A DNA stretch of 59,916 nt from a virus. The position numbers were made by a program, and so were the translations under genes. The stretch lies in the UHGV virus genome UHGV-0126570, one strand, 5' to 3'. Below the pieces are notes generated by a model. That model saw nothing but the letters and a program-made list of their open reading frames with translations. It was not told where the DNA came from and did not search any database. How positions within the stretch are numbered: position 1 is the first letter of the stretch; each line of letters begins with the position of its first letter. This document shows positions 1-59,916 of the stretch, in pieces.

Positions 1-35
1 CATGGAACGGGCACACCAACGGGCAGTGCAGAGCC

Positions 36-61
36 TTCCCCCAAACCAACGTTTTAGTCTT
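36..61. other. Putative invertase crossover site (cix/gix/hix-like imperfect palindrome)
   Basis: TTCCCCCAAACC-AA-CGTTTTAGTCTT lies 55-80 bp upstream of the invertase start; AAACC..GTTT half-sites around a central AA dinucleotide resemble known Hin/Gin/Cin recombination sites. The invertible segment would lie left of the window. Confidence 0.4.
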
Positions 62-115
62 AATCCCTACCTATACCAACTATGTATTTTTAACTAAACA
101 AAGAGGATGTTTTTC

Positions 116-688
116 ATGCAAATTGGCTACATTCGTGTGTCAACAAATGACCAAAACACAGATTTACAAAGAAATGCACTGAACTGCGCAGGATGTGAAC
201 TAATTTTTGAAGATAAAATCAGCGGAACAAAGTCAGCCAGACCAGGATTGAAAAAGCTGCTCAGAACGTTATCAGAAGGAGATACGCTGGTTGTCTGGAA
301 GCTGGACAGGCTTGGCAGAAGTATGAAACACCTGATCACACTTATTGAGGAGCTGCGGGAAAAAGGTGTTAATTTTCGTAGTCTGACAGACAGCATTGAC
401 ACCTCAACACCCATGGGGCGTTTCTTTTTTCACGTCATGGGGGCTTTAGCAGAAATGGAACGTGAATTAATTGTTGAGAGAACCCTGGCTGGACTGGCAG
501 CTGCACGCGAACAGGGACGCATTGGCGGACGTCGCCCGAAGTTGACAAAAGAACAACATGAGCAAATAGCGAGGTTGATCGAAAATGGCTACAGCAGGAA
601 ACAGTTGGCAATTATTTACGATATCGGTGTATCGACGATTTATCGTTATCACCCTGTAGAGAAGCGCCAAACTCAAACTGAGTTGTAA
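116..688 (+). CDS. Serine recombinase, DNA invertase (Hin/Gin/Cin/Pin family)
   Basis: Translation IGYIRVSTNDQNTDLQRNAL...DTLVVWKLDRLGRS...MGRFFFHVMGALAEMERELIVERT...C-terminal HTH; catalytic Ser in the YIRVST motif. ORF track starts at 107; the ATG at 116 has better spacing to AGAGGA at 102-106. Confidence 0.9.
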   Translation: MQIGYIRVSTNDQNTDLQRNALNCAGCELIFEDKISGTKSARPGLKKLLRTLSEGDTLVVWKLDRLGRSMKHLITLIEELREKGVNFRSLTDSIDTSTPMGRFFFHVMGALAEMERELIVERTLAGLAAAREQGRIGGRRPKLTKEQHEQIARLIENGYSRKQLAIIYDIGVSTIYRYHPVEKRQTQTEL

Positions 689-940
689 TACAAATGCCGC
701 GTCGATGTAGTTTATCTCGAGGGAATAGATACACTTATCGCGCGGCGCATCAATTCGATGCATCTTGTGTCGGACCGACCACTAATGAAAACCATCCCTG
801 TAATGTTGATCTTAATTGCATCGTGAGCGCTGCATTGGTGTACAGATGTCGATAGAATTAGTGGGATTCAGAAGGTTTATTCATCTGGCACGCAGCGATT
901 ACAGCAGCACAACTAAATTGCCCTCAAGCCGCTCTAACTG

Positions 941-1100
941 CTATACGACCAAGGCTTCATCTCTGGAAAACATACGCAGAACCTTTTTTAACCCTTGGCG
1001 TTCAGCCTTTTTGCCACTCGCTTTGCCCTCAAAAATTAGCTCACATCCTGCGCTTTCAAGGGGGGCGTTGCAAAGCGGTGTTTTGGTCATTTGTTGAAAT
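941..1100 (-). pseudogene. Fossil of a second Cin-like invertase gene (5' portion only, frameshifted, inverted relative to the intact invertase)
   Basis: Minus-strand translation ...ESAGCELIFEGKASGKKAERQGLKKVLRMFSRDEALVV matches residues ~20-60 of invertases but is preceded by out-of-frame sequence and followed by a stop; a 24-bp stretch (1028-1051) is nearly identical to the inverted complement of 188-212 in the intact gene. Confidence 0.6.
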
Positions 1101-1224
1101 GCGAATGTATCCAATAAGCATATGTCTCCCTTGTATGCTAAGGATACGATTCTAGAAGATGTCCTGTAAGGAAATAACAAACTGACTAAGTTAGTGGCGC
1201 ATTAGATGTTATTTCTGGAGGGGT

Positions 1225-1551
1225 ATGTTTGCAGATTATGAAAATCTGGCTGTAGTAGTCATAACATCCCTACTAAGTGGAACCGGCGTATTCCTTCTCG
1301 GAGTTAGAGACGGGCGCATTTCTGCGTCCCTGCTCAATCTTGCGAGTGAATTGTTTACTGCGGTAACAGCCGGGCTTGCGGGGTATGGGGTGGCGGTTAG
1401 CCAAGAATGGCCTGAAGGTATCATTTTCTGCGTTGTTCTGATTGCCAGTAACAACGGTAGTGAAATTTTACAGGGCTTGAAGTCCAGAGCTAGTAACGTC
1501 TTGAATCTCTTAAGCGTAATAGCGAATGGGGGAAAAGGTGGAGAGAAATAA
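1225..1551 (+). CDS. Holin-like small membrane protein (three predicted TM segments)
   Basis: 108 aa with three hydrophobic stretches (LAVVVITSLLSGTGVFLLGV, LFTAVTAGLAGYGVAV, IIFCVVLIASN) and a polar C-terminus; class I holin-like topology. Function inferred from topology only. Confidence 0.4.
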   Translation: MFADYENLAVVVITSLLSGTGVFLLGVRDGRISASLLNLASELFTAVTAGLAGYGVAVSQEWPEGIIFCVVLIASNNGSEILQGLKSRASNVLNLLSVIANGGKGGEK

Positions 1552-1997
1552 TGGGTAACTTTGGAAATTATTTCATTTTTATCATGGCATTTGTTGCCAT
1601 CATTGACCGTTTCATTTTTCGTCGCAAGAGTGTTGAGATTTTGAGTATTGGTGATGCTGTAGTGAAAGAATCCGCTATAGCATTTCCTGTTTCGCTACGT
1701 GTTAAGCGAAGCTGGGTCAGCAATGCTCAAATCGAATATTGGTTGCAAGACCTGAAAAATCCATCTGTGGTTATTTCAGGGAAAACGCGACCAGTTGACG
1801 CCTCAAAACGCGGTGAGAGAGAAGAGTATTTGCTCATCGATACGAAATATCTTGAGCCAACGAAGTGGGATCTGAAAGTCACATTGACTAACGGTAACTG
1901 CCGACTGAATCCGCTTTATCGCATTTTCCCTATCAATGACTGCATAGAGCGCCAGTTTACGATCGAAAAGCGTGAAGGAGACTGGGATGTCAAATAA
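1551..1997 (+). CDS. Membrane-anchored protein (N-terminal TM), possible holin partner/antiholin
   Basis: 148 aa; N-terminal hydrophobic segment NYFIFIMAFVAIIDRFIF; stop/start overlap with the upstream holin-like gene. Role is a positional guess. Confidence 0.35.
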   Translation: MGNFGNYFIFIMAFVAIIDRFIFRRKSVEILSIGDAVVKESAIAFPVSLRVKRSWVSNAQIEYWLQDLKNPSVVISGKTRPVDASKRGEREEYLLIDTKYLEPTKWDLKVTLTNGNCRLNPLYRIFPINDCIERQFTIEKREGDWDVK

Positions 1998-2607
1998 GAA
2001 TAATTATGTTCTTCTTAATTATGATGAGTTAAACGAAAAGGGGCTGGCAAAACTCGTCAAAGAAATCAGCAAAGGTGGTTACAAGATAGCGAGGGTGATC
2101 CCTGCCAGTAATGGCAGGAAGAAAGATGGGATCATGACGCGCACGTTTACCCTTATTGGTATTGATGAACAGACAATGGAAGTTCAGGTTAACGATACCG
2201 GTGATATATCTGGGATCAAACTGAATGGTAAAACAGTACCGTTCAAGCCAGTAAAAACAATGTCGGCTTTGGGGCAATCTCTTGCGGCTTTATTTAATCG
2301 CGGAGCAACTTCTTTCCAGAAGTCATTAGCTCGAAAACTTGCTCGTGCAGCAAAAAATATTGATGACGGAAATAAGAAGCGGCAGGGAGTTAAATCTAAC
2401 GCTCAGAAATTAGCTGAAGCGAAAGAATCACGTGATGCACTCCGTGAAGATATCGCTAATGCTAACGACAAACTGTCTAAACTCCAGAGCAAGTCAGACA
2501 AAGTAATGCAAGATACGGGTAACGTTAAAGCTGCCTTGTCTCAGGAAGTAGCTAAGACACGTGCTCTTAAAGAAGAAATCGCGCGCCTGGAGGATGAGCA
2601 TGATTAA
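1987..2607 (+). CDS. Hypothetical coiled-coil protein
   Basis: ORF in track from 1972 (GTG); ATG at 1987 preceded by AAGGAG at 1975-1980. C-terminal half is charged and heptad-rich. Confidence 0.5.
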   Translation: MSNKNNYVLLNYDELNEKGLAKLVKEISKGGYKIARVIPASNGRKKDGIMTRTFTLIGIDEQTMEVQVNDTGDISGIKLNGKTVPFKPVKTMSALGQSLAALFNRGATSFQKSLARKLARAAKNIDDGNKKRQGVKSNAQKLAEAKESRDALREDIANANDKLSKLQSKSDKVMQDTGNVKAALSQEVAKTRALKEEIARLEDEHD

Positions 2608-4537
2608 CAATCCTTTACGAATTAATATTCAGTCTACTTTTGCTGATACGATCCCCGGCTATATGCCAAGTCGCTGGTCTTCAGAAGAATTAAACGAAGA
2701 TGACCTGATTTTTGAGGCGGCGACCTTAGAAGATATTGAGCTTGCCTATATGGGCAATGAAATTCTGGTTGTGTCTGACGAAGCTATGTTTGAGTCCATA
2801 ACTACAACCAGAATTCGGTTAGCTCAAACAATGCGAGCTTTCGTCCGTGCGCTGAATCGTGGCCTGAATGGTACGAATATTATGGCAGGGACTGATGAAG
2901 CTGGGACCGATGAAAATGGACGTAATTGTATTGGTGGTGCGATTATCGGTCGTGTACGTCGGATAGCTAATATCCCTGTTTTGACCGCGCAGATACCGCT
3001 TACTGACGGGCAGAGTACAAGCATAATTTTCCACTCTCCAACAGCTGACGGGGCAAAAATAAAGAGTAACGACGAGCTTGTTGCATTTCAGTTTTTACTT
3101 AATAAGCGTAACGTAACTCACGTTGTCGCCCCGATTGGTGGGAGAGATGTTTCTTTAAGCCAGGTATGCCAGGCGCTATCTAATTTGATTGAGCGTAACA
3201 GCGAAAAATTTAAGAAAGCAAAAGAGCGCCAGGACAAAATGAAGGCAGATATTGAGAGTTATCTCAATGAAGCAGATAAACTGGCAGAAGAACGGTCAAT
3301 AATGATTGATCAGGTGGACGTTGCGCAACGTGGGCTGACTGAAAAGCGTGCTGCTCTTACGGAGATGCAAAAAAAACTTGATGCCCAGAAAGCCATCAAC
3401 GAGGAATTACAAGCAAAACGCGATAAATTGTTGTCTGCTAAAGGTGAAAAAACGAAAGAGCGAGCGTTTAGTGACCAGCTGCGACATGTAAAACATAATC
3501 TTGCCATTGACGGAAAAACAGTGCTGGATAATGGCGCTGAAGTTAATTATGTCACGTCCGGCAGTGACAATTTCGTTACGATAGTAGCACCTGAAGGTAA
3601 ATTCAGTATTGATGCCAGTGCTGTCAAAGGAGGCAGTTTGGCAGATGCTGCAACCAAATTACTTAAAGCCTACCGAGAGCATAACGCAGATAAATATAAA
3701 GTTGATGTGTTACCAGGCCAGCAGGAAGACCCCGAACCACCACAGACAGACCCCGAGACGAACCCAGTATCACAACCAGAGAGCCAGGATGTAGGTAAAT
3801 ACCACTATGCACTTCAATCTCGCCCGGCTGGTGTTGGTGCTGTGCCGGATGGAAATAAAGCCGTGCTTGATCGTCCTGACCAGGCTGATCAGTATTACGA
3901 ATATGCTCGTCACGGTATCATTACGTATGACCGTAAACTGACAGATGAAGAAGTCAGCCAGTACGAGTTGCTCTATCTTCCTGATGAAGATGAGCTGAAA
4001 GATTTTGCAGGCCAATTGGTTGTGTCCAGCATGTCGAAACATATTGATGGCTATGTAGACCTGTTTGGCAGTGACCTGAAAACATTCAAGGCGCAAGTGA
4101 AAATTCTTTTCCGCAAAGCGTTTCCAAACGTGGCGTATCCACTTGGTGATGGGGAGAACCTTTTCATTATGGACGTATATAACGCCCTTCAAAATCATTC
4201 AAACGAAGTAACGCCAGAGCCTGAATTAGCACCTGTAATTGAGCCAGAATCACACCCACAAACAGCACCAGAGCAACAGCCAACGCCGGAAGACGCTGAA
4301 GAAGCGGCAACTGAAGCTGATCAGGAAGCAGATAAAGCGTTGGAGTACCTTAAATCCGTCCCGGTGCAGTTTACATCTCGCGATCTGACGGTAATCAGTG
4401 CCGAACTTGACCATGTGCAGGAAGCTGCAAACGCTCTTATCAGTGCTGGTCGATACGACGAGAACGAATCAACGGTTGGCGCAGCAGTTGACTACCTGAT
4501 CAACATTCTGGCTGAAATTCAGCAGGGAGGTGCTTAA
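2600..4537 (+). CDS. Large hypothetical protein (645 aa), candidate virion-internal protein
   Basis: ATG at 2600 with GGAGG 6 nt upstream, overlapping the upstream stop (ATGATTAA). Central coiled-coil, acidic Pro/Glu-rich C-terminal linker. Size and operon context are compatible with a DarA-type head protein of P1-like phages; this is not verifiable by eye. Confidence 0.45.
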   Translation: MINNPLRINIQSTFADTIPGYMPSRWSSEELNEDDLIFEAATLEDIELAYMGNEILVVSDEAMFESITTTRIRLAQTMRAFVRALNRGLNGTNIMAGTDEAGTDENGRNCIGGAIIGRVRRIANIPVLTAQIPLTDGQSTSIIFHSPTADGAKIKSNDELVAFQFLLNKRNVTHVVAPIGGRDVSLSQVCQALSNLIERNSEKFKKAKERQDKMKADIESYLNEADKLAEERSIMIDQVDVAQRGLTEKRAALTEMQKKLDAQKAINEELQAKRDKLLSAKGEKTKERAFSDQLRHVKHNLAIDGKTVLDNGAEVNYVTSGSDNFVTIVAPEGKFSIDASAVKGGSLADAATKLLKAYREHNADKYKVDVLPGQQEDPEPPQTDPETNPVSQPESQDVGKYHYALQSRPAGVGAVPDGNKAVLDRPDQADQYYEYARHGIITYDRKLTDEEVSQYELLYLPDEDELKDFAGQLVVSSMSKHIDGYVDLFGSDLKTFKAQVKILFRKAFPNVAYPLGDGENLFIMDVYNALQNHSNEVTPEPELAPVIEPESHPQTAPEQQPTPEDAEEAATEADQEADKALEYLKSVPVQFTSRDLTVISAELDHVQEAANALISAGRYDENESTVGAAVDYLINILAEIQQGGA

Positions 4538-4911
4538 TGACTATCTCTGTTTTAGACCGTCTGAAATTGGGTAAAGAGCTATCAGATTTAATGCAGGCGC
4601 AGAAAACCGCGCCAGTATTACAACGCGTCGCCATTGGTAAGCAGATTGTTGATCTGATGCTTAAACTGGGGTTGGGTACTGCCGCTCAACCGATGTCGGA
4701 ACCGCAACCACAACCACAGTCTGATCCTGTTGCAGATGAAGTTCCTAAGATAGTGACTGACTTCCTGGGCGGCGTGTTCACAAAGTCCACACAAATGGAA
4801 TTTATTGATGCGCTGCGTGGGATCTCAAACTATGTTGGCGAGTTCCTTACGTTGGAGCAGGCTAAAGAACAGACCATAAGCTGGGTGAAAGCCAACGGTT
4901 ATGCCGGGTAA
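4537..4911 (+). CDS. Hypothetical protein (124 aa)
   Basis: ORF translationally coupled to the upstream gene; followed by a hairpin at 4916-4945. Confidence 0.5.
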   Translation: MTISVLDRLKLGKELSDLMQAQKTAPVLQRVAIGKQIVDLMLKLGLGTAAQPMSEPQPQPQSDPVADEVPKIVTDFLGGVFTKSTQMEFIDALRGISNYVGEFLTLEQAKEQTISWVKANGYAG

Positions 4912-4915
4912 TCAA

Positions 4916-4945
4916 AAGGGGGCGAAATGCCCCTTTCACTTCTCT
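4916..4945 (+). terminator. Putative intrinsic terminator / operon-internal hairpin
   Basis: AAGGGG-gcgaaatg-CCCCTT stem-loop followed by a T-rich tract, directly after the 4909-4911 stop. Confidence 0.35.
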
Positions 4946-5005
4946 GTTCTCACATAAATCACACTCTTTTTACACTCACAGCTTTCTCTATAGTTGGAGT
5001 GTATT

Positions 5006-6391
5006 TTGAACAAATCAGTTACTTCTGCGCTTTCCGAGGCCGCAGATATTAACAGCGTCATTGCTCTGGTTTCTTCATTAGAGAGGAAAGAAACACGCCT
5101 GGGGCGAAGTAGCTACGTAGTCACCAGCAAAGGTGCAGAGGTAAAGACGGCTTTTAAGGTCGTTGATGCCAGCAGTCTGATCATTTCGAACAACCTTGAC
5201 GGTATGATTAACCCGGCCTTCCCGGAAGAACTCCAACCACGAGATCGTACCCGGCTATCCAGCAAACTCCAGGTTAACCGCATTGCCTCCAATTTACGCC
5301 CGGCACAATTAACGGATTCCGGTATGAGCAGCCACGGAGCGCCGATAGTTGGTCCGGACAACGTTGTTGAATCCGGCAACGGAAGGAGTATGGGTATCTG
5401 GCGTGCCTATGAGCAAGGACAGGCGGATGAGTATCGCCAGTACCTGATCGACCATGCGAAAGAGTTTGGTCTGAATCCTGACGAAATTTCGCAAATGTCT
5501 ATGCCCGTACTAGTGCGAGAAAGACTCACAGATGTAGACCGCGCTCAATTTGCCCGCGATTCAAACATTAGCGATCTGCAAGAGATGGCAGCAAGTGAAA
5601 AAGCGTATGCGGATGCGCAATTTCTCACTGAGAGCGTCATGGCGCTATTTAATCCTTCAGATGATGGAAATCTGCTGGCGCGGTCCAATGATGCGTTTAT
5701 TCGTGCGTTTTTGCGCGAAATTGGCGATACAGCGACGGCAGGCTTGCTTACTGCCGATGGGCGTCCCACGAAACAGCTTATCGATCGCATCCAGAATGCA
5801 ATTTTTGCCAAAGCGTACAAGGATGAAAGGCTTGTTCGGCTAGTGTCCGAAGAGCCAGATCCGGAAATGCGTAATATCCTGACCGCATTAAATACGGCAG
5901 CCAGCGATTTTGCGCAAATGCAGTCGCTGTCTGGCGACGCTCACCATGACGCAGTAACAGGCTTAGTGGACGGTATAGAGCAGGTTAATGGCCTGGATAC
6001 ACAGGCGATAGCAGCACTCCAGGAAGCAATTAATCTTGTACGTGAAGCCAAAGACAACGGTCAGGCCGTTGAAGAAGTGATCGCCCAAAGGGGGTTATTC
6101 GGCGACAGTACACCGGAAGCTGAGGCATTGGCGCTATTCATCGTAGCAAATAATCGCAGTGCGAAGCGTATGGGGGCCGCATTCAAAAAAATGGCGCAAA
6201 AAATAAACGACGAGCTGACTCATAAACAACAGGCATTGGGCGATATGTTCGGCGGTGGCGATGTTGATCTGCGTCGTATTTTGTCTGCTGTATCTGATGA
6301 AATTGAGGGTGAATTTGGCGAAGGGAAAGGTCTGAACTTTGCTATGTTTGAAAATTCTACAGTTCTAAATAATTGCAGTATGGAAAACTAA
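5006..6391 (+). CDS. Hypothetical protein (~461 aa)
   Basis: ORF track starts at TTG 4994; in-frame TTG at 5006 has GGAG at 4996-4999. No recognisable motif. Confidence 0.45.
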   Translation: MNKSVTSALSEAADINSVIALVSSLERKETRLGRSSYVVTSKGAEVKTAFKVVDASSLIISNNLDGMINPAFPEELQPRDRTRLSSKLQVNRIASNLRPAQLTDSGMSSHGAPIVGPDNVVESGNGRSMGIWRAYEQGQADEYRQYLIDHAKEFGLNPDEISQMSMPVLVRERLTDVDRAQFARDSNISDLQEMAASEKAYADAQFLTESVMALFNPSDDGNLLARSNDAFIRAFLREIGDTATAGLLTADGRPTKQLIDRIQNAIFAKAYKDERLVRLVSEEPDPEMRNILTALNTAASDFAQMQSLSGDAHHDAVTGLVDGIEQVNGLDTQAIAALQEAINLVREAKDNGQAVEEVIAQRGLFGDSTPEAEALALFIVANNRSAKRMGAAFKKMAQKINDELTHKQQALGDMFGGGDVDLRRILSAVSDEIEGEFGEGKGLNFAMFENSTVLNNCSMEN

Positions 6392-6455
6392 GCCAACCGC
6401 TGAAATCACATACTGATTATGCTGCCGCAAAACTGGAAACAATTTGCGGTGATTC

Positions 6456-8138
6456 ATGGCAACGAAAGACAAAAACAAAGGCTTTCTGTCAGCATTGAAG
6501 AAAGCCTTCAACGGTGGTGATGTTACGCCCGCCGATCCGGTCGTTTTTACGAGCGGGCATAGTGTCGTTGCTCGTTCCGGCCTGTCTGCTTTACGTCCAG
6601 GTATACTGGGGAGCAACAGCGATGGCATGACGAGTGCAGCAGATTCAATTTCTTTATCCGCTGAACTGCCCGGCGAGCGCCTGCAAAAGTACAACATCCT
6701 GGAAACGATGGCTAAAAGCCCGACTATCTCGACGGCTTTAAACATTCACATTGCACATGCGCTTGCGCCTTCAAAAAAAACCGGACAAGCATTCATCCTT
6801 TCGCCAAAGGATGGTTCCGATGCTGAGGCAGTAAGTAGATGTGAAGAGTTAACCGCTGATTTGGGGGCGATGATTAATGACGGACTTCCTTCATGGGCCA
6901 TGATTATGGCTATCTTTGGGGTGTCTTATGTCCGACCTTATGCTGAACAGGGCAGGGGGATAACAGGCATTGAGTCCAGTTATTACACTCTGCCACACTT
7001 CGTCCAGGAGTTTTATCGTGGTAGCCAGCTGGTAGGTTTCAGTGGTGATTACATTCTGGATACGCATAGTTTGCGCAGAGTAATAACCGAACCGTGGAAT
7101 CTGGTTTCCATGAAAAATCCCTATTGGACGCCACAGCATAAAGTTATTCCGGTTAGCTACGGCACAAAAGGGTACTCACTGTTAAGTGATCAGGCTGATA
7201 AGCCGTTAATGGAGACGCAGAATTACGGAACTTCATTCCTGGAATACAGCTATGAACCTTACCTTAATTTATGTGCTTCGCTCGCCGCGCTGAAATCAAC
7301 GCGAAATAATGCAGCCAAAATTGACCGCCTGATTGCTCTTACGACGAACACACTGGACCCGGTTAATGCGGCGAACTATACGCGTGGCGTCAGCCAGGCA
7401 TTGAAGCGTCATAGTGACCTGGTGGCGCAAAGGTCGATTAATGCCAACGCTATTCCGACTGTGCTTAACCATCTGATACCTGTTATGGGAGACGGGAAGA
7501 ACGGCATCACCATTGATACGCAATCCATACCCGCAGATATCAGTGGTATCGAAGACGTTATGTTTCACCTCCGGCAGCTTGCTGCAAGCCTCGGCATTGA
7601 CGCAACAATGCTTGGCTGGGCTGATCAGATGAGCGGAGGGCTTGGAGAAGGCGGCTGGCAGCAAACTGCTATCCAGGCTGCATTGCGTGCGAACTGGATC
7701 AGACAGGCCGCCCAGCGAACTATTTATCGGCTTCTGGACATTCACCTCGCTTATAAATACGGCAAGGTTTACACCGAAACAAACCGCCCTTATGACGTGC
7801 AATTCAACTCAATGAACACTGCTATCCAGGAAGAGGAAAACCGAGAACTGGATGCACGCGCCAACTTTGTTGCTGTCATCTCCCAAATTATGGACCAGAT
7901 CCAGAACAACCCGAAACTGGCTGGTAGCGACGCGTTTATGCGTTATCTGTTCACTGAGCAGTTGCACATCGACGATGACACTCTCAACACCATGATCAAA
8001 GAGTTTAAGGCGAATGAATCAGAGCAAAACAACGAGCATGGTATGTACGAATCCGCGCCGTTGTCGTCCGGTGACGATCCGGAAAACTGGACGCCAGAAC
8101 AGTTAATAAACTTTGCAAAATTTGTGATGAGCAATTAA
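6456..8138 (+). CDS. Hypothetical protein (560 aa), possibly virion structural
   Basis: Long ORF with ATG start; size and adjacency to a ~330-aa gene resemble the portal/protease pair of P1-like phages, but there is no motif evidence. Confidence 0.4.
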   Translation: MATKDKNKGFLSALKKAFNGGDVTPADPVVFTSGHSVVARSGLSALRPGILGSNSDGMTSAADSISLSAELPGERLQKYNILETMAKSPTISTALNIHIAHALAPSKKTGQAFILSPKDGSDAEAVSRCEELTADLGAMINDGLPSWAMIMAIFGVSYVRPYAEQGRGITGIESSYYTLPHFVQEFYRGSQLVGFSGDYILDTHSLRRVITEPWNLVSMKNPYWTPQHKVIPVSYGTKGYSLLSDQADKPLMETQNYGTSFLEYSYEPYLNLCASLAALKSTRNNAAKIDRLIALTTNTLDPVNAANYTRGVSQALKRHSDLVAQRSINANAIPTVLNHLIPVMGDGKNGITIDTQSIPADISGIEDVMFHLRQLAASLGIDATMLGWADQMSGGLGEGGWQQTAIQAALRANWIRQAAQRTIYRLLDIHLAYKYGKVYTETNRPYDVQFNSMNTAIQEEENRELDARANFVAVISQIMDQIQNNPKLAGSDAFMRYLFTEQLHIDDDTLNTMIKEFKANESEQNNEHGMYESAPLSSGDDPENWTPEQLINFAKFVMSN

Positions 8139-8151
8139 CCGGAGGGAAATA

Positions 8152-9150
8152 ATGCAATCACTGAATACTGTTACGGATCGCTTCTCCCTGGTAGAGAAAA
8201 TCCGCAAACACACACCGCAGAACAACCGAAATTACGTCATTCAGTCGGTACGAGACACATTCAACTCGCCAGAAACAAAAGAGCGTATCGCGCTGGGTGA
8301 GATGTATGGTTATTACGGTCATGGTCGCCGGGCGATGCACTATAACAAAACGAAAAGCCTGAACTTGCCGGAAGTCTCTGTTGTGATGGTAGATGGGAAG
8401 CCTGTTGTATTGGAGAACGTGCCATCCAACAGGACTATCGACATTTCGATTGACGACAACGGCATTGTTACCCATACGCAGGAAATACTGGATACAGACA
8501 CCGGGCGTATTGTTCAGGGGATGATAAATTCTGGCGCCGGTGGTTGGTCATGGGCTACATCTGGTCCAGACTCATCGGTATCCCTGGTAAAGTCTTTCCA
8601 CGGCTTTGATTACGTAACTGTGCCTAACTATATCAGCCTCGACAAGAAAAGCCTGATGCTTGAATCAGCAGAAGAGCGCGATGCGGCTATTCATGCAGCA
8701 CTTATCGAACAAGGTTTTACCGATAACGCTGCCACGGATCTGGTTCACCACTTTTCAGCGATGAAAAATCAGCAAGCCATGCTCGAGTCTGCACATCGTG
8801 AAGCCCTGGAATCAGAATTAATGCTCCTTGAAGCGGAAAATATGCAACTTCGCGACAAATTACGAAACCAGGCTGCAATGATGGAAAGCCAGGGCGAAGA
8901 TGCGAAGAAATGCCGCCGTATTTTGCGTGATGCTATCCAGGAAATGCCTGTTTTTATCAGTGCAGAACAACGCCGGGCGCTCTGCCGTATGCAGTCTGAA
9001 GATGATGCTCGCATAGTGGCTGCGATGCTTGAATCTCTGGGGGCAAATGCGACTTATGGCTTACCGATATCAGGCAAGAAAGAGGCGGAGTTATCACCGA
9101 AGGAGAACAAAAATACCACACCGTTACTCTTCGTTTCGCGACGGGCGTAA
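8152..9150 (+). CDS. Hypothetical protein (332 aa) with C-terminal coiled coil
   Basis: ORF immediately after the 560-aa gene; followed by an intrinsic terminator. Confidence 0.45.
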   Translation: MQSLNTVTDRFSLVEKIRKHTPQNNRNYVIQSVRDTFNSPETKERIALGEMYGYYGHGRRAMHYNKTKSLNLPEVSVVMVDGKPVVLENVPSNRTIDISIDDNGIVTHTQEILDTDTGRIVQGMINSGAGGWSWATSGPDSSVSLVKSFHGFDYVTVPNYISLDKKSLMLESAEERDAAIHAALIEQGFTDNAATDLVHHFSAMKNQQAMLESAHREALESELMLLEAENMQLRDKLRNQAAMMESQGEDAKKCRRILRDAIQEMPVFISAEQRRALCRMQSEDDARIVAAMLESLGANATYGLPISGKKEAELSPKENKNTTPLLFVSRRA

Positions 9151-9263
9151 CCGTTACATGAAGTTAAATTTCTAACATAGTGTATTTATATACACTGTTG
9201 ATCCTGTTCGATGTGATCGAGTAGGATCGCGGTCACTGCTCCGGTAGCGACTGCCAAAAAAGC

Positions 9264-9288
9264 AAAAGCCGCTGAGAAGCGGCTTTTG
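9264..9288 (+). terminator. Rho-independent terminator
   Basis: AAGCCGCT-gaga-AGCGGCTT stem followed by TTTT. Confidence 0.6.
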
Positions 9289-9350
9289 GGTGTATAAATC
9301 CTCGGACATAGATTTATACGGTAGATAGATTTTTTTCACGGAACTATCTG

Positions 9351-10313
9351 GTGAGTATTTTAAATTCAGTTTCAGTAACTTTCAACACTTCTGAGTATAA
9401 AAACAACACTGAATACCACAAAAAAATCAAAGGTCATCAGTTGAGTTTTTTTGCTCGCCACTGTGGTTTTCTTTCCCCTTCACATAGCGCCATTATTGCC
9501 GAGTTCGCCAACCTGGCAGGGGCTACCGATGAATACATGATCCGTCGTTCATATGCTGATATGTCCGAGATTACAGGACGCAGTATTTCTACTGTGCGCC
9601 GGGCATTTGCTGAAGCGACGAAGTGCGGAATGCTTGTTAAGCAACATCAGGTAGCGAATAACAATGCTCAGGTGTGTAACGTATACCGGTTTACAACACA
9701 ATTTCTCCACTTCATTCATGTAGCAATGGAGATAGGGGGTAAGCAGGGCATCAAATTTGCGAACGCCACAAAACTGGTTAAGCAGTTGATTTCAAAGGTT
9801 CGGTATTTTTTTGAAACTGGGAACCCCCTGTTCAAATTGAACAAGTCCCCCCATGTTCAAAATGAACAGCCAATAGAAAATAAGAGTCACTCTATAGCCA
9901 AAAGAAGAGAAAGATCATGCGCGGTTCAGCCAAAGGCTTCACCAGCAGATAGTTCCCAAGCGGATAATGGATTACTGGATAAAAAACCAGCAATCAGGGA
10001 AGAACATACCGACCACTGCCTGGCGGCGGCAAAAGCGAGAGCTGCAAAGCGTCGTTCAGACGAGGGGCACGCAAAACGGCAGGCTCTGTATCGTACCGCT
10101 GAAAAGCTGGCAAAAAAATTTGCATGGATACGTAGTGCCGCTACCGCAGTGAATAAGCCTAAACAATCCAGTGCCCTGGATTTCTCAATGGATTATTCTG
10201 GCTCCCAGGGGTGTGCAACCATTGGTGAAGCCTTTGACCTGATGAAACAGCGTGGCTATCGGTCTGAATTTGACCGGGAGGATTGGTCAATCCCTGCGGG
10301 ATTTAGGGGATGA
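9351..10313 (+). CDS. HTH DNA-binding protein, possible replication initiator or regulator
   Basis: GTG start; helix-turn-helix-like segment MSEITGRSISTVRRAFAEATKCGML; basic C-terminal half. Preceded by a terminator and inverted repeats (GTATAAATC..GATTTATAC). Confidence 0.3.
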   Translation: MSILNSVSVTFNTSEYKNNTEYHKKIKGHQLSFFARHCGFLSPSHSAIIAEFANLAGATDEYMIRRSYADMSEITGRSISTVRRAFAEATKCGMLVKQHQVANNNAQVCNVYRFTTQFLHFIHVAMEIGGKQGIKFANATKLVKQLISKVRYFFETGNPLFKLNKSPHVQNEQPIENKSHSIAKRRERSCAVQPKASPADSSQADNGLLDKKPAIREEHTDHCLAAAKARAAKRRSDEGHAKRQALYRTAEKLAKKFAWIRSAATAVNKPKQSSALDFSMDYSGSQGCATIGEAFDLMKQRGYRSEFDREDWSIPAGFRG

Positions 10314-10726
10314 CCTGTGTGTCTACAAAACATCCCAATGATCGGAAAATGTTCGCTCGATGATTTGTATTAGAAAATTAATTTGCTGTTTCTAAATCGG
10401 AATGTATGATCTGCATCATCGACTGAAGTCATCCATTGCTGAAATTTTTAGTTGATCTTCCATGTTTTCAGGCTTATATTCATGCCGTCGTAGCAAATTC
10501 TGCGACCAGGTTTGACAGCCTGAATGTTAGTGCGGACAACCGCAGATTTCCGATATTGCGGTATTTTTGTGTCCGTAAACCGCGTTACGCCCGAATTATG
10601 GTGGGGCGTGATGGGGAGGCTTCGGCCTGCTGGTTTCACTAACGCCAGTCTGTCAACCCTGTCACGTCCTGCCACCTGTTTGACAGCGGGTAGCAGGTTG
10701 TTAAACCTGTTAGTGAGGCCGTAACT

Positions 10727-10951
10727 ATGGTTAATGCCAATCCTTGCTCACGTCCAGAATTCATCTGGCGTTTTCACTCCCTGCAAAAACACTGCGATCA
10801 CTTCGCAATTGCCGCAACTGAAAAAGAAGCCCGTTCTCTGATCCCTGATCAGTATGGCGTTCTCACTGGTCGTTTCTCTACTTCCCCACAACCAAACACC
10901 AATCCCTGGTATCGCAATATTACCAATCCCGGCATTGCGGAGGCTCACTGA
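10727..10951 (+). CDS. Small protein, paralog of the 47875-48090 product
   Basis: 74 aa; shares EFIWRF(H/Y)S.QKH...AATE.EARS with the second copy, which supports a real gene. Confidence 0.5.
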   Translation: MVNANPCSRPEFIWRFHSLQKHCDHFAIAATEKEARSLIPDQYGVLTGRFSTSPQPNTNPWYRNITNPGIAEAH

Positions 10952-11658
10952 TGGATATCTGCATTCTCGAAAAGCCATCAATGACCAGCATTGAGATCGC
11001 GGAGCTGGTGGGAAAACGTCATGACAATGTGAAACGCACTATTGAGACATTAGCCAAAGGTGGCGTTATTGCTCGTCCTCAAATTGAGGTTTTCGAAAAA
11101 ATCAATAACTTAGGACTACGGCGTAGTGTTGAGGCTTACGTCTTCGAAGGCGAGCAAGGCAAGCGCGATAGCATTATCGTCGTCGCGCAGCTCTCTCCCG
11201 AATTCACTGCCCGGCTGGTGGACCGCTGGCGCGAACTGGAAGAACAAGTACGCCAGCCGTTGACCGAAATAGAGATGATCGCCGCAATGGCTGCAAATGC
11301 AGTTCAGCAGCAAAAGCGGCTTCATGCTGTTGAGTCAAAGGTTAGCCAGGTCGCTGAAACCGTCGAGCAAATCAAGAAAGGCAATATTCCGGAAGGCTAC
11401 ATTGGCTACCGCCAGCTGGCGGCGAAATGTGGCCTGACTGAAGCCAAATGTCGCAACCTGGTTAACGCTTACCGGATTCCCACCGATACACATGAGTTTT
11501 TAACTCCAGAGGGGGTATTGTCGCGTCGTTCCATCGTGGCCTTATCTCCCTTCATGAATGCTTTTAACCGGATGATGTCGGAGGCTGAACACCGAGGAAA
11601 ACGCTGGTATCACCCCAAAATGGGGCAATTCCAGGTGATCGGTTGGGGAGGTGAATGA
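10951..11658 (+). CDS. Rha-family phage regulatory protein (antirepressor-like), truncated relative to the paralog at 48090-49031
   Basis: N-terminal MTSIEIAELVGKRHDNVKRTIE is Rha-like; long stretches are near-identical at nucleotide level to the second copy (e.g. 11180-11240 vs 48320-48380). Confidence 0.55.
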   Translation: MDICILEKPSMTSIEIAELVGKRHDNVKRTIETLAKGGVIARPQIEVFEKINNLGLRRSVEAYVFEGEQGKRDSIIVVAQLSPEFTARLVDRWRELEEQVRQPLTEIEMIAAMAANAVQQQKRLHAVESKVSQVAETVEQIKKGNIPEGYIGYRQLAAKCGLTEAKCRNLVNAYRIPTDTHEFLTPEGVLSRRSIVALSPFMNAFNRMMSEAEHRGKRWYHPKMGQFQVIGWGGE

Positions 11659-11855
11659 TGGACATCATGCAAGCGGTAAAAAAAATCAGGGAAGAACAGG
11701 CTGAAGTGTGCCGCCGTAAAGCATGGAGTGTTGGTGTATGGGCCTGGCCTGATAATTACTCTACTACCGGATGGTTTTGTATTAATGGACTCCAGATCCG
11801 GGAAGTTTATTTATCGACGGCTGATATAGTCGGTAATGATTGGATCGTGACTTGA
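11655..11855 (+). CDS. Short ORF homologous to the C-terminus of the full-length Rha paralog (split gene fragment)
   Basis: EVCRRKAWSVGVWAWPDNY...DWIVT aligns with ...TVCRRSSWPEGIWVWPEGG...DWIVS at the end of the 48090-49031 product, so copy 1 appears interrupted. Confidence 0.45.
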   Translation: MMDIMQAVKKIREEQAEVCRRKAWSVGVWAWPDNYSTTGWFCINGLQIREVYLSTADIVGNDWIVT

Positions 11856-11887
11856 TGCGTGATGCCCCGGCCTGGCCGGGGCTTTTT

Positions 11888-12373
11888 TCATGCCTCATTA
11901 GTTGAGGTTGCTGCGTCTCCGACTGGTAACAGAGCGGTATTGCGTGGTTCGCCAGCAGGCCAGCGATAGCCAGACACTCTTGATGTTGGGAATGCGCGAA
12001 TATTAACCGCATCCCCCTGGTTCCCACCCAGGACAAGCAGATCGCCATTGGCGCGGCGTCCGACAACGAAGCCTACGTGCCCACCGCCTACGCGGGTAAA
12101 TACAACGATACATCCGTATGCCGGTGTATCTAATTTCTCGCCCCAATCCAGATAGGATTTTGCCGACTCAAATCTTGTTGAGCGGATGCCTACACGTTCC
12201 AGCATTGCACCGACAAATGCTGCGCACCACGGCGTTTCATCGTCTTTAATTCCGCCGCGCTTGATGTCGCGCCAGAACTGAACGATTTCAGGGTTGTGTT
12301 TAGCGCCTTTTATTTCAGTCAGGCCAATGTGCTTACGGGCTTCAATTAGCCAGCGAGGTTCAATGTTTGCCAT
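11888..12373 (-). CDS. NlpC/P60-type (CHAP-like) putative cell-wall hydrolase
   Basis: Cys in ETPWCAAFV and His in GGGHVGFVV with spacing typical of papain-like peptidoglycan peptidases (TIGR02594-like pattern). Confidence 0.5.
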   Translation of the reverse strand: MANIEPRWLIEARKHIGLTEIKGAKHNPEIVQFWRDIKRGGIKDDETPWCAAFVGAMLERVGIRSTRFESAKSYLDWGEKLDTPAYGCIVVFTRVGGGHVGFVVGRRANGDLLVLGGNQGDAVNIRAFPTSRVSGYRWPAGEPRNTALLPVGDAATSTNEA

Positions 12374-12448
12374 ATTTTTCTCTCGGTCATGGGTTAATAA
12401 GTAGGCAAACTATGGGGAGTATGTGATTTTGACGGTAGTATCGTCCCC

Positions 12449-15400
12449 GTGAAAATAACATTCTCCATACCCTCTCAACCGTACCGCATAGCGGATTTTT
12501 TACGGTTTAGAGGGGGTAATCCTTTGGATAAACTACTTCATTCAATCAGTGAAGCCTCCAGCTTAGGCGAACTGATTGAAATTGTTAGTCGGTTGCATAA
12601 ATTACGTGCTGTTGCGACCTTTGGCGTTAAGAAAGTCGATGGTGTCAGCATTCAAAAAACACGGCGGGCAGCAAACAACGCCGCAGTAGAGCTTCTTAAT
12701 TCCCTTCCGCCCGGCTTCGATGGGGCGAAATTAACTGACGAACAACGTCAGATTCTTTCCGGGTATACCGGTGAAGGCGGCCTGACAGATGGTGAGGGCA
12801 GCCAATACGAATACTACACACCACAGTTTATGGCTGAAGGTATATGGGATCTGTTTGCTGACTACGGTATTGATGGCGGGCACGTACTGGAACCATCAGC
12901 GGGCACAGGTATTTTCCAGGAGACAAAACGGCAGGGCATGATAATGACCAGCGCCGAACTATCTCCGATTTCCGGTCGAATAAACCAGCTTTTGCACCCG
13001 GAAGACGATGTGAATATCGGGGCGTTTGAGGCGCTGGCGGCGAAAGACGCAATGTATGACCACGCTGTTGGTAACGTACCGTTTGGTGAAGGGCGTTCCG
13101 GCGTTGCCGGGCTTGATCCGGCATATGCAAACGAGAAGAACGTTGGCAATTACTTTGTGCTGCGCACGATCGACAAGGTTAAGCCTGGTGGACTAATTGT
13201 ATTGGTGGTGCCGAATGGCATGACCGATGGTACGAAATACAAAAAATTGCGCGATAAAGTCAGCCGTAAAGCGGAATTTTTGGGCGCACATCGTATGCCT
13301 TCTGGTACGTTCAGCGAATCCGGTACAGATACAGTGGTGGACGTATGGGTATTGCGTAAACACCCGGAAACCTTCCTGGAGATGATCCCCGACACGGATG
13401 ATGCAACGCTCAAGTCGGCAAACGTCCTTTGGGATACCTTCCTCAAAGGGAAATGGTTTACAACCGAAGGGAAGCGATTTGTTTACGGCGATATGGAGCG
13501 TACCAGCTTCCGCAATACCCTGGTGGTGAAAAAGGACGGTCGTGTATCCAATGAGTCGATGAAAACCGCTCTATCGCGCCGCTTTGAAAGCCGCATTAAT
13601 TGGGATTTGCTTGGCGTAACTACTCAGGCATGGCAGGGCGCGAAAGTGGGCGATAAACGCCTTGTAGGCGGCATCTGGCATGAGTTTGATGGCCTGAAAT
13701 GGGTCAAGGACGCGACAACCAAATCCTCCGCGCTTGATGTAAATCGATATGGTGTTACGACGTTTGGTGATCTGCAGATCGCGTTTCAGTCAACAAATGG
13801 CATTCTGGCGTTGTCATGGGACCAGATATCAGCGATCGCGTCCGACTATCCGTCGGTTATCAGTGATGAAGTAGCGGCAATGATTCGCTTTGCTGGCAAG
13901 CAGAGAGAAAAAGATAGAGAACGCGTTATGCGCGGCGCACTGATAGGGCAGTTGATCAACAAGGCGCTTGATAAGCGTAATCTGGGGGAAAATGTTGATG
14001 ATGAACTTGCTGATGCCGCGCGCCTGGCGGAAGCCGAAATTGCGAAGTATGGTCCGCCGCACGCGATTAAGCTGAATGGGATTGCTGAAGCTGGCGCTAA
14101 AAACTGGATGACTTTCACTGGCAACGTGAAACAGGACGGCTCTGCTTCTGACCTCCTTGCTGGACGACTTGATGTAACGGATGGTGCTGCCGGTATTGAC
14201 TTTACACGCCCGGAACAAGTTGTAACCCACCTTTTCAGTGACGTGGCACTTAATCCAATCACACTGGACGATTTTCGTGAGGCGTTTGCTGGCGAACTGC
14301 CAGGAGACGACGATGCTGCTCTGGAATACCTGGCGAAATTTGATGATATCGCTATTGATGGGTATGGCTGCCTGCTGCCGATGGACCGCGCCACCAGCGG
14401 CGATATTGCAACCAAAACAGCATTGCTGGTGGGCTGGCGTGATGCGTCAACAGGTGAGCAGAAAGCGAACTTTGAGCGTCAGTTGGCGAAAATCGAAGAG
14501 AAACGCATTTTCACGCCACTAAATAAAGTCACCGTTAATCTGAACGCCCGCTGGCTGGATCGCCGCTTGATAAAAGAGTTCCTGGCAGAGCAGGGCTATG
14601 ACGAGTTTAAGTATACAGAACCCGACCTTAAGGTTGAGGACGGCATTCTGGTATCTCCGGACGATTACGAAGGTAAGGACGGGGTATTTACTGGCTATCA
14701 ACTACGAACCGTAAACGGCAAAAACGGGAATGAGTTCAAGAAGGCCAACAATAAAGACGGCTTCCTGAACCAGTTAGAAAACTACCTGAACGGCATTAAA
14801 CCGCGTGGGCAGAACGCTAACGAGTACCTGGATAAGATTGCTCAACTGGAAATTAGCTTCAACGACTGGTTACGCACTCACCCGCAGGCTGATCAGATAG
14901 CCCGCGACTATAACGACGCATTTAATGGCTTCATCCCGTTTACGCATTCTGACGCACCGCTTGGCCTGGAGGGGATTAGTGGGAAGCGCATTCCTCTGAC
15001 TTATCAGAATGAAGAAGTTCGTCGCTTATCAGAAGATGGGCGCGGCATCATGGGATTTGGCACCGGGCTGGGTAAAACCACGACCGCGCTTGCGCTTGAG
15101 GCGTATAACTTCGAAACAGGTCGCACTAAACGCACGTGTATTGTTGTTCCGAAGGCGGTTTATCAGAACTGGTATCACGAGGCACAGAGTTTCTACAGTG
15201 CTGATGCCTTCGCCAATATGATGTTTATCGGTTTGGATGAAGTTCGTGATGACAGCGGAAATATTCTGACCGCGCCGGTGCTTGATGAAAATGGCGAACC
15301 ACGCCTCGACAGTAACGGGCAGCCTCTTACCCGAAATGTTGTGAAAGAGTCCGCCAGCGCCGTTATCGTTCAGCGCATGAACATGATCCCGTCGTCAAAT

Positions 15401-18400
15401 TGGCGAACGGTCATCATGACAAAAGAGCAATTCGCGTCTATCCCGCTACGAGAAGAAACCATTGAGGAAAACTCACAGCAAGCGGTCTTTAATGCTGTGG
15501 AAATGGGGCGTCTTGACCTGGCATCTGGCAAACACCGTGACGCGCAGAAGAAGAATAAGATTAAGGACCAGGCCGCAAATACCGGTACAACGAAGAAGCA
15601 GAATATCCCGTACTTTGAGGATATGAACTTCGATAGCGTAATTGCCGACGAAGGGCATAACTACCGCAACTCCTTTAGCGCCGGGCGCGAAGCGGGGCAA
15701 CTGGCATATTTGCCTAACCCGGCAGTATCCAAAATGGCCCGCGACATGGCTGTAAAAGCTGCGTACATGATGAAACGCAACAACGGGCGTGGTGTGGTTA
15801 TGCTGACGGCAACACCGCTGGTGAACAGCCCGATTGATGCTTTCAACATGCTGTCTACTGTCATTCCGCAGGAAGAGTGGATGCGCATGGGTATTGTTAC
15901 GCCGGATGATTTCGTTCGCGTGTTCGGTAAAACAGCCACAGTTCAGGTTCAGAAAATTTCCGGTGAGGTGGAAGAGAAGCAGGGACTGGTGGGCTTCCAG
16001 AACCTGGATGGTCTGCGTGGTATTTTCCATCGCTGGACTACTCTGAAGACTGCTGCGGACGTCGGGGCGACGGTAAAAATCCCTGATATTGTCGAGAATA
16101 CCTTGCAGATCCCGATGACAGGAGAGCAAGAGGCCATTTACGAAGAACTTCGTAAGCGTGCACAGGAGTTAAGTAGTAAAGATGCGCTGACGGTCGATGA
16201 AAACGGGCATATCACAAACGAAAAACCGGATGATTTCATCTTCTCCATCATCCGCGACATGGATAAGGTTGCTATAGATCCTGATCTGTATGCCAGTGCG
16301 ATTACATTCCAGTTCCCCGTTGAGCTTGCAGACAAGGTAAAAGCTATTGCTGATGCCCTGCCAAAAGTAGCTGGCGGTAAAGTGGCAGATGATGCAGACG
16401 AGGCCGAAGAAGATGGCGCTGGTGGGCTGGCCAGTACGCGTACCAGCAAGGTAGTGAAGACCACCTTTAGCGAACATCCGTCGCATGTTGAAATACGTGC
16501 TGGCATTGAACTGGAAGCTGAAATACTGAAGGCCATTGCGGCTGCCGGTATTGATATGCAGCAGGTATCACACCCCATCCCGCCGAAGTATGCCGCGCTG
16601 ATCGAAAACCTTCGTGAAGGTCTGAAGAACGGTAAACAAATCGTCTTCATTGATGAAAAAGCCCAGCACCAGAAGCTGCGCCGTATTATTGCCAGTGCAC
16701 TGCAAATGCCGGAGCAGGAGATAGGCATTATCAATGCGACGACAGTTAGCCAGGCTGGCGGCGTCAAGCTGAAGAAGGTGAATAAGCCGACTGAACCTAC
16801 GCCAAATAAAAACGGTGAATACAAAGAAGGTGCATGGGAAACCTACTACAGTAAACTTGCCCAATATGAGGATTATCTCTCAGCTAAAAATGATGCTGGC
16901 CTTGAGGGCATGGAAGGTATTGCCGCCGACTATAACGAAGGTCGCACGCGCATCATAATCTGTAACAAGAAGGCTGAAGTAGGTATTAACTTGCACATCG
17001 GTACAACCGATATCCACCATCTGACACTACCCTGGACTCCTGCCAGTATCGACCAACGTAATGGGCGCGGCGCTCGGGTAGGCTCACCACAAGAAAAGGT
17101 CAATGTTCACTACTATTGTGGCAAAGGCACATTTGATGACTTCCGTCTGGATACGCTGAAACGTAAGAAGGACTGGATCAATATGGTGATGACCTCCGAC
17201 ATGTCAGAGATCGCCAATGGTGATGCGGATGACGCAGATGAACGCGCCATTATGCTGGCGGCAAATCCGGAAGAACGCCGTGCAATCATGAGTCGTCAGG
17301 CGCAAGAGCGTGAAGAACGTCTGAAACTGAAAGCCCTACGCGAAGCCAATAATGCTCTCGATAACTACCTGAAAGCGGCGAATGCTGCCGGGAAAGATAT
17401 CGGCATGATGGAGACAGAACTGAAAAGCGCGATGGAGCAGGTAGAGCATTACCAGCGCAATCTTGACGGCCTGATTAAAGCGGGGACGAACAGGAACGGG
17501 CAGAAATATGTTCTGGAACAGTTGCGAGACTACAGAAAACGTGTGCGGGAGCTACGCTTTGCGATCACCAGAGCTAAAGACGCTGACACCGTTATGAAAC
17601 GTTCTCGTGGTGATCTGGAACGTGCGATTAAAGCCGGGGTTCTGGAGCTTGATGCCGATGTATTGCAGAACCCACAGGAGTATGTACGCACTGAGAAAAA
17701 TATCTTGTTGCACAAGGGCAGCCATTATCGCGCGATCATCGATGAGAATCACAATACGACAGCAATTGTTCGTGTTACCGCCATTGATGCGGAAAGGGGC
17801 GGGTGTACGTGCCGCATATCCTGGCTGGATGTGGCTAGTCGTTACTCTCGTTCTCCGGGGACGGCATTATTTTTGCCCTTTAACCTGATAATTGAATCGG
17901 TAACCTTTGAAGAGGGAGTTGCAGAATCGCGTGAAACAGCTGCACGTGGTGTTCAATGCCACCAGCTATCAACAACACTTACGCGCGATCAGTTCTATGA
18001 TGCTATTCGCAATGGGGTAATGAATGTCACTGCCGGGAAGCCTGGTAGAGTATGGGGCGGTGGTTCAGCTATTAAATACTGGGCTTATCGCACCGATGAT
18101 GGTCAGATTGCACTGTCATCGGCTTATGATGGCGTAATAGGTCAAAAAATCGGGCGAGCATCGGATATAGCGCCTGAGCGGTGGATTTACCCTGATGGCA
18201 ACGATGAGGCGCTGAAGCGTGAAGTGGCAAAAATACAAGCCAGTGATAACCCGCTGAATGTCGTGGACGGCGAGGGATTCCTCCAGGCATTGTATGGATA
18301 TGATTACATCCAGGGAATGCAGGCATGGGGGGCACAGGCCACGATGGATGATGTTTCCCAGGAGTTTGAAAACTGGATGGCAGGGCGTGGTTTGTCCGGT

Positions 18401-19363
18401 CGCTCACTTAATAAAGTTACTTCTGAAGATATTCTTAGCCTGTTCCGTAAACCGTCCGGAGAAGGGCTGGAATCTTTCTGGAAGACCGTGGTGGCATACC
18501 GTTTATTCCAGGGCAGGATGAAAGCCTTTAGCAACACTGATGACATTGAACGGATGTTTAATCAGGTGAAGGCCGCGAAAATTACGGCGAAAATTGAGAA
18601 AACACGAGCTGCGCTGGTGGCCTGGCGCGATGCATTGTTTGAGCAATATAAATCACTCAGCGATGCCGATGGCTGGTCGGCATTGGAGCAGCTGGCTAAT
18701 AATGGTGTCGATGGAGCGAAATTAGCCATTGTTCAGGCCGATAATCCTCTGGATTCGCCAGCAGCGCAGTGGATTAAGGTGGGGGCTGTCATCAATGCAT
18801 TTGATGAAAAACACATTAGTAAGGACGATTTTGCTGATGCTGTTTCCATTAACCGCCTGGTAGAAATGGCTGTCCGCCGTGCTCGTGCTTTGAAAGACGG
18901 GGACTATGTGAATGAGTTACCAGATGCGCTCAAATCGGCAACGTGGCAAGACTATGTATCGCTGAAAAACGGCGGAGCCACCGAATCAGAGATCGCAGAA
19001 AGACTTGAGCAGGCTGAAAGCAAAAGAGAAGAGCAGGCGGCAGTGGCAGAAGCCAGAGCTGAAGAAGCTGCGAACGATGATTATATCATTGTGGTTAATG
19101 ATAAGCCGATTCGCGCTAAAGCCCGTGTTCGCGGGCGCTGGTGGAGTGTCAGTGAAGATGTGGGAGCCGTTTATCTCATTGCCGATCAGCCCGGTTCCTC
19201 GACAATACGGAACGCCAAGGACGCGATTAAGAAGATTGGCGGGCGTTTCTGGAATTTTGAAGCAAACCCGGTTGCTGATGTGAACTTTGACCGTCCGGCA
19301 TGGATGGTATCTACGCGTTACTCGGTAGATGAACTGCGTAAAATAATCGCCGATGCGGCCTAA
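12449..19363 (+). CDS. darB: DarB-like giant antirestriction protein (N6-adenine methyltransferase fused to SF2 helicase)
   Basis: 2304 aa. MTase motif I (VLEPSAGTGIF) and motif IV-like (GNVPFGEG); helicase Walker A (GFGTGLGKTTT), DExH box (VIADEGHNY) and motif VI (QRNGRGAR). Size and domain order match P1 DarB. GTG start. Confidence 0.85.
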   Translation: MKITFSIPSQPYRIADFLRFRGGNPLDKLLHSISEASSLGELIEIVSRLHKLRAVATFGVKKVDGVSIQKTRRAANNAAVELLNSLPPGFDGAKLTDEQRQILSGYTGEGGLTDGEGSQYEYYTPQFMAEGIWDLFADYGIDGGHVLEPSAGTGIFQETKRQGMIMTSAELSPISGRINQLLHPEDDVNIGAFEALAAKDAMYDHAVGNVPFGEGRSGVAGLDPAYANEKNVGNYFVLRTIDKVKPGGLIVLVVPNGMTDGTKYKKLRDKVSRKAEFLGAHRMPSGTFSESGTDTVVDVWVLRKHPETFLEMIPDTDDATLKSANVLWDTFLKGKWFTTEGKRFVYGDMERTSFRNTLVVKKDGRVSNESMKTALSRRFESRINWDLLGVTTQAWQGAKVGDKRLVGGIWHEFDGLKWVKDATTKSSALDVNRYGVTTFGDLQIAFQSTNGILALSWDQISAIASDYPSVISDEVAAMIRFAGKQREKDRERVMRGALIGQLINKALDKRNLGENVDDELADAARLAEAEIAKYGPPHAIKLNGIAEAGAKNWMTFTGNVKQDGSASDLLAGRLDVTDGAAGIDFTRPEQVVTHLFSDVALNPITLDDFREAFAGELPGDDDAALEYLAKFDDIAIDGYGCLLPMDRATSGDIATKTALLVGWRDASTGEQKANFERQLAKIEEKRIFTPLNKVTVNLNARWLDRRLIKEFLAEQGYDEFKYTEPDLKVEDGILVSPDDYEGKDGVFTGYQLRTVNGKNGNEFKKANNKDGFLNQLENYLNGIKPRGQNANEYLDKIAQLEISFNDWLRTHPQADQIARDYNDAFNGFIPFTHSDAPLGLEGISGKRIPLTYQNEEVRRLSEDGRGIMGFGTGLGKTTTALALEAYNFETGRTKRTCIVVPKAVYQNWYHEAQSFYSADAFANMMFIGLDEVRDDSGNILTAPVLDENGEPRLDSNGQPLTRNVVKESASAVIVQRMNMIPSSNWRTVIMTKEQFASIPLREETIEENSQQAVFNAVEMGRLDLASGKHRDAQKKNKIKDQAANTGTTKKQNIPYFEDMNFDSVIADEGHNYRNSFSAGREAGQLAYLPNPAVSKMARDMAVKAAYMMKRNNGRGVVMLTATPLVNSPIDAFNMLSTVIPQEEWMRMGIVTPDDFVRVFGKTATVQVQKISGEVEEKQGLVGFQNLDGLRGIFHRWTTLKTAADVGATVKIPDIVENTLQIPMTGEQEAIYEELRKRAQELSSKDALTVDENGHITNEKPDDFIFSIIRDMDKVAIDPDLYASAITFQFPVELADKVKAIADALPKVAGGKVADDADEAEEDGAGGLASTRTSKVVKTTFSEHPSHVEIRAGIELEAEILKAIAAAGIDMQQVSHPIPPKYAALIENLREGLKNGKQIVFIDEKAQHQKLRRIIASALQMPEQEIGIINATTVSQAGGVKLKKVNKPTEPTPNKNGEYKEGAWETYYSKLAQYEDYLSAKNDAGLEGMEGIAADYNEGRTRIIICNKKAEVGINLHIGTTDIHHLTLPWTPASIDQRNGRGARVGSPQEKVNVHYYCGKGTFDDFRLDTLKRKKDWINMVMTSDMSEIANGDADDADERAIMLAANPEERRAIMSRQAQEREERLKLKALREANNALDNYLKAANAAGKDIGMMETELKSAMEQVEHYQRNLDGLIKAGTNRNGQKYVLEQLRDYRKRVRELRFAITRAKDADTVMKRSRGDLERAIKAGVLELDADVLQNPQEYVRTEKNILLHKGSHYRAIIDENHNTTAIVRVTAIDAERGGCTCRISWLDVASRYSRSPGTALFLPFNLIIESVTFEEGVAESRETAARGVQCHQLSTTLTRDQFYDAIRNGVMNVTAGKPGRVWGGGSAIKYWAYRTDDGQIALSSAYDGVIGQKIGRASDIAPERWIYPDGNDEALKREVAKIQASDNPLNVVDGEGFLQALYGYDYIQGMQAWGAQATMDDVSQEFENWMAGRGLSGRSLNKVTSEDILSLFRKPSGEGLESFWKTVVAYRLFQGRMKAFSNTDDIERMFNQVKAAKITAKIEKTRAALVAWRDALFEQYKSLSDADGWSALEQLANNGVDGAKLAIVQADNPLDSPAAQWIKVGAVINAFDEKHISKDDFADAVSINRLVEMAVRRARALKDGDYVNELPDALKSATWQDYVSLKNGGATESEIAERLEQAESKREEQAAVAEARAEEAANDDYIIVVNDKPIRAKARVRGRWWSVSEDVGAVYLIADQPGSSTIRNAKDAIKKIGGRFWNFEANPVADVNFDRPAWMVSTRYSVDELRKIIADAA

Positions 19364-19399
19364 CAGATAAGGAGCGGCCCCAACCGGGGCCGAATTTGA

Positions 19400-19834
19400 A
19401 TGACGACACTAATTGACACTGTAAAACCGACGGAATCCTACCTTGAGGAAATCTTGCCGCAGGCACTCAATGGCAGGAGTGAAGAAGAATACCTGACAGT
19501 TTATCTTGATGGCATGGTAGAAAGGCTGAAGAAAAATCCACAGCTTTATCACCTTTATGGTCCGTGGTGGCCCGCGCTCAAAACGATATTGCTGGAGCGC
19601 GGCGACATATCATTTGGACAAGTTGTAGATAGTGATGTGGCAGAGATCTACAAAATGAGTCGCCCGGCGCTTACGGTTTTGGCTGGGCATCTGTATTCGA
19701 GCGATCGCCTGGAAAATGACGCGGTATACAATCCCGTTCATGCTCTGGAAGTCGCACCTTATGCTGATGATACAGAGCCATACGTGTACACAAGTTACGA
19801 CGAGTCAATAGAGAAATATCGAATCATGGGGTAG
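19400..19834 (+). CDS. Hypothetical protein (144 aa)
   Basis: ORF after darB, ATG start; no recognisable motif. Confidence 0.45.
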   Translation: MTTLIDTVKPTESYLEEILPQALNGRSEEEYLTVYLDGMVERLKKNPQLYHLYGPWWPALKTILLERGDISFGQVVDSDVAEIYKMSRPALTVLAGHLYSSDRLENDAVYNPVHALEVAPYADDTEPYVYTSYDESIEKYRIMG

Positions 19835-19836
19835 CC

Positions 19837-20097
19837 ATGCGAAAGAATCGTAGGTTTACGGTCGAAGACCTAAAGGAATATTCCATATCGAAGGGGTATG
19901 TCCTTGAGTTTCACCGTTACAAGAAGGTTTTTACGCTGCGAAAAGCAGAAAACCCAGCGAGCTGGAGCTGGGTATACTTCCCTCATACAGAAGACAAACT
20001 GGTAGAGCTTGTTGATGATTTAACCTATGAAGGGTGGTTGATCGCAATCGACAAGACAATCACAGAAATATCCGAACCGGATAAAATAAACCTTTAA
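19837..20097 (+). CDS. Hypothetical protein (86 aa)
   Basis: ORF starting 3 nt after the previous stop. Confidence 0.4.
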   Translation: MRKNRRFTVEDLKEYSISKGYVLEFHRYKKVFTLRKAENPASWSWVYFPHTEDKLVELVDDLTYEGWLIAIDKTITEISEPDKINL

Positions 20098-20271
20098 AAA
20101 TAACAAGTTGGGTAAATGCCATGCGATTTACCCTCCTTGTTGATTAAGGTCACTTTTTACTCTAAAAGCAAATCCTACCTGTTGCATATAGCCCAGCCTT
20201 GAGTAGTATCTCTCTTGTTTTACAAATCTAACGCAGTTGTTATTATTTCGCTTATTTACTATCAATGGGTG

Positions 20272-20281
20272 TGTTAGAAAA
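20272..20281 (+). promoter_or_regulatory. Operator-like half-site TGTTAGAAAA
   Basis: Exact copy of the recurrent 10-mer, ~140 bp upstream of the VRR-NUC start. Confidence 0.4.
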
Positions 20282-20418
20282 TAGCGAGGAAAAGAAGGCG
20301 TCGCAGTGAATATTCTGAAACGTCCCCACATGCCGTAGCTCTCAGAGAACTGGAGAAAAACCCAGATCTAATCAAAAGGAACCATGAGCATTACGAGCAG
20401 GTACGCGTCCTGGATTGG

Positions 20419-20727
20419 TTGTATCGCAATATGCGCTATGTGTATGAGCATACACACGCCACTCCAAACGGCGGTCTGCGAGGCATAAGGACGGCAATAA
20501 AAATGGTGGCAGAGGGCCAAAAGAAGGGATATCCCGATCTTTCTATAGACCTTGCTTGTGGGGGATACCACGGAATGCGCATTGAGATGAAACATGGGAG
20601 AAATCGCCTGACTCCCGAACAACTCGTCTGGATGACTCGCCTCACCGAAGCAGGTTACTACTGCTTTGAGGCGCGCAGTGCCGCTGAAGCCATAAAAGCT
20701 ATCACGGAATATGTTTGTCTTGATTAA
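20419..20727 (+). CDS. VRR-NUC domain nuclease (PD-(D/E)xK fold)
   Basis: GYPDLSIDLA...RIEMKHGRNRLTPEQLVWM matches the VRR-NUC pattern (GxPDL...E.K...S.EQ..W). Start is TTG; the first helix of the domain is encoded upstream of any canonical start, so the start is uncertain. Confidence 0.55.
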   Translation: MYRNMRYVYEHTHATPNGGLRGIRTAIKMVAEGQKKGYPDLSIDLACGGYHGMRIEMKHGRNRLTPEQLVWMTRLTEAGYYCFEARSAAEAIKAITEYVCLD

Positions 20728-20741
20728 ACGGAGAAATCGTT

Positions 20742-20942
20742 TTGCGTTTACTTAACGTGGCTGAACTTATCCCTGCTGGTGCTAACGTTGTTGCTCGCCG
20801 TCGTTCCTGGCAGCAACCATTGTGTGTTGAGTTGTTGAAACACAGCAATGGAACAATAGAGGCTCGGAATATTGTCACTGGTGATAAGGTTCACATTACC
20901 CCGGAAAGTACAGGCGCTGATGATTGGGAGTTTGTACATTGA
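20742..20942 (+). CDS. Hypothetical small protein (66 aa)
   Basis: TTG start with GGAG 8 nt upstream. Confidence 0.35.
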   Translation: MRLLNVAELIPAGANVVARRRSWQQPLCVELLKHSNGTIEARNIVTGDKVHITPESTGADDWEFVH

Positions 20943-21238
20943 GCAAAAAATATCATGTGAACCTGGCGTTTGCCGATGACGCCGGGAGGACGCGGAGCAT
21001 TACGCTCAACACTGCCCGCAAGGTGGTAACAGCGCCTTTAATCCGGGAAGCACTCAGGGAGCTGGAAATGGGGGAGAACTCGACCCTTTTGTCGGTTAGT
21101 TGGTTAGGGAAAATGTCAGAGAAGGAATACGTAGACGGAGTTACTCCCATGACAGCCATGAGGCTGCTTTCATTGCTGCAATGGGCTATCGTACCGGTAT
21201 GCATCGTGTATTTTATCTACCAGGCAATGACACAATAA
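20939..21238 (+). CDS. Small protein with C-terminal transmembrane anchor
   Basis: TTG at 20939 after GGGAG (ORF track 20924); C-terminal LLSLLQWAIVPVCIVYFIY hydrophobic segment; followed by a strong terminator. Confidence 0.4.
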   Translation: MSKKYHVNLAFADDAGRTRSITLNTARKVVTAPLIREALRELEMGENSTLLSVSWLGKMSEKEYVDGVTPMTAMRLLSLLQWAIVPVCIVYFIYQAMTQ

Positions 21239-21245
21239 CCGCTCA

Positions 21246-21272
21246 AAAACCCGCCGATTAGCGGGTTTTTTG
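21246..21272 (+). terminator. Rho-independent terminator
   Basis: AAAAACCCGCCGATTAGCGGGTTTTTTG. Confidence 0.75.
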
Positions 21273-21313
21273 TTTATCACATCTTTCGCTCTTGTTCTCA
21301 TACTAATAAAATA

Positions 21314-21323
21314 TGTTAGAAAA
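21314..21323 (+). promoter_or_regulatory. Operator-like half-site TGTTAGAAAA
   Basis: Located ~30 bp upstream of the 21354 start codon. Confidence 0.4.
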
Positions 21324-21353
21324 CTAATTTTGCAAAAAACAATGGGAACTGCA

Positions 21354-22562
21354 ATGAGTCAACAAACTGATACTTCTAATCTGGAAATCATCTCAGCCGC
21401 GATTGAAACGCTGCGGACACAGATCGCCCTTATTCAAAAGCGGAATCCGGGGGATGACCTGTCCAGACGGCTACATGAGAGCGTCATTGCCACTACTGAT
21501 AACCTGGTCGCGGAGATCAACCAGCTACTTGAGGAAGGGACGGTTGATTACAACAAGCTGGTGGATCAGTTTGAGGAATATCAACAAGCCGTTAATGATG
21601 GCTTGATCCGTTTTTCACAAGTCACAGGCGTATCAGCGACAGTTGAAAGTCTTGGCAATGCTGTTAATCAATTTGCCGCGAATATGCGTAGTGAGATCGG
21701 CAATCTGGAAGCGCGTCTTGAACAGGCAAACACACTGCGCAAATCCGCAGAAGCCGATTTGAGTCGTTACAAAAAAGACTATCCAGCCAGTCTGTCAAAA
21801 CGACTGGATGTTGCGGAGAAGGATAACCGTGCGCTGAAAAGAGAGCGTCGGGAACTAAAAGAGCGTTTAACAGAGCTGAATCAGCAATGCATTAAGTATC
21901 AAGGCGAAGGCGTCACACTGCGTAAAAAGTTAGCAGCAGCGCAGAACATTATTGAAACGCTGAAACGAGAGTGCTCACAGCTTGGTCATGATCTGAACCG
22001 CGCTTGTGGTATGGGACAAAGGCCAGAGACATTCCCGCTCATGTATGACGGGGTGGATGCTATTGCCTATATCCATGAGTACCCGCATGGTCTGGTTGCG
22101 GAGACTGGTCAGCGTGGTGAAGCTCTGTTGACGGCTAATTACCATCAACAAATTAGAACCAACCGCCTGCTGACGATGGATGTGATCCCATCAGTATGGG
22201 GAACGCCGCTTTACTATCGCCTGCCCGGCTTCGAAACGGACTGGAATACCGATATAGACGAATGCCTGGCAGATAAAATTATGGCGTACCTGGAGACTGA
22301 TTTCCCGCGCCTGCATCGCCGGATTATGGACTCTAAGGATGCGCCGATCGATGAATTGAAAATGCGCCCAGAGACGTTGGAAGCTATCAAACAGACTGCG
22401 TTTGATACCGTATTCAGCGTGGCCTGTATCCCAAGTAGTTTTCATGAAAGCATCCCCTTTATGCAGGGCGACCGTCGTCAAGAAATTATTGATGCCTGCC
22501 GGGTGTGGGCTAACGAATGGGACAAGAAGAATGGGGGCGTAGAAGATCTTTATGGGAAATAA
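21354..22562 (+). CDS. Hypothetical protein: N-terminal coiled coil plus C-terminal globular domain
   Basis: ORF track starts at 21270; the ATG at 21354 (MSQQTD...) lies downstream of the terminator and motif and has GGGA upstream. Confidence 0.5.
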   Translation: MSQQTDTSNLEIISAAIETLRTQIALIQKRNPGDDLSRRLHESVIATTDNLVAEINQLLEEGTVDYNKLVDQFEEYQQAVNDGLIRFSQVTGVSATVESLGNAVNQFAANMRSEIGNLEARLEQANTLRKSAEADLSRYKKDYPASLSKRLDVAEKDNRALKRERRELKERLTELNQQCIKYQGEGVTLRKKLAAAQNIIETLKRECSQLGHDLNRACGMGQRPETFPLMYDGVDAIAYIHEYPHGLVAETGQRGEALLTANYHQQIRTNRLLTMDVIPSVWGTPLYYRLPGFETDWNTDIDECLADKIMAYLETDFPRLHRRIMDSKDAPIDELKMRPETLEAIKQTAFDTVFSVACIPSSFHESIPFMQGDRRQEIIDACRVWANEWDKKNGGVEDLYGK

Positions 22563-23220
22563 TATGTTAGAAATCTAATTTCATCAAACGAACATATTGA
22601 TTGTGAGAGTAACTTAACTTAGAATTTTCCTTGCTGGTGGAGCGTTGCCACATTTCGCTTGCTGGGCTTGATAGTCACTTATTGGTTGTTGTTCGCCCAC
22701 CAGCAAATAACAAATTAAAGTGTTAGAAAATTACATGCATACAGGGACTCGCTTTGGCACCGAGCAAGCCAAAGTTCAGCAGGTTTAGTGCGTAAAGTGG
22801 TTTCAGAGAGAGCACTTTACGGAGTAAACAACAAGACATGTTGAGCCACGGAAGGTCTTTTTAAGATGTTCATTGATGATGGTCCGGCAGAGAGTAACGG
22901 GACTCGCCGCATCGAATCATCATCAATGCACATCCTCAACATTAAGGAGGCATAGGGATTTTTTTGTGGCGATTACCTTTTGCCCTAAGTCTCCTTAATG
23001 TTGCGGTAATGCACCTATGCGGATGCGGCCTTGCATTGTGTCTTGAAAGAATGGGGTAAGGCCGGGGATATCCCCAGGGGGAGGCACCCCCGCTGCAACG
23101 AACAGCCACAGACGGCAGTCGAGTGATGGAAACGTGCAAAGACTTTAAACCTCGTTACGGCTGGCGTGGCAAACGCGACAACCGAGACAGAGCGGTGACG
23201 GGCGGAGAGAGTGCCGCATC

Positions 23221-23341
23221 AAGAAAGAAGCCGACTTGTGATCCCTTTCTGCGGGCATTTGAAAGTGAATCCAGCTCAGGCAGTCGGCTTCTTTCTTGTG
23301 TGAGATGTAGCGTATTTGCCCATCTTCGGGTGGGCTTTTTT
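23221..23341 (+). ncRNA. Candidate small structured RNA (16-bp stem-loop plus intrinsic terminator)
   Basis: AAGAAAGAAGCCGACT (23221-23236) pairs with AGTCGGCTTCTTTCTT (23282-23297); then GCCCATCTTCGGGTGGGC followed by TTTTTT (23318-23341). The overlapping 85-codon ORF (23123-23380) runs through both hairpins and is probably not coding. Confidence 0.3.
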
Positions 23342-23801
23342 AGGGTTTTCGTCATGGTTAGCGACTTTGCGGCGGTTTAGAACCCGACCATTAAAGTAAA
23401 TGCAAACGATGATCTGATGATGGTAGCGGCCTAAGAAGCCTGACGCCACGGGGTATGAGTCGTCCCCCGTCAAAAAATCGACCGCAGAGTGTCCCCGTCT
23501 GTGTATTAGGGAACGGGGAGGCATAACAGGCAAGGGCGCTGGTGTGATTAACCAGATGAATGAGAAGGGTCAGGTCTTTCTGGTCAGCGCCCTTACCTGT
23601 TACGTCCCTCCCGCGTAACAGCCATTGATTAATGGCTTTCTGGGATAACATCCTACTACGGGTATATCCCGTCATGCTGAAGGCGCTAATCACGCTGGAA
23701 GCCAGGGTTGTGCATCCCCTGTTACCGAATTGCAGCCAGGGCGCGGTGCGCCGAAAAGCATACGGAGGTGGAAGCCCTCGCCGGAGACGTAACCGGCAAG
23801 T

Positions 23802-23878
23802 GATGGTGTAGCTCAGTAGGATAGAGCAGCAGCCTTCTAAGCTGTCGGTCGGTGGTTCGAATCCACCCACCATCGCCA
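23802..23878 (+). tRNA. tRNA-Arg (anticodon UCU; decodes rare AGA)
   Basis: Manual cloverleaf: acceptor GATGGTG/CACCATC, D-arm GCTC-AGTAGGATA-GAGC, anticodon stem GCAGC/GCTGT with loop CTTCTAA, T-arm GGTGG-TTCGAAT-CCACC, encoded CCA. Confidence 0.8.
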
Positions 23879-23880
23879 AT

Positions 23881-23956
23881 GCCGGTTTAGCTCAGTTGGT
23901 AGAGCGCCTGCCTTGTAAGCAGGATGTCAGCGGTTCGAGTCCGTTAACCGGCACCA
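23881..23956 (+). tRNA. tRNA-Thr (anticodon UGU)
   Basis: Acceptor GCCGGTT/AACCGGC, D-arm GCTC-AGTTGGTA-GAGC, anticodon stem CCTGC/GCAGG with loop CTTGTAA, T-loop TTCGAGT, encoded CCA. Confidence 0.8.
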
Positions 23957-23964
23957 ACACAACA

Positions 23965-24039
23965 GGTAAGGGTATTTTGCGACGTCGGAGATCGCCGTGC
24001 TTGGCAGAGGGTTCGAATCCCTACGAAGTACCCTTACCG
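23965..24039 (+). ncRNA. Non-canonical tRNA-like element (acceptor-like stem plus T-loop, no canonical D/anticodon arms)
   Basis: GGTAAGG(G)...GGGTTCGAATCCC...CCCTTACC: a 7-8 bp terminal helix and a perfect T-loop consensus, but the interior cannot be folded into a cloverleaf. Either a tRNA pseudogene or an RNase P-type processed regulatory RNA. Confidence 0.3.
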
Positions 24040-24421
24040 TTGTGATGAAGTGCAGCTCTTTGAAGCAACCAGAAGATAAGCATCTGGCTTCACAACATAA
24101 ACCGCAGGAACGACCAATAAACGGTAGTCCGTATGGAGAATACCCCGTTGAGGAAGAGGCCTGGCCGGAACCGTAACCGGCACTACAACGTTGAGAACAC
24201 TGACGTAACGGGGTCATATCCCAATCTACGAATAAATGTTGCGTTGCAGCGTGACAACCAGTGTTCTCAACGTTGTGGTGGATTCGCAGACTGATGCGAT
24301 AGCTTTCTTGGATGTTAGGGAAATGCGGCCGCAAACCTTCCCTTTCGCGAGCGGTGATCGTCCGTAGTCCTAATTGGCTGCACCGTATGCCGGAGATTCA
24401 GTACCGGCCACCACAACGGCC

Positions 24422-24508
24422 GGAGAGTAGGGAGCATGGTGCTCAAGCGGTCTTGAAAACCGTCCCATTGCGCAAGCGATGATGGTTCGATTCCATTACT
24501 CTCCGCCA
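24422..24508 (+). tRNA. Probable type II tRNA, tRNA-Ser (anticodon UGA)-like
   Basis: Acceptor GGAGAGT/ACTCTCC, anticodon arm GCGGT-CTTGAAA-ACCGT (close to E. coli serT), 17-nt variable region, T-arm GATGG-TTCGATT-CCATT, encoded CCA. D-arm and variable arm are atypical. Confidence 0.55.
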
Positions 24509-24775
24509 GCGCAACGTTAAGAGTATTTGGCTAATTAAGCGAATGCCGGAAGCAGAACCGGATCAACAAATGCGTACAGGCGTCATCGCCGCCCAGCCAG
24601 CCAAGTGCTCTTACCATTGCGGTGAATGCGGCTAAGCGCACGCGGAACAGTTAAAACAATCCTCCTTAGTGGTTAAGTCAAACATCCCGGCGTTAATTGT
24701 TAACTGGTTAACGTCACCTGGAGGCACCAGGCACCGCAACCTAATAAATACGTCATGTTTATTGAGGGATAACCA

Positions 24776-25210
24776 ATGTTCGGTAAATTTTTCGGTAAGA
24801 AAGTCGCTTCAGCAAAAGTAGAGCTGAAAAGGGTTGAGAATCGCGATCTGATGGAGGCCATTATCGGTGGCTGTTTGTTGGTGTCTGCCGCAGATGGTGA
24901 AATCGAAAAGGAAGAAACAGCGAAACTTGATCAGCTTGTCCGCTCTAATCCTCGCTTAAGTCATTTTGGCAACGAAATTACCGCAACAATCACCCGTTTT
25001 ACTGAGCAACTGGAAGCTGGTTTCCGTGTTGGTCGCATGAATATCCTTCGCGAAATTGAAGATATCAAAAATGATCCAAAAGAAGCGGAAGAAGTATTCG
25101 TTAACATGCTGACGATTGCAGAAGCGGACGGTGAAATCGAGCCAGCAGAACACAAAGTACTGGAAGAAGTAGGCCGTCGTTTGGGCCTTCGTGTGGAAGA
25201 TTATCTGTAA
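24776..25210 (+). CDS. TerB-like domain protein (tellurite-resistance TerB / TciA-like)
   Basis: 144 aa with the paired acidic helices typical of the TerB fold (...LLVSAADGEIEKEE...LTIAEADGEIEPAEHKVLEEV); GAGGG RBS. Adjacent to the tRNA-Ile2 gene, as tciA is adjacent to trnI in P1. Confidence 0.65.
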   Translation: MFGKFFGKKVASAKVELKRVENRDLMEAIIGGCLLVSAADGEIEKEETAKLDQLVRSNPRLSHFGNEITATITRFTEQLEAGFRVGRMNILREIEDIKNDPKEAEEVFVNMLTIAEADGEIEPAEHKVLEEVGRRLGLRVEDYL

Positions 25211-25374
25211 TGATTGGCAAGGCGCGTATTGCGTGCGCCATTGGTTTTCTCGTTTTGTCCGTGCTGGTGGATTTCACCAGCAAAGTGATGTCGGTGTTGG
25301 CTGATGGGGCACTGGTTTCAGTAGCTGTGGTATTGCTATTGCCGATTATTAAAGCTGCGTTCAGGAACTCATGA
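25210..25374 (+). CDS. Small membrane protein (54 aa), not in ORF track
   Basis: Start overlaps the upstream stop (TAATG); MIGKARIACAIGFLVLSVLVDF...VAVVLLLPII has two hydrophobic helices. Confidence 0.4.
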   Translation: MIGKARIACAIGFLVLSVLVDFTSKVMSVLADGALVSVAVVLLLPIIKAAFRNS

Positions 25375-25484
25375 TGGATTTTTGGACGTATATTGATAAG
25401 AACCCTGGATGGTCTTTGCTATTTCTTCTTGTGATCGTATACGGAGTAGAACAAGTAGCGAAGAATCTCAGGCGTCGAAAATAA
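25371..25484 (+). CDS. Small membrane protein (37 aa), not in ORF track
   Basis: ATGA overlap with the previous ORF; MMDFWTYIDKNPGWSLLFLLVIVYGV...RRRK has a single TM and basic tail. Confidence 0.35.
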   Translation: MMDFWTYIDKNPGWSLLFLLVIVYGVEQVAKNLRRRK

Positions 25485-25493
25485 AAACTAATT

Positions 25494-25569
25494 GGCCCCT
25501 TAGCTCAGTGGTTAGAGCTGGCGACTCATAATCGCACGGTCACCGGTTCAAGTCCGGTAGGGGCCACCA
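25494..25569 (+). tRNA. tRNA-Ile2 (anticodon CAU, lysidine-type; decodes rare AUA)
   Basis: GGCCCCTTAGCTCAGTGGTTAGAGC...CTCATAA...GGTTCAAGTCC...AGGGGCCACCA; acceptor and D-arm essentially identical to E. coli ileX. Cannot be formally distinguished from elongator Met by sequence alone. Confidence 0.75.
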
Positions 25570-26022
25570 TATTTGGTTGTAACACGGCGTATGGCACATG
25601 CGTCGTTAGCGGTCTGGTGACGTTATAGGGGTTACCTTTTCCCCTAGCTCAGGCAACAAACCAGGTAGCCGGAATGTGCAAGCCCCGTTCATATCGTCGG
25701 ACCGAGGACTCACCATCCTGGCGATTCGGTGTGACAGCCGGAAGAGTACGGCGCACAACAGGAAAAGGCGTTTAATTAACGTGAGCGCCGTTTCCGTTGT
25801 GGTAATTGCGGCTATGCGCTCGTGACGAAGCCATTTTCATTCACTACGTTCTGATAAGTGACGTCGCCAGGAGTGGCTAACCTGGCAGGTGGAGGCACCA
25901 CCGCCACAACTCCTTTCAATTCATCATATAGCCGCTCAGGCTGTAACCCTTAATTAATACGAAGTTTCGACATCTCTATCGGTTTAACCGAGGGATGGTC
26001 GCGCGTGTAAAAAGGAGACGTT

Positions 26023-26598
26023 ATGTTAACGGCGAACGATAACGCGTATGCAGAAGCAGATCTCATATTGAGTGACTTCATCGGTCAGCGGGAACGCTGG
26101 ACACAAAAGCGAGAGGAACTTTATGCCTCGTTAGTTCGCAAAGGTGTCAACATTGAAACCGCTCAAAGCGGCGATATGACGGTAGTCAGTGTTGGATTAC
26201 ATGGTGTGAGCGTGTCCGCAGCCAATCATGAGCCATACGTAGCGTTATCCGAGTCGATGGCAAGGCTAATTAAGTTTCTGAAGCAAACAGAAGCCAATAA
26301 TGTTTTCATCGCCAAAAAGAACATCAATTTTTCTGCCGCCATGTTCTGGATGATGAAGGGGCTGGATGCCCGCCGGGCATCATGGCCTAAAGGGAGCTAT
26401 TTATCGATGTTCCGTGGCAGCATTGGCAGCAAAGAAAAGCTCTTCGAATTCTTGCCGGAAGAGGCATTCGATATTGTGGAAGGGTGCGATGTGATGGTTA
26501 TGCCTCGCCTGGTAATGATGAATGGGGATTTACAGGCGCAGACAGACTGGTTCGCAACTGGCGTGGATATTATCGCAACTGACTGGGAGGCATTCTGA
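26023..26598 (+). CDS. Fusion protein with C-terminal DUF2829-like (Tad2-like) domain
   Basis: C-terminal AAMFWMMKGLDARRASWPKGSYLSMF ... MPRLVMMNGDLQAQTDWFATGVDIIATDWEAF follows the DUF2829 signature as recalled from memory; N-terminal ~100 aa unassigned. Confidence 0.4.
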   Translation: MLTANDNAYAEADLILSDFIGQRERWTQKREELYASLVRKGVNIETAQSGDMTVVSVGLHGVSVSAANHEPYVALSESMARLIKFLKQTEANNVFIAKKNINFSAAMFWMMKGLDARRASWPKGSYLSMFRGSIGSKEKLFEFLPEEAFDIVEGCDVMVMPRLVMMNGDLQAQTDWFATGVDIIATDWEAF

Positions 26599-26990
26599 TG
26601 TACGAGACAACAAAATTAAGCATTCACGAAGTCTCCAACGTGGAGTGGAATATCGTCACCTGTAAGATTGTATCGTGTAATGCTGCGCGTACTGATGCAG
26701 GCCATAAGAGCACGATAACAGGCTACATGGTAATGGCTTATAGGGGATTGAGAGTTCGCTTTATCTGGAAAGCTCGGCAATTGACACCATTCAGAGAGCC
26801 GTCAATGCCATTAGAGGTAGAACAGGATTATTTAAGCCTGCCGGAAATAGACGGTGCAACGCTGGTGGATTCTGATGGTCGTAAGGCTGATTTTGAAGTC
26901 AGCTTAAAGGTGGCGCAGGCCGTAATTAATAACTCACGTGGTAAGTGGATCGCTAAGGTAAAACACGTCGTTCGCTTATCTCGCTGGTAG
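26598..26990 (+). CDS. Hypothetical protein (130 aa)
   Basis: Translationally coupled (ATGA overlap) to the DUF2829-like gene. Confidence 0.4.
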   Translation: MYETTKLSIHEVSNVEWNIVTCKIVSCNAARTDAGHKSTITGYMVMAYRGLRVRFIWKARQLTPFREPSMPLEVEQDYLSLPEIDGATLVDSDGRKADFEVSLKVAQAVINNSRGKWIAKVKHVVRLSRW

Positions 26991-27020
26991 TGTTAGATGA
27001 ATGGAATTAATTTTCTAATA
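26991..27020. promoter_or_regulatory. Palindromic operator-like element TGTTAGA-N16-TCTAATA
   Basis: Inverted heptamers with 16-bp spacing, upstream of the 27099/pacA operon; same architecture as the sites at 42979, 46407 and 57293. Confidence 0.5.
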
Positions 27021-27098
27021 TAACCAACTTTTTGCCAGTCTATACAGAAATAACATTCTCATTATCATCCCCTCGGTCATTTCCTGCCCGGGGGATTA

Positions 27099-27491
27099 AT
27101 GGAGCATATCAGCAGCGCAGAAATTGCGGATATCATGATTAGGGCTGACTGCTATCTGACAGTCACCGAAATTACCACTCTAGCTAAAGAAAAATATCCT
27201 CACCTTCATGTTTCACGCGTAAGTGTAACCAACATCATTCGGCATTTTGTGCGGTCAAGCCGAGCTATTTGTGAGCTTGATGATCGTGTTTACCCACGGA
27301 AATACTGGTTGCATGGCCTGAACGGATATCAGTTCAAGGTGCGCGGGCGCACCCCTGAATACGGCAGTTTGCTGGTTAAAAACTGTAGCCGGAAGTCTGC
27401 AGAACTGGCGCGACAAGAGCAGCGCAAGCTGGTGGACATGGCTAATAAGCTGTGGAATGCCGCAGTTAAAAAGCGTGGTGTTGCTTTATGA
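27099..27491 (+). CDS. Hypothetical protein (130 aa)
   Basis: First gene after the operator-like palindrome; stop/start overlap with the pacA-like gene. Confidence 0.45.
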   Translation: MEHISSAEIADIMIRADCYLTVTEITTLAKEKYPHLHVSRVSVTNIIRHFVRSSRAICELDDRVYPRKYWLHGLNGYQFKVRGRTPEYGSLLVKNCSRKSAELARQEQRKLVDMANKLWNAAVKKRGVAL

Positions 27492-28852
27492 GCCTTGTTA
27501 ATTGGGAAGAGCACCGCGCCAAATTTATAGCGTTGCGTGAAGAAAAAGGGATCACCGTAAAGGAATACTGCGAGCAACACGACCTTAGCTTCAATACCGC
27601 CAGAAAGCATCTCAATATGAAAAAAAATGAGGTGCGGTCGCAGGTGAAGACTACAAAAAAAAGCACCAAATCACCTGAAAAAAAACGGGCAGGAAGAGCA
27701 AAAAAAAGGCCAGAAGAGGGTACAGAAACAACAAAATTTACAGAAACTGACAATTCACAGAGCGGAAGTTCTTTCCGGAGCATGCCGAGAAAGAAAACTT
27801 CGGATCATAAAAATAACGACAATAATAACAATGAGATAAAAGAATCTGTCAGGAGATCATTGCGCGAAAAAATGGCGAAAATGATCCCCACCGAAGATAA
27901 ATGCGCCTCAAAAATCGAGGGATCTTCAGCAATGATCCCTGGCGGTGCTGTGCAGCGTGCCACGTTGCCCACTACGAGTGTGGCTCGCGACATGATGAAG
28001 AACGGCGCAGAAGAGCACCTGCGGTTAGCAATTCAAATGGCGCAAGAACGCGCACTTCAGTACCAAAGCATTGTTGATCAGGAGGCCGAACGCCTACAGG
28101 CGGAGATAGACGCCCTGGGTGATGAACAGCCAGAAGGAATGCACCCTGGGCAGCGACTTCTCGGTCTAATCAGTGACGCGGCCTACTACATGAACGATTT
28201 TATCAGTAGGTTGGCAGCGATATATCAGTCCGAACAAAAGCTGCGACAGGGTGATGAAAAACTTCGTCAGGGTGCTCGCCAGCAAGCATTCAGAGAGGCC
28301 GAGGCCAGAGAAAAACTCGAATTAGCACGCCTACAGGCCGAACAGCGTGGCAAAGAGATTGAATATCGCATTGGCGCTGACGCACGCGCAGCCAGAGTTA
28401 TCGCCGCCGCTATACGTATGCGTGAGCGCGAGGAGCTGGACGATATCGGTGTTGCTGAATACATCGAGCGTCAGGGTGTCAGTGTCCCGGCTATCCTCGC
28501 GGCGCGCGCGGCGAAAGCTATCACTCTTCTCGAACCTCCAGTTTCTGACATCAATGATGTTGATGATGAACAGCTGGACAAAGAAGCGAAGGAGTTTGCA
28601 TCGCTTCAGGCTAACCATCCGCAATGGCTGGCAGAGCGCCGGGCGGATGTGGCAACCATTGTTGAAGATCTGGGGTGCGGAGATTACGACCACAATGGCG
28701 AGCGTAAGGCTGGGGAATTCGAGGCCAACGATGAAGAGTTGGACATTGACCCTTCGGCAACGGCTGAAATTTACGGTGATTATGATGCATCAGATGCAGG
28801 GTATGACGCCGGAGATGATGATATTGCGATAGAACCGCCGGAGGATGACTAA
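27488..28852 (+). CDS. pacA: PacA-like terminase small subunit (pac-recognition protein)
   Basis: Immediately upstream of and overlapping (TAATG) the large-terminase gene; Lys-rich N-terminal region; contains a cluster of GATC hexamers. Assignment is by synteny with P1. Confidence 0.5.
   Translation: MSLVNWEEHRAKFIALREEKGITVKEYCEQHDLSFNTARKHLNMKKNEVRSQVKTTKKSTKSPEKKRAGRAKKRPEEGTETTKFTETDNSQSGSSFRSMPRKKTSDHKNNDNNNNEIKESVRRSLREKMAKMIPTEDKCASKIEGSSAMIPGGAVQRATLPTTSVARDMMKNGAEEHLRLAIQMAQERALQYQSIVDQEAERLQAEIDALGDEQPEGMHPGQRLLGLISDAAYYMNDFISRLAAIYQSEQKLRQGDEKLRQGARQQAFREAEAREKLELARLQAEQRGKEIEYRIGADARAARVIAAAIRMREREELDDIGVAEYIERQGVSVPAILAARAAKAITLLEPPVSDINDVDDEQLDKEAKEFASLQANHPQWLAERRADVATIVEDLGCGDYDHNGERKAGEFEANDEELDIDPSATAEIYGDYDASDAGYDAGDDDIAIEPPEDD
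27802..27938. other. Candidate pac site (cluster of Dam-methylatable hexamers)
   Basis: Five GATC within 135 bp inside the pacA 5' region: GGATCA 27802, AGATCA 27854, TGATCC 27882, GGATCT 27920, TGATCC 27933. P1 pac consists of clustered TGATCA/G hexamers inside pacA. Confidence 0.3.
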
Positions 28853-30360
28853 TGGCTGGTGGGCGCAAGATTAAATGCGTCACCAGCGATCCACGCTGGC
28901 GCGATATGGTAATCAAATACCGCTACAACTTTACCCAGGCTGTTGTTGATATATTCGGGATGTTTCCCTCCCACCAGCAGCAGGAGATTATCCAGTCCGT
29001 ACAGCAAAAAGGGAGCAGAACCACTGTTACCTCTGGTCACGGTACAGGGAAATCGTCGCTAACGGCTATGTTGTTGCTGATTTATTTGATTCTGTTCCCC
29101 GATGCCCGTGTCATCATTGTTGCTAACAAAATAGGTCAGGTTAAGACAGGTGTATTCAAATACGTTAAACAGTATTGGGCGAATGCCGTTAAGCGTCATG
29201 GGTGGTTACAGACCTATTTTGTCCTGTCTGACACCATGTTTTATGAACGCTCTCGAAAGGGGATCTGGGAAGTTCTCTGCAAAGGCTATCGACTCGGTAA
29301 CGAAGAAGCTCTGGCGGGGGAGCACGCGGCACATTTGCTTCTAATTCTGGATGAAGCATCAGGTATATCTGATAAAGCGATCGGCGTAATGACTGGCGCT
29401 CTGACTGAAGAAGATAACCGAATGTTGATGCTATCCCAGCCAACAAGGCCAAGTGGTTATTTCTACGATTCGCACCATTCTCAAGCTAAAACCCCAGACA
29501 ACCCGAAAGGGATCTGGACAGCAATTGTTCTTAACTCAGAAGAATCACCGTTCGTCACACCACAATTCATCAGGCAGAAACTCCTGGAATATGGCGGGCG
29601 CGATTCTATTGAGTACATGGCCAAGGTTCTTGGTCAGTTTCCTCGGGAGATTAACGGCTATTTGCTTGGTCGTGATGAATGCGATCGCGCTGCGCGGCGC
29701 AAGGTGTTGTTGGAGAAAAACTGGGGATGGGTGGCTACTGCTGACGTTGGTAACGGGCGAGACAAGTCAGTTCTTAATATCTGTAAAGTGTCTGGTCACC
29801 GGGAAAAGCGGCGTGTTGTTAACTTTAAGGTAATGGAAATGCCAGGGACTATGGACCCGCTGGCTTTTGCTGACTTTATATACAACGAATGCACGCCGGA
29901 TAAATACCCGAATATTACAATCGCGGTTGACGCAGACGGTTTTGGTTCAGATACCTGTGCGCAGCTGGTGCGCCGTGGGGCTAATCCGGTACGGATTCGG
30001 TGGGGGAAACCCATGTTTTCGAACAAAGACAAGGAGCGTTTTGTTAACCAGCGTGCCTACGCAAATATTATGGCTCGTGATGCCATAAAGTCAGGTCGTA
30101 TGCGAATAGACAGCGACCCTAAAACGGCAGAGCAAGCGTCAAAAATCCCCTTTTTACTTAATGAAGAAGGGAAGATGGCGATGATGCGCAAGGAGCACAT
30201 GCGGCAAAAGCTGAACATCAAATCACCTGACCGATGGGATACCTACTGCTTTACAATGCTGGTGGACTATGTTCCTGCTAATGAAGATATCGGCGCTGAA
30301 ATGGCTACCTTCCGCGATCAGGTTCTTGCAGATGTAGAAATGCCAGATCTGGATATTTGA
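28852..30360 (+). CDS. pacB: PacB-like terminase large subunit
   Basis: 502 aa; Walker A TSGHGTGKS, Walker B LLLILDEAS, C-terminal acidic nuclease-type motifs (ATADVGNGRD, AVDADGFG). Confidence 0.85.
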   Translation: MAGGRKIKCVTSDPRWRDMVIKYRYNFTQAVVDIFGMFPSHQQQEIIQSVQQKGSRTTVTSGHGTGKSSLTAMLLLIYLILFPDARVIIVANKIGQVKTGVFKYVKQYWANAVKRHGWLQTYFVLSDTMFYERSRKGIWEVLCKGYRLGNEEALAGEHAAHLLLILDEASGISDKAIGVMTGALTEEDNRMLMLSQPTRPSGYFYDSHHSQAKTPDNPKGIWTAIVLNSEESPFVTPQFIRQKLLEYGGRDSIEYMAKVLGQFPREINGYLLGRDECDRAARRKVLLEKNWGWVATADVGNGRDKSVLNICKVSGHREKRRVVNFKVMEMPGTMDPLAFADFIYNECTPDKYPNITIAVDADGFGSDTCAQLVRRGANPVRIRWGKPMFSNKDKERFVNQRAYANIMARDAIKSGRMRIDSDPKTAEQASKIPFLLNEEGKMAMMRKEHMRQKLNIKSPDRWDTYCFTMLVDYVPANEDIGAEMATFRDQVLADVEMPDLDI

Positions 30361-30431
30361 CATCCTCCACGCCCTGAAGGACGGGGTTTTACGGCGCACC
30401 GGATAAAGCCCCGGCAATGCGGGGCTTGTGA

Positions 30432-31469
30432 TTACCAGAGTTTAGCGGCGTGCTGTGTTTGGGAGAAAGTGAACCCGTAACGTTCTTCTATGGTTTTACC
30501 GTATCTTTTCCGCGCGTCTGTCAGTTTTATGCCTGTCAGGTCATCTCCGGATGTCATCATTACGTCTAACAACTCCAGATCCATTTTATTCAGTCTCGCC
30601 ATCGCTTCGCGTGCTGTCTGTATTTTACGCTCAATGATATGGCGAATAGCCGGATCGGCTTCCTCAAGCATTTTGGCTGATTTGTTCTTTAAGCTCTCAT
30701 TGCGGATGTCGATGTTTCGCAAGATGTATGACTTCGCAACATAGCTTGGTTGGTGTTTCTCCAGATCGCGAACGCGATAGAGACTAAAGTCACCAAGCAG
30801 GCCGCAAGGTATCGACTCAACCCCAGAATAAATAGTAATGCTGCGACGTTCGCCGACATTATTAACAACGGGCACTGTGGTGTTCGGAAGTTTTGCGAAC
30901 ACTAAGGCTCCGTGTGCGCCTACCCTGAATCGTGACAGAGCATTGCTGCCTTCAATGTTTGTTGTAAGCACTACATCTGTGTATCCATCTTTGCGCGCCC
31001 GGTAAACTTCCCCTTCAGGTTCTGATGCGAAAAAACGGCGCTCTTCTTCAAGTGCACCAACAATCTGCGAAAATATCTTGTTTTTCAGGCTTTTCTTTAT
31101 AATTGCATCATATTTTTTGAGCAGATTTTCGCGCGTAAATGAGCGGGTGGTGGTCGCGCTTTGCACAACAATATGCGTGCTTTGATTTGTGTCCTCGATA
31201 ATGAATGGGATCGGAGAATATACAGACTCAACAATGTTAGACGCTTTGCCGTCAGCGTTACGGCACAAGTCAACAAAGGCTTTCCATTCTGTGAGGCACT
31301 TTTCAGCTTCTTCTAGCACATTCTGATCATGTGTTAGTGCAACATGGCGGAATTCCTCGCCGGAATAACTGGTATCATGGAAAACAGAGTTTGCGACCAC
31401 CAGCTCTTTCCACCGTTCAGCGGTTTGCAGGAACCGTTTGTACTCTTTCTCGATCGACTTCTTACTCAT
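30432..31469 (-). CDS. Hypothetical protein (345 aa); candidate immunity-region regulator
   Basis: Only gene between pacB and the lox-like site, divergent from cre; three operator-like motifs lie in its upstream region (31488-31497, 31572-31582, 31666-31674). Repressor role is positional inference only. Confidence 0.3.
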   Translation of the reverse strand: MSKKSIEKEYKRFLQTAERWKELVVANSVFHDTSYSGEEFRHVALTHDQNVLEEAEKCLTEWKAFVDLCRNADGKASNIVESVYSPIPFIIEDTNQSTHIVVQSATTTRSFTRENLLKKYDAIIKKSLKNKIFSQIVGALEEERRFFASEPEGEVYRARKDGYTDVVLTTNIEGSNALSRFRVGAHGALVFAKLPNTTVPVVNNVGERRSITIYSGVESIPCGLLGDFSLYRVRDLEKHQPSYVAKSYILRNIDIRNESLKNKSAKMLEEADPAIRHIIERKIQTAREAMARLNKMDLELLDVMMTSGDDLTGIKLTDARKRYGKTIEERYGFTFSQTQHAAKLW

Positions 31470-31487
31470 TATTCCTACTCGATTTAG

Positions 31488-31497
31488 TTTTCTAACA
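31488..31497 (-). promoter_or_regulatory. Operator-like half-site (TGTTAGAAAA on minus strand)
   Basis: About 20 bp upstream of the 31469 start codon of the minus-strand gene. Confidence 0.4.
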
Positions 31498-31669
31498 TAA
31501 AATTACTATGACAAATCTATGCCGAATAACAGGGTGAGTAAAGGATCAAGATGCATTTTTTTATCATCCAATTTAGAAAATTCTGCTTAAAAACTGCCAG
31601 GCATAACTTAAAGCCCACACCAGCAATGCATTGCCCATCTGCGCGGAAAGGAAAAAAATTCCTAAATTT

Positions 31670-31703
31670 CTAACTTTAGATAATTGGCATTATTTAAAGT
31701 TAG
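31670..31703. other. lox-like recombination site (13-bp inverted arms, 8-bp spacer)
   Basis: CTAACTTTAGATA-ATTGGCAT-TATTTAAAGTTAG; arms are 12/13 inverted matches and resemble loxP arms (ATAACTTCGTATA); 152 bp upstream of the Cre-like gene. Confidence 0.6.
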
Positions 31704-31854
31704 GCTATAATCATGGGTAGATGATCAGTATTGACATCACTGAAAATACGTGCCTCGAATCAAAGGCTTGAATCTTGAAAATTAACTTATAGCTACCCTG
31801 TCATTTTTATATTTTTCGCGTAGCGTCATCTGTATATAGAGGTTAAATAGTTTC

Positions 31855-32883
31855 ATGAGTGAATTAATTATCTCTGGCAGTTCCGGTGGTTTTCTGCGCA
31901 ACATTGGCAAAGAGTACCAGGAAGCCGCAGAAAACTTTATGCGGTTCATGAATGACCAGGGGGCTTATGCGCCGAATACTTTGCGCGATCTCCGGTTAGT
32001 GTTTCACTCCTGGGCGAGATGGTGTCACGCTCGCCAGCTCGCCTGGTTCCCGATCTCACCAGAGATGGCCCGCGAGTATTTTCTTCAGCTGCATGATGCC
32101 GATCTGGCTTCGACCACCATTGATAAGCACTACGCCATGCTGAACATGCTGCTTTCGCATTGTGGCCTTCCGCCACTTTCGGATGATAAAAGTGTTTCTC
32201 TGGCTATGCGGCGCATCCGGCGCGAAGCGGCAACTGAAAAAGGCGAACGAACAGGCCAGGCTATACCGCTGCGGTGGGACGATCTGAAACTGCTCGACGT
32301 CCTGTTGTCCAGGTCAGAACGGCTGGTGGACCTGCGCAACCGGGCTTTTCTCTTTGTTGCATACAATACGCTGATGCGTATGTCGGAAATCTCGCGTATT
32401 CGTGTAGGAGATCTGGACCAAACAGGTGACACTGTCACGCTACATATTTCACACACGAAGACAATAACGACCGCCGCCGGGCTTGATAAGGTGCTTTCCC
32501 GTCGCACTACCGCTGTGCTGAATGACTGGCTGGATGTTTCCGGGCTTCGCGAACATCCTGACGCAGTGCTGTTCCCGCCGATACACCGTAGCAATAAGGC
32601 CAGGATCACGACAACGCCCCTTACTGCACCTGCAATGGAGAAAATATTCAGCGACGCCTGGGTGTTGCTGAATAAAAGAGATGCTACGCCAAACAAAGGA
32701 AGATACCGGACGTGGACCGGGCATAGTGCACGCGTCGGGGCCGCTATTGATATGGCTGAAAAGCAGGTGTCTATGGTGGAGATCATGCAGGAAGGAACCT
32801 GGAAGAAACCGGAAACACTTATGCGGTATCTTCGCCGTGGCGGCGTGTCTGTGGGGGCTAATAGCCGCCTGATGGATTCGTAA
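31855..32883 (+). CDS. cre: Cre-like tyrosine site-specific recombinase
   Basis: Alignable along its length with P1 Cre: SVSLAMRRIRRE, LRNRAFLFVAYNTLMRMSEISRIRVGDL, GHSARVGAAIDMA, C-terminal Tyr region. Confidence 0.85.
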   Translation: MSELIISGSSGGFLRNIGKEYQEAAENFMRFMNDQGAYAPNTLRDLRLVFHSWARWCHARQLAWFPISPEMAREYFLQLHDADLASTTIDKHYAMLNMLLSHCGLPPLSDDKSVSLAMRRIRREAATEKGERTGQAIPLRWDDLKLLDVLLSRSERLVDLRNRAFLFVAYNTLMRMSEISRIRVGDLDQTGDTVTLHISHTKTITTAAGLDKVLSRRTTAVLNDWLDVSGLREHPDAVLFPPIHRSNKARITTTPLTAPAMEKIFSDAWVLLNKRDATPNKGRYRTWTGHSARVGAAIDMAEKQVSMVEIMQEGTWKKPETLMRYLRRGGVSVGANSRLMDS

Positions 32884-32956
32884 ATTAAAATTCTAACACA
32901 TCTTTTTAGATTAACGCCTTTGCTGTAAAGTACCCTCGCCTATTTAGGAGGGTGCT

Positions 32957-33301
32957 TTGCAGAGTCAAATCACGGAATCAAGACGCTTCAAGGTGGATGG
33001 TTACACCGTAACCTTCGCCGCTGGTGTTAAGAACAGTCATGCTGTCGTTGTGTTCGGCATCATGACCGGGCTTGAGGCCGTCCCTGTGTTTACCCTCGAA
33101 AAAAACTGGCGAAATCTGGAGGAAGCAGAAAGCTACGTCCGGAAAGTAACCATCATTGCCGCCGAAAAACTCCTGGCCCACTATCAGGAAAATTATCGCA
33201 CTATGGTCGAGAAGATTAATCTCGCTTTCACTCGCCCCACTACCGGCTTTATTGCACCGGATACTAATGCAGGTCGATATCCGGCAAGGGGGCGTCGGTG
33301 A
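32957..33301 (+). CDS. Hypothetical protein (114 aa), first gene of cre-proximal accessory operon
   Basis: TTG start with AGGAGGG RBS. Confidence 0.4.
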   Translation: MQSQITESRRFKVDGYTVTFAAGVKNSHAVVVFGIMTGLEAVPVFTLEKNWRNLEEAESYVRKVTIIAAEKLLAHYQENYRTMVEKINLAFTRPTTGFIAPDTNAGRYPARGRR

Positions 33302-33774
33302 AAACTTATTACCCATCTCTGAATTGTTACCCGTCTTCCTATCCAGAATTATCCGGGAAGCTGTTAGCTCTATTAGCTAAAGCACCTACGGAATGGTTTA
33401 AGCCAGTCGTTATCAATCCACACTTCCTGGATTACGGATCTGTTCGCACTCGTAACGAACTCAAAAACCTACTGGCGCATGGATTCATTCGACACCGTGC
33501 CGGGAAAGGCTATCAGTTAGCGATTGCGCCAGAAGAGGCCGTGCGGCTATTCGCATATCGTGACAGCCAGACAAAAGCTCGGGTAATAGCTCAAATACTT
33601 CATAACGGCAGCACCTATGCCCGCCAGTTTGGCGGCGACACGTCGCAGTTCTTGCGGGCGGTGCGATCGCTGGAGGAGCAAGGAGTTATTGAAAGTTCCT
33701 GTCTTCCTGTTCCTACCGTTCCACATATCAAACGTCGGGTTTACACCTTCACGCAGAGAGCTAAAAAACAATGA
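33298..33774 (+). CDS. Hypothetical protein with winged-helix-like segments
   Basis: GTG start overlapping the upstream stop; two helix-turn-wing-like stretches (NLLAHGFIRHRAGKGYQLA, LRAVRSLEEQGVIES). Confidence 0.4.
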   Translation: MKTYYPSLNCYPSSYPELSGKLLALLAKAPTEWFKPVVINPHFLDYGSVRTRNELKNLLAHGFIRHRAGKGYQLAIAPEEAVRLFAYRDSQTKARVIAQILHNGSTYARQFGGDTSQFLRAVRSLEEQGVIESSCLPVPTVPHIKRRVYTFTQRAKKQ

Positions 33775-34265
33775 TTTACGTAAAAGTGAAACGCCTACAT
33801 CCGGCAGCAAAACTTCCAGCTTATGCCACCTCCGGATCGGCGGCGATGGATTTTGAGGCTGTTGAAATAAAACCATGCGTCGATAGCAATGGTGCAATTT
33901 CCTCAAGCTGGTGGGTGTATACCGGACTGGCTATGGAGATCCCGCCCGGCTGGTGTCTGAAACTCTATCCGCGATCAGGATTGGGCTGCAAAAAACATAC
34001 TCGCCTGGCTAACTGCGTAGGAATTATCGACTCCGATTATCGCGGCGAAATCATGGCAAAACTGATTACTGATCCAGGCGGGGAAGGCGTTTGTCTCAAG
34101 CCTGGAATGGCTGTCATGCAAGGAATTTTTGAGCGTGTTGAACAAGTCTCACTAGTCGAGGTTGAGGAACTCAACGAAACGGAGCGTGGTGCTGGTGGCT
34201 TTGGTAGCACATCGGAAGGCCACTTTGAAATTAAGCGTTCACCGCTTCAGTACGAAAAGTTATAA
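33771..34265 (+). CDS. dut: dUTP diphosphatase (trimeric dUTPase)
   Basis: Motifs AAMDF, RSGLG, GIIDSDYRGEI, ERGAGGFGSTS in canonical order. Confidence 0.85.
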   Translation: MIYVKVKRLHPAAKLPAYATSGSAAMDFEAVEIKPCVDSNGAISSSWWVYTGLAMEIPPGWCLKLYPRSGLGCKKHTRLANCVGIIDSDYRGEIMAKLITDPGGEGVCLKPGMAVMQGIFERVEQVSLVEVEELNETERGAGGFGSTSEGHFEIKRSPLQYEKL

Positions 34266-34279
34266 GCAGAGAAAAGACT

Positions 34280-34957
34280 ATGAATAACAAGCCAACGAAA
34301 GAGCTTTTTAAGCTCCTTCCCAAATACAAAGCTCACAAAAACGTTAGTGCATCGAAAATCAAAAATGTTGTTATTTTCGGAGTAACTGATACCCCACTTT
34401 GGGGCAGCATCGAACTCGTTGAACCTAAAGGGGCAACAGTTTGTGTTGACGCAATGTTTTTACAAAAACACCGACCAAAAACTGGCGGGTATCTGATCGT
34501 TTATGAAAACGGTTATCTGTTCTATGCCCCGGAGAAACCATTTGAGGAACGCTATGGCCTGGTTAACGACGCCTCCAAAAATGGAACCACGGTCATCATT
34601 ACGGATGACAACGGCGAGATGATTAATCTTACCGGGAGCGTAACTATTTCTGCTGGTGGCATCACCACCCAGCAAGAAGAAATCGACCTTGAAGCAGCCG
34701 ACTTTTCTGACGCGCTGATGTGGCTGAAGGATGGCAAGAAAGTTGCTCGACGCGGGTGGAACGGCGAAAACCAATTTTGCTGGCTGGTTCCTGAAGGACA
34801 GTACCCGGCACGAATGGAAGCCATTAAGGGATATTTCCCCGGCGACCTCGTTCCGTATGGTGCTTATTTCGCCTTAAAAAATGCACAAGGTGTAGTTGTT
34901 CCGTGGGTGCCTTCAGTTGGCGACCTGCTGGCCTGTGACTGGTTTGTTGTGGAGTGA
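34280..34957 (+). CDS. Fusion protein: unknown N-terminal domain plus C-terminal DUF2829-like (Tad2-like) domain
   Basis: C-terminal DALMWLKDGKKVARRGWNGENQFCWLVPEG ... VVPWVPSVGDLLACDWFVVE follows the DUF2829 signature (A..W.K.GKKV.RRGWNG ... PW.pS..DLLA.DW.vvE) as recalled from memory. Confidence 0.45.
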   Translation: MNNKPTKELFKLLPKYKAHKNVSASKIKNVVIFGVTDTPLWGSIELVEPKGATVCVDAMFLQKHRPKTGGYLIVYENGYLFYAPEKPFEERYGLVNDASKNGTTVIITDDNGEMINLTGSVTISAGGITTQQEEIDLEAADFSDALMWLKDGKKVARRGWNGENQFCWLVPEGQYPARMEAIKGYFPGDLVPYGAYFALKNAQGVVVPWVPSVGDLLACDWFVVE

Positions 34958-34963
34958 TTTGAC

Positions 34964-35731
34964 ATGGAAAGCACTAAAACAATTCAATACCGCTTGCGTA
35001 ATGGCCTGCTGGTGGCTGTTAACGCCGACATGTCACTGCCGTTTGACACGATTGAACGCACTATCATGACGTATCTCGGCTTTAATGAAGAGCTGAATGA
35101 AGAGCATGGCGTAGCTATATGGAGTGATGCAGACAGCGGCGTTCGTCGTTACATCACCGCCAGGGGCAAAGACTACTCTCTGGATGAACTGTTTGCCCTT
35201 GCGCAGTCTTTCGAATGTGTAGCATTAGACCTGTTTAATGATCCTGCTATAGCGCAACGACTTATACGCGAGCTTGGGCTATCCGTTACACCAATTATAT
35301 TTAAAAATGGCAGCCTGACTGGCACATGGCGCGTAGAACGCATCTCAAACTACCTTCCATATAACCGACAGTTAAATGGAGTAATCTCCGGCGTTAATCA
35401 GCCCGTAGCGTGTGAAAATGTAAACCTAGTTGTCGCTGTTTTGGCAACCGCATGTCGTGTTATCGGTTTGGCTAAACAGGCATTTATTCATTTCCCAAAT
35501 GGTGCAGAAGGTAGCGCAGAGATTATCGCGTGTGATTTCGAATTTACCTGGATGCTACGCGAATATCTGGACCAAACAGTATTCCGTGCCGAAGAACTGG
35601 ATATGTATATCACGTCAACGATTCCAGACGATGTGCGAGCTGAAGCAATCGCTACAGCCAGGGCGAAATGCCGTGCGGCGATTGCAGAACAGGCCAAAGA
35701 AGAAGTTAAGGAAGTGGCAGATGGCGACTAA
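34964..35731 (+). CDS. Hypothetical protein (255 aa), partner of the terminase paralog
   Basis: Translationally coupled to the downstream TerL-like gene; no similarity to PacA. Confidence 0.45.
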   Translation: MESTKTIQYRLRNGLLVAVNADMSLPFDTIERTIMTYLGFNEELNEEHGVAIWSDADSGVRRYITARGKDYSLDELFALAQSFECVALDLFNDPAIAQRLIRELGLSVTPIIFKNGSLTGTWRVERISNYLPYNRQLNGVISGVNQPVACENVNLVVAVLATACRVIGLAKQAFIHFPNGAEGSAEIIACDFEFTWMLREYLDQTVFRAEELDMYITSTIPDDVRAEAIATARAKCRAAIAEQAKEEVKEVADGD

Positions 35732-36815
35732 GAGCAATATTTATAAAGATCCGCGCTGGCTGTCGCTGGTGGAGAAATATAAAGACAATTGGGTACTGGC
35801 AGCAAAAGAATTGTTTGATATTGATTTAAGCCACCAGCAACAACAAATTGTTGAAGCTATACAGCCCAATAATGCAAAAGCTACTGTCACCACTCCGTAT
35901 GGGATCGGACGACCGCAAGTGCTTGCTGTTATTAGTACCCTTTATACGATTATGTATCCTGATTCCCGGACAGTAATTGTTTATCCAAAATCAAATGTTT
36001 GCAAAAGAGGAATTGTTGCATATGTGTGGCAATGTTGGGAGGCATTGCTGAAAAAACAACCTTTTATCATTGAGTATTTTAAGGTCGGTGATAGCGGTCT
36101 GATGTTCAATGAATTTTGGGGAATGTGCTTTTGTAACTACCGCCTTAACTATGAAGATAGCATTGCAGGTCACTACGCCGACCATCTTTTATTCATTATT
36201 GTGGATTCCGCACATATCAGCGATCGGGCATACAGCATTGTGTGGGCAAGCATGACTAGTGGTGATTCACGCATATTGCTCACTTCAATTCCGTCACCAG
36301 AGGAAATAGGCTTTTTTTATGATTCACATCATGGACGTGCTTTAGCTGAAGATAATCCGAGTGGTGTATATAAAGCCATTAAGCTGAGCGCGGAGGATTC
36401 ACCATTTATTACCCAAGAATATCTTGATCATTTTGCCGAAAGGTATGGCGGGCGAAATAGTGATGACTATCGTCGTATGATTCTTGGTGAGTTCCCTGGT
36501 ATTAGGGAGGCTGTTCTTGAATCAGATATGCCGAAGACAATGCGCTTTTCGATGCCTGATGGTAGTGAATGGACAATGCCATTACGAGTGATAGCCCGGC
36601 ATCATGCGCAGCACCACGCCAAAAAACATGGCGTCACGACATTAGAATGGTTGAAATCGCACACTATTCCACTCTTCACTGCAGATCACAATGCTATCGT
36701 TGAGTGGGCAAAAACAATTCCGTGGGAGCATGTCGCTGAATATGCTCACATGCTAAAACCGCCGAAAGACAGGCGCGAAATTAGCTGGCTGACAGCCGAA
36801 AAAATCATTGAATGA
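35721..36815 (+). CDS. Terminase large-subunit (PacB) N-domain paralog with degenerate Walker A/B and no nuclease domain
   Basis: Aligns with PacB residues ~10-300 (DPRW..., SHQQQ, FYDSHH, SPF, YGGR, FP), but Walker A is TTPYGIGRP instead of TSGHGTGKS and Walker B LLFIIVDSAH instead of LLLILDEAS; protein ends after ~364 aa. Confidence 0.6.
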   Translation: MATKSNIYKDPRWLSLVEKYKDNWVLAAKELFDIDLSHQQQQIVEAIQPNNAKATVTTPYGIGRPQVLAVISTLYTIMYPDSRTVIVYPKSNVCKRGIVAYVWQCWEALLKKQPFIIEYFKVGDSGLMFNEFWGMCFCNYRLNYEDSIAGHYADHLLFIIVDSAHISDRAYSIVWASMTSGDSRILLTSIPSPEEIGFFYDSHHGRALAEDNPSGVYKAIKLSAEDSPFITQEYLDHFAERYGGRNSDDYRRMILGEFPGIREAVLESDMPKTMRFSMPDGSEWTMPLRVIARHHAQHHAKKHGVTTLEWLKSHTIPLFTADHNAIVEWAKTIPWEHVAEYAHMLKPPKDRREISWLTAEKIIE

Positions 36816-36860
36816 TATCAACAAAAAGCCCGCCTGGTCTGGCGGGCTTCTTTATGCGCC

Positions 36861-37250
36861 TTAAATCACAGGTCTATAATCAAACTCCCCACTTCGGGCA
36901 TCATTAATGACATGAGTGATCACACCAAAAACAGCATTACTGCCCGTGTATCCATCGTCATCCACTGGTAACGCCTCTTTCTTCCCGGTGCTTAAATCCT
37001 CCAGGTGCTGGCGCGGATACTTCCTGTATCTCTTTATGCGATATTCACCCTCCATAGCGCATATAAGCAGTGAACCATCAACCGGAGTAAGTGAGGAATC
37101 AACCACCAGCAAAGCACCTTGCAATATTCCCTCACGGTGATGGCTGTCTGCCGCCCGCATGAAGTAGGTCGCGGAAGGATGTCTGATTAGTTGCTGATCA
37201 AGAGAAATGCGGCTCTCTGCATAATCCGCCGCAGGAGAAGGGAAGCCCAT
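36861..37250 (-). CDS. humD: UmuD/HumD-like S24 peptidase
   Basis: S24 LexA/UmuD C-terminal domain pattern (GILQGALLVVD...GEYRIKRY) in a 129-aa protein. Confidence 0.75.
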   Translation of the reverse strand: MGFPSPAADYAESRISLDQQLIRHPSATYFMRAADSHHREGILQGALLVVDSSLTPVDGSLLICAMEGEYRIKRYRKYPRQHLEDLSTGKKEALPVDDDGYTGSNAVFGVITHVINDARSGEFDYRPVI

Positions 37251-37373
37251 AGCGTTTTACCTCAATGATACTGTTTATTCATACAGTATACATTGAAAAG
37301 GCATAGTTTGTGAAAGCGGGGTTTGTAGGCGCGCCACGCTGGGGGCTAATCACATTTCTCCCCCATCTTGCCG

Positions 37374-37625
37374 TTATTTTTTTGGTGCATCCTCGTTCTG
37401 ATACACCGGATCGCTCCCTTTTGGCAACTGGAGGCTTAACTGCCGGTAGTGCCGTAGCCGTTCCATGAAATAGGTGCGCAGGTTCTCCGGCTGCTCACGG
37501 GCTACCTGTTCCGCTATGACGGGTATGTTCAATCGCTCTTTGTACGCCACACCGCTGGCAGCCAGATCAACGTTAACCTTATCCCGTTCTTCCTGACTTT
37601 TAGCTGCAATATTCCAGTCGCTCAT
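37374..37625 (-). CDS. Hypothetical small protein (83 aa)
   Basis: ORF only. Confidence 0.35.
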
Positions 37626-37627
37626 AT

Positions 37628-37900
37628 TTAAGGCTCACATTTCCAGATGGTATTCTGAACACCCGAACCGGGCGCAAGATGAGGGTTAGCGTTCGCGCTA
37701 TGCTGATATACGGCTTTAGACTTTCCATATTGCTGACAGGCTTTATCTGCGGTTTTTTGCAGGCTATCCAGGCCATACCAACCATCTGACTGGATGCTAA
37801 CCTTTTCTCCGTCATTGTATTGCACCATAGCACACCCAGACATAGCCAACATCGCACCGACAATAACGCTTTTACCTAAAAATCTACGCAACATATACAA
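37628..37900 (-). CDS. Predicted lipoprotein
   Basis: Signal peptide ending in lipobox LAMSGC; mature part ~65 aa. Confidence 0.5.
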
Positions 37901-37939
37901 AAATCCCCTCTGTGAATTGAGGGGATTTTAGCATGGTGA

Positions 37940-38698
37940 TCAGATATCGGCCTTATTCGGAATTTTATCAGCCACCAGCGGCAATAAAGCCTTCGCCATT
38001 TCATGAACCAACATGGCATCAATGACGCCTAGCGTATGGCCCGGCTTAATCTTTAATGCGGCCTCAAGATAGCCTCTTTCCAGAGTGGTTTTTACGCTTT
38101 TCTTGGGCGATTGTTGGGAACTATCCGGAAAATCCGGATGGTTGCCAGCCTCGTAAGCTACCCGCAGCCAGTGCATGAATGTTTCAGTGGACACACAACC
38201 ACAGTCCACATCGATTTTCCCGCGTTGCTGTTCCAGCCATTGCCCAAAATCCAACCTGTAAGCCTTACTTTCAAGTTCATCACCATTGAACTCGACTTGA
38301 TGCGACGCTATGAGAGCGGCTTCGTATTGTTCGTGAGTGACAACTGACTGGTATTCATCGCTATCAAGGTCATGAATTGGAAGCTCAATCTCACAACAAA
38401 AATTGCGCCCAAAGAACGTGTCTTTTTTGTGGTCTGAGCCAAAAGCAAAAGTCGCGCATGGCGCCATTAAATTGGCACTGAGCAGGCGACAATCGATCAT
38501 ACCATCAGGCCACCCGCCGCACTTAGGCAGCTCCTTCACTAACAAGTCGATAAGCTTCATTTTTTTATCATCTTTGCAAGCCGCCAAAGCCATTTGGGCA
38601 AGTGCCAATACTTCATCTGCCGTATATCCAGCACCGTGACCATACATTTCGATACGGGAAATAATATCTGAAATACGCTCTTTAGTGATTCTTGTCAT
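37940..38698 (-). CDS. Hypothetical Cys-rich protein (~252 aa)
   Basis: ORF track start 38716; the ATG at 38698 gives an ATGA overlap with the upstream stop. Confidence 0.4.
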   Translation of the reverse strand: MTRITKERISDIISRIEMYGHGAGYTADEVLALAQMALAACKDDKKMKLIDLLVKELPKCGGWPDGMIDCRLLSANLMAPCATFAFGSDHKKDTFFGRNFCCEIELPIHDLDSDEYQSVVTHEQYEAALIASHQVEFNGDELESKAYRLDFGQWLEQQRGKIDVDCGCVSTETFMHWLRVAYEAGNHPDFPDSSQQSPKKSVKTTLERGYLEAALKIKPGHTLGVIDAMLVHEMAKALLPLVADKIPNKADI

Positions 38699-38904
38699 AG
38701 TTTTATTTCCTTGCATGGTTCGCCTTTACGGCAAACAGCTACACGGTCATTTCTTACATTAACCACAGTCACCGTTCCGTCATCGCATTGAATAACGATG
38801 AAAGGGTGTTCATTCTCTTTTGTGCAATGTTGCTGTTCTCCAGCCATTGCAGCCGGAGGATCAAATAGCGCCAGAACAAATGCCAACCTTAAAAAATGCT
38901 TCAT
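38695..38904 (-). CDS. Small secreted protein
   Basis: N-terminal signal peptide MKHFLRLAFVLALFDPPAAMA; four Cys in the mature part. Confidence 0.45.
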   Translation of the reverse strand: MKHFLRLAFVLALFDPPAAMAGEQQHCTKENEHPFIVIQCDDGTVTVVNVRNDRVAVCRKGEPCKEIKL

Positions 38905-39159
38905 TTGGCCTTATCCGTTATCAAAATTGGAATATCCGTTATCACGAGCGTGATATCCGTTATGAAGTGGGGAATAAGACCACTTACCAATACCCTCCGC
39001 CTGACTCAAAGTTGGCGATAAGCCAGGCTGCGAAAAGAGTAACCCCGCTCCAAAAACCACACTCCACCGTACCCCATTTAACACCACCAGCTAATAAAAT
39101 AAATAAACCGCAAAGGCATACAAACAAAAAAGTAATCCAAAATTTCTTTCTGTTTTTCA

Positions 39160-39453
39160 TTATGGTTGACTCCAGTTATCTTCAATAACAATACTTAACC
39201 TCTGAAGCCATTCTGCTAATTTCAGCATGGCTTCTCTTTCGCTTAAACCACGCGGAAAATCATCAAGCGAAATTGTTGGCTTGAAGTTCCCCGAATTATC
39301 CATTTCAACGGTCAGATTTTGCTCCAGCACGGTATTCCTTACGCGGCTATTGTGCCGAAGCAAATATACTGAGCGTGATTTATTGGTTTTGTGGTCGAGC
39401 TGATATTCGGTAAGTATCATCTGGCTTCCACCATGATTATTACCGCGCCACAT
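39160..39453 (-). CDS. Hypothetical protein (97 aa)
   Basis: ORF only. Confidence 0.35.
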   Translation of the reverse strand: MWRGNNHGGSQMILTEYQLDHKTNKSRSVYLLRHNSRVRNTVLEQNLTVEMDNSGNFKPTISLDDFPRGLSEREAMLKLAEWLQRLSIVIEDNWSQP

Positions 39454-39465
39454 AATTACTCCGTG

Positions 39466-39870
39466 TTAATAAGAGAAATAGACCGTTGCAACACTGTTAT
39501 ATTGGTCGAACGAAATAGCATTTACTTCATAGCTGGTGGGCAGCTTCTTACCAAGAATGTAGCCAGGCCATGAGTTCCACGGAATTTCTGTTCGGTCGTC
39601 GTCTTGCCACATTACGCAACCCAGAGAGCCAACCATTTCACCATATCGCTTGCCACAAGTAACAAATCCGATATTCGGCTTTTCTTGTGTTACTGATACC
39701 GTGGTGGTATTGGCAGATGCATTGATTGCAGTACGTTGCTCATGCTCGCTGGCGGCTGAGGCGCTAATTACAGCGGTTGCCGCAGCTCCCGCAGCAATAA
39801 CCGATGCATGAGATAAATGACAGGCAGATAACATTGCCAGAAAAATAATATTTCTTTGAAATTTAGCCAT
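39466..39870 (-). CDS. Secreted protein (134 aa)
   Basis: Signal peptide MAKFQRNIIFLAMLSACHLSHA; Ala/Thr-rich linker. Confidence 0.45.
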   Translation of the reverse strand: MAKFQRNIIFLAMLSACHLSHASVIAAGAAATAVISASAASEHEQRTAINASANTTTVSVTQEKPNIGFVTCGKRYGEMVGSLGCVMWQDDDRTEIPWNSWPGYILGKKLPTSYEVNAISFDQYNSVATVYFSY

Positions 39871-40144
39871 TGATATTAACCTTTATCGCAAATACCTTAA
39901 CCGGATTCTCTCCAAAGTGCGGATGTGTGATTGTCTTGATTTCATATCCGTCATACGGGACGTCTATTCTGCGGCTGGAATCGTCGCGCTTCGGGTATCC
40001 CTTTGTGATAATCAGGCGGTCATATTCCCGGAACATAATTCGCTTATTCCAGTAGTCATTGCACAGGCGATACTCTTCCGTTTTCTCCCCGCGAATCATG
40101 GCATCGAAGTATTCACCTTTGACGGCAAGTTGCAGGTTAGCCAT
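39863..40144 (-). CDS. Hypothetical protein, possible ASCH/PUA-like fold
   Basis: MANLQLAVKGEYFDAMIRGEKTEEYR...ITHPHFG pattern; start chosen at the ATG overlapping the upstream stop. Fold assignment is tentative. Confidence 0.3.
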   Translation of the reverse strand: MANLQLAVKGEYFDAMIRGEKTEEYRLCNDYWNKRIMFREYDRLIITKGYPKRDDSSRRIDVPYDGYEIKTITHPHFGENPVKVFAIKVNING

Positions 40145-40404
40145 TACCGCACCTCCAGTCTCCATACCGCCTGACCAATCCGGCTGGCATAGGTATCTTT
40201 GGATACTGCTCCGTCTTTAGCCAGCTCCATAAGAATTTTGCGCAAATCTGCCGAACGCCATTCTTCATCAGGAAATTCCTTCTCCATTGCCAACCGCAGA
40301 TTCCAGGTTGCTATCGTGAATGGATATTCCCCGCCGAGAGCTTTCTCTTGCAGGGCAGAACGGGAACGCATCACCTGCAAAACCTTCTCTTTTACATCCA
40401 TCAT
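40144..40404 (-). CDS. Hypothetical protein (86 aa)
   Basis: ORF with ATGA coupling to neighbours. Confidence 0.35.
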   Translation of the reverse strand: MMDVKEKVLQVMRSRSALQEKALGGEYPFTIATWNLRLAMEKEFPDEEWRSADLRKILMELAKDGAVSKDTYASRIGQAVWRLEVR

Positions 40405-41057
40405 TTTGCCTCCTGCGGCGGTTCTGGTAGTGGCATCCAGTGTGTGACATTGCTAATCAGACCATATTCATTAGTTTGAGGATGGTTGCCGTTATCGTCT
40501 CCGTATTTAAGACTCTCCATAAAACCATAATGCTTATTCCCATTAACGCTCACAAAGCCGTAATAAGCTGGTATAACGCCGATCTCACACGTAATCAGCA
40601 AAGGAAAACTAGTTCTCCAATTTAGCTCGCCGATTACAGGCATTCTCTCACTACAGCTTATCCAACTATCCTGAGTTACCGGAGAGTTGCCCGATAGCTG
40701 GTTCAACTTGTAAGTTTGGCTTACAGGTTCGGCTTTCAGTTCTGCTATGCGCTTTTTTGCTGCTTCCAGCTCAACGCGCAGCTTCCCTACCGTTAGCGCA
40801 ATATCCTCGTTCTCCTGGTCGCGGAGTTTGATGTATTGCTGGTTTTTTTCCCGTTCATCCAGTAGTGCCAAAGCAACCTTTGGATTAAAGGCAGCAATAA
40901 ATTCAGCGTTGTTTTTCAGAACGTGTTGCGCAATGGCCTGACTACTTAGTCGGACCTCATAACCACGTGCGCCACGGTGTGGTTTATATGAGTCCCAGTC
41001 TCCCCACGTTGCTTTCTCTGCCGCCTCACGCAGTGCCTGGTAATTAATTTCGCTCAC
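40401..41057 (-). CDS. Ea22-like protein with C-terminal DUF551-like motif
   Basis: N-terminal MSEINYQALREAAEKAT (Ea22-type), coiled coil, C-terminal THWMPLPEPP. Confidence 0.5.
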   Translation of the reverse strand: MSEINYQALREAAEKATWGDWDSYKPHRGARGYEVRLSSQAIAQHVLKNNAEFIAAFNPKVALALLDEREKNQQYIKLRDQENEDIALTVGKLRVELEAAKKRIAELKAEPVSQTYKLNQLSGNSPVTQDSWISCSERMPVIGELNWRTSFPLLITCEIGVIPAYYGFVSVNGNKHYGFMESLKYGDDNGNHPQTNEYGLISNVTHWMPLPEPPQEAK

Positions 41058-41641
41058 TGGTTGCCTCCTTTGCGAAGCTGTTCAGCAATACTTACGCATA
41101 TCTCTGCGCCTCTAATCAGCCCCGGAACGTTCTTGTTTGGCCCAACTTCACCATCAACAAAATCAATCATCGCGTTACGAGCCATATCCACCCCCTGCGC
41201 ACGTACTTCAGCCAGGAGAGCGTCGGTAGCTGGGGTTTCCGTGAAGTTGTCCTCCCAACCGTAGTACTCCTGACGACAGAAGTTATTAAATTCCTTCTCC
41301 GACTGTTTAAGCGCCGCATTCTCCACTGCCAGCGCCGCGCACTTGGCCTCAAGAGCGGCAACCACTTCCTGATGGTCTTTGTACTTAACGTATGAGCCGG
41401 AGATGTCATCACCTTCGGTGTTTAGCCATGCGTCATTGCAATTCACTGCGTAGGTTCTGATGCTGATGCTCTCCCGCCCCTGACAGACGCCAGGCCAGTC
41501 AATAAAGTATCCGCAATGCCTACCTTCAGACGTGCGCGCAGGATAAATGCCGTTATGACCCGGCAAAATATATGCTACCCATTCATCTTGCGTTGCCTGT
41601 TCCGCCGCCTCGCGCAGTTCTTGATAGTTAATTTTGCTCAC
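41054..41641 (-). CDS. Ea22-like protein (paralog)
   Basis: N-terminal MSKINYQELREAAEQAT; C-terminal ...LLAEVRAQG...AEQLRKGGNQ shared with the 44216-44926 product. Confidence 0.5.
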   Translation of the reverse strand: MSKINYQELREAAEQATQDEWVAYILPGHNGIYPARTSEGRHCGYFIDWPGVCQGRESISIRTYAVNCNDAWLNTEGDDISGSYVKYKDHQEVVAALEAKCAALAVENAALKQSEKEFNNFCRQEYYGWEDNFTETPATDALLAEVRAQGVDMARNAMIDFVDGEVGPNKNVPGLIRGAEICVSIAEQLRKGGNQ

Positions 41642-41927
41642 TGGTTGCCTCCGCTTCCCACGTTTTCAGACTTTCACCACAGAATGGGCAAAATGAAACT
41701 CGAATAGGCGATTTAGAAAATTCACCAGACCGCAGCATGATCAGGTCCTGTGAATGAATTAATTCATGGTTATAGACTTTGTATTTCAGCAGGCCTTTTC
41801 GCGTCGTGTATTCAGCATCCTGCTCCAGAGATTGTGCCAGCGCCGCGCACGGTTCTATTTTTCTGCCATTAATCAAACAAGTGGAGATTCTGCACTTTGC
41901 AGCTCCGTCACCGTTACCTTGACTCAT
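41628..41927 (-). CDS. Small zinc-ribbon protein
   Basis: Cys pairs (CRISTC ... CPFCG). Confidence 0.35.
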   Translation of the reverse strand: MSQGNGDGAAKCRISTCLINGRKIEPCAALAQSLEQDAEYTTRKGLLKYKVYNHELIHSQDLIMLRSGEFSKSPIRVSFCPFCGESLKTWEAEATSEQN

Positions 41928-41940
41928 TGCGTTGTTCCCA

Positions 41941-42936
41941 TCAGTTATTAAACGTGATCACTCCGCGCTCGATGGCGAAGTCGAAAAGCTGGTTAGCGAC
42001 TACATAAAGGCGTATGCCATGTGCTTTTTCCCATGCCCGGACATCGTGTTCTGCGCTTCTGGCGCAGTCATCGCAAAGAGGAACAGCCCAGCGGTTGTGT
42101 TCGTTTAACGAGCGGGCGCGGTACATGAACGGGTGGTTAACTTTGCCACCGCATCCGATGCACGGACGAGAAACCACAAAGCGGAGATAAGCCGGGCTTT
42201 TTCCGAGTAAGGTTTTTGGACGGCGCATATATAGGAGGCCAGAATCCTCATCTACAGACAGGTTGACGATCTGCTCTGCGGTTATGTCCACCAGCTCGCG
42301 CGTACTGCGCTCCCAGGTGATATCTGATTCTTTCAGCGTACCGGTAGGGATTTCAGTTTTTGGCTGACAAAATGCAATGCGCCCGGCTTCATCTGGCAGC
42401 TCATCTTTCAGATTCCGGCGAATGGCCCAAAAAGTGAGTTCAACCATGCTCAGATCGCGTTCTGGCGGTAGTTTTAACTCGCTCGCAGCCCAGTTCATAA
42501 CCCAGTTGGCGCGATTCAGGGATAACTGGTCGTCCAGCTTGCTGTACCCCTTCATCATGTATTCCGCATCATGCTTCCAGCACAGGCGAACGGCAGAACC
42601 GTTATAGAAGTGAGTGGTTAGCTGGTGGCTACAATCGCGCTTATCATGCGCCTGGCAATCGTGAATGTTGGTGCTAACCCAGTGAACGATAGAATCCTCG
42701 CCACCTAACGCATTAAATACGCGCTCACTTTGAAAAAAGGGTGTCAGTGACTGGTTGGCAACCAGGGAATAATTCAGATCCACGACGCCATCAGGGGTGT
42801 TTTCAGCCTGTTCGCGCGGCAATGGGGAGATAAGAAAACGGCGGCCTGCGCCGATGTAATTGCTGGTGGGCTTATCTACAGGAAAGACAGCCACACCAGT
42901 TTCATTTACGACATATGGGGTGATTATTGCACTCAT
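41941..42936 (-). CDS. HNH-motif protein (331 aa)
   Basis: C-terminal CIGCGG...HPF...NEHN...PLCDDC resembles a His-Me finger; a palindromic operator-like site lies directly upstream. Confidence 0.4.
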   Translation of the reverse strand: MSAIITPYVVNETGVAVFPVDKPTSNYIGAGRRFLISPLPREQAENTPDGVVDLNYSLVANQSLTPFFQSERVFNALGGEDSIVHWVSTNIHDCQAHDKRDCSHQLTTHFYNGSAVRLCWKHDAEYMMKGYSKLDDQLSLNRANWVMNWAASELKLPPERDLSMVELTFWAIRRNLKDELPDEAGRIAFCQPKTEIPTGTLKESDITWERSTRELVDITAEQIVNLSVDEDSGLLYMRRPKTLLGKSPAYLRFVVSRPCIGCGGKVNHPFMYRARSLNEHNRWAVPLCDDCARSAEHDVRAWEKAHGIRLYVVANQLFDFAIERGVITFNN

Positions 42937-42978
42937 AATGCATACCGACTCTGTTTTGTTCCGAGCGGTAAAATAATA

Positions 42979-43008
42979 TGTTAGAAAATTAAAATCAACA
43001 ATCTAACA
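42979..43008. promoter_or_regulatory. Palindromic operator-like element TGTTAGA-N16-TCTAACA
   Basis: Between the minus-strand HNH gene start (42936) and the phosphatase gene end. Confidence 0.5.
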
Positions 43009-43040
43009 CGATTTTGAGCGCGTAAACGATGTAACCCGGC

Positions 43041-43724
43041 TTACGGTTGCCCTCCCTTCACCTGCATTAGCGTCAGGTTTCCGCAAAATACAGCACCAGT
43101 ATCGATATAATGCTGGTTCCAGAATGCTTTTGGGCTTTTAGCCGGGGTGTGTCCGAAGATAAATCGATCTGCACCTGTAATTTCTTCACCGATGCCATCT
43201 ATCGAATCACTAACACGGTCGCGCGACCAGATGACATTGAAAAGCGGCACAGCCTTACCGAACTGATACTCTCTATCCGGATAGTCAGCATGAGCAATGA
43301 CAATAGTCTCCTGCCCGGTGTTCAGCTCAATGATATGAGGCAATTGCCTTACCAGCTCCACCAGCGCCCTGGCTAAAACTTCCTTATCACTATCCAGCAT
43401 AAAGAACCACTGGCCGCCATTCATTAGCCAGTTATTCACGTTTCCAGCTGGGCTTAACGCATCGATCATCAACCTCTCATGGTTACCCATGACAGCCCGG
43501 AACCAGGGCATCTGCAATAACTCCAGGCATTCGACATTTTCAGTACCGCGATCGATAAGGTCGCCGACTGATATCAGTAAATCCTGCGCCGGGTCAAAAT
43601 CCACACGATGGAGTTCATTCATAAGCAGGGTGTAGCAACCGTGCAAATCACCAACAACCCATATGTTTCTGTATCCTGAACCATCAATACGGCTATATAA
43701 CGCCTGGTCGTTAACGGTGATCAT
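43041..43724 (-). CDS. Ser/Thr protein phosphatase (lambda-PP / calcineurin-like metallophosphatase)
   Basis: GDLHGC, GDLIDRG, GNHE and downstream His motifs in canonical order. Confidence 0.85.
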
Positions 43725-43948
43725 TCTGCAACATCCTCCAAATCAGCAACCGCGTCCATCACATCAGAACCGCGAATAACTTCAAAAGCGCGGCAGGCCA
43801 TTTGAAATACCTGTTGTTCTTGCGGGTGCGGAGACTCCCAATATTTGAAGCCTGGGCGATGCGTGTACCCCATCATGGAATAAAAATCGCCAGCAAGTTC
43901 AATCGCGGCATCAACAAGTTCGCGATTAGTCATTCGCTTTGCTGCCAT
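43721..43948 (-). CDS. Hypothetical small protein (75 aa)
   Basis: ORF with ATGA coupling. Confidence 0.35.
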
Positions 43949-44219
43949 TTGCTTTCTCCTGTCGGAACATCACGATCATCAGGTCACCTTTTGTCGCTAT
44001 CCTGGCTGTTGTGCCAGGCTCAATGCGGCTAAGTTCAAATGCGTCATAGAACGCCTCTAACGCTTTCTGGCGTCTCTCCTGTTTGCGGCGCTTTCCCCAC
44101 TGCTTTAGAAAAACAGAGGCCGCCCACTTCCCCGCACTGAACATGATGTAAAACCAACCGAGCAGGGCCAAACCTGTGTTGAGGGCCGTATCGAGCGTTA
44201 TCGTGGTGTCGATATTCAC
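43926..44219 (-). CDS. Small membrane protein
   Basis: Hydrophobic helix LALLGWFYIMFSAGKWAASVFL followed by a basic tail. Confidence 0.4.
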   Translation of the reverse strand: MNIDTTITLDTALNTGLALLGWFYIMFSAGKWAASVFLKQWGKRRKQERRQKALEAFYDAFELSRIEPGTTARIATKGDLMIVMFRQEKANGSKAND

Positions 44220-44926
44220 TGATTGCCCCCTTCCCTAAGCTGTTCTGCACAATGCAGCAGCGCACCTGTCGCATCTTTAAGCGTCACTAGCTCGTCATCA
44301 TCCAGTCCTACTCCCCTCGCGTCCCTGACAAACGCCGCGCAAAGGTCGTTAAACGCCCCCGCCCGCACTTCAGCCAGGAAAGCGCCAGTAGCAGGGGTGT
44401 CAATGCAAACACTGTCACGAAGGATGAAGAACGCATTAAGCATTCCTCTTTCTGGTACATCGTCCTGGCATTCCTCATATGCAACCAATGCATCCATCAT
44501 TTTCTGACCGAATTGCTGAGGGTGTGCAGATTTCAGTGCTATATTCTCCGCCGCCAGCGTCGCGCGATTGCTCTCCAGTTCTGCAATGCGCTGTTTTGCG
44601 GCATCAAGTTCAATCGACAATTTTTCCAACTGCTCTTTATGCTTTTTGTATGCCTGATATGCGTGCCAAGACTGTCCTTTGCGCACACTTTCAGTAATAT
44701 CAGAAATCTGTTCTGGTGTTAGCGTGGTCAGTGGCTGCGCTGGGGAAATCAGCACTTTCCCGGAATCCCAATCAAAACCAGCGTGAATTGACTGAACCTC
44801 AACTGAGGGTGTTGAACCAATGCTGCCAGGCGAATGAACAACGATCGTTACATCCATATCGCGACGATGGCTGTGGTTGTTGGACAAAATACGATTCACC
44901 AACTCAGAAAATTTGGAAAATTTCAT
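44216..44926 (-). CDS. Ea22-like mosaic protein (paralog)
   Basis: Start moved to the ATG at 44926 (ATGA overlap with the upstream stop). Coiled coil [14 protein letters not shown] and C-terminal ...FLAEVRAG...[10 protein letters not shown] shared with 41054-41641. Confidence 0.45.
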
Positions 44927-45285
44927 GCTGATTCCCTTTGCTCTTCCTGGATAATGTTGTTGCAATCTTTCACGCACTCGTTGCAGATGAAAACGTTGTC
45001 CCCGGCAATTAACTTTTTAACGGTGTGCTGGGATTTGTTGCAGAAGCTGCAATAAAGCGTTGAACTTGCTGATACGGATGGTGCGCCAGATGTCAGCCGC
45101 GCGATGTCGTTCTTGCGACGCAATATCACACGGCTGCACTCGACCAGCATCTCCGGGGATATCTTCTCCTCCGTAGCGAGCGTTTCTAATCGTTCGAGTA
45201 TGTGGAAGGCTTTTTCCTGGGTAATCCTGGGTAATTCAGCGTTACGCTCTGCCAGTTGTGCGGGCGTTAAACCTTCAGACTTCAT
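44923..45285 (-). CDS. Small protein with ClpX-type C4 zinc finger
   Basis: C-terminal [36 protein letters not shown] closely resembles the ClpX N-terminal zinc-binding domain. Confidence 0.55.
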
Positions 45286-45592
45286 ACACTCTCCTTTCGA
45301 AATAAACGTACTGATTAATCATGCCCAGGGGCATTTCGAGTTTTTCCGCGATCTCACGGCGGGGAACACCACACTGATGAAGCTGCCGTGCCAGTTCTAT
45401 ATCGCTCTGCCGGTATTTGGCTGACGGATGAAAGTCTCCTTTCAGAATCATGCTGATCCCCAGCTCCCGCGCTTTGGTCCTGACGGCATCACCGGTACGA
45501 CCGATCAGCTTCCCAATACTCTCTACCGTCATAGTTCCGGCGCACTGGCGGAGTATCATGATTTCTGCCCTTCCCCATCCCCGCCAGCTCAC
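45275..45592 (-). CDS. HTH protein (105 aa)
   Basis: Two helix-turn-helix-like stretches ([22 protein letters not shown]; [18 protein letters not shown]). Confidence 0.35.
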
Positions 45593-46239
45593 GCCGACAT
45601 CCTCTGAGACATAAACTCCACAAAACGAACTGCATCTTCAGAAACAACGCCGCATGACTTCAGATAATTCATTGCGTCATTAGGTAGCGGATTAGTTGGT
45701 TCGGCATTTGCCAGGGATTGAGATAAACGCGTGATTAATTTGACCATTCTCCGCTGCCGGAGGTTGTATCCTTCAGCTAAAGACAGGTAACTGGAAAGGG
45801 TATTGCTTAAGCGGGCGCGAAGCTGATCCGTGCCGTGACATTCAATAGCAACATCACGTAACGCATCGACCAGTTCACGGTAAAGATGCGCTGCCATTCT
45901 GCAATCTGTGTCAGATGGTGCTTCATAAATTACCGTCAACCCCAGTTTTTCAGCCAGAGCGTGTTCTGCACGTGCTCCTGCGGACACATCCCATCCCTTA
46001 AGCAGATAGATCGCATCAGCAGAACGCACCATTGCCAGGCAAATATCCATGTATTCACTCTGACAAAGGCCACCAGGTAACACAGCTGGATTCAGAACGA
46101 TATGCCCTTCAGCCATCAGCTCGCTCGCTTTCGCATTAAACGCCGCACGGTTGTAATCTGGATAACCAGTCATCGGCCCCGCGATGTAAATTTTCAAAAC
46201 ACGTTTCACCATCAAAATTTCCCCAAAATCGTGACGCAA
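45589..46239 (-). CDS. DUF4406-like (nucleoside 2-deoxyribosyltransferase-like) protein with C-terminal extension
   Basis: N-terminal KIYIAGPMTGYPDYNRAAF...LNPA...IYLLKGWDVSAGARAEHALAEKLGL matches the DUF4406 pattern; ~100-aa C-terminal extension. Confidence 0.45.
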   Translation of the reverse strand: MRHDFGEILMVKRVLKIYIAGPMTGYPDYNRAAFNAKASELMAEGHIVLNPAVLPGGLCQSEYMDICLAMVRSADAIYLLKGWDVSAGARAEHALAEKLGLTVIYEAPSDTDCRMAAHLYRELVDALRDVAIECHGTDQLRARLSNTLSSYLSLAEGYNLRQRRMVKLITRLSQSLANAEPTNPLPNDAMNYLKSCGVVSEDAVRFVEFMSQRMSA

Positions 46240-46406
46240 AACATAAGCACTGCGAAAAGCTCAATACCAAGCTCAAGTAGCGCCAACGCCCCGAAAAACA
46301 ACACATAGAACAGGCCAATTTCATTCACAGATGGCTGGTGGATCGCACTTAAAGCTATAAGCATCATGTCCTCCAAACAGTTATCAGGAATGATATTAAT
46401 GTTTTG

Positions 46407-46436
46407 TGTTAGAAAATCAATTTTGAATATCTAACA
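46407..46436. promoter_or_regulatory. Palindromic operator-like element TGTTAGA-N16-TCTAACA in a divergent promoter region
   Basis: Between the minus-strand operon start (46239) and the plus-strand Ref-like gene (46485). Confidence 0.5.
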
Positions 46437-46484
46437 ATTTTGATCAATCATAGAAAAATCGTTGAAAAGTAAGAGACTGCCATC

Positions 46485-47063
46485 ATGCAGAAACAGAGTT
46501 ATTGGGAGAAACAGAGACAAAAAGCCATGCAAAAATTGGCTGACCCAGCCTGGCGAGAGGAACAAAGGGCAAAGCGCCTTCAACAAGCTCAACGCCAGCA
46601 GCAGCGAGCGAGAGAAAAAGCCGCATCGCCTGAATATCGGCAAAAGAAAATTGAAAAAGCAAAGCAATATGAACAGCGGAGAAAAGATAAAGCGGTATCC
46701 GCTCCGCCCAAAAAAACACGCACGTCACGCGGCCTGAAGGGCAGATCACTCACAGCCGATGAACGCCGGATACAGACCGCTATCGGTACTCTCCCCTGCA
46801 TTGCCTGCCATATTCACGGGCAACATAGCCCAGTGGTATCCCTGCACCATATCTTCGGGAGAACGGCAGAGAACGCGCATAAATATGTCCTCCCTTTGTG
46901 TAAATGGCACCACCAGTACGCAGCGCCAGCCGAGGTCCGAGAACAATATCCCTGGCTGGTCCCTGTTCATGCTGATGGAAAAATAGGCGGAAAAGCAGAT
47001 TTCATGCGGCACAATGCCGATGAAATGACGTTGTATCAGATGGCGATTGAATTGATAAATTAG
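46485..47063 (+). CDS. Ref-like HNH endonuclease (basic disordered N-terminus plus His-Me finger core)
   Basis: N-terminal ~90 aa highly basic (QKQRQKAMQK...RRKDK); C-terminal LPCIACH..HGQH..SLHHIFGR..H..LPLCKWHH. Architecture matches P1 Ref; the identity is an inference. Confidence 0.4.
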   Translation: MQKQSYWEKQRQKAMQKLADPAWREEQRAKRLQQAQRQQQRAREKAASPEYRQKKIEKAKQYEQRRKDKAVSAPPKKTRTSRGLKGRSLTADERRIQTAIGTLPCIACHIHGQHSPVVSLHHIFGRTAENAHKYVLPLCKWHHQYAAPAEVREQYPWLVPVHADGKIGGKADFMRHNADEMTLYQMAIELIN

Positions 47064-47394
47064 TTTTCTAACATTTTAAGTTGAATTGTAAATTTCTCCG
47101 ATGTACATTCACTACCGATTGGCACACCGGTCAACTTTTTGAGACAAACTGTTTAGTTTTTCGTATTATTGCCGCCGCTATACCTATGGCGGTGCAATAT
47201 AGGTGGCTGAAAAGCCCCCGTTGACTCACGGTGTTCCAGCCTTTATTGCGCCGCCACCAGACCGTGGAACAGTCGATGGCGGCTCCGAAAGCAAGGAGTC
47301 ACTACACTATGAACAGCTACTGTCTTTTCCCATCACTCGTTGTCCGCCACTCACGCGATAATCTGCATTCTTTACTCGCGCTGGGGGTGTCAAA

Positions 47395-47562
47395 ATGACC
47401 GTTCGCTACCTCAACTTTCAAATCCAGAACATCACTGGCGGTTGCTATGACTGGTTTGTCACTCTCGGAAAAGAAGTGATCACCGGGAAGCTGGATGAAG
47501 TGAAAGCTAAAGCAATGGCCTACGCCTGCAAGCAAGCCCGGAAGAAATCCGCCAAAGCATAA
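47395..47562 (+). CDS. Possible small ORF (55 aa)
   Basis: ATG preceded by GGGGG; competes with an antisense 72-codon ORF (47317-47535). Coding status uncertain. Confidence 0.2.
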   Translation: MTVRYLNFQIQNITGGCYDWFVTLGKEVITGKLDEVKAKAMAYACKQARKKSAKA

Positions 47563-47667
47563 AATACTGACTGTTGCGCCATGGCATTATCGTGGGGTAT
47601 ATTTCTACGGCACCTTAGAAAAACGGGTGCCGGGATTGGAACCCCGGATAATGTCAAAGGCGACACA

Positions 47668-47689
47668 GACGCCGAAAGCGTCTTTTTTT
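47668..47689 (+). terminator. Rho-independent terminator
   Basis: GACGC-cgaaa-GCGTC followed by TTTTTTT. Confidence 0.7.
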
Positions 47690-47874
47690 GTGTCATGCCA
47701 TCGCACAGCCATACGTAGCGTTTAGCTCAGAGATCAATGGTAGTGCTGGCTGGGCTGCCGAAAGGCAGGCCGGTTCCCTTTGACGCCGGTAGTTCCAACC
47801 CAGTCAGTGCTACCGCCATTGAGATTGGAACCTCACGCGGTAGCTCCTTAACTTAGTCAAAGGAGGCTGCCAAT

Positions 47875-48090
47875 ATGGCTACTATCCCTACCCCAACTCA
47901 TTCTGAATTTATCTGGCGTTTCTATTCCTGCCAAAAACACCTGTATATCTGCGTCATGGCTGCTACCGAAGCAGAAGCTCGTTCATACCTTCCTGAAGAA
48001 CCCTGCATTTTTGCCGCACGCTTCACTCTTGATGCGATGGAGATCCTAAATTACTGGAATCTGCCAATGAACTGCGTGGAGGTGCACTGA
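47875..48090 (+). CDS. Small protein, paralog of the 10727-10951 product
   Basis: 71 aa sharing the EFIWRFYSCQKH...AATEAEARS block. Confidence 0.5.
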   Translation: MATIPTPTHSEFIWRFYSCQKHLYICVMAATEAEARSYLPEEPCIFAARFTLDAMEILNYWNLPMNCVEVH

Positions 48091-49031
48091 TGAATCTGTC
48101 CATCTCTCAAAAAGCGACAATGACCAGTATTGAGATCGCGGAACTGGTAGGTAAGCGTCATGATAATGTGAAGCGTACCATTGAAGTATTAACTAAAGGT
48201 GGTGTCATTCAATTTCCTCAAATTGAGGAAATTGAAAATAAACAATCAGTTGGCCCTCGTCGATTTTCCAAGGCTTACATATTTGAAGGCGAACAAGGAA
48301 AACGAGACAGCATCATTGTCGTCGCGCAGCTCTCTCCGGAATTCACCGCCCGGCTGGTGGACCGCTGGCGCGAACTGGAGAATGCCCGGGTACAGTTAAA
48401 ATCAAAAGCCGAAATCCTGGCTGAAATGGCGCAAATGCATCTTGAGCATGAACGCCGGATCAACGCCGTAAATGCCCAGGTAGCCGAGGTATCAGCACAA
48501 GTATCGATGGTCGCTGAAACACTCGAGCAAATAAAGAAAGGCAATATTCCGGAAGGCTACATTGGCTACCGCCAGCTGGCGGCGAAATGTGGCCTGACTG
48601 AAGCCAAATGTCGCAACCTGGTTAACGCTTTCCGGATTCCCACCGATACGCATGAGTTTTTAACTCCAGATGGTTTGCTTGCGCGACGCTCCATTGTGGC
48701 CCTGGCCCCCTTCCGGAAAGCCTTTAAGCAGGTGATGTCGGAGGCAGAACCACGCAATAAACGCTGGTATCATCCAAAGATGGGGATGTTTCAGGCAATC
48801 CACCATCCTGTGCCTGAAAGCCCAAAGGATAATCTGTCACTACATACCGTCAGAGAGAAGATCAGGACTGGATACGCAACAGTGTGTCGTCGTTCTTCCT
48901 GGCCTGAAGGTATATGGGTGTGGCCCGAAGGTGGATCACGAAAGCACTGGCGCACCATCCGTGACGGGAAAATCCATGCTATTGATTTAGCTCCAGAGGA
49001 TGTTATTGCTATGGACTGGATTGTTAGTTAA
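48090..49031 (+). CDS. Rha-family phage regulatory protein (full-length copy)
   Basis: N-terminal MTSIEIAELVGKRHDNVKRTIE; 313 aa, including the C-terminal W-rich segment that is a separate ORF in copy 1. Confidence 0.55.
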   Translation: MNLSISQKATMTSIEIAELVGKRHDNVKRTIEVLTKGGVIQFPQIEEIENKQSVGPRRFSKAYIFEGEQGKRDSIIVVAQLSPEFTARLVDRWRELENARVQLKSKAEILAEMAQMHLEHERRINAVNAQVAEVSAQVSMVAETLEQIKKGNIPEGYIGYRQLAAKCGLTEAKCRNLVNAFRIPTDTHEFLTPDGLLARRSIVALAPFRKAFKQVMSEAEPRNKRWYHPKMGMFQAIHHPVPESPKDNLSLHTVREKIRTGYATVCRRSSWPEGIWVWPEGGSRKHWRTIRDGKIHAIDLAPEDVIAMDWIVS

Positions 49032-49090
49032 ATGCTGCATCCCCGGCGACGCCGGGGATTTAACTGCCAAATAATCGGATTATCCGCACG

Positions 49091-49402
49091 ATGAAAAAAA
49101 TAGATTTCACTTATTCTGCCGCCACACTTGAGCGGCGCTTCACCCTCATTAGAGAGTTGGAACTGTCAAAAGTCTGGTATCAAATCCTACTGGATGAAGA
49201 GTTTTCACTGATGGTTATAGCAGAAAAATTGGCTATGCCGAATGACCGGCACAAGGTCATAGCCAGCCTCGATCTGGTGACAAACAGATACTGGGAAACA
49301 GAGGAACTACATGAGGCGGGAGTAATTCGTGACCTGATGGAGAATTCCGTTCCCCGCCGCTATCGTGCAGGAAACGGCATCTCCGTGGTTAAAGGTGTTT
49401 AA
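49091..49402 (+). CDS. Hypothetical protein (103 aa)
   Basis: ORF only. Confidence 0.35.
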   Translation: MKKIDFTYSAATLERRFTLIRELELSKVWYQILLDEEFSLMVIAEKLAMPNDRHKVIASLDLVTNRYWETEELHEAGVIRDLMENSVPRRYRAGNGISVVKGV

Positions 49403-49791
49403 AGCTCACCTGCGCGCTGTTTTTCAAGCACAGATTTAACATTTGGCGCTTTCCCTTTAAAAGAATGGAAAGTGCCACATTTTTCTGTTTTAACCTCGCG
49501 CAGAGCTTCGCCATCGGCGTTCTGCCATTGATGGGATAATGTCATATCACCGCGAGAAGGAACATCCAGCGAGTACAGCGTGTAAGTTCCCCCCATCTCC
49601 GCATACTCCTGGAACACATAGCTCATTACGTCAGATTCAGTTTTTCGGTGTGCGTTATCAACCTTATTCCCATTCAGAAATATGGCATCTGGATAGATTT
49701 TTATATCAAACCGACCGCACTTAACTTGTAAATTTCCGGCGCTCGCGATCAAAGGGAAAGACGCCAGTAAAGCAATAGCCAATCTTTTCAA
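49399..49791 (-). CDS. Secreted protein (130 aa)
   Basis: Signal peptide MKRLAIALLASFPLIASA. Confidence 0.45.
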   Translation of the reverse strand: MKRLAIALLASFPLIASAGNLQVKCGRFDIKIYPDAIFLNGNKVDNAHRKTESDVMSYVFQEYAEMGGTYTLYSLDVPSRGDMTLSHQWQNADGEALREVKTEKCGTFHSFKGKAPNVKSVLEKQRAGEL

Positions 49792-49811
49792 TTCTGCCTC
49801 CGCTGCGTAAC

Positions 49812-50435
49812 TTATTGCCCGTATTTTTTACACCATTGCTCTGCCATTTGTTTGGCTAAAGGCCCGGCTACTGCACTGTATTCTGCTGTTTTACTTTGCA
49901 CACATGAAGCAGATGGTTTTTTATTTCGCTGCTCGGTTAGTTTGCGCTCATAAGCCATCATGCTATCGAACCCAGCAATATCACTTTGGCGAAGCATTCC
50001 CTTTTTAACCAAAAATTGCTGCCCCTCGGGCACCAACGCAAGCATAAAAAGTGGTTGTAATAACTCACCTAATCCTTGCTGGCGATACACTTCGAATTGC
50101 TGCCATCCCTGACTTAATCTGGAAAGAGTATCTTTGGTTGAATAACCTGTTTTTGTTATAGCTTTGTCCGTCAGATATGCTGTATATGCAAAAACGCAAA
50201 AGTCAGTTTTACCAATAAACTGAGTTCCAACAGGCCGTAATGGAATGCCCTCTCTCTTGCAAAAGTCCATAATTGCCGCTTGTGAATGATCCCCACCAGC
50301 GTTATTCATAACCTGCTGCCCTGCCCTGAATTGTGCAGGTAACGCAGTTGCATTGGCTGTATTAACAGATACGCATCCCAACATAGCCGCGAGCGCGGTC
50401 CCTAAAACCCTTAACTTCACTACACCGTCCTTCAT
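49812..50435 (-). CDS. Exported protein (207 aa), possible lipoprotein
   Basis: N-terminal signal sequence with LGC motif. Confidence 0.45.
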   Translation of the reverse strand: MKDGVVKLRVLGTALAAMLGCVSVNTANATALPAQFRAGQQVMNNAGGDHSQAAIMDFCKREGIPLRPVGTQFIGKTDFCVFAYTAYLTDKAITKTGYSTKDTLSRLSQGWQQFEVYRQQGLGELLQPLFMLALVPEGQQFLVKKGMLRQSDIAGFDSMMAYERKLTEQRNKKPSASCVQSKTAEYSAVAGPLAKQMAEQWCKKYGQ

Positions 50436-50651
50436 GTAAACAAAATGAAGTTTTATGTTACAAAAACAATCAACTACATCAACATGATTTAGGCCAAATT
50501 TCGGTCAAAAAATAAAATCCACAAAAAGTGGTTGACACTATTTTGGAAATCACAAACTGCACATAATCCATCGCGCTAACGGCTCCCGTTGAAGGTTCTT
50601 TTGACGATTAACTTTCAGCCGAAGCGCGGTAGGGAGTCATAACGCCAAAGC

Positions 50652-50677
50652 AGGCCGCCATGTGCGGCCTTTTTTTG
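50652..50677 (+). terminator. Intrinsic terminator-like hairpin immediately upstream of a gene (possible attenuator or sRNA end)
   Basis: AGGCCGC-catgt-GCGGCCT followed by TTTTTTT, 27 bp before the ATG at 50704. Confidence 0.5.
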
Positions 50678-50703
50678 TATCCGTCATCCGTGGAGGAAGG
50701 ACA

Positions 50704-51357
50704 ATGGAAAAGATCGCAATATTCAGCCTGACCACCAGCAAGCCTCAAATGCTCACTGCAATACTGAAAGACGGTGCTCTCATTATTAACGAAGTAAAAC
50801 CCCTTCCCGCGTCAGCATTGGAGCAAAAGCAAAAAATTCCTCCAGCTATAGCAGCCCTGCGGAAAAGCAAATTTAAGGTACTGGTAGACGAAATTACGCC
50901 AACGATCTCCGCTGGCACCGGAGCAAGCCAGGTGACTCTCAAGACCCGTCATGCCGATGGCAGAGCAGCAATCATCGTCGGGATGGAAAGATACAGAGAG
51001 TTAAAACTCCAGAAGCTATTATCCCTGCCGCAAAATAACAAAGGTGCTTTCGAAATCCCCGACTCTATCGTTGATACCGAATACAACGGTAACGGAGAAG
51101 AAGTCTACAGGGTGAACTGGCAGGATATCAGGCCGGAGCATATTCTGATGATCCTGTGTTGCTACGCGACCGTATACCACAACGTTGCCAGTGCAGATTA
51201 CGTAGAGCGGATGACCGGCACAGTCGAGAAAGAGCAAAAAACAGGCATACTCGCTTCGTTCCTGTCCATTATTGGGCATGAAAAAGTTGAAGCAGGCACC
51301 TCCCAGCCAAAGTCACTGGCTGGGAAAGAAGTTGATGAAGATACCGTGATACTTTGA
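50704..51357 (+). CDS. Hypothetical protein (218 aa)
   Basis: ORF track starts at 50662; the ATG at 50704 has GGAGG upstream and lies after the hairpin. Confidence 0.45.
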   Translation: MEKIAIFSLTTSKPQMLTAILKDGALIINEVKPLPASALEQKQKIPPAIAALRKSKFKVLVDEITPTISAGTGASQVTLKTRHADGRAAIIVGMERYRELKLQKLLSLPQNNKGAFEIPDSIVDTEYNGNGEEVYRVNWQDIRPEHILMILCCYATVYHNVASADYVERMTGTVEKEQKTGILASFLSIIGHEKVEAGTSQPKSLAGKEVDEDTVIL

Positions 51358-51685
51358 TCACATTAGTAGCTTTGTTAACTCCCTCAATACCAGGTAGAAG
51401 AGTAACAAAAATATTGACGCCAGTATTTGAGTGGACAATGAAGCGTTCATAAACAGATCAATTAGCATTAATAATTCGAAGATAACATCCATGTCATTCA
51501 CTCCGTTTAATTTTTAATCTAATGCCAGCAAATGAAGCTGGCCCCCGCATAAAGATTAATGAAAGTCACTTGTCACCAGTGAGGGGATTTATGAACCACA
51601 TCCCCCTGAACTGGTGGCCAGTCTGTTTCTCGCATTTCACACCCTGCATACAGTTTCCACCAGGTTATGACTGAGAGGCTTTGTT

Positions 51686-52015
51686 ATGGGCTATAGCAGA
51701 CTCGACGATAGGTACATTGAAGACGATATTTTTCGTGCGCTGTTTCACCAGGAAATGATTAAGCGGGTATCGGAGTATCACTCTGATAATTTCCAGTACA
51801 CGATAAAGATTGATGAAGTATATCGTTCAGACCTTGCAGCCTACAGGGCGTATGGCAATGCAGATTTGCGCTGGGTATTCCGGGTGCTGGTGGGCCATGA
51901 GTCAGAAATGGAAGAAATGCCCGCCGGGACCACGTTAACTCTTCCTGATGTCGCATGGCTGAGGAACAAGATCCGTGATTACGCGAGCGCGGAACCGGAG
52001 ATAGAAAATGCCTGA
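51686..52015 (+). CDS. Hypothetical protein (109 aa)
   Basis: ORF overlapping the start of the next gene. Confidence 0.4.
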   Translation: MGYSRLDDRYIEDDIFRALFHQEMIKRVSEYHSDNFQYTIKIDEVYRSDLAAYRAYGNADLRWVFRVLVGHESEMEEMPAGTTLTLPDVAWLRNKIRDYASAEPEIENA

Positions 52016-53204
52016 TTTCCTGAAAAACCAGGACGGGCGCTATATCACTGATGGCCTGTCCTCTAAGGACTTCACGCGTTTATTCGACCTTATCAGTAAA
52101 GAACAAACCCGTAAGCGCCGACAAGCTCACCGGACGCTGACGCCCGGCAGACTGAGGAACAAATCCGCCGAAGATATTCTCAAGTTGGGGAAGAAGAAAG
52201 GCGGCACGTTCTTTACGCGAGACGATCTGAAAGGCTTCGAAAAGCTACGGAGTAAAACGCGCGAAAAATATGACAGTAAGACGGCAGGCATCACATACGC
52301 CCAGCTGGTGGCATCCAGCCAGGCTATCGATATTAAGCGTGCAAATAACGCCGTGGATGACGGATCTGGTATCAAAAGAGCTACACCCGTATCTCTTCGC
52401 CACAATGTGATTAATATCCGCGTAGAAGCATCGGATATATCCGTCCACCAGCACCATATCGTCCGTATACGCTTTGAAGAATGGGATCAGATGGTCGATG
52501 ACATCGCAGAAGACGATAAATCAGCTCTGAAAATCACTAAATCACTGTGCGCCGGGCGGGTGTCTTTCGATTGTGACTGTGGTCGTCATCAATACTGGTA
52601 TCGTTACATCGCTACTGCGGGTAACTTTGCCTTGGCCCCGCCAAAAGAATACGCCTATCCAAAAGTTCGTAACCCTAAGCTACAAGGCGTCGCCTGTAAA
52701 CACGTGATCCACTCAATGACGCGGTTACAGTCCGCCAGTTGGCAAATGAGTATTGCTCGTGCGTTACAAAAGGCCGCAACGCAAATTGCATTTGGTGACG
52801 ATCGCCGCCGTACAACTAAACACTTCTCAAAAGAAGACGAGAAGGAGTTTAATCGCAATCGTAGCAGTAAAACGAACGTTGAAGCCGCCAAACGCGAATG
52901 GAGGCTCTATCAGAAACGCCAGGCCGCTTTAAGCACAAAACTGGCAAAGGACAACGGGAAGATTGACAAGCTACGTGACCAGCTGACCAGGGCCAGAAAG
53001 TTGTCCGATGCACAGAAAAAACGGGCAGCAGCAAAAGAAGCAGCCTTGCAACGTGAGAAACAGAAAAACAAGGAGCTTCAGCAACGCCTTGCCGATCAAT
53101 TCGCACTGAAGAAGCAAGCGTTCATTGATGCACTGGTCATGGCAGGAACGTCACCTGAGCAAGCTGAAAAAATGTTTATGGAGTACGTGAAGAAAGGTTC
53201 TTGA
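52008..53204 (+). CDS. SWIM-type zinc-finger protein with basic coiled-coil C-terminus
   Basis: FDCDCGRHQYWYRY...GVACKHVIH fits the CxCxnCxH SWIM pattern; C-terminal third is Lys/Arg-rich coiled coil. Confidence 0.45.
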   Translation: MPDFLKNQDGRYITDGLSSKDFTRLFDLISKEQTRKRRQAHRTLTPGRLRNKSAEDILKLGKKKGGTFFTRDDLKGFEKLRSKTREKYDSKTAGITYAQLVASSQAIDIKRANNAVDDGSGIKRATPVSLRHNVINIRVEASDISVHQHHIVRIRFEEWDQMVDDIAEDDKSALKITKSLCAGRVSFDCDCGRHQYWYRYIATAGNFALAPPKEYAYPKVRNPKLQGVACKHVIHSMTRLQSASWQMSIARALQKAATQIAFGDDRRRTTKHFSKEDEKEFNRNRSSKTNVEAAKREWRLYQKRQAALSTKLAKDNGKIDKLRDQLTRARKLSDAQKKRAAAKEAALQREKQKNKELQQRLADQFALKKQAFIDALVMAGTSPEQAEKMFMEYVKKGS

Positions 53205-53275
53205 TTGACAACAAAGGCGGTCATACAGACCGCCAAACTCATACACCAACCAGGCTTTCAAGAGGAATGCCAAAC

Positions 53276-53635
53276 TCATACACCAACCAGGCTTTCAAGA
53301 GGAATGCCAAACTGGGAATGTAAACGACGAATCATAGGTAACGTTAAATTTCGTGTCCCATTTAGCACTTCGTAAACACGATTTGACTTACCAATCGCCG
53401 GTTCCAGATCCTTCACGGTCAGCCCTTGCTGTTCCATACGGAATTTAATGGCTTCAATAGGTGATGGTGGCTCAATTGGGTAATGCTTTTTCTCGTACTC
53501 TTCAATGAGCAGGCACATTACTTCAAAGAAATCGCCTTCCGGTGTGTTCATTTCCGGTTCGTTATCGAACATCGGTTCGACCGCACGCAGTGCGGCCTCA
53601 TAATCTTGTTCTGTACGGATAGGTTTAATGTTCAT
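53276..53635 (-). CDS. higA: HigA-family antitoxin (HTH)
   Basis: C-terminal HTH ...LTVKDLEPAIGKSNRVYEVLNGTRNLTLPMIRRLHSQFGIPLESL typical of HigA; downstream of the toxin gene. Confidence 0.75.
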   Translation of the reverse strand: MNIKPIRTEQDYEAALRAVEPMFDNEPEMNTPEGDFFEVMCLLIEEYEKKHYPIEPPSPIEAIKFRMEQQGLTVKDLEPAIGKSNRVYEVLNGTRNLTLPMIRRLHSQFGIPLESLVGV

Positions 53636-53638
53636 GAT

Positions 53639-53941
53639 TTACTCCAGTTCTATTGTATCAGCTTCAATGGCATCGTATTCCTTATGTGTTCCAATAAACT
53701 TAACGAACATCCATCCTCGCTGATAAGCAATTGCGACAATTAACCTGTAATCATTTCCCTTAATATTGAACACCACGCGCCTGTTTTTAAGGATGCTGGC
53801 TGTCCGGTACTGTTCTTTGATCTCAGCCGGATTTTTCCAGTCAGCCTTTGTTGCTTCATCAACCCATGCCTTTAATGGCTGTTCTGCATCGGGATTCTTC
53901 GCCCAGAAATCCCTTAGTGTTTTTACCGAAATTATTTTCAT
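53639..53941 (-). CDS. higB: HigB-family toxin (RelE/ParE superfamily)
   Basis: MKIISVKTLRDFWAKNPDAEQ...VVFNIKGNDYRLIVAIAY...IGTHKEYD; ORF track start 53998 trimmed to the ATG for MKIIS. Confidence 0.75.
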   Translation of the reverse strand: MKIISVKTLRDFWAKNPDAEQPLKAWVDEATKADWKNPAEIKEQYRTASILKNRRVVFNIKGNDYRLIVAIAYQRGWMFVKFIGTHKEYDAIEADTIELE

Positions 53942-53971
53942 CACAGATTCCTTCTCGCTGAAAGTATAGTA

Positions 53972-54017
53972 GTCCCAATATGGGACAATGTAAAGCACTT
54001 TAGTCCCATGTTGGGAT
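53972..54017. promoter_or_regulatory. Tandem palindromes upstream of higBA (putative HigA operators)
   Basis: GTCCCAATATGGGAC (53972-53986) and GTCCCATGTTGGGAT (54003-54017) immediately upstream of higB. Confidence 0.5.
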
Positions 54018-54086
54018 ATGAATTGAAATCACAATCTCCAGACAATGCACCCTCGATACCTGATAAATCGACCTTTGAGGATGCTT

Positions 54087-54878
54087 ATGGGCCGTTTTGA
54101 CGAATGGTTTGCTGACGATGCAAACCTGGCAAGTAAGGAGTCAGAACATGACAGCACGCAGAGAGAAACGCCAGCGACGGTTGAAGCGGATGCAGGAAGC
54201 GCGCCGGAACATGGCAATGCCGGACCGGATTCATTCAGCATTCTGGAAGAGCAATCCACCGCCGAAGCTGATAGCCATGATAATTTTGCTGATAGCAACG
54301 GTGGCCTTACTCCGGACGCTGGCGAATCAGATATAGCCATACTTCCACCTTCCCTGGCTGGCAGAGAACCGACTCCACAGTTAAAAGCACGCTATAACGG
54401 GCATAAAGCCTTTAATGACCAAATCCGCGCAGACTGGATGCTGATTATTGAATCCAGCCCAGACGCGTTTCAGGCTCTCTTATATCGACCAGATGTTGGC
54501 ACATATGGGGTAGTCAGCGACGAAACAGGAGAAGAGTCATTCACTGAACTGGATAACAACCAACGCGAACTGACTTACCAGGAACCTGAAATCGTTTATG
54601 TGCTGGATAACCCTGACGGGCGTGACTCTTTCCATGCGATTGACGCAGACGGTGAGCAGGATGGCTTAACCGATGATGTTCTGATTCTGCGTATTGCAGC
54701 AAATAACGTCCCCGTCGGCTCAATTCTTGAATGGAATGAAGAGATGGTAAACGGCGTAGCCCGCCGCTGGTGGTACGTGCACCGTATTTTTAGCTACGGC
54801 ACACAGCATGTTGGTTCGCTTTACTACTGCATACCTGCCAGGAATTTTGATACGACTCAAAACGGAGTGATCGAATGA
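54087..54878 (+). CDS. Hypothetical acidic protein
   Basis: ORF track starts at 54045; ATG at 54087 follows GAGG and avoids overlap with the higBA operators. Start uncertain. Confidence 0.4.
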   Translation: MGRFDEWFADDANLASKESEHDSTQRETPATVEADAGSAPEHGNAGPDSFSILEEQSTAEADSHDNFADSNGGLTPDAGESDIAILPPSLAGREPTPQLKARYNGHKAFNDQIRADWMLIIESSPDAFQALLYRPDVGTYGVVSDETGEESFTELDNNQRELTYQEPEIVYVLDNPDGRDSFHAIDADGEQDGLTDDVLILRIAANNVPVGSILEWNEEMVNGVARRWWYVHRIFSYGTQHVGSLYYCIPARNFDTTQNGVIE

Positions 54879-55642
54879 CTTCAAATAAAACCCTCCTGGC
54901 GCGAACAGGTGAATGGCAAACCTCACGCACAGGAAAATTCCAGACCACGGGCTTTGAAAACGTGGATAACGCGTTTGCGACGCTAATCAGCAACATTTTT
55001 TCTGATATCTTACTTGTGGCCCCCGCGCCGGAAGAAAAACGCTTTGCGTCATTCCTGAATCGTCCACCAGCAGAGCGTGTCTATGTGGCCCGTTTCGACA
55101 ATGCGATCGAGTTTCTTAAAGCAGTTCGTCGCGCAAATGCCGGGCAAGGGAGAAAACCTGAAAACCAGAACATTAACCGGGATGCTCTCCCCCTGGTCAA
55201 TATCTCACGCACTATGGATATCAATTATATCAACGATGATCAGCAGATTGACCGCAAAAAAGTAGCCAGTTTTTGCGAACCGGATACCGGAATGCCTTTA
55301 GCAGAACTGGAATACACCCAGGCCATTCTGACGTATGACGTTACGTTAATGGCAACTGATAAAGCGACCATGAGTCTGATGTGTAATTCGCTGGGCGCAC
55401 GGCTTCGCCTGATGACAGGTACACAATTTGAAGCAACCACTCACCTTGTTCGTGTCCCGGTCCCGCTGATTTGCTCGATACAGGATGCCAAAGAAGTCGG
55501 CTTTACGGATGTTTCAGCACCAATTGGAGAAGAGCGTATTTATGCCACACAAGCGCCGATAAGTGTGATTGCAGACGTGATCACAGCATGGGAGTTGGAC
55601 GCAAAACGTATTATTACCGAAACCTCGATATCTATGGGGTGA
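54875..55642 (+). CDS. Hypothetical protein (255 aa), possibly tail/baseplate-associated
   Basis: ATGA-coupled member of the operon that contains a baseplate-spike-like gene. Confidence 0.35.
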   Translation: MTSNKTLLARTGEWQTSRTGKFQTTGFENVDNAFATLISNIFSDILLVAPAPEEKRFASFLNRPPAERVYVARFDNAIEFLKAVRRANAGQGRKPENQNINRDALPLVNISRTMDINYINDDQQIDRKKVASFCEPDTGMPLAELEYTQAILTYDVTLMATDKATMSLMCNSLGARLRLMTGTQFEATTHLVRVPVPLICSIQDAKEVGFTDVSAPIGEERIYATQAPISVIADVITAWELDAKRIITETSISMG

Positions 55643-55645
55643 TAA

Positions 55646-56626
55646 GTGGCCCAGGAGTTACAACAATATTTTCTACAGTCAGTGCTCATTAACGATAACA
55701 AAGTGCCACGAGACTGGATTTTTACCGCAGTATATGTAGAAAAAACCAGCCTCAAAGCCCCTTTGCTAAAACTGGAAATTCATGACGCTACCGGCACCGT
55801 AATTGATGACTGGAAAGCCAAATACGGTGCATCGCTGGTGGCTGAAATGGGCGATCCAAACGGTAATGCAGGCACTTTTAAAACAGATTTCTTTGTTACG
55901 TCTGCAATGCTGGCTGGTGATGTTGTTACCGTTATTGCTGTCAGTGAAGACGTGCGCAGGTTTAAGATCCCCTCCCCGCGCACAAATTTACATACCAACA
56001 AAACACCAGACGCTATATTCAAGGCATATTCCGGCAAGCTTAAAATTACCAGCAGCGTGCTAAAACGCGCAGTTACATATCATCTGAATGCCGGTGACAA
56101 ACCGTCAAAAATGCTCTCGCAGATAGCGCGAGACAAAGGTGCATTATGTTGGGTATGCCGTGGGGAATTTAACTTTTACACCCTGGCTGATCTGATGAAG
56201 CAAACGCCATCATTTACCTACGAGGGGAATAACCCTAAAGCAGAATACACTTTGTCCAAAATGCGCCTACTCCAACAGGAACATGCGACAACAGCAAAGA
56301 ATCAATATCGTTTTGTTGGGTATTCCATGACCGATGGCTACGTCGAATATGGCGATAGCTCACTCCCAGTGCGTTATATATCCGACTCTGATATGGAAAC
56401 TCTTCGCAATATGCAGCTGTCTCTCGTCCCCAAAATGGATATAGAAGTCGCAGGCAATCCGGATATAAAACCGGGAATGGTAATAGAGATTATCGTATAC
56501 CGCTATGACCAGGAAAACCGCATTGATGAATCAATGCCCCGCAAGCTGATAGTAAAAAATGTTGCGCACTTTGAAGACCGCGTAGGCTACACAACACGAA
56601 TGATATTAGGAGTGCCGAACAAATGA
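55646..56626 (+). CDS. Hypothetical protein (326 aa), possibly baseplate-associated
   Basis: Same operon; ATGA overlap with the downstream spike-like gene. Confidence 0.35.
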   Translation: MAQELQQYFLQSVLINDNKVPRDWIFTAVYVEKTSLKAPLLKLEIHDATGTVIDDWKAKYGASLVAEMGDPNGNAGTFKTDFFVTSAMLAGDVVTVIAVSEDVRRFKIPSPRTNLHTNKTPDAIFKAYSGKLKITSSVLKRAVTYHLNAGDKPSKMLSQIARDKGALCWVCRGEFNFYTLADLMKQTPSFTYEGNNPKAEYTLSKMRLLQQEHATTAKNQYRFVGYSMTDGYVEYGDSSLPVRYISDSDMETLRNMQLSLVPKMDIEVAGNPDIKPGMVIEIIVYRYDQENRIDESMPRKLIVKNVAHFEDRVGYTTRMILGVPNK

Positions 56627-57276
56627 AGCGTAGAGCGCAAATTGTTGGAACTGTGCACCCGGCAGGGCTTATGCGTGCTCAGGTCCGTGTTTTACCAGAC
56701 TGGAATGGCGTTCCTGATGACGATCTACCCTGGGCAGAATACCTGTTACCCATAGGTAACGCGTTTGTACCTACAGTAAAAGGCGACCTGGTATGGGTAG
56801 AGTTTCCTTATCTGGATGTTAATGGTCGAATTGATACCAGACGCCCAATGATAGTTGGCGCAGCTCAGGATGCGCCTGGCGGAGTACCAAACGTCGCGCC
56901 GGAGGCGTCAGGCAATGGTAGCGGCTGGACGCCACCAGAAGTAGACGGAGCGCCTCCCCGCCCGCAATTTTCGGCGACAAAAGATTTCGTGATTCACCGC
57001 AACAATGTGCTCGAAGTGCGAACGGCTGGCGGTGGATATGAAATAGCGAATACGGCAGCAGGCTCAAGGATTGGAATGAATGAATCAGGGCAGATATACA
57101 TCATTGGTCCGGCTGATGTAGTAGTGAATGCGGGAGGGAGTGTTAACGTCAAATCAGCCGATAACATCAGCGTTAATGGCAAAAACATTACTGTGACAGC
57201 CGACGAAAATATTGATTTCAAGGCTGGAGGCACCTTCCAGGCTATCGCAAGCAACTTTGATTTCAAGAAGGGATAG
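56623..57276 (+). CDS. Baseplate spike / gpV-like protein
   Basis: N-terminal OB-fold-like segment (IVGTVHPAGLMRAQVRVLPDWNGVP...GDLVWVEFPYLDVNGRIDTRRPMIVG) followed by a Gly/Asn-rich beta-helix-like repeat. Confidence 0.45.
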   Translation: MKRRAQIVGTVHPAGLMRAQVRVLPDWNGVPDDDLPWAEYLLPIGNAFVPTVKGDLVWVEFPYLDVNGRIDTRRPMIVGAAQDAPGGVPNVAPEASGNGSGWTPPEVDGAPPRPQFSATKDFVIHRNNVLEVRTAGGGYEIANTAAGSRIGMNESGQIYIIGPADVVVNAGGSVNVKSADNISVNGKNITVTADENIDFKAGGTFQAIASNFDFKKG

Positions 57277-57285
57277 AAAACACAT

Positions 57286-57329
57286 CCAATTGTGTTAGAT
57301 AATTGAATAGAATTTTCTAACACAATTGG
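57286..57329. promoter_or_regulatory. Extended palindromic operator-like element CCAATTGTGTTAGA-N16-TCTAACACAATTGG
   Basis: Near-perfect 14-bp inverted arms, 7 bp upstream of the rdgC start codon. Confidence 0.55.
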
Positions 57330-57335
57330 TGAAAC

Positions 57336-58241
57336 ATGAGATCAGTCGCTTTCAAAAACATCTTCATCTATCGTCTTTCACGTGAAGTTAACTGGAGTGC
57401 CGCAGAAGTATCCGATGCTCTTAGCAAATTCGTGTTTACTCCTTGCGGTTCTCAGGACACAGCTAAAGTCGGTTGGACACCTGTTCTTGGTGACAACCTC
57501 ACCCATGAATACCAGGGTTTTCTGCTAATACAGCATAAGCGAGAAGAAAAAATTCTCCCCTCGCAGGTGCTCAAGGAAGAGTTGCAGAAAAAAGTCCTGA
57601 AACTCGAAGAAGAGCAAGCCCGCAAGCTGAAGAAAACGGAAAGAGACAGTCTTAAAGATGAAGTCCTGCATTCACTTTTGCCTCGCGCGTTCACGAGAAA
57701 ATCACTCGCCAAAATCCTGATCGACCGCAGCAACCATCTGGTATTCGTTGAGGCAAGCAGCGCCAAAAAGGCAGAGGACCAGCTGGCTTTATTGCGAAAG
57801 TCGCTCGGCAGCCTGCCTGTCATTCCATTCACACCACGCGAACCGCTGGAAATTACAATGACCGAGTGGTTTAAAAGCGGCTTCCCTGCCGGATTTACAG
57901 CAGGTGAAGACGCCACATTAAAGGGTCTGCTCGATAATGGTGGTGCCGTTCGCTGCAACAAAGTTGATCTACAGTCCGACGAGATTATGTCTCACATTGA
58001 GGCGGGGAAAGTAGCTACGACCGTTGCAATTAACTGGATGGACCGTGCGTCGTTCAGAGTCAACGATGATATGAGTATCAAAGCCCTGACATTCTGTGAT
58101 GATCTCTATGACCAGAACGACGATATCGACCGGGAGGATGTAGCACAACGATTTGATGCTGATTTCGTGCTCTTTACGGGCGAATTATCTGCACTGTTTA
58201 ACGCGCTGGTGGAGGCCATTGGCGGTGAAGCAGAACGATAA
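57336..58241 (+). CDS. rdgC: Recombination-associated protein RdgC
   Basis: Alignable along its length with E. coli RdgC ([54 protein letters not shown]). Confidence 0.85.
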
Positions 58242-58257
58242 TAACCGACCGCTTGTT

Positions 58258-58905
58258 GTGAGTCTTTGTGATTTTACGGGGGCAATGGTTGCCCCCTGGC
58301 TGGAATACGGTGTCGATGCCGCTATCGTCGATCCACAGCACTTATCGACCAGTGACGAGCGGATGCAATCAGGTGCCGTTCTGACGCGTATTAGTGCGAT
58401 CATCGATAGCGATGAAGTATACGCTTTTCTCCGTAAGAATTTGCAGCGCATCGTGTTTCTGGCCGGGTTCCCACCGTGTACTGACCTGGCTGTTTCCGGC
58501 GCGCGCTGGTTTTCGGACAAGGCTAATAAAGATCCGGTTTTCCAGTTCAAAGCAATGCAGGTTGTCTGGCAGTGTTATGACATTGCAAAGATGATCGGTT
58601 GTCCGTACATGATTGAAAATCCGGTCAGCAAAATATCGACATTCTGGCGTAAGCCAGATCACATCTTTCACCCTTACTTCTTCACTGCATATTGTCAGGA
58701 AGATAACTACACCAAAAAAACATGCCTCTGGAGCGGCCAGGGCTTTGTCATGCCTGATGCCCTAATGGACGAATCATTAGGCAAGCCAGATAACAGAATC
58801 CATGCCGCGCCACCAGGGCCTGACAGGGCTAATTTCCGAAGTGCTACTCCACATGGATTCGCAAAGGCAGTTTTCGAAGCGAATAAGGGGGTGCTCTATG
58901 AGTAA
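58258..58905 (+). CDS. Minimal C5-cytosine methyltransferase-like protein (motifs I, IV, VI only)
   Basis: LCDFTGAM (motif I-like), GFPPCTDLAVSG (PC motif IV), IENP (motif VI-like) with canonical spacing; no recognisable target-recognition domain. Start uncertain (GTG 58258, ATG 58285, or ATG 58153 inside rdgC). Confidence 0.4.
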   Translation: MSLCDFTGAMVAPWLEYGVDAAIVDPQHLSTSDERMQSGAVLTRISAIIDSDEVYAFLRKNLQRIVFLAGFPPCTDLAVSGARWFSDKANKDPVFQFKAMQVVWQCYDIAKMIGCPYMIENPVSKISTFWRKPDHIFHPYFFTAYCQEDNYTKKTCLWSGQGFVMPDALMDESLGKPDNRIHAAPPGPDRANFRSATPHGFAKAVFEANKGVLYE

Positions 58906-59803
58906 ATCTATAGCAAGCATAGCCATAGAAAAACAGGATACGATGGCTGAAATTAGCTATATGCGCACCATTCGGACTCCGGATGAATATGAGCGTCCGA
59001 TATTCAAATGGGTAGGTGGTAAATTCTCAGAATTGCCTACAGTGCTTGAGCATCTACCACACGGTAAGCGGTTAATAGAACCATTCGTTGGTGGCGGTTC
59101 CGTATTTACGAATGCAGGATTTCGCCACAACCTGCTTAATGATATTAACGGTGACCTGATTAACTTCTATCAGACATTGCAGCGAGAAGGACATTCGCTC
59201 GTCACGCTGTCATATAGTTTTTTCAAAAATTACAACAACGCTGACGCTTACCTCGAAGTGCGTGAGGCATTTAACAGAGGAAAATATGACCAGCTACATC
59301 ATGCTGCCGCATTTTTGTACCTTAATCGTCACTGTTTTAATGGCGTAACGCGGTACAACCAAAATGGCGAGTTCAACGTGGGGTATGGCAAATACAAAGC
59401 GCCCTACTTCCCACATGCAGAGATGGAGGCATTTTTGGCTGATGACGTACTCAAAAACACTTCCTTTGTATCAGGAGACTTTGCTAGCGTCATCGAGGCG
59501 GCTGGTGAAGACGATGTGATTTTTTGTGATCCGCCGTATGAACCGCTTCCGGATACAGAGGGATTTACCAGCTATTCAGGAAATAGCTTCCGTTTCGATG
59601 AACAAAAACGGCTTGTATCACTGTTGGTGGATGCCCACCAGCGCGGCGCTAAGGTAGTGATAACAAATAGTGGTGCTCCAAACATCCGTGAGCTATATGA
59701 AGGAAACGGGTTTAAAGTACATCATATGGCAGCCAGACGGTCGGTTTCCTGCAAGGCGTCAACACGTGTAGTTGCTAACGATATAATTGCAATAATGAAG
59801 TAA
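58898..59803 (+). CDS. dam: Dam-family N6-adenine DNA methyltransferase
   Basis: FKWVGGK, EPFVGGGSVF, FLYLNR, CDPPYEPL in the order found in E. coli Dam; start overlaps the upstream stop; GGGGG RBS. Confidence 0.85.
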   Translation: MSKSIASIAIEKQDTMAEISYMRTIRTPDEYERPIFKWVGGKFSELPTVLEHLPHGKRLIEPFVGGGSVFTNAGFRHNLLNDINGDLINFYQTLQREGHSLVTLSYSFFKNYNNADAYLEVREAFNRGKYDQLHHAAAFLYLNRHCFNGVTRYNQNGEFNVGYGKYKAPYFPHAEMEAFLADDVLKNTSFVSGDFASVIEAAGEDDVIFCDPPYEPLPDTEGFTSYSGNSFRFDEQKRLVSLLVDAHQRGAKVVITNSGAPNIRELYEGNGFKVHHMAARRSVSCKASTRVVANDIIAIMK

Positions 59804-59805
59804 AA

Positions 59806-59833
59806 AACGCCGCAGTAGCGGCGTTTACTTTTT
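59806..59833 (+). terminator. Rho-independent terminator
   Basis: AACGCCGC-agta-GCGGCGTT followed by a T-rich tract directly after the dam stop. Confidence 0.65.
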
Positions 59834-59916
59834 CATGTGGCGAAATACCTATTAACCTAACTTCGCCCAGGTATCACGCAGCCCAACGGTGCGGTTAAAT
59901 ACCGGTTTTTCCGCCG

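What the first reader, a model, noticed from the sequence alone, without database searches (positions are those of the whole stretch)
35721..36815. Terminase large-subunit paralog with degenerate ATPase motifs and no nuclease domain
The product aligns with the PacB-like terminase (28852-30360) over ~300 residues, but Walker A reads TTPYGIGRP instead of TSGHGTGKS (Lys replaced by Arg-Pro) and Walker B reads IIVDSAH instead of ILDEAS (catalytic Glu replaced by Ser). The protein stops before the nuclease domain. It is coupled to an upstream 255-aa gene unrelated to PacA. A pseudo-terminase like this could act as a packaging regulator or dominant-negative competitor, or in packaging interference against other phages.
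Basis: seen in the sequence. Interest (0 to 1): 0.7.

Follow-up and report, generated by a model that had tools for sequence, protein, structure and literature searches.

The report
Dead terminase copy in P1-like phage-plasmid
This phage-plasmid carries, besides its working DNA-packaging enzyme PacB, a second, well-preserved copy that has lost every catalytic residue and its DNA-cutting half and gained an unrelated small domain, so it probably works by binding rather than by catalysis; its target is not known.

Summary
ORF 35721-36815 (364 aa) matches the ATPase half of the window's PacB (37% identity over 258 aa, E 3e-62). The Walker A Lys, Walker B Asp and catalytic Glu are all replaced, and the nuclease domain is absent.

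- Residues ~270-364 are a separate domain. Elsewhere it is a widespread stand-alone ~100-aa early phage protein with no Pfam family and no structural match.
- The gene belongs to an old monophyletic clade of dead PacB N-domains (bootstrap 0.985) in P1/D6-like elements. All members lack the catalytic residues. Both domains are under purifying selection (pN/pS about 0.1).
- It is an optional cassette after isaA. About a third of isaA-bearing plasmids carry it; reference P1 and D6 do not. Its N-domain is a sharply bounded allele (53% aa identity in an otherwise 97-100% identical backbone) that does not co-vary with the resident PacA/PacB.

It is therefore not a decaying pseudogene, an active terminase or a core packaging component. 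Conservation has moved from the catalytic centre to the lid subdomain. I infer a non-enzymatic mimic that engages PacB's partners. An immunity-directed role and a replication/recombination role remain open. Function is untested and I found no description in the literature.

The parts
35721..36815 (+). psiTerL: 364-aa catalytically dead, nuclease-less PacB paralog with an added C-terminal domain
   Evidence: ORF. BLASTP to PacB E 3e-62. phrog_5902 over the full length, E 4e-164. pN/pS 0.095, p 5e-12.
35721..36500 (+). N-domain (aa 1-260): fold of the terminase large-subunit ATPase domain, homologous to PacB 10-264
   Evidence: (phrog_2, E 7.7e-9). pN/pS 0.076. Between 35684 and 36480 it is a divergent allele in otherwise near-identical relatives.
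35889..35918 (+). Walker A remnant TTPYGIGRPQ (R64 at the Lys position, P65 at the Ser/Thr position)
   Evidence: The Lys position reads R/E/Q/M/C/T/I across the clade, whereas K is invariant in 36 true TerLs.
36186..36215 (+). Walker B remnant LLFIIVDSAH (V161 at the Asp position, D162 at the catalytic Glu position)
   Evidence: The Asp position reads V/I/T/P/L/S and the Glu position D/N/E/H/Q/K across the clade.
36528..36812 (+). C-terminal domain (aa ~270-364): a divergent member of a widespread family of stand-alone ~100-aa early phage proteins
35708..35714 (+). Shine-Dalgarno AAGGAAG, 6 nt upstream of the ATG, inside the 3' end of isaA
   Evidence: Read directly from the sequence.
34964..35731 (+). 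isaA homolog (255 aa), the upstream translationally coupled gene
36823..36853 (.). Bidirectional intrinsic terminator (stem GCCCGCC/GGCGGGC, A-run before it, T-run after it) between the convergent psiTerL and humD
31684..31711 (+). Sigma-70-like promoter (11 of 12 matches) upstream of the cre-like gene; the only strong + strand promoter match before psiTerL, so it is the candidate operon promoter
   Evidence: This is a consensus match only; function is not shown.
28852..30360 (+). pacB, the functional terminase large subunit and the evolutionary source of the paralog
   Evidence: Terminase_6N and phrog_2. The profile hits Sf6 gp2 nuclease (1e-15), T4 gp17 and the P74-26 TerL ATPase.

Best explanation
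What it is (shown, confidence above 0.9). This is a functional gene for a pseudo-enzyme. It is a copy of the ATPase half of the P1-family terminase large subunit PacB. The copy has lost the Walker A Lys, the Walker B Asp, the catalytic Glu and the whole nuclease domain. In this lineage it is fused to a ~95-aa domain that exists elsewhere as a stand-alone early phage protein. It belongs to one old clade of dead PacB N-domains that sit in variable accessory slots of P1/D6-like phage-plasmids.

How it most likely works (inferred, about 0.35-0.4; the confidence value given for this explanation refers to this mechanistic part). It can neither hydrolyse ATP nor cut DNA, so it acts by binding. Selection has kept the lid subdomain (FYDSHH ... 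SxEDSPxV ... YGGRxSxxY ... LGxFP), motif III and the N-terminal PacB-clade signature, while the catalytic segments relaxed. These are surfaces that terminase large subunits use to contact neighbouring subunits, the small subunit and the portal. The most likely mechanism is therefore molecular mimicry of PacB. The protein would occupy a site on PacB's partners (the PacB ring, the PacA-pac complex or the portal) and so restrain, delay or block pac cleavage and packaging. This could act on the element's own packaging timing or on related co-resident or superinfecting P1-like phages. The C-terminal domain would add a second, still unknown contact.

Because the gene is optional and its N-domain is an exchangeable allele, this is an accessory, competition-type function. 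It is not part of the core packaging machine.
For: - Homology to PacB, E 3e-62.
- All catalytic residues are lost in every clade member, while 36 true TerLs keep K67 and E168 invariant.
- The nuclease domain is absent exactly from the domain boundary.
- The dead clade is monophyletic (bootstrap 0.985) and groups with P1-type PacB (0.99).
- Purifying selection acts on both domains: 28 synonymous against 10 non-synonymous changes, pN/pS 0.095, p 5e-12.
- The ORF is intact in at least 163 plasmids.
- Conservation has shifted. Identity in the Walker A and B segments is 66-70% within the PacB clade but 37-41% within the dead clade. The lid subdomain stays at 50% against 54%, and it is the segment most similar between the two clades.
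- The gene is a cassette after isaA, with homology breaking exactly at the isaA stop in P1 and at window ~35704 in E. coli plasmids. It is present in about a third of isaA-bearing plasmids (163 against 474).
- Expression signals are in place: SD, translational coupling and a terminator.
Against: - No interaction has been tested or modelled here.
- The N-domain allele does not co-vary with the resident PacA/PacB. Alleles 53% identical sit beside PacB 97.6% and PacA 93.6% identical, and near-identical alleles sit beside PacA only 74% identical. This argues against a tight cognate partnership, although PacB itself is too conserved (92-98%) for the test to be decisive.
- A subunit that poisons packaging would also harm its own phage unless expression or specificity prevents that, and nothing here shows how.
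- Regulatory contexts differ between lineages: a cre-type operon here, but after ssb in the P1-type homolog; in reference P1 the ssb promoter is C1-controlled.
- The C-terminal domain's relatives lie in replication/recombination or early accessory regions, not in packaging modules.
- Neighbouring genes point towards host-conflict functions (Tad2-like).
Confidence: 0.4

Rival explanations
1. Immunity-directed mimic. The dead TerL-fold domain acts in the conflict with host defences or as a prophage-borne defence, not on packaging. One version is that it engages or blocks a sensor that recognises terminase (Avs1-3, Upx). Another is that it is an exclusion factor whose variable N-domain is the specificity module and whose conserved C-domain is the effector or anchor.
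For: - It sits in an accessory operon directly after a Tad2-like gene (PF11195, E 1.8e-22) and isaA. In P1-type elements it lies next to the dar/ddr anti-restriction block.
- Other clade members lie among DUF551/Ead/theta/UmuC accessory genes or after a Ref-like nuclease.
- It shows presence/absence polymorphism and a sharply bounded divergent allele that is independent of the resident terminase.
- Terminase ATPase domains are established targets of Avs1-3 and Upx. T4 vs.8, an ATPase-only terminase paralog, triggers EcAvs2, and its authors suggest such proteins may be anti-defence factors (PMC13601566).
Against: - There are no PADLOC hits and no homology to any known anti-defence protein.
- Per PMC13601566, SeAvs3 recognises terminase active-site features and EcAvs2 contacts the terminase-bound ATP and active-site Mg2+. 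A protein lacking the Lys and Asp is therefore unlikely to be bound as a decoy.
- For Upx the ATPase domain alone activates the sensor, so a simple decoy would trigger it rather than block it.
- Loss of the motifs could equally be a way to avoid being sensed.
Confidence: 0.3
2. Early replication/recombination accessory factor. The function is set by the C-terminal domain, which acts with replication or recombination proteins. The dead TerL fold serves only as a DNA-binding or oligomerising scaffold.
For: Relatives of the C-domain are found in these places:
- just downstream of DnaB-type helicases in JK004 and lambdoid prophages;
- next to RecT/YqaJ;
- fused to DUF1351 plus a coiled coil beside recombinase, exonuclease and SSB in Xanthomonas phage SAC.

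The P1-type psiTerL follows ssb-isaA, and the P0147 member follows a Ref-like RecA-dependent nuclease.
Against: - Most clade members (P0144, P0147, P0148, P0151, P0007) lack the C-domain altogether, so the core function lies in the TerL-like domain.
- Those neighbourhoods are also general slots for early accessory genes.
- The fused C-domain has diverged at the family's most conserved motif (NNMNWSDV reads KTIPWEHV).
- No DNA-binding fold was recognised.
Confidence: 0.15
3. Decaying duplicate with no function (a pseudogene that still has an open frame).
For: All catalytic residues and the nuclease domain are lost. The gene is absent from reference P1 and D6.
Against: - pN/pS is 0.095 overall, 0.076 in the N-domain and 0.11 in the C-domain, with p from 1e-6 to 1e-12.
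- The frame is intact in at least 163 plasmids and in nine subfamilies that are only 35-54% identical.
- The SD, coupling and terminator are preserved.
Confidence: 0.03
4. An active but unconventional ATPase or terminase that uses non-canonical residues (for example R64 in place of Lys and D162 in place of Glu).
For: The P-loop glycines (G-x-G) and the QQ motif upstream of Walker A (in TerLs this is an adenine-contacting motif; that assignment is background knowledge, not tested here) are retained. One allele keeps a Glu at the catalytic position (P0004).
Against: The Lys position varies freely (R/E/Q/M/C/T/I). The Asp position is hydrophobic or Pro. The Glu position reads D/N/E/H/Q/K. No substitute residue is conserved across the clade. 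There is no nuclease domain and no TerS-like partner.
Confidence: 0.02

Closest known systems
PacB, terminase large subunit of P1/D6-type phages (window 28852-30360)
   Same: Homologous N-terminal ATPase-fold domain (37% identity, E 3e-62). Shared PacB-clade signatures: DPRW..KY..W, the QQ motif, LAG, FYDSHH, SxEDSPxV and YGGRxS..Y..LGxFP. The same elements carry both genes, and psiTerL is derived from PacB by duplication.
   Different: No Walker A Lys, Walker B Asp or catalytic Glu, and no RNase H-like nuclease domain. It is not preceded by pacA. It is optional rather than universal, and it has an added unrelated C-terminal domain.
T4 vs.8 (terminase ATPase-domain-only paralog; PMC13601566)
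   Same: A phage-encoded protein that consists of a terminase large-subunit ATPase domain without the nuclease domain. It is encoded outside the packaging module and its function is unknown.
   Different: vs.8 keeps canonical Walker A (GGRQSGKS) and Walker B (IIDE) motifs and triggers EcAvs2. It derives from T4-type TerL and has no detectable sequence similarity to psiTerL. It is an analogue of independent origin.
PHROG 5902 (unknown function)
   Same: psiTerL matches it end to end (positions 2-358 of 359, E 4e-164), including the C-domain. This PHROG in effect contains this family.
   Different: The PHROG carries no annotation and also scores PacB highly (E 1e-149). The database therefore does not separate the dead paralog from the enzyme.
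Packaging-interference proteins of phage satellites (SaPI Ppi, PICI Rpp; named from my own knowledge, not tested here)
   Same: If the best explanation is right, the logic is the same: a non-enzymatic protein that binds a terminase component and redirects or blocks packaging.
   Different: Those proteins are not terminase homologs. They are encoded by satellites rather than by the phage itself, and they target the small subunit. No sequence relationship was examined or is expected.
Stand-alone ~100-aa early phage proteins (C-terminal part of phrog_17928; e.g. Cronobacter phage JK004 gene_35)
   Same: The C-terminal ~95 aa of psiTerL are homologous to them (38-40% identity, profile E down to 1e-40). 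The predicted fold is shared: a beta-hairpin, four helices and a small sheet.
   Different: Those proteins are independent genes in nin-like, early-left or replication regions. The fused copy has lost the family's NNMNWSDV motif.

Membership tests
Functional terminase large subunit (TerL) | N-terminal ASCE ATPase-fold domain homologous to TerL | tested here: met
   BLASTP to PacB E 3e-62. phrog_2 'terminase large subunit' E 7.7e-9.
Functional terminase large subunit (TerL) | Walker A with the invariant Lys (G-K-S/T) | tested here: not met
   The sequence reads GIGRP. K67 is invariant in 36 PacB-like TerLs and reads R/E/Q/M/C/T/I in the dead clade.
Functional terminase large subunit (TerL) | Walker B Asp followed by the catalytic Glu | tested here: not met
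   V161-D162 lie opposite D167-E168. E168 is invariant in true TerLs.
Functional terminase large subunit (TerL) | C-terminal RNase H-like nuclease domain | tested here: not met
   There is no similarity to PacB after about aa 260. The PacB-like profile hits the Sf6 gp2 nuclease from profile position 252. The psiTerL C-terminus belongs to a different family and has no nuclease-like fold match.
Functional terminase large subunit (TerL) | Encoded next to its small-subunit gene | tested here: not met
   The upstream gene is IsaA, which shows no similarity to PacA. The IsaA model is not TerS-like.
Dead PacB N-domain clade (defined here; corresponds to PHROG 5902) | Groups with the other nuclease-less, motif-less PacB N-domain proteins to the exclusion of true PacB/TerL | tested here: met
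   NJ bootstrap 0.985 for nine members including the window protein. Full-length phrog_5902 match.
Dead PacB N-domain clade (defined here; corresponds to PHROG 5902) | Maintained by purifying selection, not decaying | tested here: met
   pN/pS 0.095, p 5e-12; both domains are individually significant.
T4 vs.8-type ATPase-only terminase paralogs | Sequence homology to vs.8 and conserved Walker A/B motifs | tested here: not met
   BLASTP finds no significant match. vs.8 has GKS and IIDE; psiTerL has neither.
Known anti-phage defence systems (PADLOC-DB 2.0) | Match to any component model | tested here: not met
   No hits for psiTerL, IsaA or the Tad2-like protein at E up to 0.01.
Terminase-directed decoy or inhibitor of Avs1-3/Upx | Binds the sensor and alters its activation | not testable with these tools
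   Only indirect evidence is available. SeAvs3 recognises terminase active-site features and EcAvs2 contacts terminase-bound ATP, both of which psiTerL lacks (PMC13601566).
Packaging-interference or dominant-negative terminase subunit | Physical interaction with PacA, PacB or portal, and an effect on packaging | not testable with these tools
   Only indirect evidence is available. The lid subdomain and motif III are retained. There is no co-variation with the resident PacA/PacB.

The most novel reading that the evidence does not exclude
P1-like phage-plasmids carry a family of pseudo-terminase 'weapons'. These would be exchangeable, catalytically dead mimics of the PacB ATPase domain. They would either poison the packaging motor of rival P1-like elements or manipulate terminase-sensing host immunity. 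The divergent N-domain alleles would be specificity variants kept by an arms race, and the fused early-protein domain would be an effector or anchor. This would be the first terminase-derived pseudo-enzyme with a role in conflict.
Probability: 0.25. Interest if true: 0.8.

Novelty: new variant of a known kind. Interest (0 to 1): 0.55.

Why it matters
Terminase large subunits are treated as single-copy, universally catalytic hallmark genes. They are also prime targets of bacterial pattern-recognition immunity (Avs1-3, Upx).

This work identifies a conserved, diversified and selected family of catalytically dead, nuclease-less terminase copies. It is present in about a third of isaA-bearing P1-like plasmids in PLSDB (163 of 474 records) and in at least 36 of 5,426 complete E. 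coli genomes counted for this allele alone. That shows the fold has been recruited for a non-enzymatic job.

Practical consequences:
- It gives a testable entry point into regulation of, or interference with, headful packaging in P1-type phages, which are widely used transducers and carriers of resistance genes.
- It gives a natural, motif-less terminase ATPase domain for asking what terminase sensors really recognise.
- Public records label some of these genes 'terminase large subunit', and PHROG 5902 does not separate them from PacB. Genome annotation and marker-gene phylogenies of phage-plasmids can therefore be misled.
- The C-terminal domain defines a large, unnamed family of small early phage proteins (at least 637 clusters).

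Tried and rejected
- Pfam, NCBIfam and PADLOC gave no significant family for psiTerL or IsaA.
- A PDB sequence search with psiTerL or PacB alone found nothing. Only a 36-sequence PacB-like profile reached solved terminases.
- I tested whether P1 IsaB is a remnant of psiTerL. It is not: there is no similarity, and the P1/MH422554 homology simply breaks at the isaA stop and resumes at hxr.
- I tested whether IsaA is an obligatory partner. This is rejected. IsaA occurs without psiTerL in D6, P1 and the Enterobacter and Klebsiella elements. Other clade members follow a Ref-like nuclease, a radical SAM protein or small ORFs.
- I tested co-variation of the psiTerL allele with the resident PacA/PacB and found none.
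- T4 vs.8 is not homologous at the sequence level.
- Six literature searches found no description of a PacB paralog or pseudo-terminase in P1-like elements.
- The longer ORF from TTG 35430 (461 aa) is rejected as the gene. It overlaps isaA out of frame, and the ATG at 35721 has the SD and matches all homolog starts.
Full report
**Setting.** The window is a D6-like member of the P1 family of phage-plasmids. It carries pacA (27488-28852), pacB (28852-30360), a C1-type repressor, a Dre/Cre-type recombinase (31855-32883) and humD. Its closest phage record is Escherichia phage D6. The gene order around the finding is promoter-like site 31684-31711, cre-like gene, two small ORFs, dut, a Tad2-like gene (34280-34957; PF11195, E 1.8e-22), isaA (34964-35731), the finding (35721-36815), then a bidirectional terminator (36823-36853) facing humD.

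**Check of the observation.**
- The 364-aa product aligns with the window's PacB over residues 7-259 against 10-264, at 37% identity, E 3e-62.
- R64 and P65 stand where PacB has K67 and S68. V161 and D162 stand where PacB has D167 and E168.
- In an alignment of 36 PacB-like terminases, K67 and E168 are invariant. The profile of that alignment reaches solved terminases: Sf6 gp2 nuclease domain 1e-15, T4 gp17, and the P74-26 TerL ATPase. Its weak ATPase-domain sub-alignment to Sf6 gp2 (4.5 bits) places the Sf6 Walker A and B opposite these positions.
- Similarity to PacB ends at the ATPase/nuclease boundary.
- The start is ATG 35721, with AAGGAAG 6 nt upstream and an 11-nt overlap with the isaA stop.
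- The upstream protein is unrelated to PacA. It is 48% identical to P1 IsaA.
The catalytic Glu is replaced by Asp and the Walker B Asp by Val. The protein does not end at the boundary; it continues into a separate domain.

**The C-terminal domain.**
- Residues ~270-364 match the C-terminal part of phrog_17928.
- By tblastn they match a 98-aa stand-alone gene of Cronobacter phage JK004 and the C-terminus of a 470-aa protein (DUF1351 plus coiled coil) of Xanthomonas phage SAC.
- A four-sequence profile found 637 proteins. Almost all are 95-115 aa, and none has a Pfam family.
- These homologs lie in early regions of lambdoid prophages: after DnaB-type helicases and before ninB, next to RecT/YqaJ, or in the early-left arm before int.
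- The fused copy has diverged at the family's most conserved motif: NNMNWSDV reads KTIPWEHV.

**A family, not a one-off.**
- tblastn finds full-length homologs in 163 plasmid records. There are 34 at 97.5% identity or more, 10 at about 65%, and about 119 at about 50%.
- Two P1-type phage records also carry it. There the gene sits between ssb-isaA and hxr (52% identity).
- In reference P1 the homology breaks exactly at the isaA stop and resumes at hxr, with IS1 and the unrelated isaB in between.
- Reference D6 has pdcA/doc/phd after isaA instead.
- A HMMER scan of 1.84 billion representatives added further nuclease-less proteins of 252-268 aa (P0144, P0147, P0148, P0151, P0177) and one of 444 aa with a different C-terminus (P0149).
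- In every one of these the Lys position reads R/E/Q/M/C/T/I, the Walker B Asp position V/I/T/P/L/S, and the Glu position D/N/E/H/Q/K. Every true TerL in the same alignment keeps GK[ST] and [DE]EA.
- Nine of the dead proteins form one clade (NJ bootstrap 0.985) that groups with P1-type PacB (0.99). P0177 is an independent case.
- Their contexts are accessory regions, at least two of them P1-like, with different upstream genes: a Ref-like RecA-dependent nuclease on a contig with a Cre-like integrase, a radical SAM protein, or small ORFs among DUF551/Ead/theta/UmuC genes.
- A close relative (P0007, 75% identical) lacks the C-domain but occupies the same slot after isaA.

**Selection.** Between the window and a 97.5%-identical plasmid copy there are 28 synonymous and 10 non-synonymous differences (pN/pS 0.095, binomial p 5e-12). 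The N-domain (0.076) and the C-domain (0.11) are each significant. The gene is therefore maintained for a function that needs neither ATP hydrolysis nor DNA cleavage.

**Cassette behaviour.**
- Compared with plasmid pRHB39-C21_3, nucleotide identity is 93-100% (mostly 97-100%) through isaA. It drops to 38-77% from 35684 to about 36480, which covers the IsaA tail plus the psiTerL N-domain (53% aa identity). It returns to 98% at the start of the C-domain and falls again only near the 3' end of the gene and in the downstream spacer.
- In that same comparison PacB is 97.6% identical and PacA 93.6%.
- Conversely, two plasmids with 98.9%-identical psiTerL have PacA only 74% identical and PacB 92% identical.
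- Among 5,426 complete E. coli genomes, 103 carry D6-type isaA, always on plasmids. Of these, 36 carry this isaA-psiTerL allele. Many of the rest match only up to window ~35704, that is, isaA alone.
- In PLSDB, IsaA is found in 474 records against 163 for full-length psiTerL. IsaA also occurs alone in Enterobacter and Klebsiella elements.
- isaA is non-essential in P1 (PMC10695390). The isaA-IS1-isaB interval is a recognised variable region of P1-like plasmids (PMC6906374).

**What is retained.**
- By segment, the PacB clade is most conserved around Walker A and B (66-70% mean pairwise identity). The dead clade falls to 37-41% there.
- The dead clade keeps the lid subdomain at 50% (54% in the PacB clade). 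That subdomain is the part most similar between the two clades (44-46%).
- Residues nearly invariant in both clades include the QQ motif, the P-loop glycines, A155-G156 (the 'AG' of the LAG motif), S-x-P of motif III, G-x-FY-x-SHH, L-x-x-E-[DE]-SP, GG, Y255 and G-x-F.

**Interpretation.** Three things are shown: the identity as a PacB-derived pseudo-enzyme, its membership of a selected and diversified clade, and its optional, allele-swapping cassette nature.

The mechanism is inferred. Selection has preserved the non-catalytic surfaces of a terminase ATPase domain. From general knowledge of TerL motors, the lid subdomain and N-terminal region mediate subunit-subunit, small-subunit and portal contacts. 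The most economical mechanism is therefore mimicry of PacB towards its partners, with an accessory regulatory or interfering effect on packaging. I put this at about 0.35-0.4.

The lack of co-variation with the resident terminase, the Tad2-like neighbour and the arms-race-like allele pattern keep an immunity-directed role close behind, at about 0.3. Published structures weigh against a simple decoy: SeAvs3 recognises terminase active-site features, EcAvs2 contacts the terminase-bound ATP, and the ATPase domain alone activates Upx (PMC13601566).

The genomic company of the C-domain supports a third, replication/recombination-linked possibility at about 0.15. It is weakened by the many clade members that lack the C-domain.

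Decay and residual catalysis are effectively excluded.

**Comparison with what is known.** The nearest described analogue is T4 vs.8. It is an ATPase-only terminase paralog of unknown function that keeps its Walker motifs and triggers EcAvs2. It is not sequence-related to psiTerL. PHROG 5902 already contains this family but is unannotated, and it also scores PacB highly. Some public records call these genes 'terminase large subunit'. My literature searches found no paper describing a PacB paralog or pseudo-terminase.

**Verdict.** This is a real and uncommon feature: a new variant (a pseudo-enzyme with a domain fusion) of a very well-known kind of protein. It is of moderate to high interest, and its function is still open.

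Noticed in passing
window 34280-34957 (+): A 225-aa protein with a C-terminal Thoeris anti-defence 2-like domain (PF11195, E 1.8e-22) and an extra N-terminal region (phrog_11049). The order Tad2-like then isaA is conserved in D6-like elements of Escherichia, Enterobacter and Klebsiella. Reference D6 has only the C-terminal half (146 aa).
   Followed up: partly
[not shown]
   Followed up: partly
window 36528-36812; loci L004 4001-4297, L005 1882-3294, L009-L015: The C-terminal domain defines a large, unnamed family of ~100-aa early phage/prophage proteins (at least 637 clusters; motif MPDGS.W.VP..VIA..RA..YA ... PLF ... DWA.NNMNWSDV). The family has no Pfam entry and no solved structure. Its members lie near DnaB, RecT/YqaJ or int.
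   Followed up: partly
L024 6336-7792; L020 5027-6795; L022 7001-8335: Other dead PacB N-domain genes have different upstream partners. P0147 overlaps the stop of a Ref-like RecA-dependent nuclease gene. P0148 follows a radical SAM gene. P0149 (444 aa) has a different ~180-aa C-terminal extension and sits among DUF551, Ead/Ea22, pol III theta and UmuC-like genes.
   Followed up: partly
window 36816-36860: Here psiTerL is followed directly by humD across one bidirectional terminator. Close relatives (L006, L007, L008) have a phd/doc addiction module inserted between the two genes, so this window lacks phd/doc at that site.
   Followed up: partly
window 35430-36815 and public protein P0002: The mechanical ORF starts at TTG 35430 (461 aa), and a public 438-aa entry is named 'Terminase large subunit'. 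Both over-extend the gene into isaA. The name is misleading for a protein that lacks the catalytic motifs and the nuclease domain.
   Followed up: yes
window 27488-28852 (+): PacA ends in a strongly acidic tail (...DDDIAIEPPEDD), and its stop overlaps the pacB start. IsaA also ends in an acidic tail overlapping the psiTerL start. This parallel in layout might be meaningful or might be coincidence.
   Followed up: no
window 23802-25569 (+): Four tRNA genes: Arg-tct, Thr-tgt, Ser-tga and Met-cat.
   Followed up: no
window 30432-31469 (-) and 31855-32883 (+): A 345-aa repressor whose positional counterpart in relative L028 (same length, same place upstream of cre) carries PF27008 (P7 C1 repressor family); the window ORF itself was not scanned. 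Next to it is a recombinase that I recognise by eye as the Dre recombinase of phage D6, with a strong sigma-70-like promoter match at 31684-31711 between the two genes.
   Followed up: no

Follow-up and report, generated by a model that had tools for sequence, protein, structure and literature searches.

Positions 41,941 to 47,063 of a viral genome of 59,916 nucleotides (UHGV-0126570, the whole of which is called the window below) hold two genes for proteins of the His-Me finger (HNH) type, a gene of the DUF4406 family and palindromes. What might these genes do, and what governs them? A sequence-only reading had taken the palindromes for operator-like elements and the proteins for possible recombination or nucleotide-modifying functions. 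We think it quite probable that the region is an accessory early block of a D6-like phage-plasmid, under the control of its own C1-type repressor, with a Ref nuclease, a PdcB-like His-Me finger protein and a DUF4406 enzyme that act as proposed in what follows.

The element and its early genes

By its sequence, the window belongs to the D6-like phage-plasmids of E. coli, which are related to P1, and the region is a piece of the accessory early-gene block of such an element. The segment shares 99.8% DNA identity with the E. coli plasmid pEC7-3 and 92.6% with Escherichia phage D6 (NC_050154), and at least 80% of the region is covered in 94 plasmids. Gene order and operators are the same as in orf87-orf98 of D6 and in D6-like plasmids such as pEC7-3, whose annotation, like that of D6, already carries the names Ref, DUF4406 and HNH/DUF968. 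The sole difference from D6 in gene content lies in the mosaic Ea22-like and small genes between the DUF4406 gene and ppp. The genes are as follows.

41941-42936, minus strand: PdcB-like protein, 331 aa, with a C-terminal DUF968 His-Me finger and an N-terminal/middle domain not assigned to a family
43041-43724, minus strand: Ppp-like Ser/Thr metallophosphatase (Pfam Metallophos, E 9e-15; about 85% DNA identity to P1 ppp)
43721-43948, minus strand: hypothetical protein, 75 aa (PHROG 4132, E 2.8e-41)
43926-44219, minus strand: DUF4752 protein (Pfam, E 9.7e-41)
44216-44926, minus strand: Ead/Ea22-like mosaic protein, 236 aa from the ATG at 44926 (PHROG 6026 and 368; PGAP boundaries)
44923-45285, minus strand: protein of 120 aa that ends in a C4 zinc finger of the ClpX type (Pfam zf-C4_ClpX, E 1.3e-17)
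45275-45592, minus strand: DNA-binding protein, 105 aa, resembling a segment of a D5-like regulator (PHROG 323, E 6.7e-28; PGAP "DNA-binding protein")
45589-46212, minus strand: DUF4406 protein, 207 aa, with a predicted NDT-like domain (residues 1-100) and a helical extension (about 100-207)
46212-46367, minus strand: small hydrophobic membrane ORF, 50-51 aa, homologue of D6 orf88 (PHROG 8890, E 3e-35; GRAVY 1.64)
46485-47063, plus strand: Ref-like HNH nuclease, putatively RecA-dependent, 192 aa, with a basic N-terminal arm (about 1-90) and a C-terminal nuclease core (Pfam, PDB and PHROG matches)

The DUF4406 gene had been described as lying divergent from ref. It does belong to the divergent operon, but as its second gene: the first is the membrane ORF, which is annotated in both D6 and CP104667, lies between the DUF4406 gene and the intergenic region, and ends in a stop codon that overlaps the DUF4406 ATG (TGATG). 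That ATG, at 46212, is most likely the true start, rather than a TTG that would give 216 aa; the 207-aa form is 100% identical to a database protein (P0001).

Predicted operators and a C1-type repressor

The palindrome TGTTAGA-N16-TCTAACA occurs three times in the window (42979-43008, 46407-46436 and 57293-57322) against 0.00 expected, so that the operator-like elements noted earlier upstream of both His-Me finger genes are not random. Each consists of two overlapping, inverted copies of a 17-bp asymmetric site, TGTTAGAAAAYTAAWTT, which is found 13 times in the window where 0.83 are expected, about a 15-fold excess over dinucleotide shuffles. The sites of the region, and the protein presumed to bind them, are these.

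42979-43008, no strand assigned: predicted bivalent operator between ppp and the DUF968 gene (PWM 24.5 and 13.9)
46407-46436, no strand assigned: predicted bivalent operator in the 108-bp intergenic region between ref and orf88, with a strong half-site at 46407-46423 (plus) and a weaker one at 46420-46436 (minus) (PWM 25.3 and 16.6)
47057-47073, minus strand: predicted monovalent operator across the ref stop codon, matching the consensus perfectly (PWM 27.5)
30432-31469, minus strand: homologue of C1-type prophage repressors, 345 aa (BLASTP to P1 C1.100, 20% identity, E 6e-8)

The block at 46407-46436 is invariant in the divergent plasmid CP104667 despite differing flanks, and the site at 42979-43008 recurs in D6, pEC7-3 and CP104667; the weaker half-sites vary among relatives. 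Candidate divergent promoters lie over the former block (rightward TTGAAT-N17-AATCAT, leftward TTGATT-N16-TAATAT; both found by eye, each matching 8 of 12 consensus positions), and another candidate, TTGTTG-N17-TATTAT, lies inside 42979-43008 on the minus strand. A promoter scan did not pick up the candidates within the operators, whose match to the sigma-70 consensus is 8/12.

Most likely, the 17-bp site serves the element's distant homologue of C1 as its operator, because the positions of the sites in D6 are those of promoters that carry C1 operators in P1 (c1, lpa, repL, immI and ref). In D6, where orf1 is annotated as similar to P1 C1, the motif is found upstream of c1, lpa, pmgR, repL, icd/ant, hrdC-dmt, cre, ref and the pdcB-like gene, and also at the ref stop codon. 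The same arrangement is seen in the C1 operators annotated in P1 (Oc1, Olpa, OpmgR, Oref and Omat): Oref lies where 46407-46436 lies here, and Omat likewise overlaps the end of ref. In the window, a further site (31481-31497) lies just upstream of the gene encoding the C1 homologue. The P1 regulon also consists of many dispersed 17-bp asymmetric sites, some monovalent and some overlapping and bivalent, at the same set of promoters. However, the operator sequence differs (TGTTAGAAAAYTAAWTT here, ATTGCTCTAATTGATTG at P1 Oref) and the repressor shares only 20% of its residues with P1 C1, so we infer binding from position only; divergence of this kind would point to an immunity specificity distinct from that of P1.

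In the plasmid prophage, the 345-aa repressor would bind the 17-bp operators. The bivalent operator in the 108-bp region would shut off both divergent promoters, that of ref and that of the leftward operon (small membrane ORF, DUF4406, DNA-binding, ClpX-zinc-finger, Ea22-like, DUF4752 and Ppp), and the second would act directly upstream of the PdcB-like DUF968 gene. The monovalent site at the end of ref probably governs the immI-type operon that follows, the C4-icd-ant immunity module (isrK-like RNA, C4 RNA, icd and ant); a promoter is predicted at 47141-47169, and C4 RNA and isrK lie at 47610-47820. Upon inactivation of the repressor, all operator-controlled genes would be expressed early in lytic growth.

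The three accessory proteins

The 192-aa protein had been likened to the P1 nuclease Ref, and it matches RecA_dep_nuc (PF16786; E 7.4e-35, 119.6 bits, Pfam cut-off 26.9), the P1 Ref structure 3PLW in the PDB (E 7e-51) and PHROG 2321 (E 1.6e-82). It is 54% identical to P1 Ref overall and 66% in the core. The ORF and its His/Cys motifs (LPCIACH 103-109, SLHH 119-122 and LPLCKWHH 136-143) had been reported exactly, and the N-terminus is as strongly basic as was claimed, with 28 Lys or Arg in residues 1-90 and a pI of 11.1. The two proteins share a two-part architecture, basic N-terminal arm and HNH core, and the CxxC, HH and CxWHH motifs are kept: C105, C108, H121, H122, C139, H142, H143 and H162 are invariant in the alignment, the last two of the histidines corresponding to the active-site H134 and H153 of P1 Ref (residue roles from PMC4713147). 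The arm is about 14 residues longer than that of P1 Ref and poorly conserved. In both elements, ref, which in P1 is a C1-repressed lytic function (PMC4713147), is preceded by one operator and has a second across its stop codon, but here the upstream operator is bivalent and unlike that of P1 in sequence, the C4-icd-ant module takes the place of mat downstream, and the divergent DUF4406 operon takes the place of cre-c8 upstream. The protein presumably acts as P1 Ref does, RecA dependence included: the basic arm, expected to be unstructured, would bind DNA, and the zinc-containing HNH core would cut it solely where RecA filaments are bound, amplifying damage and lysis in a host under SOS.

The 331-aa protein was also read correctly, in its coordinates, in its motifs (CIGCGG 259-264, NEHN 278-281 and PLCDDC 286-291) and in its assignment to the His-Me type. 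It matches DUF968 (PF06147) over profile positions 1-171 of 171 (E 9.1e-44, 149.9 bits, Pfam cut-off 27.8) and PHROG 96 (E 2e-102), and it shares 39% identity over its whole length with P1 PdcB, which is of similar length (347 aa). DUF968 is classed among the His-Me finger families, in group 7 with YbcO (PDB 3G27) (PMC5714182). C259, C262, H280, C288, C291 and D298, among them the Cys pairs of the zinc knuckle and the putative catalytic His of the beta-beta-alpha-Me motif, show no variation across 15 homologues and P1 PdcB, and the pattern of four Cys, His and Asp is common to P1 PdcB and YdfU of the E. coli Qin prophage (PF06147). The gene lies after ppp under a predicted operator of its own; in P1, pdcB comes after phd-doc-pdcA and before Olpa/lpa. 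The structure model, of moderate quality, has a mean pLDDT of 64.7 and values under 50 for residues 277-280, in the neighbourhood of the putative catalytic His, and a Foldseek search with it gave no match. The protein is probably a His-Me finger nuclease stabilised by zinc, its fold being nearest to that of Ref; it probably works on DNA in early recombination or replication and would be dispensable, like pdcB of P1.

The DUF4406 assignment proved sound as well (PF14359; E 7.6e-34 to 8.4e-34, 116.3 bits, Pfam cut-off 22; PHROG 5781, E 2e-95), so that the profile matches for all three families lie far above the Pfam cut-offs, and the earlier interpretation as a whole is supported. The protein (207 aa here, 203 aa in D6) is 77-78% identical to its D6 counterpart. 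In an alignment of 37 sequences, G12, P13, N21, F25, G36, P42, L71, S77, G79, E83 and A87 are invariant, and Y9 is at least 90% conserved. Residues 1-100, with pLDDT above 90 in the AF2 model, are predicted to adopt a nucleoside 2-deoxyribosyltransferase (NDT)-like fold: the best PDB matches in Foldseek are the NDTs 2A0K, 6QAI and 8PQT, followed by MilB, BcmB and DNPH1 (probability 1.0, TM 0.5, with weak E-values from 3.9e-4). Along with the Rossmann-like fold of these enzymes, the model has an N-terminal Tyr-x-x-G-P and a conserved Glu at the position expected of the nucleophile, the residue-level equivalence being putative. Identity to NDTs is 17-23%, however, the domain is about 50 residues shorter, Ser-x-Gly-A-x-x-Glu replaces the Asp-rich motif, and the helical C-terminal extension is unique to the DUF4406 protein in this comparison. 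That extension, also noted earlier, comprises two short helical modules common to Ea22/DUF551-type mosaic proteins, which probably serve in assembly or partner binding. The protein would be a minimal enzyme of the NDT fold in which Glu83, together with Tyr9, most likely either cleaves off or transfers the base of a nucleotide or (deoxy)nucleoside.

Alternative readings and significance

Might the sites TGTTAGA...TCTAACA belong to some other factor, such as a late-promoter activator or the host's H-NS or IHF, or be plain promoter or terminator sequence? They are AT-rich, P1 ref is bound by H-NS as well (PMC4713147), and the identity of the repressor to P1 C1 is low. Nonetheless we regard this as very improbable: the 17-mer has a specific core containing GC and is in excess over shuffled sequence, late promoters in P1 are a different, separately annotated element, and the D6 sites coincide gene for gene with P1 C1 operators, autoregulatory c1 sites among them, and the mono- and bivalent forms fit the operator architecture of P1. 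It is likewise improbable that the Ref-like protein works as a general HNH nuclease with no need of RecA, or that its main role is that of a DNA-binding toxin or an inhibitor of cell division. The different sequence and greater length of its arm would suit such a role, and in P1 the arm by itself triggers SOS and Ref stops division whether or not RecA is involved (PMC4713147), but all metal and active-site residues of the core are kept, and the interaction with RecA appears robust because P1 Ref works with RecA proteins of distant bacteria (PMC4713147).

For the PdcB-like protein, a catalytically dead His-Me finger in a zinc-finger DNA-binding or regulatory protein is somewhat unlikely. In its favour, the literature holds no DUF968 protein with demonstrated activity, P1 pdcB is without an assigned function, one DUF968 member is annotated as a transcriptional regulator (PMC5714182), the model is poor near His280, and profile searches of the PDB gave no match. 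A bolder notion, to which we give little credence, is that the protein is a second Ref-fold, cofactor-dependent targeted nuclease, forming with Ref a pair of filament- or partner-guided nucleases; beside a DUF4406 N-glycosidase that carries Ea22-type modules, the pair would make up an early set for host takeover or counter-defence. As for the DUF4406 protein, it is unlikely to be instead a module that binds or sequesters nucleotides, or a hydrolase of a signalling nucleotide (NAD-derived or cyclic) active in counter-defence. Such a role would fit an early gene of an accessory block, a domain of about 100 aa that is one third smaller than NDTs, and a fold common to DNPH1, the MilB/BcmB N-glycosidases and TIR-like proteins. 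However, no PADLOC defence model was matched, a literature search found nothing on DUF4406 function, and the invariant Glu and near-invariant Tyr suit NDT and N-glycosidase chemistry equally well.

The three accessory genes, all with predicted repressor operators in front, are what they had been taken for, but they are ordinary, and the result matters little beyond that confirmation: the PdcB/DUF968 and DUF4406 proteins are not distinct from hundreds of annotated copies. The families of both would nevertheless repay biochemical work, and with the operator consensus the early genes under repressor control in D6-type elements can be listed easily. Ref is known as a tool-like nuclease, capable of RecA-guided cutting, and as a cause of phage-antibiotic synergy. 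Its orthologue, present on D6-like plasmids that are widespread in E. coli and Salmonella, may affect fluoroquinolone killing as Ref does.

Also, in the model of the PdcB-like protein, the C-terminal His-Me finger appears structurally closest to Ref, and the confidently predicted middle domain contains a further Ref-like hairpin-helix, C..LCWxHD. The gene and ref lie under the same presumed repressor.

The element and its three focal genes

The segment from 41500 to 47500 is 92.6% identical to Escherichia phage D6, a plasmid prophage related to P1, over 85% of the segment's length, and the interval 41900-47100 is 99.8% identical to plasmid pEC7-3 of E. coli EC-07. At least 80% of the segment is covered by 94 records of a plasmid collection; most of these replicons are non-mobilizable, about 90 kb in size, and come from E. 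coli and Salmonella. The genes considered here, with the small reading frame that accompanies one of them, are:

41941-42936, minus strand: PdcB-like protein of 331 aa (Pfam DUF968, phrog_96, alignment with P1 PdcB)
45589-46212, minus strand: DUF4406 protein of 207 aa, with ATG at 46212 (Pfam DUF4406, phrog_5781)
46212-46367, minus strand: small hydrophobic ORF of 50-51 aa (PHROG 8890, E 3e-35; GRAVY 1.64)
46485-47063, plus strand: Ref-like protein of 192 aa (Pfam RecA_dep_nuc, PHROG, 3PLW)

A sequence-only reading had proposed two His-Me (HNH) proteins and a divergent DUF4406-like gene, with operator-like palindromes upstream of the former. Both His-Me reading frames exist exactly as it placed them and contain the Cys/His motifs it quoted. 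The Pfam scores for RecA_dep_nuc, DUF968, and DUF4406 all lie far above the curated cut-offs, the PHROG assignments agree, and the catalytic residues are present. A DUF4406-type frame (45589-46239) does diverge from the 192-aa gene, but it is not the adjacent gene: it comes second in the divergent operon. The observation is thus confirmed and its interpretation supported, once the gene boundaries and the order of the operon are slightly corrected.

The finding re-derives existing annotation, since the genes and their names are already public in the records of D6 and hundreds of related plasmids. The D6 RefSeq record has "Ref-like RecA filament endonuclease (similar to P1 ref)" and "HNH endonuclease (similar to P1 pdcB)", and the PGAP annotation of pEC7-3 has "Ref family recombination enhancement nuclease", "DUF4406 domain-containing protein", and "DUF968 domain-containing protein". 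The mechanism of Ref is established for P1. None of the three focal proteins matched an NCBIfam model, and no gene matched a defence-system model in PADLOC.

The two His-Me finger proteins

The Ref-like protein matches Pfam RecA_dep_nuc (E 7.4e-35, 119.6 bits against a cut-off of 26.9), the PHROG for Ref-like RecA filament endonucleases (E 1.6e-82), and the sequence of the P1 Ref crystal structure, 3PLW (E 7e-51). Its identity to P1 Ref is 54% overall and 66% (74/112) within the nuclease core. Nuclease-dead P1 Ref, H134A/H153A, lacks two Zn-coordinating active-site histidines (Ronayne et al., PMC4713147); both are conserved here as His143 and His162, as are Cys105, Cys108, His121, His122, Cys139, and His142. 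Residues 1-90 include 28 Lys/Arg and have a pI of 11.1, much like the charged DNA-binding arm at the N-terminus of P1 Ref (PMC4713147), so that the architecture attributed to the protein, a basic arm joined to a Ref-type core, holds. In P1, ref is a nonessential lytic function under C1 repression, and its product cleaves RecA-bound DNA and boosts killing by ciprofloxacin (PMC4713147). By analogy, the protein encoded here would bind DNA through its basic arm and cut at RecA filaments, RecA dependence being presumed for this orthologue.

The PdcB-like protein matches Pfam DUF968 over residues 161-325 (E 9.1e-44, 149.9 bits against a cut-off of 27.8) and the HNH endonuclease family phrog_96 over residues 1-328 (E 2e-102). 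Its alignment with P1 PdcB spans the full length, at 39% identity. PGAP starts the gene 14 codons downstream in near-identical plasmids, giving a 317-aa product without the residues encoded by 42894-42936 (minus strand). The longer start is more likely, because conservation of the first 14 residues reaches to P1 PdcB and the PHROG covers them. Cys259, Cys262, His280, Cys288, Cys291, and Asp298 are invariant in 15 homologues at 47-96% identity and in P1 PdcB, a pattern predicted to form a His-Me finger enclosed by a Cys4 zinc knuckle. DUF968 has been grouped with DUF1364/YbcO (3G27) in His-Me finger group 7 (Jablonska et al., PMC5714182), and its C-terminal HNH motif has been described by Curtis et al. 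(PMC4118853). The protein would most likely be a zinc-stabilised His-Me nuclease acting on DNA. P1 pdcB itself is dispensable and has no known function.

How closely the two His-Me cores are related depends on the level of comparison. The relationship claimed for them probably stands at the level of the fold but does not extend to sequence: BLASTP gave no significant match (E 0.099), and hhalign assigned a probability of 3% to an alignment of PdcB-like residues 242-300 with Ref residues 83-152. The AlphaFold model of the PdcB-like protein has moderate quality: pLDDT averages 64.7, reaches about 80-90 over residues 60-180 and over most of 250-330, and falls below 50 at 277-280. Foldseek returned no match to it. 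The N-terminal 170 residues belong to no Pfam family, and PHROG 11007 covers residues 3-129 as a separate family. The best-modelled part, residues ~60-180 (42397-42759, minus strand; pLDDT 85-93), comprises a beta-hairpin and helix (106-129) with invariant Cys94 and Cys119-Trp-x-His122-Asp123. The latter resembles the LCKWHH of Ref, and the hairpin and helix may represent a further His-Me finger in degenerate form.

The DUF4406 protein and its mosaic surroundings

The DUF4406 protein matches its Pfam family with an E value of 8.4e-34 (116.3 bits, cut-off 22) and, at full length, phrog_5781 with 2e-95. A TTG start giving 216 aa was rejected in favour of the ATG at 46212, whose 207-aa product is 100% identical to a database protein; the ATG also fits the gene model of D6 and the PHROG coverage, which spans residues 10-211 of the long form. 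The stop codon of the hydrophobic 50-51-aa ORF overlaps this ATG (TGATG), and the DUF4406 gene is therefore the second of the divergent operon. Annotations of D6 and of a more divergent plasmid, CP104667, include this ORF as well.

The model is confident for residues 1-100 (pLDDT >90), and its top matches in the PDB are the nucleoside 2-deoxyribosyltransferases 2A0K, 6QAI, and 8PQT (E from 3.9e-4, probability 1.0), followed by the CMP N-glycosidases MilB/BcmB and then by DNPH1. The earlier label "nucleoside-transferase-like" is borne out by these matches. Sequence search found no relative with a solved structure, and a literature search on DUF4406 function found nothing. Among 37 diverse homologues, Gly12, Pro13, Asn21, Phe25, Gly36, Pro42, Leu71, Ser77, Gly79, Glu83, and Ala87 are invariant and Tyr9 nearly so. 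The obvious candidate for the nucleophile is Glu83, with Tyr9 as its partner, the two being presumed equivalents of the transferases' catalytic pair. The protein would most likely act through Glu83 as an N-glycosidase or transferase on a nucleoside or nucleotide.

The C-terminal extension, residues ~100-207 (45592-45915, minus strand), is predicted to be helical at low confidence. It has no Pfam family, and an exhaustive search of 1.84 billion representatives found just 20 relatives, all weak, at E <=0.001. It is built of two short helical modules. The first, which takes up the initial ~45 residues of the extension (PHxYRELVNxLRDxAxxYxGxxQLR), recurs, at times twice, in small mosaic lambdoid proteins, some of which end in DUF551, and the second is shared with two other small proteins. 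Since the modules recur in this way while full-length relatives are confined to D6-like elements, the extension looks like the product of shuffling of Ea22/Ead-type modules. Several Ead/Ea22-like genes lie in the same operon.

A 120-aa protein (44923-45285, minus strand) joins an uncharacterised N-terminal part to a C4 zinc finger of the ClpX type (Pfam E 1.3e-17) but lacks the AAA+ body. D6-like plasmids conserve this protein, PGAP names it "ClpX C4-type zinc finger protein", and it might act as a mimic or competitor of the ClpX N-domain. A further mosaic block (39863-41641, minus strand), downstream of the PdcB-like gene, encodes two Ead/Ea22-like proteins with near-identical N-termini (MSxINYQxLREAAExAT...), one with a DUF551-like THWMPLPEPP tail, an illustration of module shuffling.

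Probable operators and their repressor

The palindromes reported upstream of both His-Me genes are real. The pattern TGTTAGA-N16-TCTAACA occurs three times (42979-43008, 46407-46436, and 57293-57322) against 0.00 expected. Each palindrome pairs two copies, inverted and overlapping, of a longer site that is itself asymmetric, TGTTAGAAAAYTAAWTT. When up to 3 mismatches are allowed, 13 copies of this site are found where 0.83 would be expected; a weight-matrix scan gives 16 sites, including the weaker second halves of pairs. The third palindrome sits within a longer inverted repeat (CCAATTGTGTTAGA...TCTAACACAATTGG, in the interval 57285-57330) between gene-5-like and hrdC-like genes, as in D6, where it is conserved. 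In CP104667, the ref intergenic region has diverged in its flanks but is invariant in its operator block, and both bivalent palindromes are exact. Two further features bear on control:

30432-31469, minus strand: C1-type repressor homologue of 345 aa (20% identity to P1 C1, E 6e-8)
47057-47073, minus strand: perfect-match monovalent site overlapping the ref stop codon

In D6, copies of the motif precede c1, lpa, pmgR/pmgS, repL, icd-ant, hrdC-dmt, and cre as well as ref and the pdcB-like gene, and the motif is also present at the ref stop codon. The curated P1 record describes monovalent and bivalent C1 operators, among them Oc1, Olpa, OpmgR, Oref, which precedes ref, and Omat, which overlaps the stop codon of ref. 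Because position and architecture match those of P1, the sites are very likely operators of the element's own C1 homologue. A copy at 31481-31497, directly upstream of the homologue's gene, suggests autoregulation as at P1 Oc1, and the low identity to P1 C1 fits a different operator sequence. The D6-type operator set is a straightforward variant of the P1 C1 regulon.

Candidate sigma-70 promoters that overlap the operators were found by eye (rightward TTGAAT-N17-AATCAT, leftward TTGATT-N16-TAATAT, and TTGTTG-N17-TATTAT for the DUF968 gene), each matching only 8/12 consensus positions. A consensus promoter scan reported none of the three, nor any promoter at either bivalent operator, and the positions are putative. 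In the plasmid prophage, the C1-type repressor would sit on the operators and silence three units: ref, the PdcB-like gene, and a leftward accessory operon (the membrane ORF, DUF4406, a DNA-binding protein, the ClpX-zinc-finger protein, Ea22-like, DUF4752, and Ppp). After induction, the three would act as early genes.

Downstream of ref, Rfam identifies an isrK-like RNA and a C4 antisense RNA (47610-47820, plus strand) ahead of icd and a Rha-type antirepressor, which makes an immI-type module the probable target of the operator at the ref stop codon. Two C4 genes are present in all (47733-47820, 77.1 bits; 10594-10679, 68.8 bits). Upstream of the first lies the isrK-like RNA and upstream of the second a c4-a1b1 target, the latter two together at 10474-10679 (plus strand). 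As an icd/antirepressor pair follows each C4 gene, the element has two immunity modules of the immI type, like D6. Elsewhere, a cluster of four tRNA genes (23802-25569, plus strand; Arg-TCT, Thr-TGT, Ser-TGA, Met-CAT) differs somewhat from the Ser/Thr/Asn set annotated in D6.

Follow-up and report, generated by a model that had tools for sequence, protein, structure and literature searches.

The N-domain of ClpX is a dimer that docks SspB, RssB, TF and lambda O on a hydrophobic region including F16 and I46, and lambda O remains undegraded when this zinc-binding domain (ZBD) is missing (PMC7804408). The ZBD is required for the degradation of lambda O and of RssB/sigma-S, but not for that of ssrA-tagged proteins (PMC7804408, PMC7226468, PMC5415555), and free ClpX ZBD provided in trans at 5-20 uM inhibits RssB-mediated breakdown of sigma-S by 0.6 uM ClpXP (PMC7226468, Fig. 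1d). ClpXP governs a number of decisions that are relevant to phages, including the turnover of lambda O and the fate of the Mu transposase and repressor, P1 Phd, sigma-S, UmuD' and FtsZ. Inhibition of host proteases is a well-established phage strategy: Lon is the target of T7 gp4.5 and T4 PinA, and lambda RexB affects degradation by ClpP-dependent proteases in a manner that is not clear (PMC10286901). Our search of the literature on phage ZBD proteins, ClpX inhibitors and residue maps of the ZBD turned up no work on ZBD proteins of phages or on stand-alone ones.

The DNA analysed here, a window of 59,916 nt, is a P1/D6-like phage-plasmid. Its P1-type genes comprise those for a portal protein, the PacA/PacB terminase, a 2304-aa DarB-like protein, a Cre-type recombinase, Ant and tail proteins, as well as Ref. 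With phage D6 the region shares 89% identity, with non-mobilizable Escherichia and Salmonella plasmids of 78-93 kb it shares 93-98%, and it is syntenic with both. These phage genes and the synteny with D6 bear out the term phage-encoded that an earlier note on this DNA had applied to a small gene with a ClpX-like zinc finger. The gene (44923-45285, minus strand, stop codon included) starts with ATG and encodes 120 aa. Its product has the same sequence as WP_140903071, a 'ClpX C4-type zinc finger protein' from a Salmonella plasmid in RefSeq, where naming is by domain only, and gives a full-length match to PHROG 6797, a phage protein family of unknown function (E=3.1e-54, residues 16-119 aligned with profile positions 3-106 of 107). 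The older RefSeq/GenBank name 'carboxylate--amine ligase', carried by D6 orf93, P88 gp19 and others, can be rejected, given that zf-C4_ClpX is the sole Pfam domain in the 120 aa and that no ATP-grasp or ligase domain is present; it looks like a propagated misannotation. None of the PADLOC defence-system models matched the protein at E<=0.01, and no further copy of the ZBD gene was found within the window.

The C-terminal part of the protein (residues 77-115, 44941-45057, minus strand) was identified by Pfam, phmmer, Foldseek and alignment as a ClpX-type ZBD with a treble-clef fold. Pfam PF06689 (zf-C4_ClpX) matches residues 78-114 at model positions 2-39 of 39 with 63.8 bits (E=1.3e-17), the gathering score being 27 bits, and a phmmer search of PDB sequences rendered ClpX chains only, the best of them the E. 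coli ZBD (1ovx/2ds5, E ca. 1e-15); in the 39-residue core, 28 positions are identical to E. coli ClpX. An AlphaFold2 model built from the family alignment was compared by Foldseek with 2ds6, 2ds5, 2ds8 and 1ovx, giving rmsd values of 0.6-1.5 A and target-normalised TM scores of 0.76-0.91 at 64-72% identity, and on the crystal structures 2ds6, 2ds5 and 2ds8 the predicted ZBD, which is modelled with confidence, overlays at 0.6-0.7 A across 38 residues (71% identity). The zinc ligands C79, C82, C101 and C104 correspond to ClpX C14, C17, C36 and C39, in the spacing C-x2-C-x18-C-x2-C, and the pocket residues F81 and I111 correspond to ClpX F16 and I46. Changes typical of the subfamily are located at N83 (G18 in ClpX), T88 (E23), D96 (P31), F99 (Y34) and D107 (L42). 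The resemblance to the ZBD at ClpX's N-terminus that had been noticed in the first place is thus confirmed by the Pfam score, the alignment and the overlay, which put it far beyond chance, and the generic zinc ribbon that had been named as the contrary outcome is ruled out, because the match is specific for ClpX ZBDs and the structural matches to LIM, RING and ribosomal zinc-ribbon proteins all have E>0.6. The NCBIfam ClpX equivalogs TIGR00382 and NF003745 match only residues 74-118 and score 46.9 and 42.9 bits, where 359 and 370 bits would be required. The 120-aa protein is not a ClpX; the AAA+ module, with its pore loops and the IGF loop for docking to ClpP, is absent, and the protein would therefore be unable to unfold anything on its own. 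By likeness to ClpX, it would be expected to bind zinc, to dimerise and to bind ligands. The ZBD carries no basic surface signature of the kind found in DNA-binding domains, and it is followed by an acidic tail (QRESA, residues 116-120; 44923-44940 with the stop codon, minus strand). The ClpX-like peptide with which the protein had been said to end is indeed present, at residues 77-112, although eight more residues (QEEQRESA) come after it.

The part preceding the ZBD, an unrelated domain of ca. 70 aa according to the earlier note, is not one domain but consists of a leader, a hairpin and a linker. The leader (residues 1-20, 45226-45285, minus strand, pLDDT 55-59) is chimeric: its first ca. 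17 codons are the start of a gene for a 169-aa coiled-coil protein that in relatives (e.g. NZ_CP027309) is flanked by the DNA-binding gene and an Ea22-like gene and located upstream of the ClpX-zf gene, and a 1.15-kb deletion, with its junction at 45226-45236, has fused this start in frame to the ClpX-zf gene. Canonical members of the family have ca. 107 aa and begin with MTTSHSA (MTTSHSAITQEKAF) rather than with the chimeric leader. The 'two places' counted in some plasmids correspond to the 5' 50 nt of the donor gene of this leader. The two-helix hairpin (residues 21-66, 45088-45225, minus strand; helices 23-39 and 44-65, pLDDT ca. 80-94) is a conserved module of ca. 45 residues with a signature that includes LVEC..V.LRRK.DI..L. 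A search of 1.84 billion cluster representatives with the hairpin profile rendered 19 proteins, of which all the intact ones end in a ZBD, the remaining matches being truncated or frameshifted, and the hairpin together with the ZBD is an obligate, lineage-restricted architecture. The hairpin has no match in Pfam and no structural analog in the PDB or BFVD. It was also considered as an XB-like ClpX-binding motif, which was rejected because its LRRK/LRRE departs from the LKxh consensus of the literature (PMC7226468) and lies inside a confidently predicted helix, and as a relative of the anti-adaptor IraP, for which the hhalign probability is 0.4%. The Ser/Ala/Pro-rich linker (residues about 67-76, 45058-45087, minus strand), predicted with low confidence, is variable in length across the family.

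Proteins with the hairpin and the ZBD are common. Among 5426 complete E. coli genomes, 241 (ca. 4%) carry the family, at 172 plasmid and 103 chromosomal places, and it occurs in 132 PLSDB plasmids. Many P1-like plasmids that disseminate resistance genes as well are among its carriers, and IMG/VR contains 478 relatives. Three phage backbones (P1-like, P2-like and lambdoid) carry the family, in which three subfamilies can be distinguished. Type A, to which the gene of this window, that of D6 and those of lambdoid prophages belong, is found among Ea22-like, DUF4752 and DUF4406 genes, typically with stop/start overlaps. In type B, represented by P2-like phage P88 and the UTI89 prophage, the gene is always preceded by those for the replication endonuclease, parM and parR, and a conserved 111-aa ORF is coupled to it. 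Type C is distantly related and rarely found. Throughout the family the gene is located in an early operon adjoining replication or partition functions, among small accessory genes. ZBDs devoid of the hairpin were detected in unrelated phages, as a 65-aa protein in D3-like Pseudomonas phages and as an ORF of ca. 70 aa in the T4-like Caulobacter phage Cr30. A complete pair of ClpX and ClpP is encoded instead by Bacillus phage G.

The DNA encoding the ZBD is 60% identical to K-12 clpX, and at the 29 conserved residues the codons are identical in 14 cases and different in 15, so that a recent capture of the host gene can be rejected. Types B and C retain the enterobacterial ClpX signature AGPSVYIC...VDLCN, with up to 34 of 39 residues identical to the E. 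coli ZBD, as would fit descent from an enterobacterial clpX. A comparison of the P1-like/lambdoid copies (type A) with the P2-like ones (type B) gave overall dN/dS values of 0.23-0.33 and, for the ZBD, of 0.28-0.40, and the synonymous sites of the hairpin are saturated; the family is under purifying selection. Among close relatives the dN/dS of the ZBD is ca. 1, a value that cannot be interpreted, as it was obtained from only ca. 4 synonymous changes per pair and with the variable tail included. That the gene might be a non-functional remnant of a captured 5' end of host clpX, or an artefact of gene calling, would be suggested by the window allele, visibly a deletion chimera, and by its location in a mosaic of small accessory genes. 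This explanation is very improbable, since an intact hairpin and ZBD frame is found in 79 of the 80 viral loci fetched from IMG/VR, dN/dS is far lower than 1 between distant copies, all three phage backbones retain the two-domain architecture, and the chimeric 120-aa allele is itself intact in several plasmids; the low identity to clpX DNA, as well as the strong translation signals described below, also argue against it.

The gene is preceded by a strong Shine-Dalgarno sequence, AAGGAG (45291-45296, minus strand), which was read from the sequence 5 nt 5' of the ATG and lies within the 3' end of the upstream gene. This gene (45275-45592, minus strand), which overlaps the start of the hairpin and ZBD gene by 11 nt, encodes a small DNA-binding protein of PHROG 323 ('transcriptional regulator, D5-like'). 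At the other end, the TGA shares the sequence ATGA with the ATG of the next gene, which indicates translational coupling with it. The coupled gene (44216-44926, minus strand) encodes a 236-aa coiled-coil protein that lacks a Pfam match and is labelled ead/Ea22-like or hypothetical in relatives in RefSeq. The second gene of the operon encodes a DUF4406 protein (45589-46212, minus strand) and is preceded by a hydrophobic ORF of ca. 50 aa (46212-46376). Between the divergent ref gene and this operon, a palindromic double copy of the motif TGTTAGAAAAYYAA is located at 46407-46436, where it overlaps a weak promoter for the operon (TTGATT-N16-TAATAT); D6 and two related plasmids share this double site. 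With up to 2 mismatches, TGTTAGAAAAYYAA occurs 15 times in the window as compared to 1.8 expected occurrences, and a slightly looser pattern rendered 17 sites, 15 of which are fully outside ORFs of at least 100 aa, even though such ORFs cover 76% of the window. Two of the TGTTAGAAAAYYAA sites are palindromic double sites.

In P1, ref is under the control of a double operator, Op2a,b. The double site at 46407-46436 is, as a candidate, probably an operator of the phage repressor of the D6 group, and by analogy with Op2a,b the operon would be repressed in the prophage and expressed early after derepression. A search of the window for the consensus operator of P1 C1, ATTGCTCTAATAAATTT, gave no match with up to 3 mismatches. 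Alternatively, TGTTAGAAAAYYAA could be an element of late promoters, although the sites are not co-oriented with the genes. The strong Shine-Dalgarno sequence and the candidate operator-controlled promoter fit a burst of expression upon derepression.

A comparison by columns of 33 distinct ZBDs of the family with 28 distinct ZBDs of genuine ClpX proteins rendered the four zinc cysteines, C43 and F16 as invariant in both sets. The family shows no variation at G30, I35, V40 and further core residues, which vary little or not at all in ClpX, and position 46 is I or V in the family. On the other hand, several positions that are nearly invariant in ClpX are replaced in most of the family ZBDs, chiefly in those of type A: G18 by N or K, E23 by A or T, P31 by D or E, and L42 by V, A or D. 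In ClpX, L42, which is Asp in the protein of this window, is one helical turn away from I46, so that the pocket may have been remodelled and the set of ligands may differ from that of ClpX. In view of the drift represented by G18N, E23T, P31D and L42D, an identical ligand specificity cannot be assumed.

Because the docking domain has been kept and no AAA+ module accompanies it, the protein would most simply be a competitor for ligands of the ClpX N-domain. That it works as a soluble decoy acting in trans, competing for ligands that depend on that domain, is our best reading, to which we would assign a rough probability of 0.45. Competition for adaptors and substrates was among the actions suggested in the earlier note, whose interpretation is thereby supported in part, and the inhibition by free ZBD in trans is a direct biochemical precedent for it. 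The observations that lead to this reading are the identity of the domain, the retention of the zinc site and of F16/I46, the purifying selection, the obligate combination of hairpin and ZBD, and the position in an early operon. A detached, soluble copy of the ligand-docking domain, expressed from an early operon of accessory phage genes, would compete with the ClpX hexamer for proteins that are obliged to dock on the N-domain. Such ligands could be the adaptors SspB and RssB, or substrates such as replication initiators of the lambda O type, MuA, FtsZ and dimers of the UmuD/UmuD' type. With these ligands held off the protease, ClpXP proteolysis dependent on the N-domain would drop selectively, and direct degradation of substrates recognised by the pore, as in the ssrA type, would be spared. 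The isolated ZBD binds its ligands weakly, and micromolar amounts of it were required in vitro, so that an effective decoy would need either a high level of expression or added avidity, both of which are assumed here. Two-helix hairpins usually self-associate as four-helix bundles. The hairpin of this protein might do so as well, which would raise valency and avidity, or it might provide a second contact to a particular client.

The same architecture could also be read in the opposite sense. The phage ZBD might pair with the N-domain of ClpX in a mixed dimer, the heterodimer of the earlier note, or otherwise dock on ClpX, and thereby tether a protein bound to the hairpin, whose degradation would be accelerated; in that case the phage protein would serve as an adaptor rather than as an inhibitor. 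The N-domains of ClpX are dimeric, and conserved core residues (V40, C43, I47 and others) are kept in the phage ZBD, in addition to the high identity to the E. coli ZBD reached by some members of the family; moreover, an obligate extra hairpin would make sense as a module for binding cargo. The ClpX ZBD dimer is reportedly very stable (Wojtyra/Donaldson 2003), however, so that exchange of subunits with a free monomer would not be expected, L42 and P31, which may be at or near the interface, are changed in the subfamily of this window, and no candidate cargo is evident. We regard such a recruiting function as improbable.

It is also conceivable, if rather unlikely, that the treble clef has been re-purposed to bind peptides, proteins or nucleic acids in a task internal to the phage, such as the regulation of the co-translated Ea22-like protein or of the adjacent DNA-binding protein, ClpXP being left unaffected. 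The zf-C4_ClpX domain does occur as an accessory module in unrelated proteins, e.g. sigma factors of cyanobacteria (PMC11119718), and the substitutions specific to subfamilies affect the surface. The coupling of type A to Ea22-like genes through the stop/start overlap, and of type B to its 111-aa ORF, could likewise be taken as a sign of such a task, but the flanking partner differs between the subfamilies and hence there is no conserved phage partner. F16 and I46 are kept as pocket residues in all the subfamilies, and the ZBD is still 72-87% identical to that of host ClpX in spite of saturated synonymous divergence. A role in nucleic acid binding is further disfavoured by the absence of a basic surface and by the acidic tail.

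Returning to the decoy, the genomic context of the window gene offers no identifiable client, the flanking genes being of unknown function. A UmuD'-like protein, HumD, is encoded at 36861-37250 of the window, and HumD, together with the adjoining replication initiators in lambdoid and P2-like contexts, could be guessed at as a client. Repressors and antitoxins, which the earlier note put forward, find nothing in their favour. The P1 antitoxin Phd is a known substrate of ClpXP (PMC10286901), but phd/doc and higBA of the Salmonella relative were searched for across the whole window and gave no match, and at the site that they occupy in that relative the window carries a PacB-like paralog instead. 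Because phd/doc is absent, Phd is not a client in this window, and a tie to the Phd/Doc addiction module of P1 can be discarded; moreover, the family is also found in P2-like and lambdoid prophages, which lack that module. In a wider and more tentative proposal, which we consider possible but somewhat doubtful, phages of several hosts (enterics, Pseudomonas and Caulobacter, both temperate and lytic) would have repeatedly detached the host ClpX docking domain as a soluble mimic, a 'receptor decoy' that re-programs access to ClpXP, the hairpin of the enteric proteins adding multivalency or client specificity. Should this be the case, phage replication or partition proteins, sigma-S, or labile antitoxins, whose fate would otherwise set off abortive infection, would be stabilised.

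If the decoy reading is true, a natural, selectable copy of the ClpX docking domain that acts in trans would represent a new and mechanistically transparent means by which the substrates of a protease could be edited while the protease itself stays active, and would provide a tool to separate N-domain-dependent from pore-dependent ClpXP degradation in vivo. The idea can be tested easily and cheaply with existing ClpXP assays, and it would not be startling to a ClpXP specialist, but it would be conceptually neat.

The closest described counterpart is the ZBD of host ClpX, with which the phage domain shares the fold, the C-x2-C-x18-C-x2-C zinc site, the F16/I46 pocket, 28 of 39 residues (34 of 39 at most in the family) and a model overlay of 0.6 A. 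It differs in that the phage ZBD has no AAA+ motor, is C-terminal rather than N-terminal, following an orphan hairpin, and in the subfamily of this window bears G18N, E23T, P31D, Y34F and L42D. The isolated ClpX ZBD used as a competitor (PMC7226468) is likewise free of the motor, and its block of RssB-mediated sigma-S degradation is the activity proposed here; that ZBD is, however, a laboratory construct identical to host ClpX, whereas the phage protein is the product of a diverged natural gene, with a predicted activity. T7 gp4.5, T4 PinA and lambda RexB are also small phage proteins that damp a host ATP-dependent protease early, as proposed for this protein, but they have no kinship to it in sequence or fold and act on the protease itself, whereas the ZBD protein would mimic a docking domain. 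The RssB anti-adaptors IraP, IraM and IraD, which are small and in some cases horizontally acquired, stabilise a ClpXP substrate by intercepting the adaptor, but they contain no ZBD and show no similarity to the phage protein, as the IraP comparison given above illustrates for the hairpin. The stand-alone phage ZBDs, i.e. PHROG 12435 (annotated as 'protease'), PHROG 5259, the 65-aa protein of D3-like Pseudomonas phages and the Cr30 protein of ca. 70 aa, are ClpX-type domains lacking the motor and encoded in early or nin-like regions, but they have no hairpin and are only 38-46% identical in the matched ZBD region (tblastn). The docking domain as such is already known; what is new is that phages carry it separated from the motor and joined to an orphan hairpin.

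The ClpX-zf gene, whose product ends in a ClpX-type zinc-binding domain (ZBD), has a chimeric leader: its first ~17 codons (window 45226-45285) are derived from the upstream 169-aa coiled-coil gene by means of a 1.15-kb in-frame deletion, through which the Ea22-like gene found in relatives (NZ_CP027309) was lost as well. This fusion exemplifies the rapid shuffling of the accessory operon by deletion and recombination. The first member of the operon is a very hydrophobic ORF of ~50 aa, MMLIALSAIHQPSVNEIGLFYVLFFGALALLELGIELFAVLMFCVTILGKF (46212-46376, minus strand), which is preceded by its own SD, GGAGG, has its counterpart in orf88 of phage D6, and carries a stop codon that overlaps the start of the DUF4406 gene (TGATG). 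The leftward accessory region holds two Ead/Ea22-like paralogs confirmed by Pfam, at 40401-41057 (fused to DUF551) and 41054-41641, together with a third coiled-coil gene (44216-44926) that bears the Ea22-like label in relatives only, all three on the minus strand. Of the genes that flank the type A ClpX-zf genes, the subfamily of the window, D6 and the lambdoid prophages, the Ea22-like ones are the most constant.

Many nr entries for homologs of the ClpX-zf protein, as well as D6 orf93 (6312-6632 of the D6 record) and gp19 of phage P88 (5001-5333 of its record), are labelled 'carboxylate--amine ligase'. This widespread name seems to be a mistake passed on from record to record, since the ClpX zinc finger is the only domain detectable in the homologs so labelled, and it has been replaced in newer RefSeq records. 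The stand-alone ZBD ORF of Caulobacter phage Cr30 (1486-1725 of its record) appears to be under-annotated, as only a 41-aa CDS (1600-1725) has been called, yet the ZBD match begins at 1501.

The window encodes a HumD-like S24 peptidase of 129 aa, an analog of UmuD' (36861-37250, minus strand). Host UmuD/UmuD' dimers are ClpXP clients tethered via the N-domain of ClpX and, by analogy, it is conceivable that the HumD-like protein is a client of the proposed ZBD decoy. The position of pdcA-doc-phd in the Salmonella relative is taken by a 365-aa ORF (35718-36815, plus strand; PHROG 5902, E=4e-164), and the phage-plasmid lacks a Phd/Doc addiction module within the window. PHROG 5902 also takes in the N-terminal section of the PacB-like terminase subunit (28852-30360), which makes this ORF a second, shorter PacB-like paralog. 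A likely anti-defence gene, directly preceded by a dUTPase gene (33771-34265), lies at 34280-34957 on the plus strand. Its product is 225 aa long and carries a Tad2-like domain (Thoeris anti-defence 2; PF11195, 80 bits) at its C-terminus.

The 14-nt motif TGTTAGAAAAYYAA, with an extended consensus of about ATGTTAGAAAAYTAATTT, occurs 15 times in the window at up to 2 mismatches, versus 1.8 expected. The sites, nearly all intergenic and of mixed orientation, lie at 9164, 10368, 21314, 22565, 22721, 27007, 31484, 31662, 32885, 42979, 46407-46436, 47060, 50456 and 57293-57322; those at 46407-46436 and 57293-57322 are palindromic double sites, the former, near ref, being kept in D6 (8763-8792) and in two related plasmids (L002 and L088). 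These sequences are probably the operator set of a C1-type repressor of the D6 group, with a motif different from the operator consensus of P1.

Follow-up and report, generated by a model that had tools for sequence, protein, structure and literature searches.

What does a cytosine-methylase-like protein of 226 residues do between an rdgC homolog and a dam gene, behind a long palindrome? Is it an enzyme in its own right, an enzyme that needs a partner to find its target, a non-catalytic regulator, or a gene in decay? And how is the palindrome to be read? The window, that is, the whole stretch of 59,916 nt analysed here, is 96.1% identical to phage D6 and 100% identical to ∼90-kb E. coli plasmids; judged by these matches, it is a D6-like, P1-family plasmid prophage (phage-plasmid) of E. 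coli. The rdgC / small cytosine-methylase / dam operon is already known as a published, annotated part of phage D6, where the same locus appears as orf65-orf64-orf63 (GenBank MF356679) with the same gene order, overlaps and GTG start. The DNA is 96% identical to that of D6 and the ORF64 protein 99.6%; the D6 record annotates D6_64 as “putative DNA-cytosine methylase” and D6_65 as “similar to P1 gene hrdC”. The palindrome arms of D6 differ from those of the window at one mirrored position (CCAATTG versus CCATTTG), and the loop differs as well.

The elements of the original prediction (palindrome, rdgC, C5-MTase-like gene, and dam) were all found where it had placed them, and its outline of an operon behind a palindromic operator holds; its readings of the middle gene do not. 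Three overlapping genes, rdgC/hrdC, ORF64 and a stand-alone dam, lie between the 19-nt-arm palindrome and a terminator:

57286 to 57329, no strand assigned: palindrome with 19-nt arms (57286-57304 and 57311-57329, 95% complementary), one T·T mismatch and a 6-nt loop.
57336 to 58241, plus strand: rdgC / hrdC homolog, 301 aa (Pfam RdgC, E 5e-103 over the full length; NCBIfam RdgC).
58225 to 58905, plus strand: ORF64, minimal C5-cytosine-MTase-like protein, 226 aa from GTG 58225, recognised by its motif positions.
58898 to 59803, plus strand: stand-alone Dam, D12-class N6-adenine MTase, 301 aa (PF02086, E 7e-57; TIGR00571, E 1e-74).
59805 to 59826, no strand assigned: hairpin resembling an intrinsic terminator in both directions, between dam and glnS (convergent), with a 9-bp stem that includes 6 GC pairs and with a T run on each strand.

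The co-transcription of the three genes that had been proposed is plausible. The GTG of ORF64 at 58225 lies 17 nt inside rdgC, the ATG of dam at 58898 lies 8 nt inside ORF64, and a terminator scan of the region found no terminator-like site separating the genes. The single internal match, at 58726-58742 inside ORF64, is weak, and terminator-like matches in the region as a whole are near chance (5 against 3.1 ± 1.4 in shuffles). With regard to Dam, its translation carries FVGGGS, an FxGxG-type SAM loop, and DPPY, and it is 69% identical to residues 478-753 of P1 Dmt. The PGAP annotation flags the gene as a pseudogene “missing N-terminus”, probably a false call caused by comparing it with the fused P1-type Dmt.

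The extent of the middle protein had to be settled before its motifs could be read. It had been put at ∼215 aa, with GTG 58258, ATG 58285 or ATG 58153 as its start; none of these is the best, and the codon at 58153 is TTG, with an ATG at 58156. The best predicted start is GTG 58225, the start in the D6 record, which had been missed and which gives the 226 aa. Starting at GTG 58258 would leave one residue before SLCD, against 4-12 in homologs, and TTG 58153 or ATG 58156 would add 23-24 residues present in no homolog. ATG 58285, chosen by PGAP, which labels the protein hypothetical, is 20 codons late and removes the conserved LCDxTG motif, with strand beta-1 and the SAM loop. Read from GTG 58225, the motifs are as follows:

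ORF64 residues 14-19: LCDFTG.
Residue 36: Asp36.
Residues 82-85: FPPC.
Residues 131-134: ENPV.
Residues 162-166: YTKKT.
Residues 205-209: RSATP.

Of the C5-MTase motifs I, IV and VI claimed for the protein, IV (FPPC) and VI (ENPV) are clear; in the structure model FPPC follows strand 76-81 and ENPV stands at the end of strand 128-132. Motif I, however, is degenerate: where the canonical form is F-x-G-x-G, ORF64 reads C-D-F-T-G and keeps only the last Gly, while the invariant acidic Asp36 is retained at the end of beta-2. Motif VIII, Q-x-R-x-R, is replaced by Y-T-K-K-T, and motif X, G-N-(A/S)-V, by R-S-A-T-P. The claim that there is no evident target-recognition domain was borne out, since only ∼35 residues (172-204) separate the TCLWSG strand from RSATP, and the gap between motifs VIII and IX was expected to hold at least ∼80 aa if a separate domain were present. 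The model has a pLDDT of ∼70 in this segment, which in the D6-type branch is an almost invariant ∼35-aa insert, PD(N/D)RIH..PPG..RAN.RS.

Is such a protein a methyltransferase at all? Profile searches had been proposed as the check on this kinship, and here the outcome is divided: HMM and profile comparisons with known C5-MTases were negative, whereas fold comparison and homology to a studied phage Dcm were positive. No PF00145 match was found at E ≤ 10 for ORF64, 54 members of its family or a Drexlerviridae relative, while the N-terminus of P1 Dmt matched in the same Pfam search at E 1.6e-35. ORF64 has no match among the Pfam, NCBIfam or PADLOC models. A phmmer search of the PDB with ORF64 gave no link to C5-MTases, and hmmsearch of the PDB with two family profiles gave only DNMT2, at E 0.46 and in register across motifs I-IV. 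For DNMT3A and DNMT3B, the PDB profile search detected no sequence-level homology; their catalytic domains are 10-15% identical to ORF64 and differ from it in being eukaryotic, larger (about 280 aa) and oligomeric. Nevertheless, the 16 best Foldseek matches of the ORF64 model in the PDB are all C5 DNA MTases, and in BFVD it matches small “DNA-cytosine methylases” from phages. The model also has its secondary-structure elements in the order of the generally known C5-MTase topology, and ORF64 was scored as having the C5-MTase fold.

The family to which ORF64 belongs is large. The protein matches PHROG 757, “DNA methyltransferase”, at E 3.4e-78; clustering its relatives at 90% identity gives more than 7,900 groups, all equally small, and at 50% identity leaves 2,633 representatives, while tblastn places the family in 1,580 of the 50,697 phage records, or roughly 3% of the phage genomes sequenced. 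D36, C85, E131, P133, K164, T166 and W169 are invariant in 101/101 representatives, all of them distant relatives (33-50% identical to ORF64). Among D6-like variants the dN/dS of ORF64 is 0.06-0.10, which denotes purifying selection. One homolog (P0341) carries an intein exactly at the catalytic Cys (GFPP | intein | CTNLSVSG), and another (P0241) is naturally fused to a D12 Dam. By these comparisons ORF64 belongs, as an intact protein, to a very large family of minimal “Dcm-like” methylases encoded by phages.

The closest link to experiment comes from the Drexlerviridae “Dcm” of the K42/KarlJaspers type, which shares PHROG 757 with ORF64 and is likewise small and stand-alone. The Dcm-like protein of FritzSarasin is 37% identical to ORF64 in a full-length alignment (E 1e-41, ORF64 residues 8-220), in which C85, E131, K164 and K165 of ORF64 align with C82, E128, K175 and K176. 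These four residues and the 711-bp length of the FritzSarasin gene coincide with those reported for the K42 Dcm, of which the inactive variant was mutated at the Cys, the Glu and the Lys-Lys (bioRxiv 10.1101/2023.08.16.553469). In the same study, K42 Dcm raised 5mC in msDNA, as measured by LC-MS, triggered retron Ec86/Eco1, and had its effect when a plasmid supplied it alone; the specificity for CCWGG was carried over from the host Dcm as an assumption, not mapped. The likeness has its limits: the K42 type keeps the canonical F-D-G-S-G SAM loop, K42 is a lytic phage with a gene context unlike that of ORF64, and the ∼35-45 aa that precede RS.TP are not related in sequence between the two, so that their specificities may differ. 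Even so, the PHROG 757 match, the invariant Cys, Glu and Lys residues, the purifying selection, the lack of a conserved neighbour (see below) and the 37% match to a Dcm that raises 5mC together point to ORF64 as a putative active enzyme.

How do the other readings of the middle gene compare? A non-catalytic role for ORF64, as a DNA-binding or regulatory remnant, or its decay as a gene, both suggested by the original prediction, is highly improbable and largely refuted. The degenerate SAM loop, the missing Pfam and NCBIfam matches and the PGAP call of a hypothetical protein whose start removes motif I would all suit such a reading, but a remnant is hard to square with the low dN/dS, with thousands of clusters all of the same size, with an intein placed at the catalytic Cys of a homolog, or with a related phage Dcm of published 5mC-forming activity and an unvarying Cys85, Glu131, Lys164 and Asp36 across the distant representatives. 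A further suggestion was that the protein needs a partner for target recognition; here this would mean that ORF64 cannot recognise DNA alone and is targeted by Dam or RdgC. The conserved triad of D6-like elements, the natural fusion P0241 and RdgC genes near the homolog in two of the four distant genomes examined speak for such an arrangement. Against it, 62 of 63 more distant viral loci lack Dam and RdgC within 5 kb (RdgC occurs in one and Dam in none), no conserved partner gene emerged, as no neighbour family was found in more than 11 of these 63 loci, the Drexlerviridae and Pseudomonas homologs are adjacent to neither dam nor rdgC, and K42 Dcm needed no co-expressed partner. Dependence on a partner is therefore very unlikely.

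Another possibility is that ORF64 acts at cytosine C5 without being a plain sequence-specific methylase: it could transfer another group (e.g., carboxymethyl from Cx-SAM), recognise very short or loosely defined sites, or favour DNA that is single-stranded or structured. This is unlikely, and the comparison with CmoX, a phage DNA cytosine C5-carboxymethyltransferase (PMC12783734; PDB 8yf3), speaks against the transfer of another group. CmoX has 333 aa and SPPC where ORF64 has FPPC; its Arg replaces the motif X Asn exactly, whereas by motif spacing ORF64 has Ser206 at the Asn position and Arg205 one earlier; and its gene neighbours are cmoA and cmoY, while the ORF64 operon holds only rdgC and dam in addition. 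Moreover, the K42 relative that was reported to give 5mC shares R-S-x-T-P. As a side observation, Cx-SAM is made by E. coli. A more speculative idea, to be held with considerable doubt, is that the D6-type branch, whose motif I is reduced to C-D-x-T-G, represents the smallest self-sufficient DNA cytosine-C5 modifying enzyme. DNA recognition in this branch would then be unlike that of the classical domain: the enzyme might read a site that is very short or degenerate, recognise DNA that is structured or single-stranded, or use some cofactor in place of SAM.

The second question concerns the palindrome. It had been called the strongest in the window, and it is indeed the longest inverted repeat at ≥95% complementarity; longer ones are only 73-82% complementary. 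Among D6-like relatives its core is conserved and its loop variable. It consists of two inverted copies of a 16-17-nt motif, ATTGTGTTAGAWAATT, which, when up to 3 mismatches are allowed, is present at 12 places in the window against 1.21 ± 1.06 expected, a 10-fold enrichment. The repeated motif emerged when the inner 16-mer was used as the query; the 14-nt outer half-site, TCTAACACAATTGG, gave no matches beyond chance in the operator search. The elements in front of rdgC are as follows:

57274 to 57303, plus strand: sigma-70-like promoter candidate with -35 TAGAAA (57274-57279), an 18-nt spacer and -10 GATAAT (57298-57303), from a consensus scan with 9/12 matches.
57289 to 57305, plus strand: left C1-type operator copy, ATTGTGTTAGATAATTG, proposed from motif recurrence and P1 likeness.
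57310 to 57326, minus strand: right C1-type operator copy, inverted, ATTGTGTTAGAAAATTC on the minus strand, proposed on the same two grounds.

The motif agrees at 11 of 17 positions with ATTGCTCTAATAAATTT, the P1 C1 operator consensus that was derived from the P1 record, and 21-22 bp separate the centres of the two copies. Most of the other 10 copies lie outside coding sequence and beside homologs of genes that C1 controls in P1; the clearest cases are repL, the c4/icd region and pmgR. BLAST mapping to D6 places copies in the repL-icd and pmgR-pmgS intervals, in front of the repL homolog, lpa, c1 and ref, behind pmgS and at the 5′ end of pmgM, with a pair between ppp and a pdcB-like gene. An inverted pair at 42975-43012 has the same geometry and the same 6-nt gap, but is a poor palindrome. 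For comparison, the P1 record lists C1 operators at repL, c4/icd and pmgR, next to ppp, and as Odmt with Pdmt before uhr-hrdC-dmt; lpa, c1 and ref of P1 are under C1 control too. Given that P1 has a C1 operator before its own hrdC-dmt operon, we read the palindrome as a bivalent operator, that is, as two inverted C1-type sites, a prediction. The promoter candidate is weak alone, with 2 promoter-like sites found against 4.3 expected in shuffles. Its -10 sits within the left operator copy, and the T that gives GATAAT is the sole conserved mismatch of the palindrome, kept in 8/8 variants.

Could the palindrome instead act mainly as a nucleic-acid hairpin? For instance, transcripts reading through from the tail genes upstream might carry an RNA stem that masks the rdgC ribosome-binding site or serves as a processing site. 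The RNA form of the palindrome has a folding energy of -23.3 kcal/mol (z = -5.6 relative to shuffled sequences), a GGTGA Shine-Dalgarno-like sequence overlaps the stem at its 3′ end, and the terminator scan of the region found no terminator between upstream gene 5 and rdgC. Compensatory changes affect four base pairs, in both arms, among the 8 variants, and the covariation score is reached by 0/500 shuffles, but these data sample only about three independent lineages. In addition, quasi-palindromes are homogenised by template switching, which counts against reading such changes as selection on a stem. The part that is conserved is exactly the operator core, which recurs elsewhere in the window as single non-palindromic sites; the pair with the same spacing at 42975-43012 pairs poorly, and the T·T mismatch is kept rather than repaired. 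A role mainly as a hairpin, including the variant just described, is rather unlikely; the hairpin and operator functions are, however, not mutually exclusive.

The predicted operator invites a comparison of the whole locus with P1 uhr-hrdC-dmt. In both, an hrdC homolog precedes the methylase genes and a cytosine-MTase module lies directly upstream of Dam; P1 has the C1 operator Odmt (Op68) at Pdmt, and the window has its predicted C1-type operator. The two differ in that P1 has the extra gene uhr and a single operator, whereas the window has a double palindromic operator with a different core sequence. They differ also in the cytosine module: that of P1 is a canonical PF00145 domain fused to Dam, while ORF64 is separate, and no similarity between the two was detectable by BLASTP (E 2.9) or by hhalign of two family alignments against the P1 Dmt N-terminal alignment (probability 0.1-0.2, a weak test with a template Neff of 1.3). 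By position and sequence, ORF64 is a non-orthologous replacement of the N-terminal C5 module of Dmt.

We consider it likely that the locus is a repressor-controlled DNA-modification operon of a D6-like prophage, with ORF64 as a self-sufficient C5 methyltransferase. Fold, conservation and homology of ORF64 were observed directly, and it is methyl transfer and repressor binding that we infer. In the lysogen, a C1-type repressor would sit on the two inverted 17-bp operators and cover the -10 and the transcription start of the sigma-70 promoter. The operon would be early or repressor-controlled, and induction or infection would yield one mRNA running to the terminator at 59805-59826. Its translation would be coupled through the overlapping stop and start codons, which are seen directly in the sequence. 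The products would be an RdgC/HrdC DNA-binding protein; ORF64, a small phage “Dcm-like” enzyme of 226 aa that would use SAM to methylate DNA cytosine at C5 without a partner protein; and a Dam GATC methylase. In ORF64, Cys85 of FPPC would be the nucleophile, Glu131 of ENPV the cytosine-protonating residue, and Lys164 and Lys165 would stand in for the motif VIII arginines. The protein would fill the slot that is held in P1 by an unrelated canonical C5-MTase domain fused to Dam in Dmt. Both methylases would most likely mark replicating phage DNA, and such marking could shield it from restriction once it enters the next host; in the case of Dam it could also serve packaging, as in P1.

The locus itself is ordinary; what makes it worth attention is that proteins of the ORF64 type are very common and yet have no Pfam, NCBIfam or PADLOC model. 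Because there is no family model, the NCBI pipeline leaves ORF64 hypothetical with a start 20 codons late and calls an intact Dam a “pseudogene”. Since a relative of ORF64 triggers retron Ec86/Eco1, D6-like plasmid prophages may be sensed likewise. And how does a C5-MTase of ∼220 aa with almost no recognition domain choose its site? This is the mechanistic question that the family raises.

As for distribution, the order rdgC-orf64-dam is kept in 17/17 viral loci of the D6-like type, even in one where the three proteins are 48/64/44% identical, and the complete operon was found on D6-like plasmid prophages in 89 of 5,426 complete E. coli genomes. Within the window, the c1 region stands apart, being only 84% identical to that of D6.

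Across 2.7 kb around the operon, the DNA shares 96.1% identity with Escherichia phage D6 (MF356679), a P1-family plasmid prophage, and matches ~90-kb E. coli plasmids, pLD93-1-90kb among them, at 100%. The locus is not new: the D6 record annotates orf65 as a [quoted passage not shown], orf64 as a "putative DNA-cytosine methylase", and orf63 as a [quoted passage not shown]. The whole three-gene operon occurs in 89 of 5,426 complete E. coli genomes. The original prediction of an rdgC / minimal C5-MTase-like / dam operon behind a palindrome is real, with profile matches for rdgC and Dam, overlapping genes and the palindrome in place. Its features are as follows:

57274-57303, sigma-70-like promoter candidate, TAGAAA-18-GATAAT, the -10 lying within the left operator copy
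57286-57304 and 57311-57329, palindrome arms of 19 nt each, with one mismatch and a 6-nt loop
57336-58241, rdgC, a full-length match to Pfam RdgC (E 5e-103)
58225, putative GTG start of ORF64, the middle gene, 17 nt within rdgC, with GGAGG just before
58898, ATG of dam, 8 nt within ORF64, with GGGGG just before; D12-class Dam (PF02086, E 7e-57; TIGR00571, E 1e-74) with FVGGGS and DPPY motifs
59805-59826, GC-rich terminator-like hairpin with T runs, ending the operon and common to the convergent glnS

Between the operon genes, the sole terminator-like match (58726-58742) is weak and lies inside ORF64, and the site count is near shuffle level. All 17 D6-like viral loci retain the order rdgC-orf64-dam, even where identity falls to 48/64/44%.

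The palindrome, described beforehand as the strongest in the window, is the longest near-perfect inverted repeat there. Its sequence identifies it as a putative double C1-type operator. Overall, the analysis supports and sharpens the first proposal of an operon with its operator. Each arm's inner 16 nt, ATTGTGTTAGAWAATT, has 12 copies in the window at ≤3 mismatches, against 1.21 ± 1.06 (maximum 4) in dinucleotide-preserving shuffles. The operator consensus derived from the P1 record is ATTGCTCTAATAAATtT, that of the motif in the window is atTgTGTTAGAAAATTAA, and the P1 consensus agrees with either arm at 11 of 17 positions. The two copies ahead of rdgC form an inverted pair separated by 6 nt, a geometry identical to that of a second such pair (42975-42990 and 42997-43012), itself a poor palindrome. 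In the P1 record, the C1 operator Odmt (Op68) adjoins the -35 of Pdmt, ahead of uhr-hrdC-dmt.

How is this palindrome maintained? In a comparison of 57286-57329 with L001, L011, L014, L020, L023, L025 and L027, which makes eight distinct D6-like variants in all, no change falls in the operator cores and the loop varies freely. The single T.T mismatch, which is the source of GATAAT in the left arm, is retained in all eight. Four outer base pairs carry mirrored, compensatory changes on both arms, with a covariation score matched by 0 of 500 shuffles. Symmetric protein recognition is one candidate explanation for these changes. The covariation comes from only about three lineages, and as RNA the palindrome would give a stem of -23.3 kcal/mol with no U tract; a hairpin acting in read-through transcripts and homogenization of the arms by template switching are therefore candidates as well.

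Beyond the putative double operator, ten more 16-nt copies start at 9166, 10364, 20268, 21310, 22717, 27009, 31486, 42975, 42997 and 46403. They lie mostly in non-coding DNA, and the motif has the shared form nnTRTGTTAGAAAAYT. Mapped by BLAST onto the annotated genome of D6, the operator-like copies lie as follows:

upstream of the repL homolog (by 170-185 bp), lpa (by 75-90 bp), c1 (by 17-32 bp) and ref (by 67-82 bp)
in the interval from repL to the icd/antirepressor module
20268, in the 5' end of the pmgM homolog, a short way inside its annotated start
on either side of pmgS, one copy between it and pmgR and one downstream
42975-43012, the inverted pair, flanked by ppp and the pdcB homolog

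Together these copies look like the C1 regulon of the D6-like element. Among the C1 operators of the P1 record are those at c4/icd, kilA-repL, pmgR and beside ppp, and in P1 lpa, c1 and ref are under C1 control. The c1 repressor region itself (30403-31580) has just 84% identity to D6, with flanks at 93-98%, which suggests a diverged immunity allele.

Another question concerns where ORF64 begins. Alignment with 24, and then 53, homologs reveals a conserved N-terminal strand and LCDxTG upstream of ATG 58285, the PGAP start, which would therefore delete part of the fold. GTG 58258 leaves one residue only ahead of SLCD, where homologs have 4-12. In L026, a relative with 64% identity, an ATG stands eight codons ahead of SLCD with GGAGG upstream. 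GTG 58225, also chosen by the D6 annotators, thus appears to be the sole suitable start in the window, giving 226 aa. In NZ_CP047663.1, PGAP models ORF64 as a "hypothetical protein" (58285-58905) without the N-terminal strand and SAM loop, and marks the intact Dam (58964-59803) as a pseudogene "missing N-terminus". Both look like RefSeq annotation artefacts, the latter probably arising because the best references are fused P1-type Dmt proteins.

Is ORF64 a methyltransferase? The profile searches by which this assignment could be refuted were run at the HMM level against curated libraries (Pfam, NCBIfam, PADLOC and PDB sequences); all were without a match and tie ORF64 to no C5-MTase there. Similarly, hhalign found no link to P1 Dmt N-terminal homologs, and the only PDB match of a broad family profile is DNMT2, non-significant at E 0.46 and in register from motif I to PPC. 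ORF64 does match the profile of PHROG 757, "DNA methyltransferase" (E 3e-78). The AlphaFold model is confident (pLDDT 85.8, pTM 0.86), and its order of strands and helices follows the C5-MTase topology:

after strand 76-81, FPPC
86-93, catalytic loop, disordered
closing strand 128-132, ENPV
210-224, C-terminal helix

The family is large, with >7,900 clusters at 90% identity, nearly all of 200-260 aa, 2,633 representatives at 50% identity (E ≤ 1e-3), and tblastn matches in 1,580 of 50,697 phage records. Among 101 representatives 33-50% identical to ORF64, D36, C85, E131, P133, K164, T166 and W169 are invariant; judged by position, these would include the SAM-ribose acid, the nucleophile, the motif VI glutamate and the motif VIII basic residue. 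In one homolog (P0341, 548 aa) the catalytic Cys of PPC is the exact insertion point of a Hint/LAGLIDADG intein (GFPP / intein / CTNLSVSG). Comparison of ORF64 with D6-like variants gives dN/dS values of 0.10, 0.08 and 0.06. The earlier suggestions of a non-catalytic regulator, a partner-dependent enzyme or a decaying gene are disfavoured.

P1 Dmt (754 aa) is a fusion of a D12 Dam with a C5-MTase domain of the canonical PF00145 type, and the D6-type Dam is 69% identical to its Dam half. No similarity to the C5 half can be detected in ORF64, so the slot upstream of Dam holds a non-orthologous cytosine-MTase module. A natural fusion of an ORF64-like domain with D12 Dam (P0241, 563 aa) has the architecture of P1 Dmt, built with the minimal module. 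In 63 more distant viral loci, Dam accompanies an ORF64 homolog in none and RdgC in only one, and no neighbour family recurs in more than 11. In four distant bacterial genomes, the homolog has no partner in Pseudomonas, sits in a lysis cassette in Photorhabdus, and has RdgC nearby in Agrobacterium and Kushneria. On this evidence, ORF64 would be a stand-alone unit.

A full-length alignment at 37% identity (E 1e-41) relates ORF64 to the "Dcm-like C5 cytosine methyltransferase" of the Drexlerviridae phage FritzSarasin (236 aa, 711-bp gene; C82, E128, K175, K176). The K42 (KarlJaspers type) Dcm has the same size and residue values; phage without dcm escaped retron Ec86, and expressing K42 Dcm raised msDNA 5mC (LC-MS) and activated the retron, while a C82A/E128A/K175A/K176A mutant did neither (bioRxiv 10.1101/2023.08.16.553469). 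For its target the study assumed CCWGG, as for host Dcm, with msDNA mutants as the sole backing (bioRxiv 10.1101/2023.08.16.553469). The candidate DNA-recognition segment of ORF64, PDNRIHAAPPGPDRANF, is unlike that of the K42 type, and the K42 specificity is therefore not transferred to ORF64.

Other features of the window deserve mention. The 3' end of glnS (59830-59916, - strand) runs past the window end, convergent with dam; on the phage-plasmid it is a full-length glutaminyl-tRNA synthetase gene (D6_62; PGAP glnS in pLD93-1-90kb). On its own, this short piece has matches in 5,338 of 5,426 E. coli genomes, mostly at 95-100% identity, and for this reason glnS looks like a recent capture of a host gene. 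About 35700-41620 has little or no D6 similarity, the humD-like segment excepted, and several ORFs there, including a 461-aa ORF at 35430-36815, have no Pfam match. Its assigned genes are:

36861-37250, - strand, Peptidase_S24 (HumD-like) gene
40401-41057, - strand, Ead/Ea22-like gene
41054-41641, - strand, Ead/Ea22-like gene

Finally, a RelE/HigA-type toxin-antitoxin cassette (about 52960-53925, - strand) is inserted amid tail and baseplate genes; one of its two HigA-like genes is annotated as a truncated pseudogene in the 100%-identical plasmid record, and both are intact in D6.
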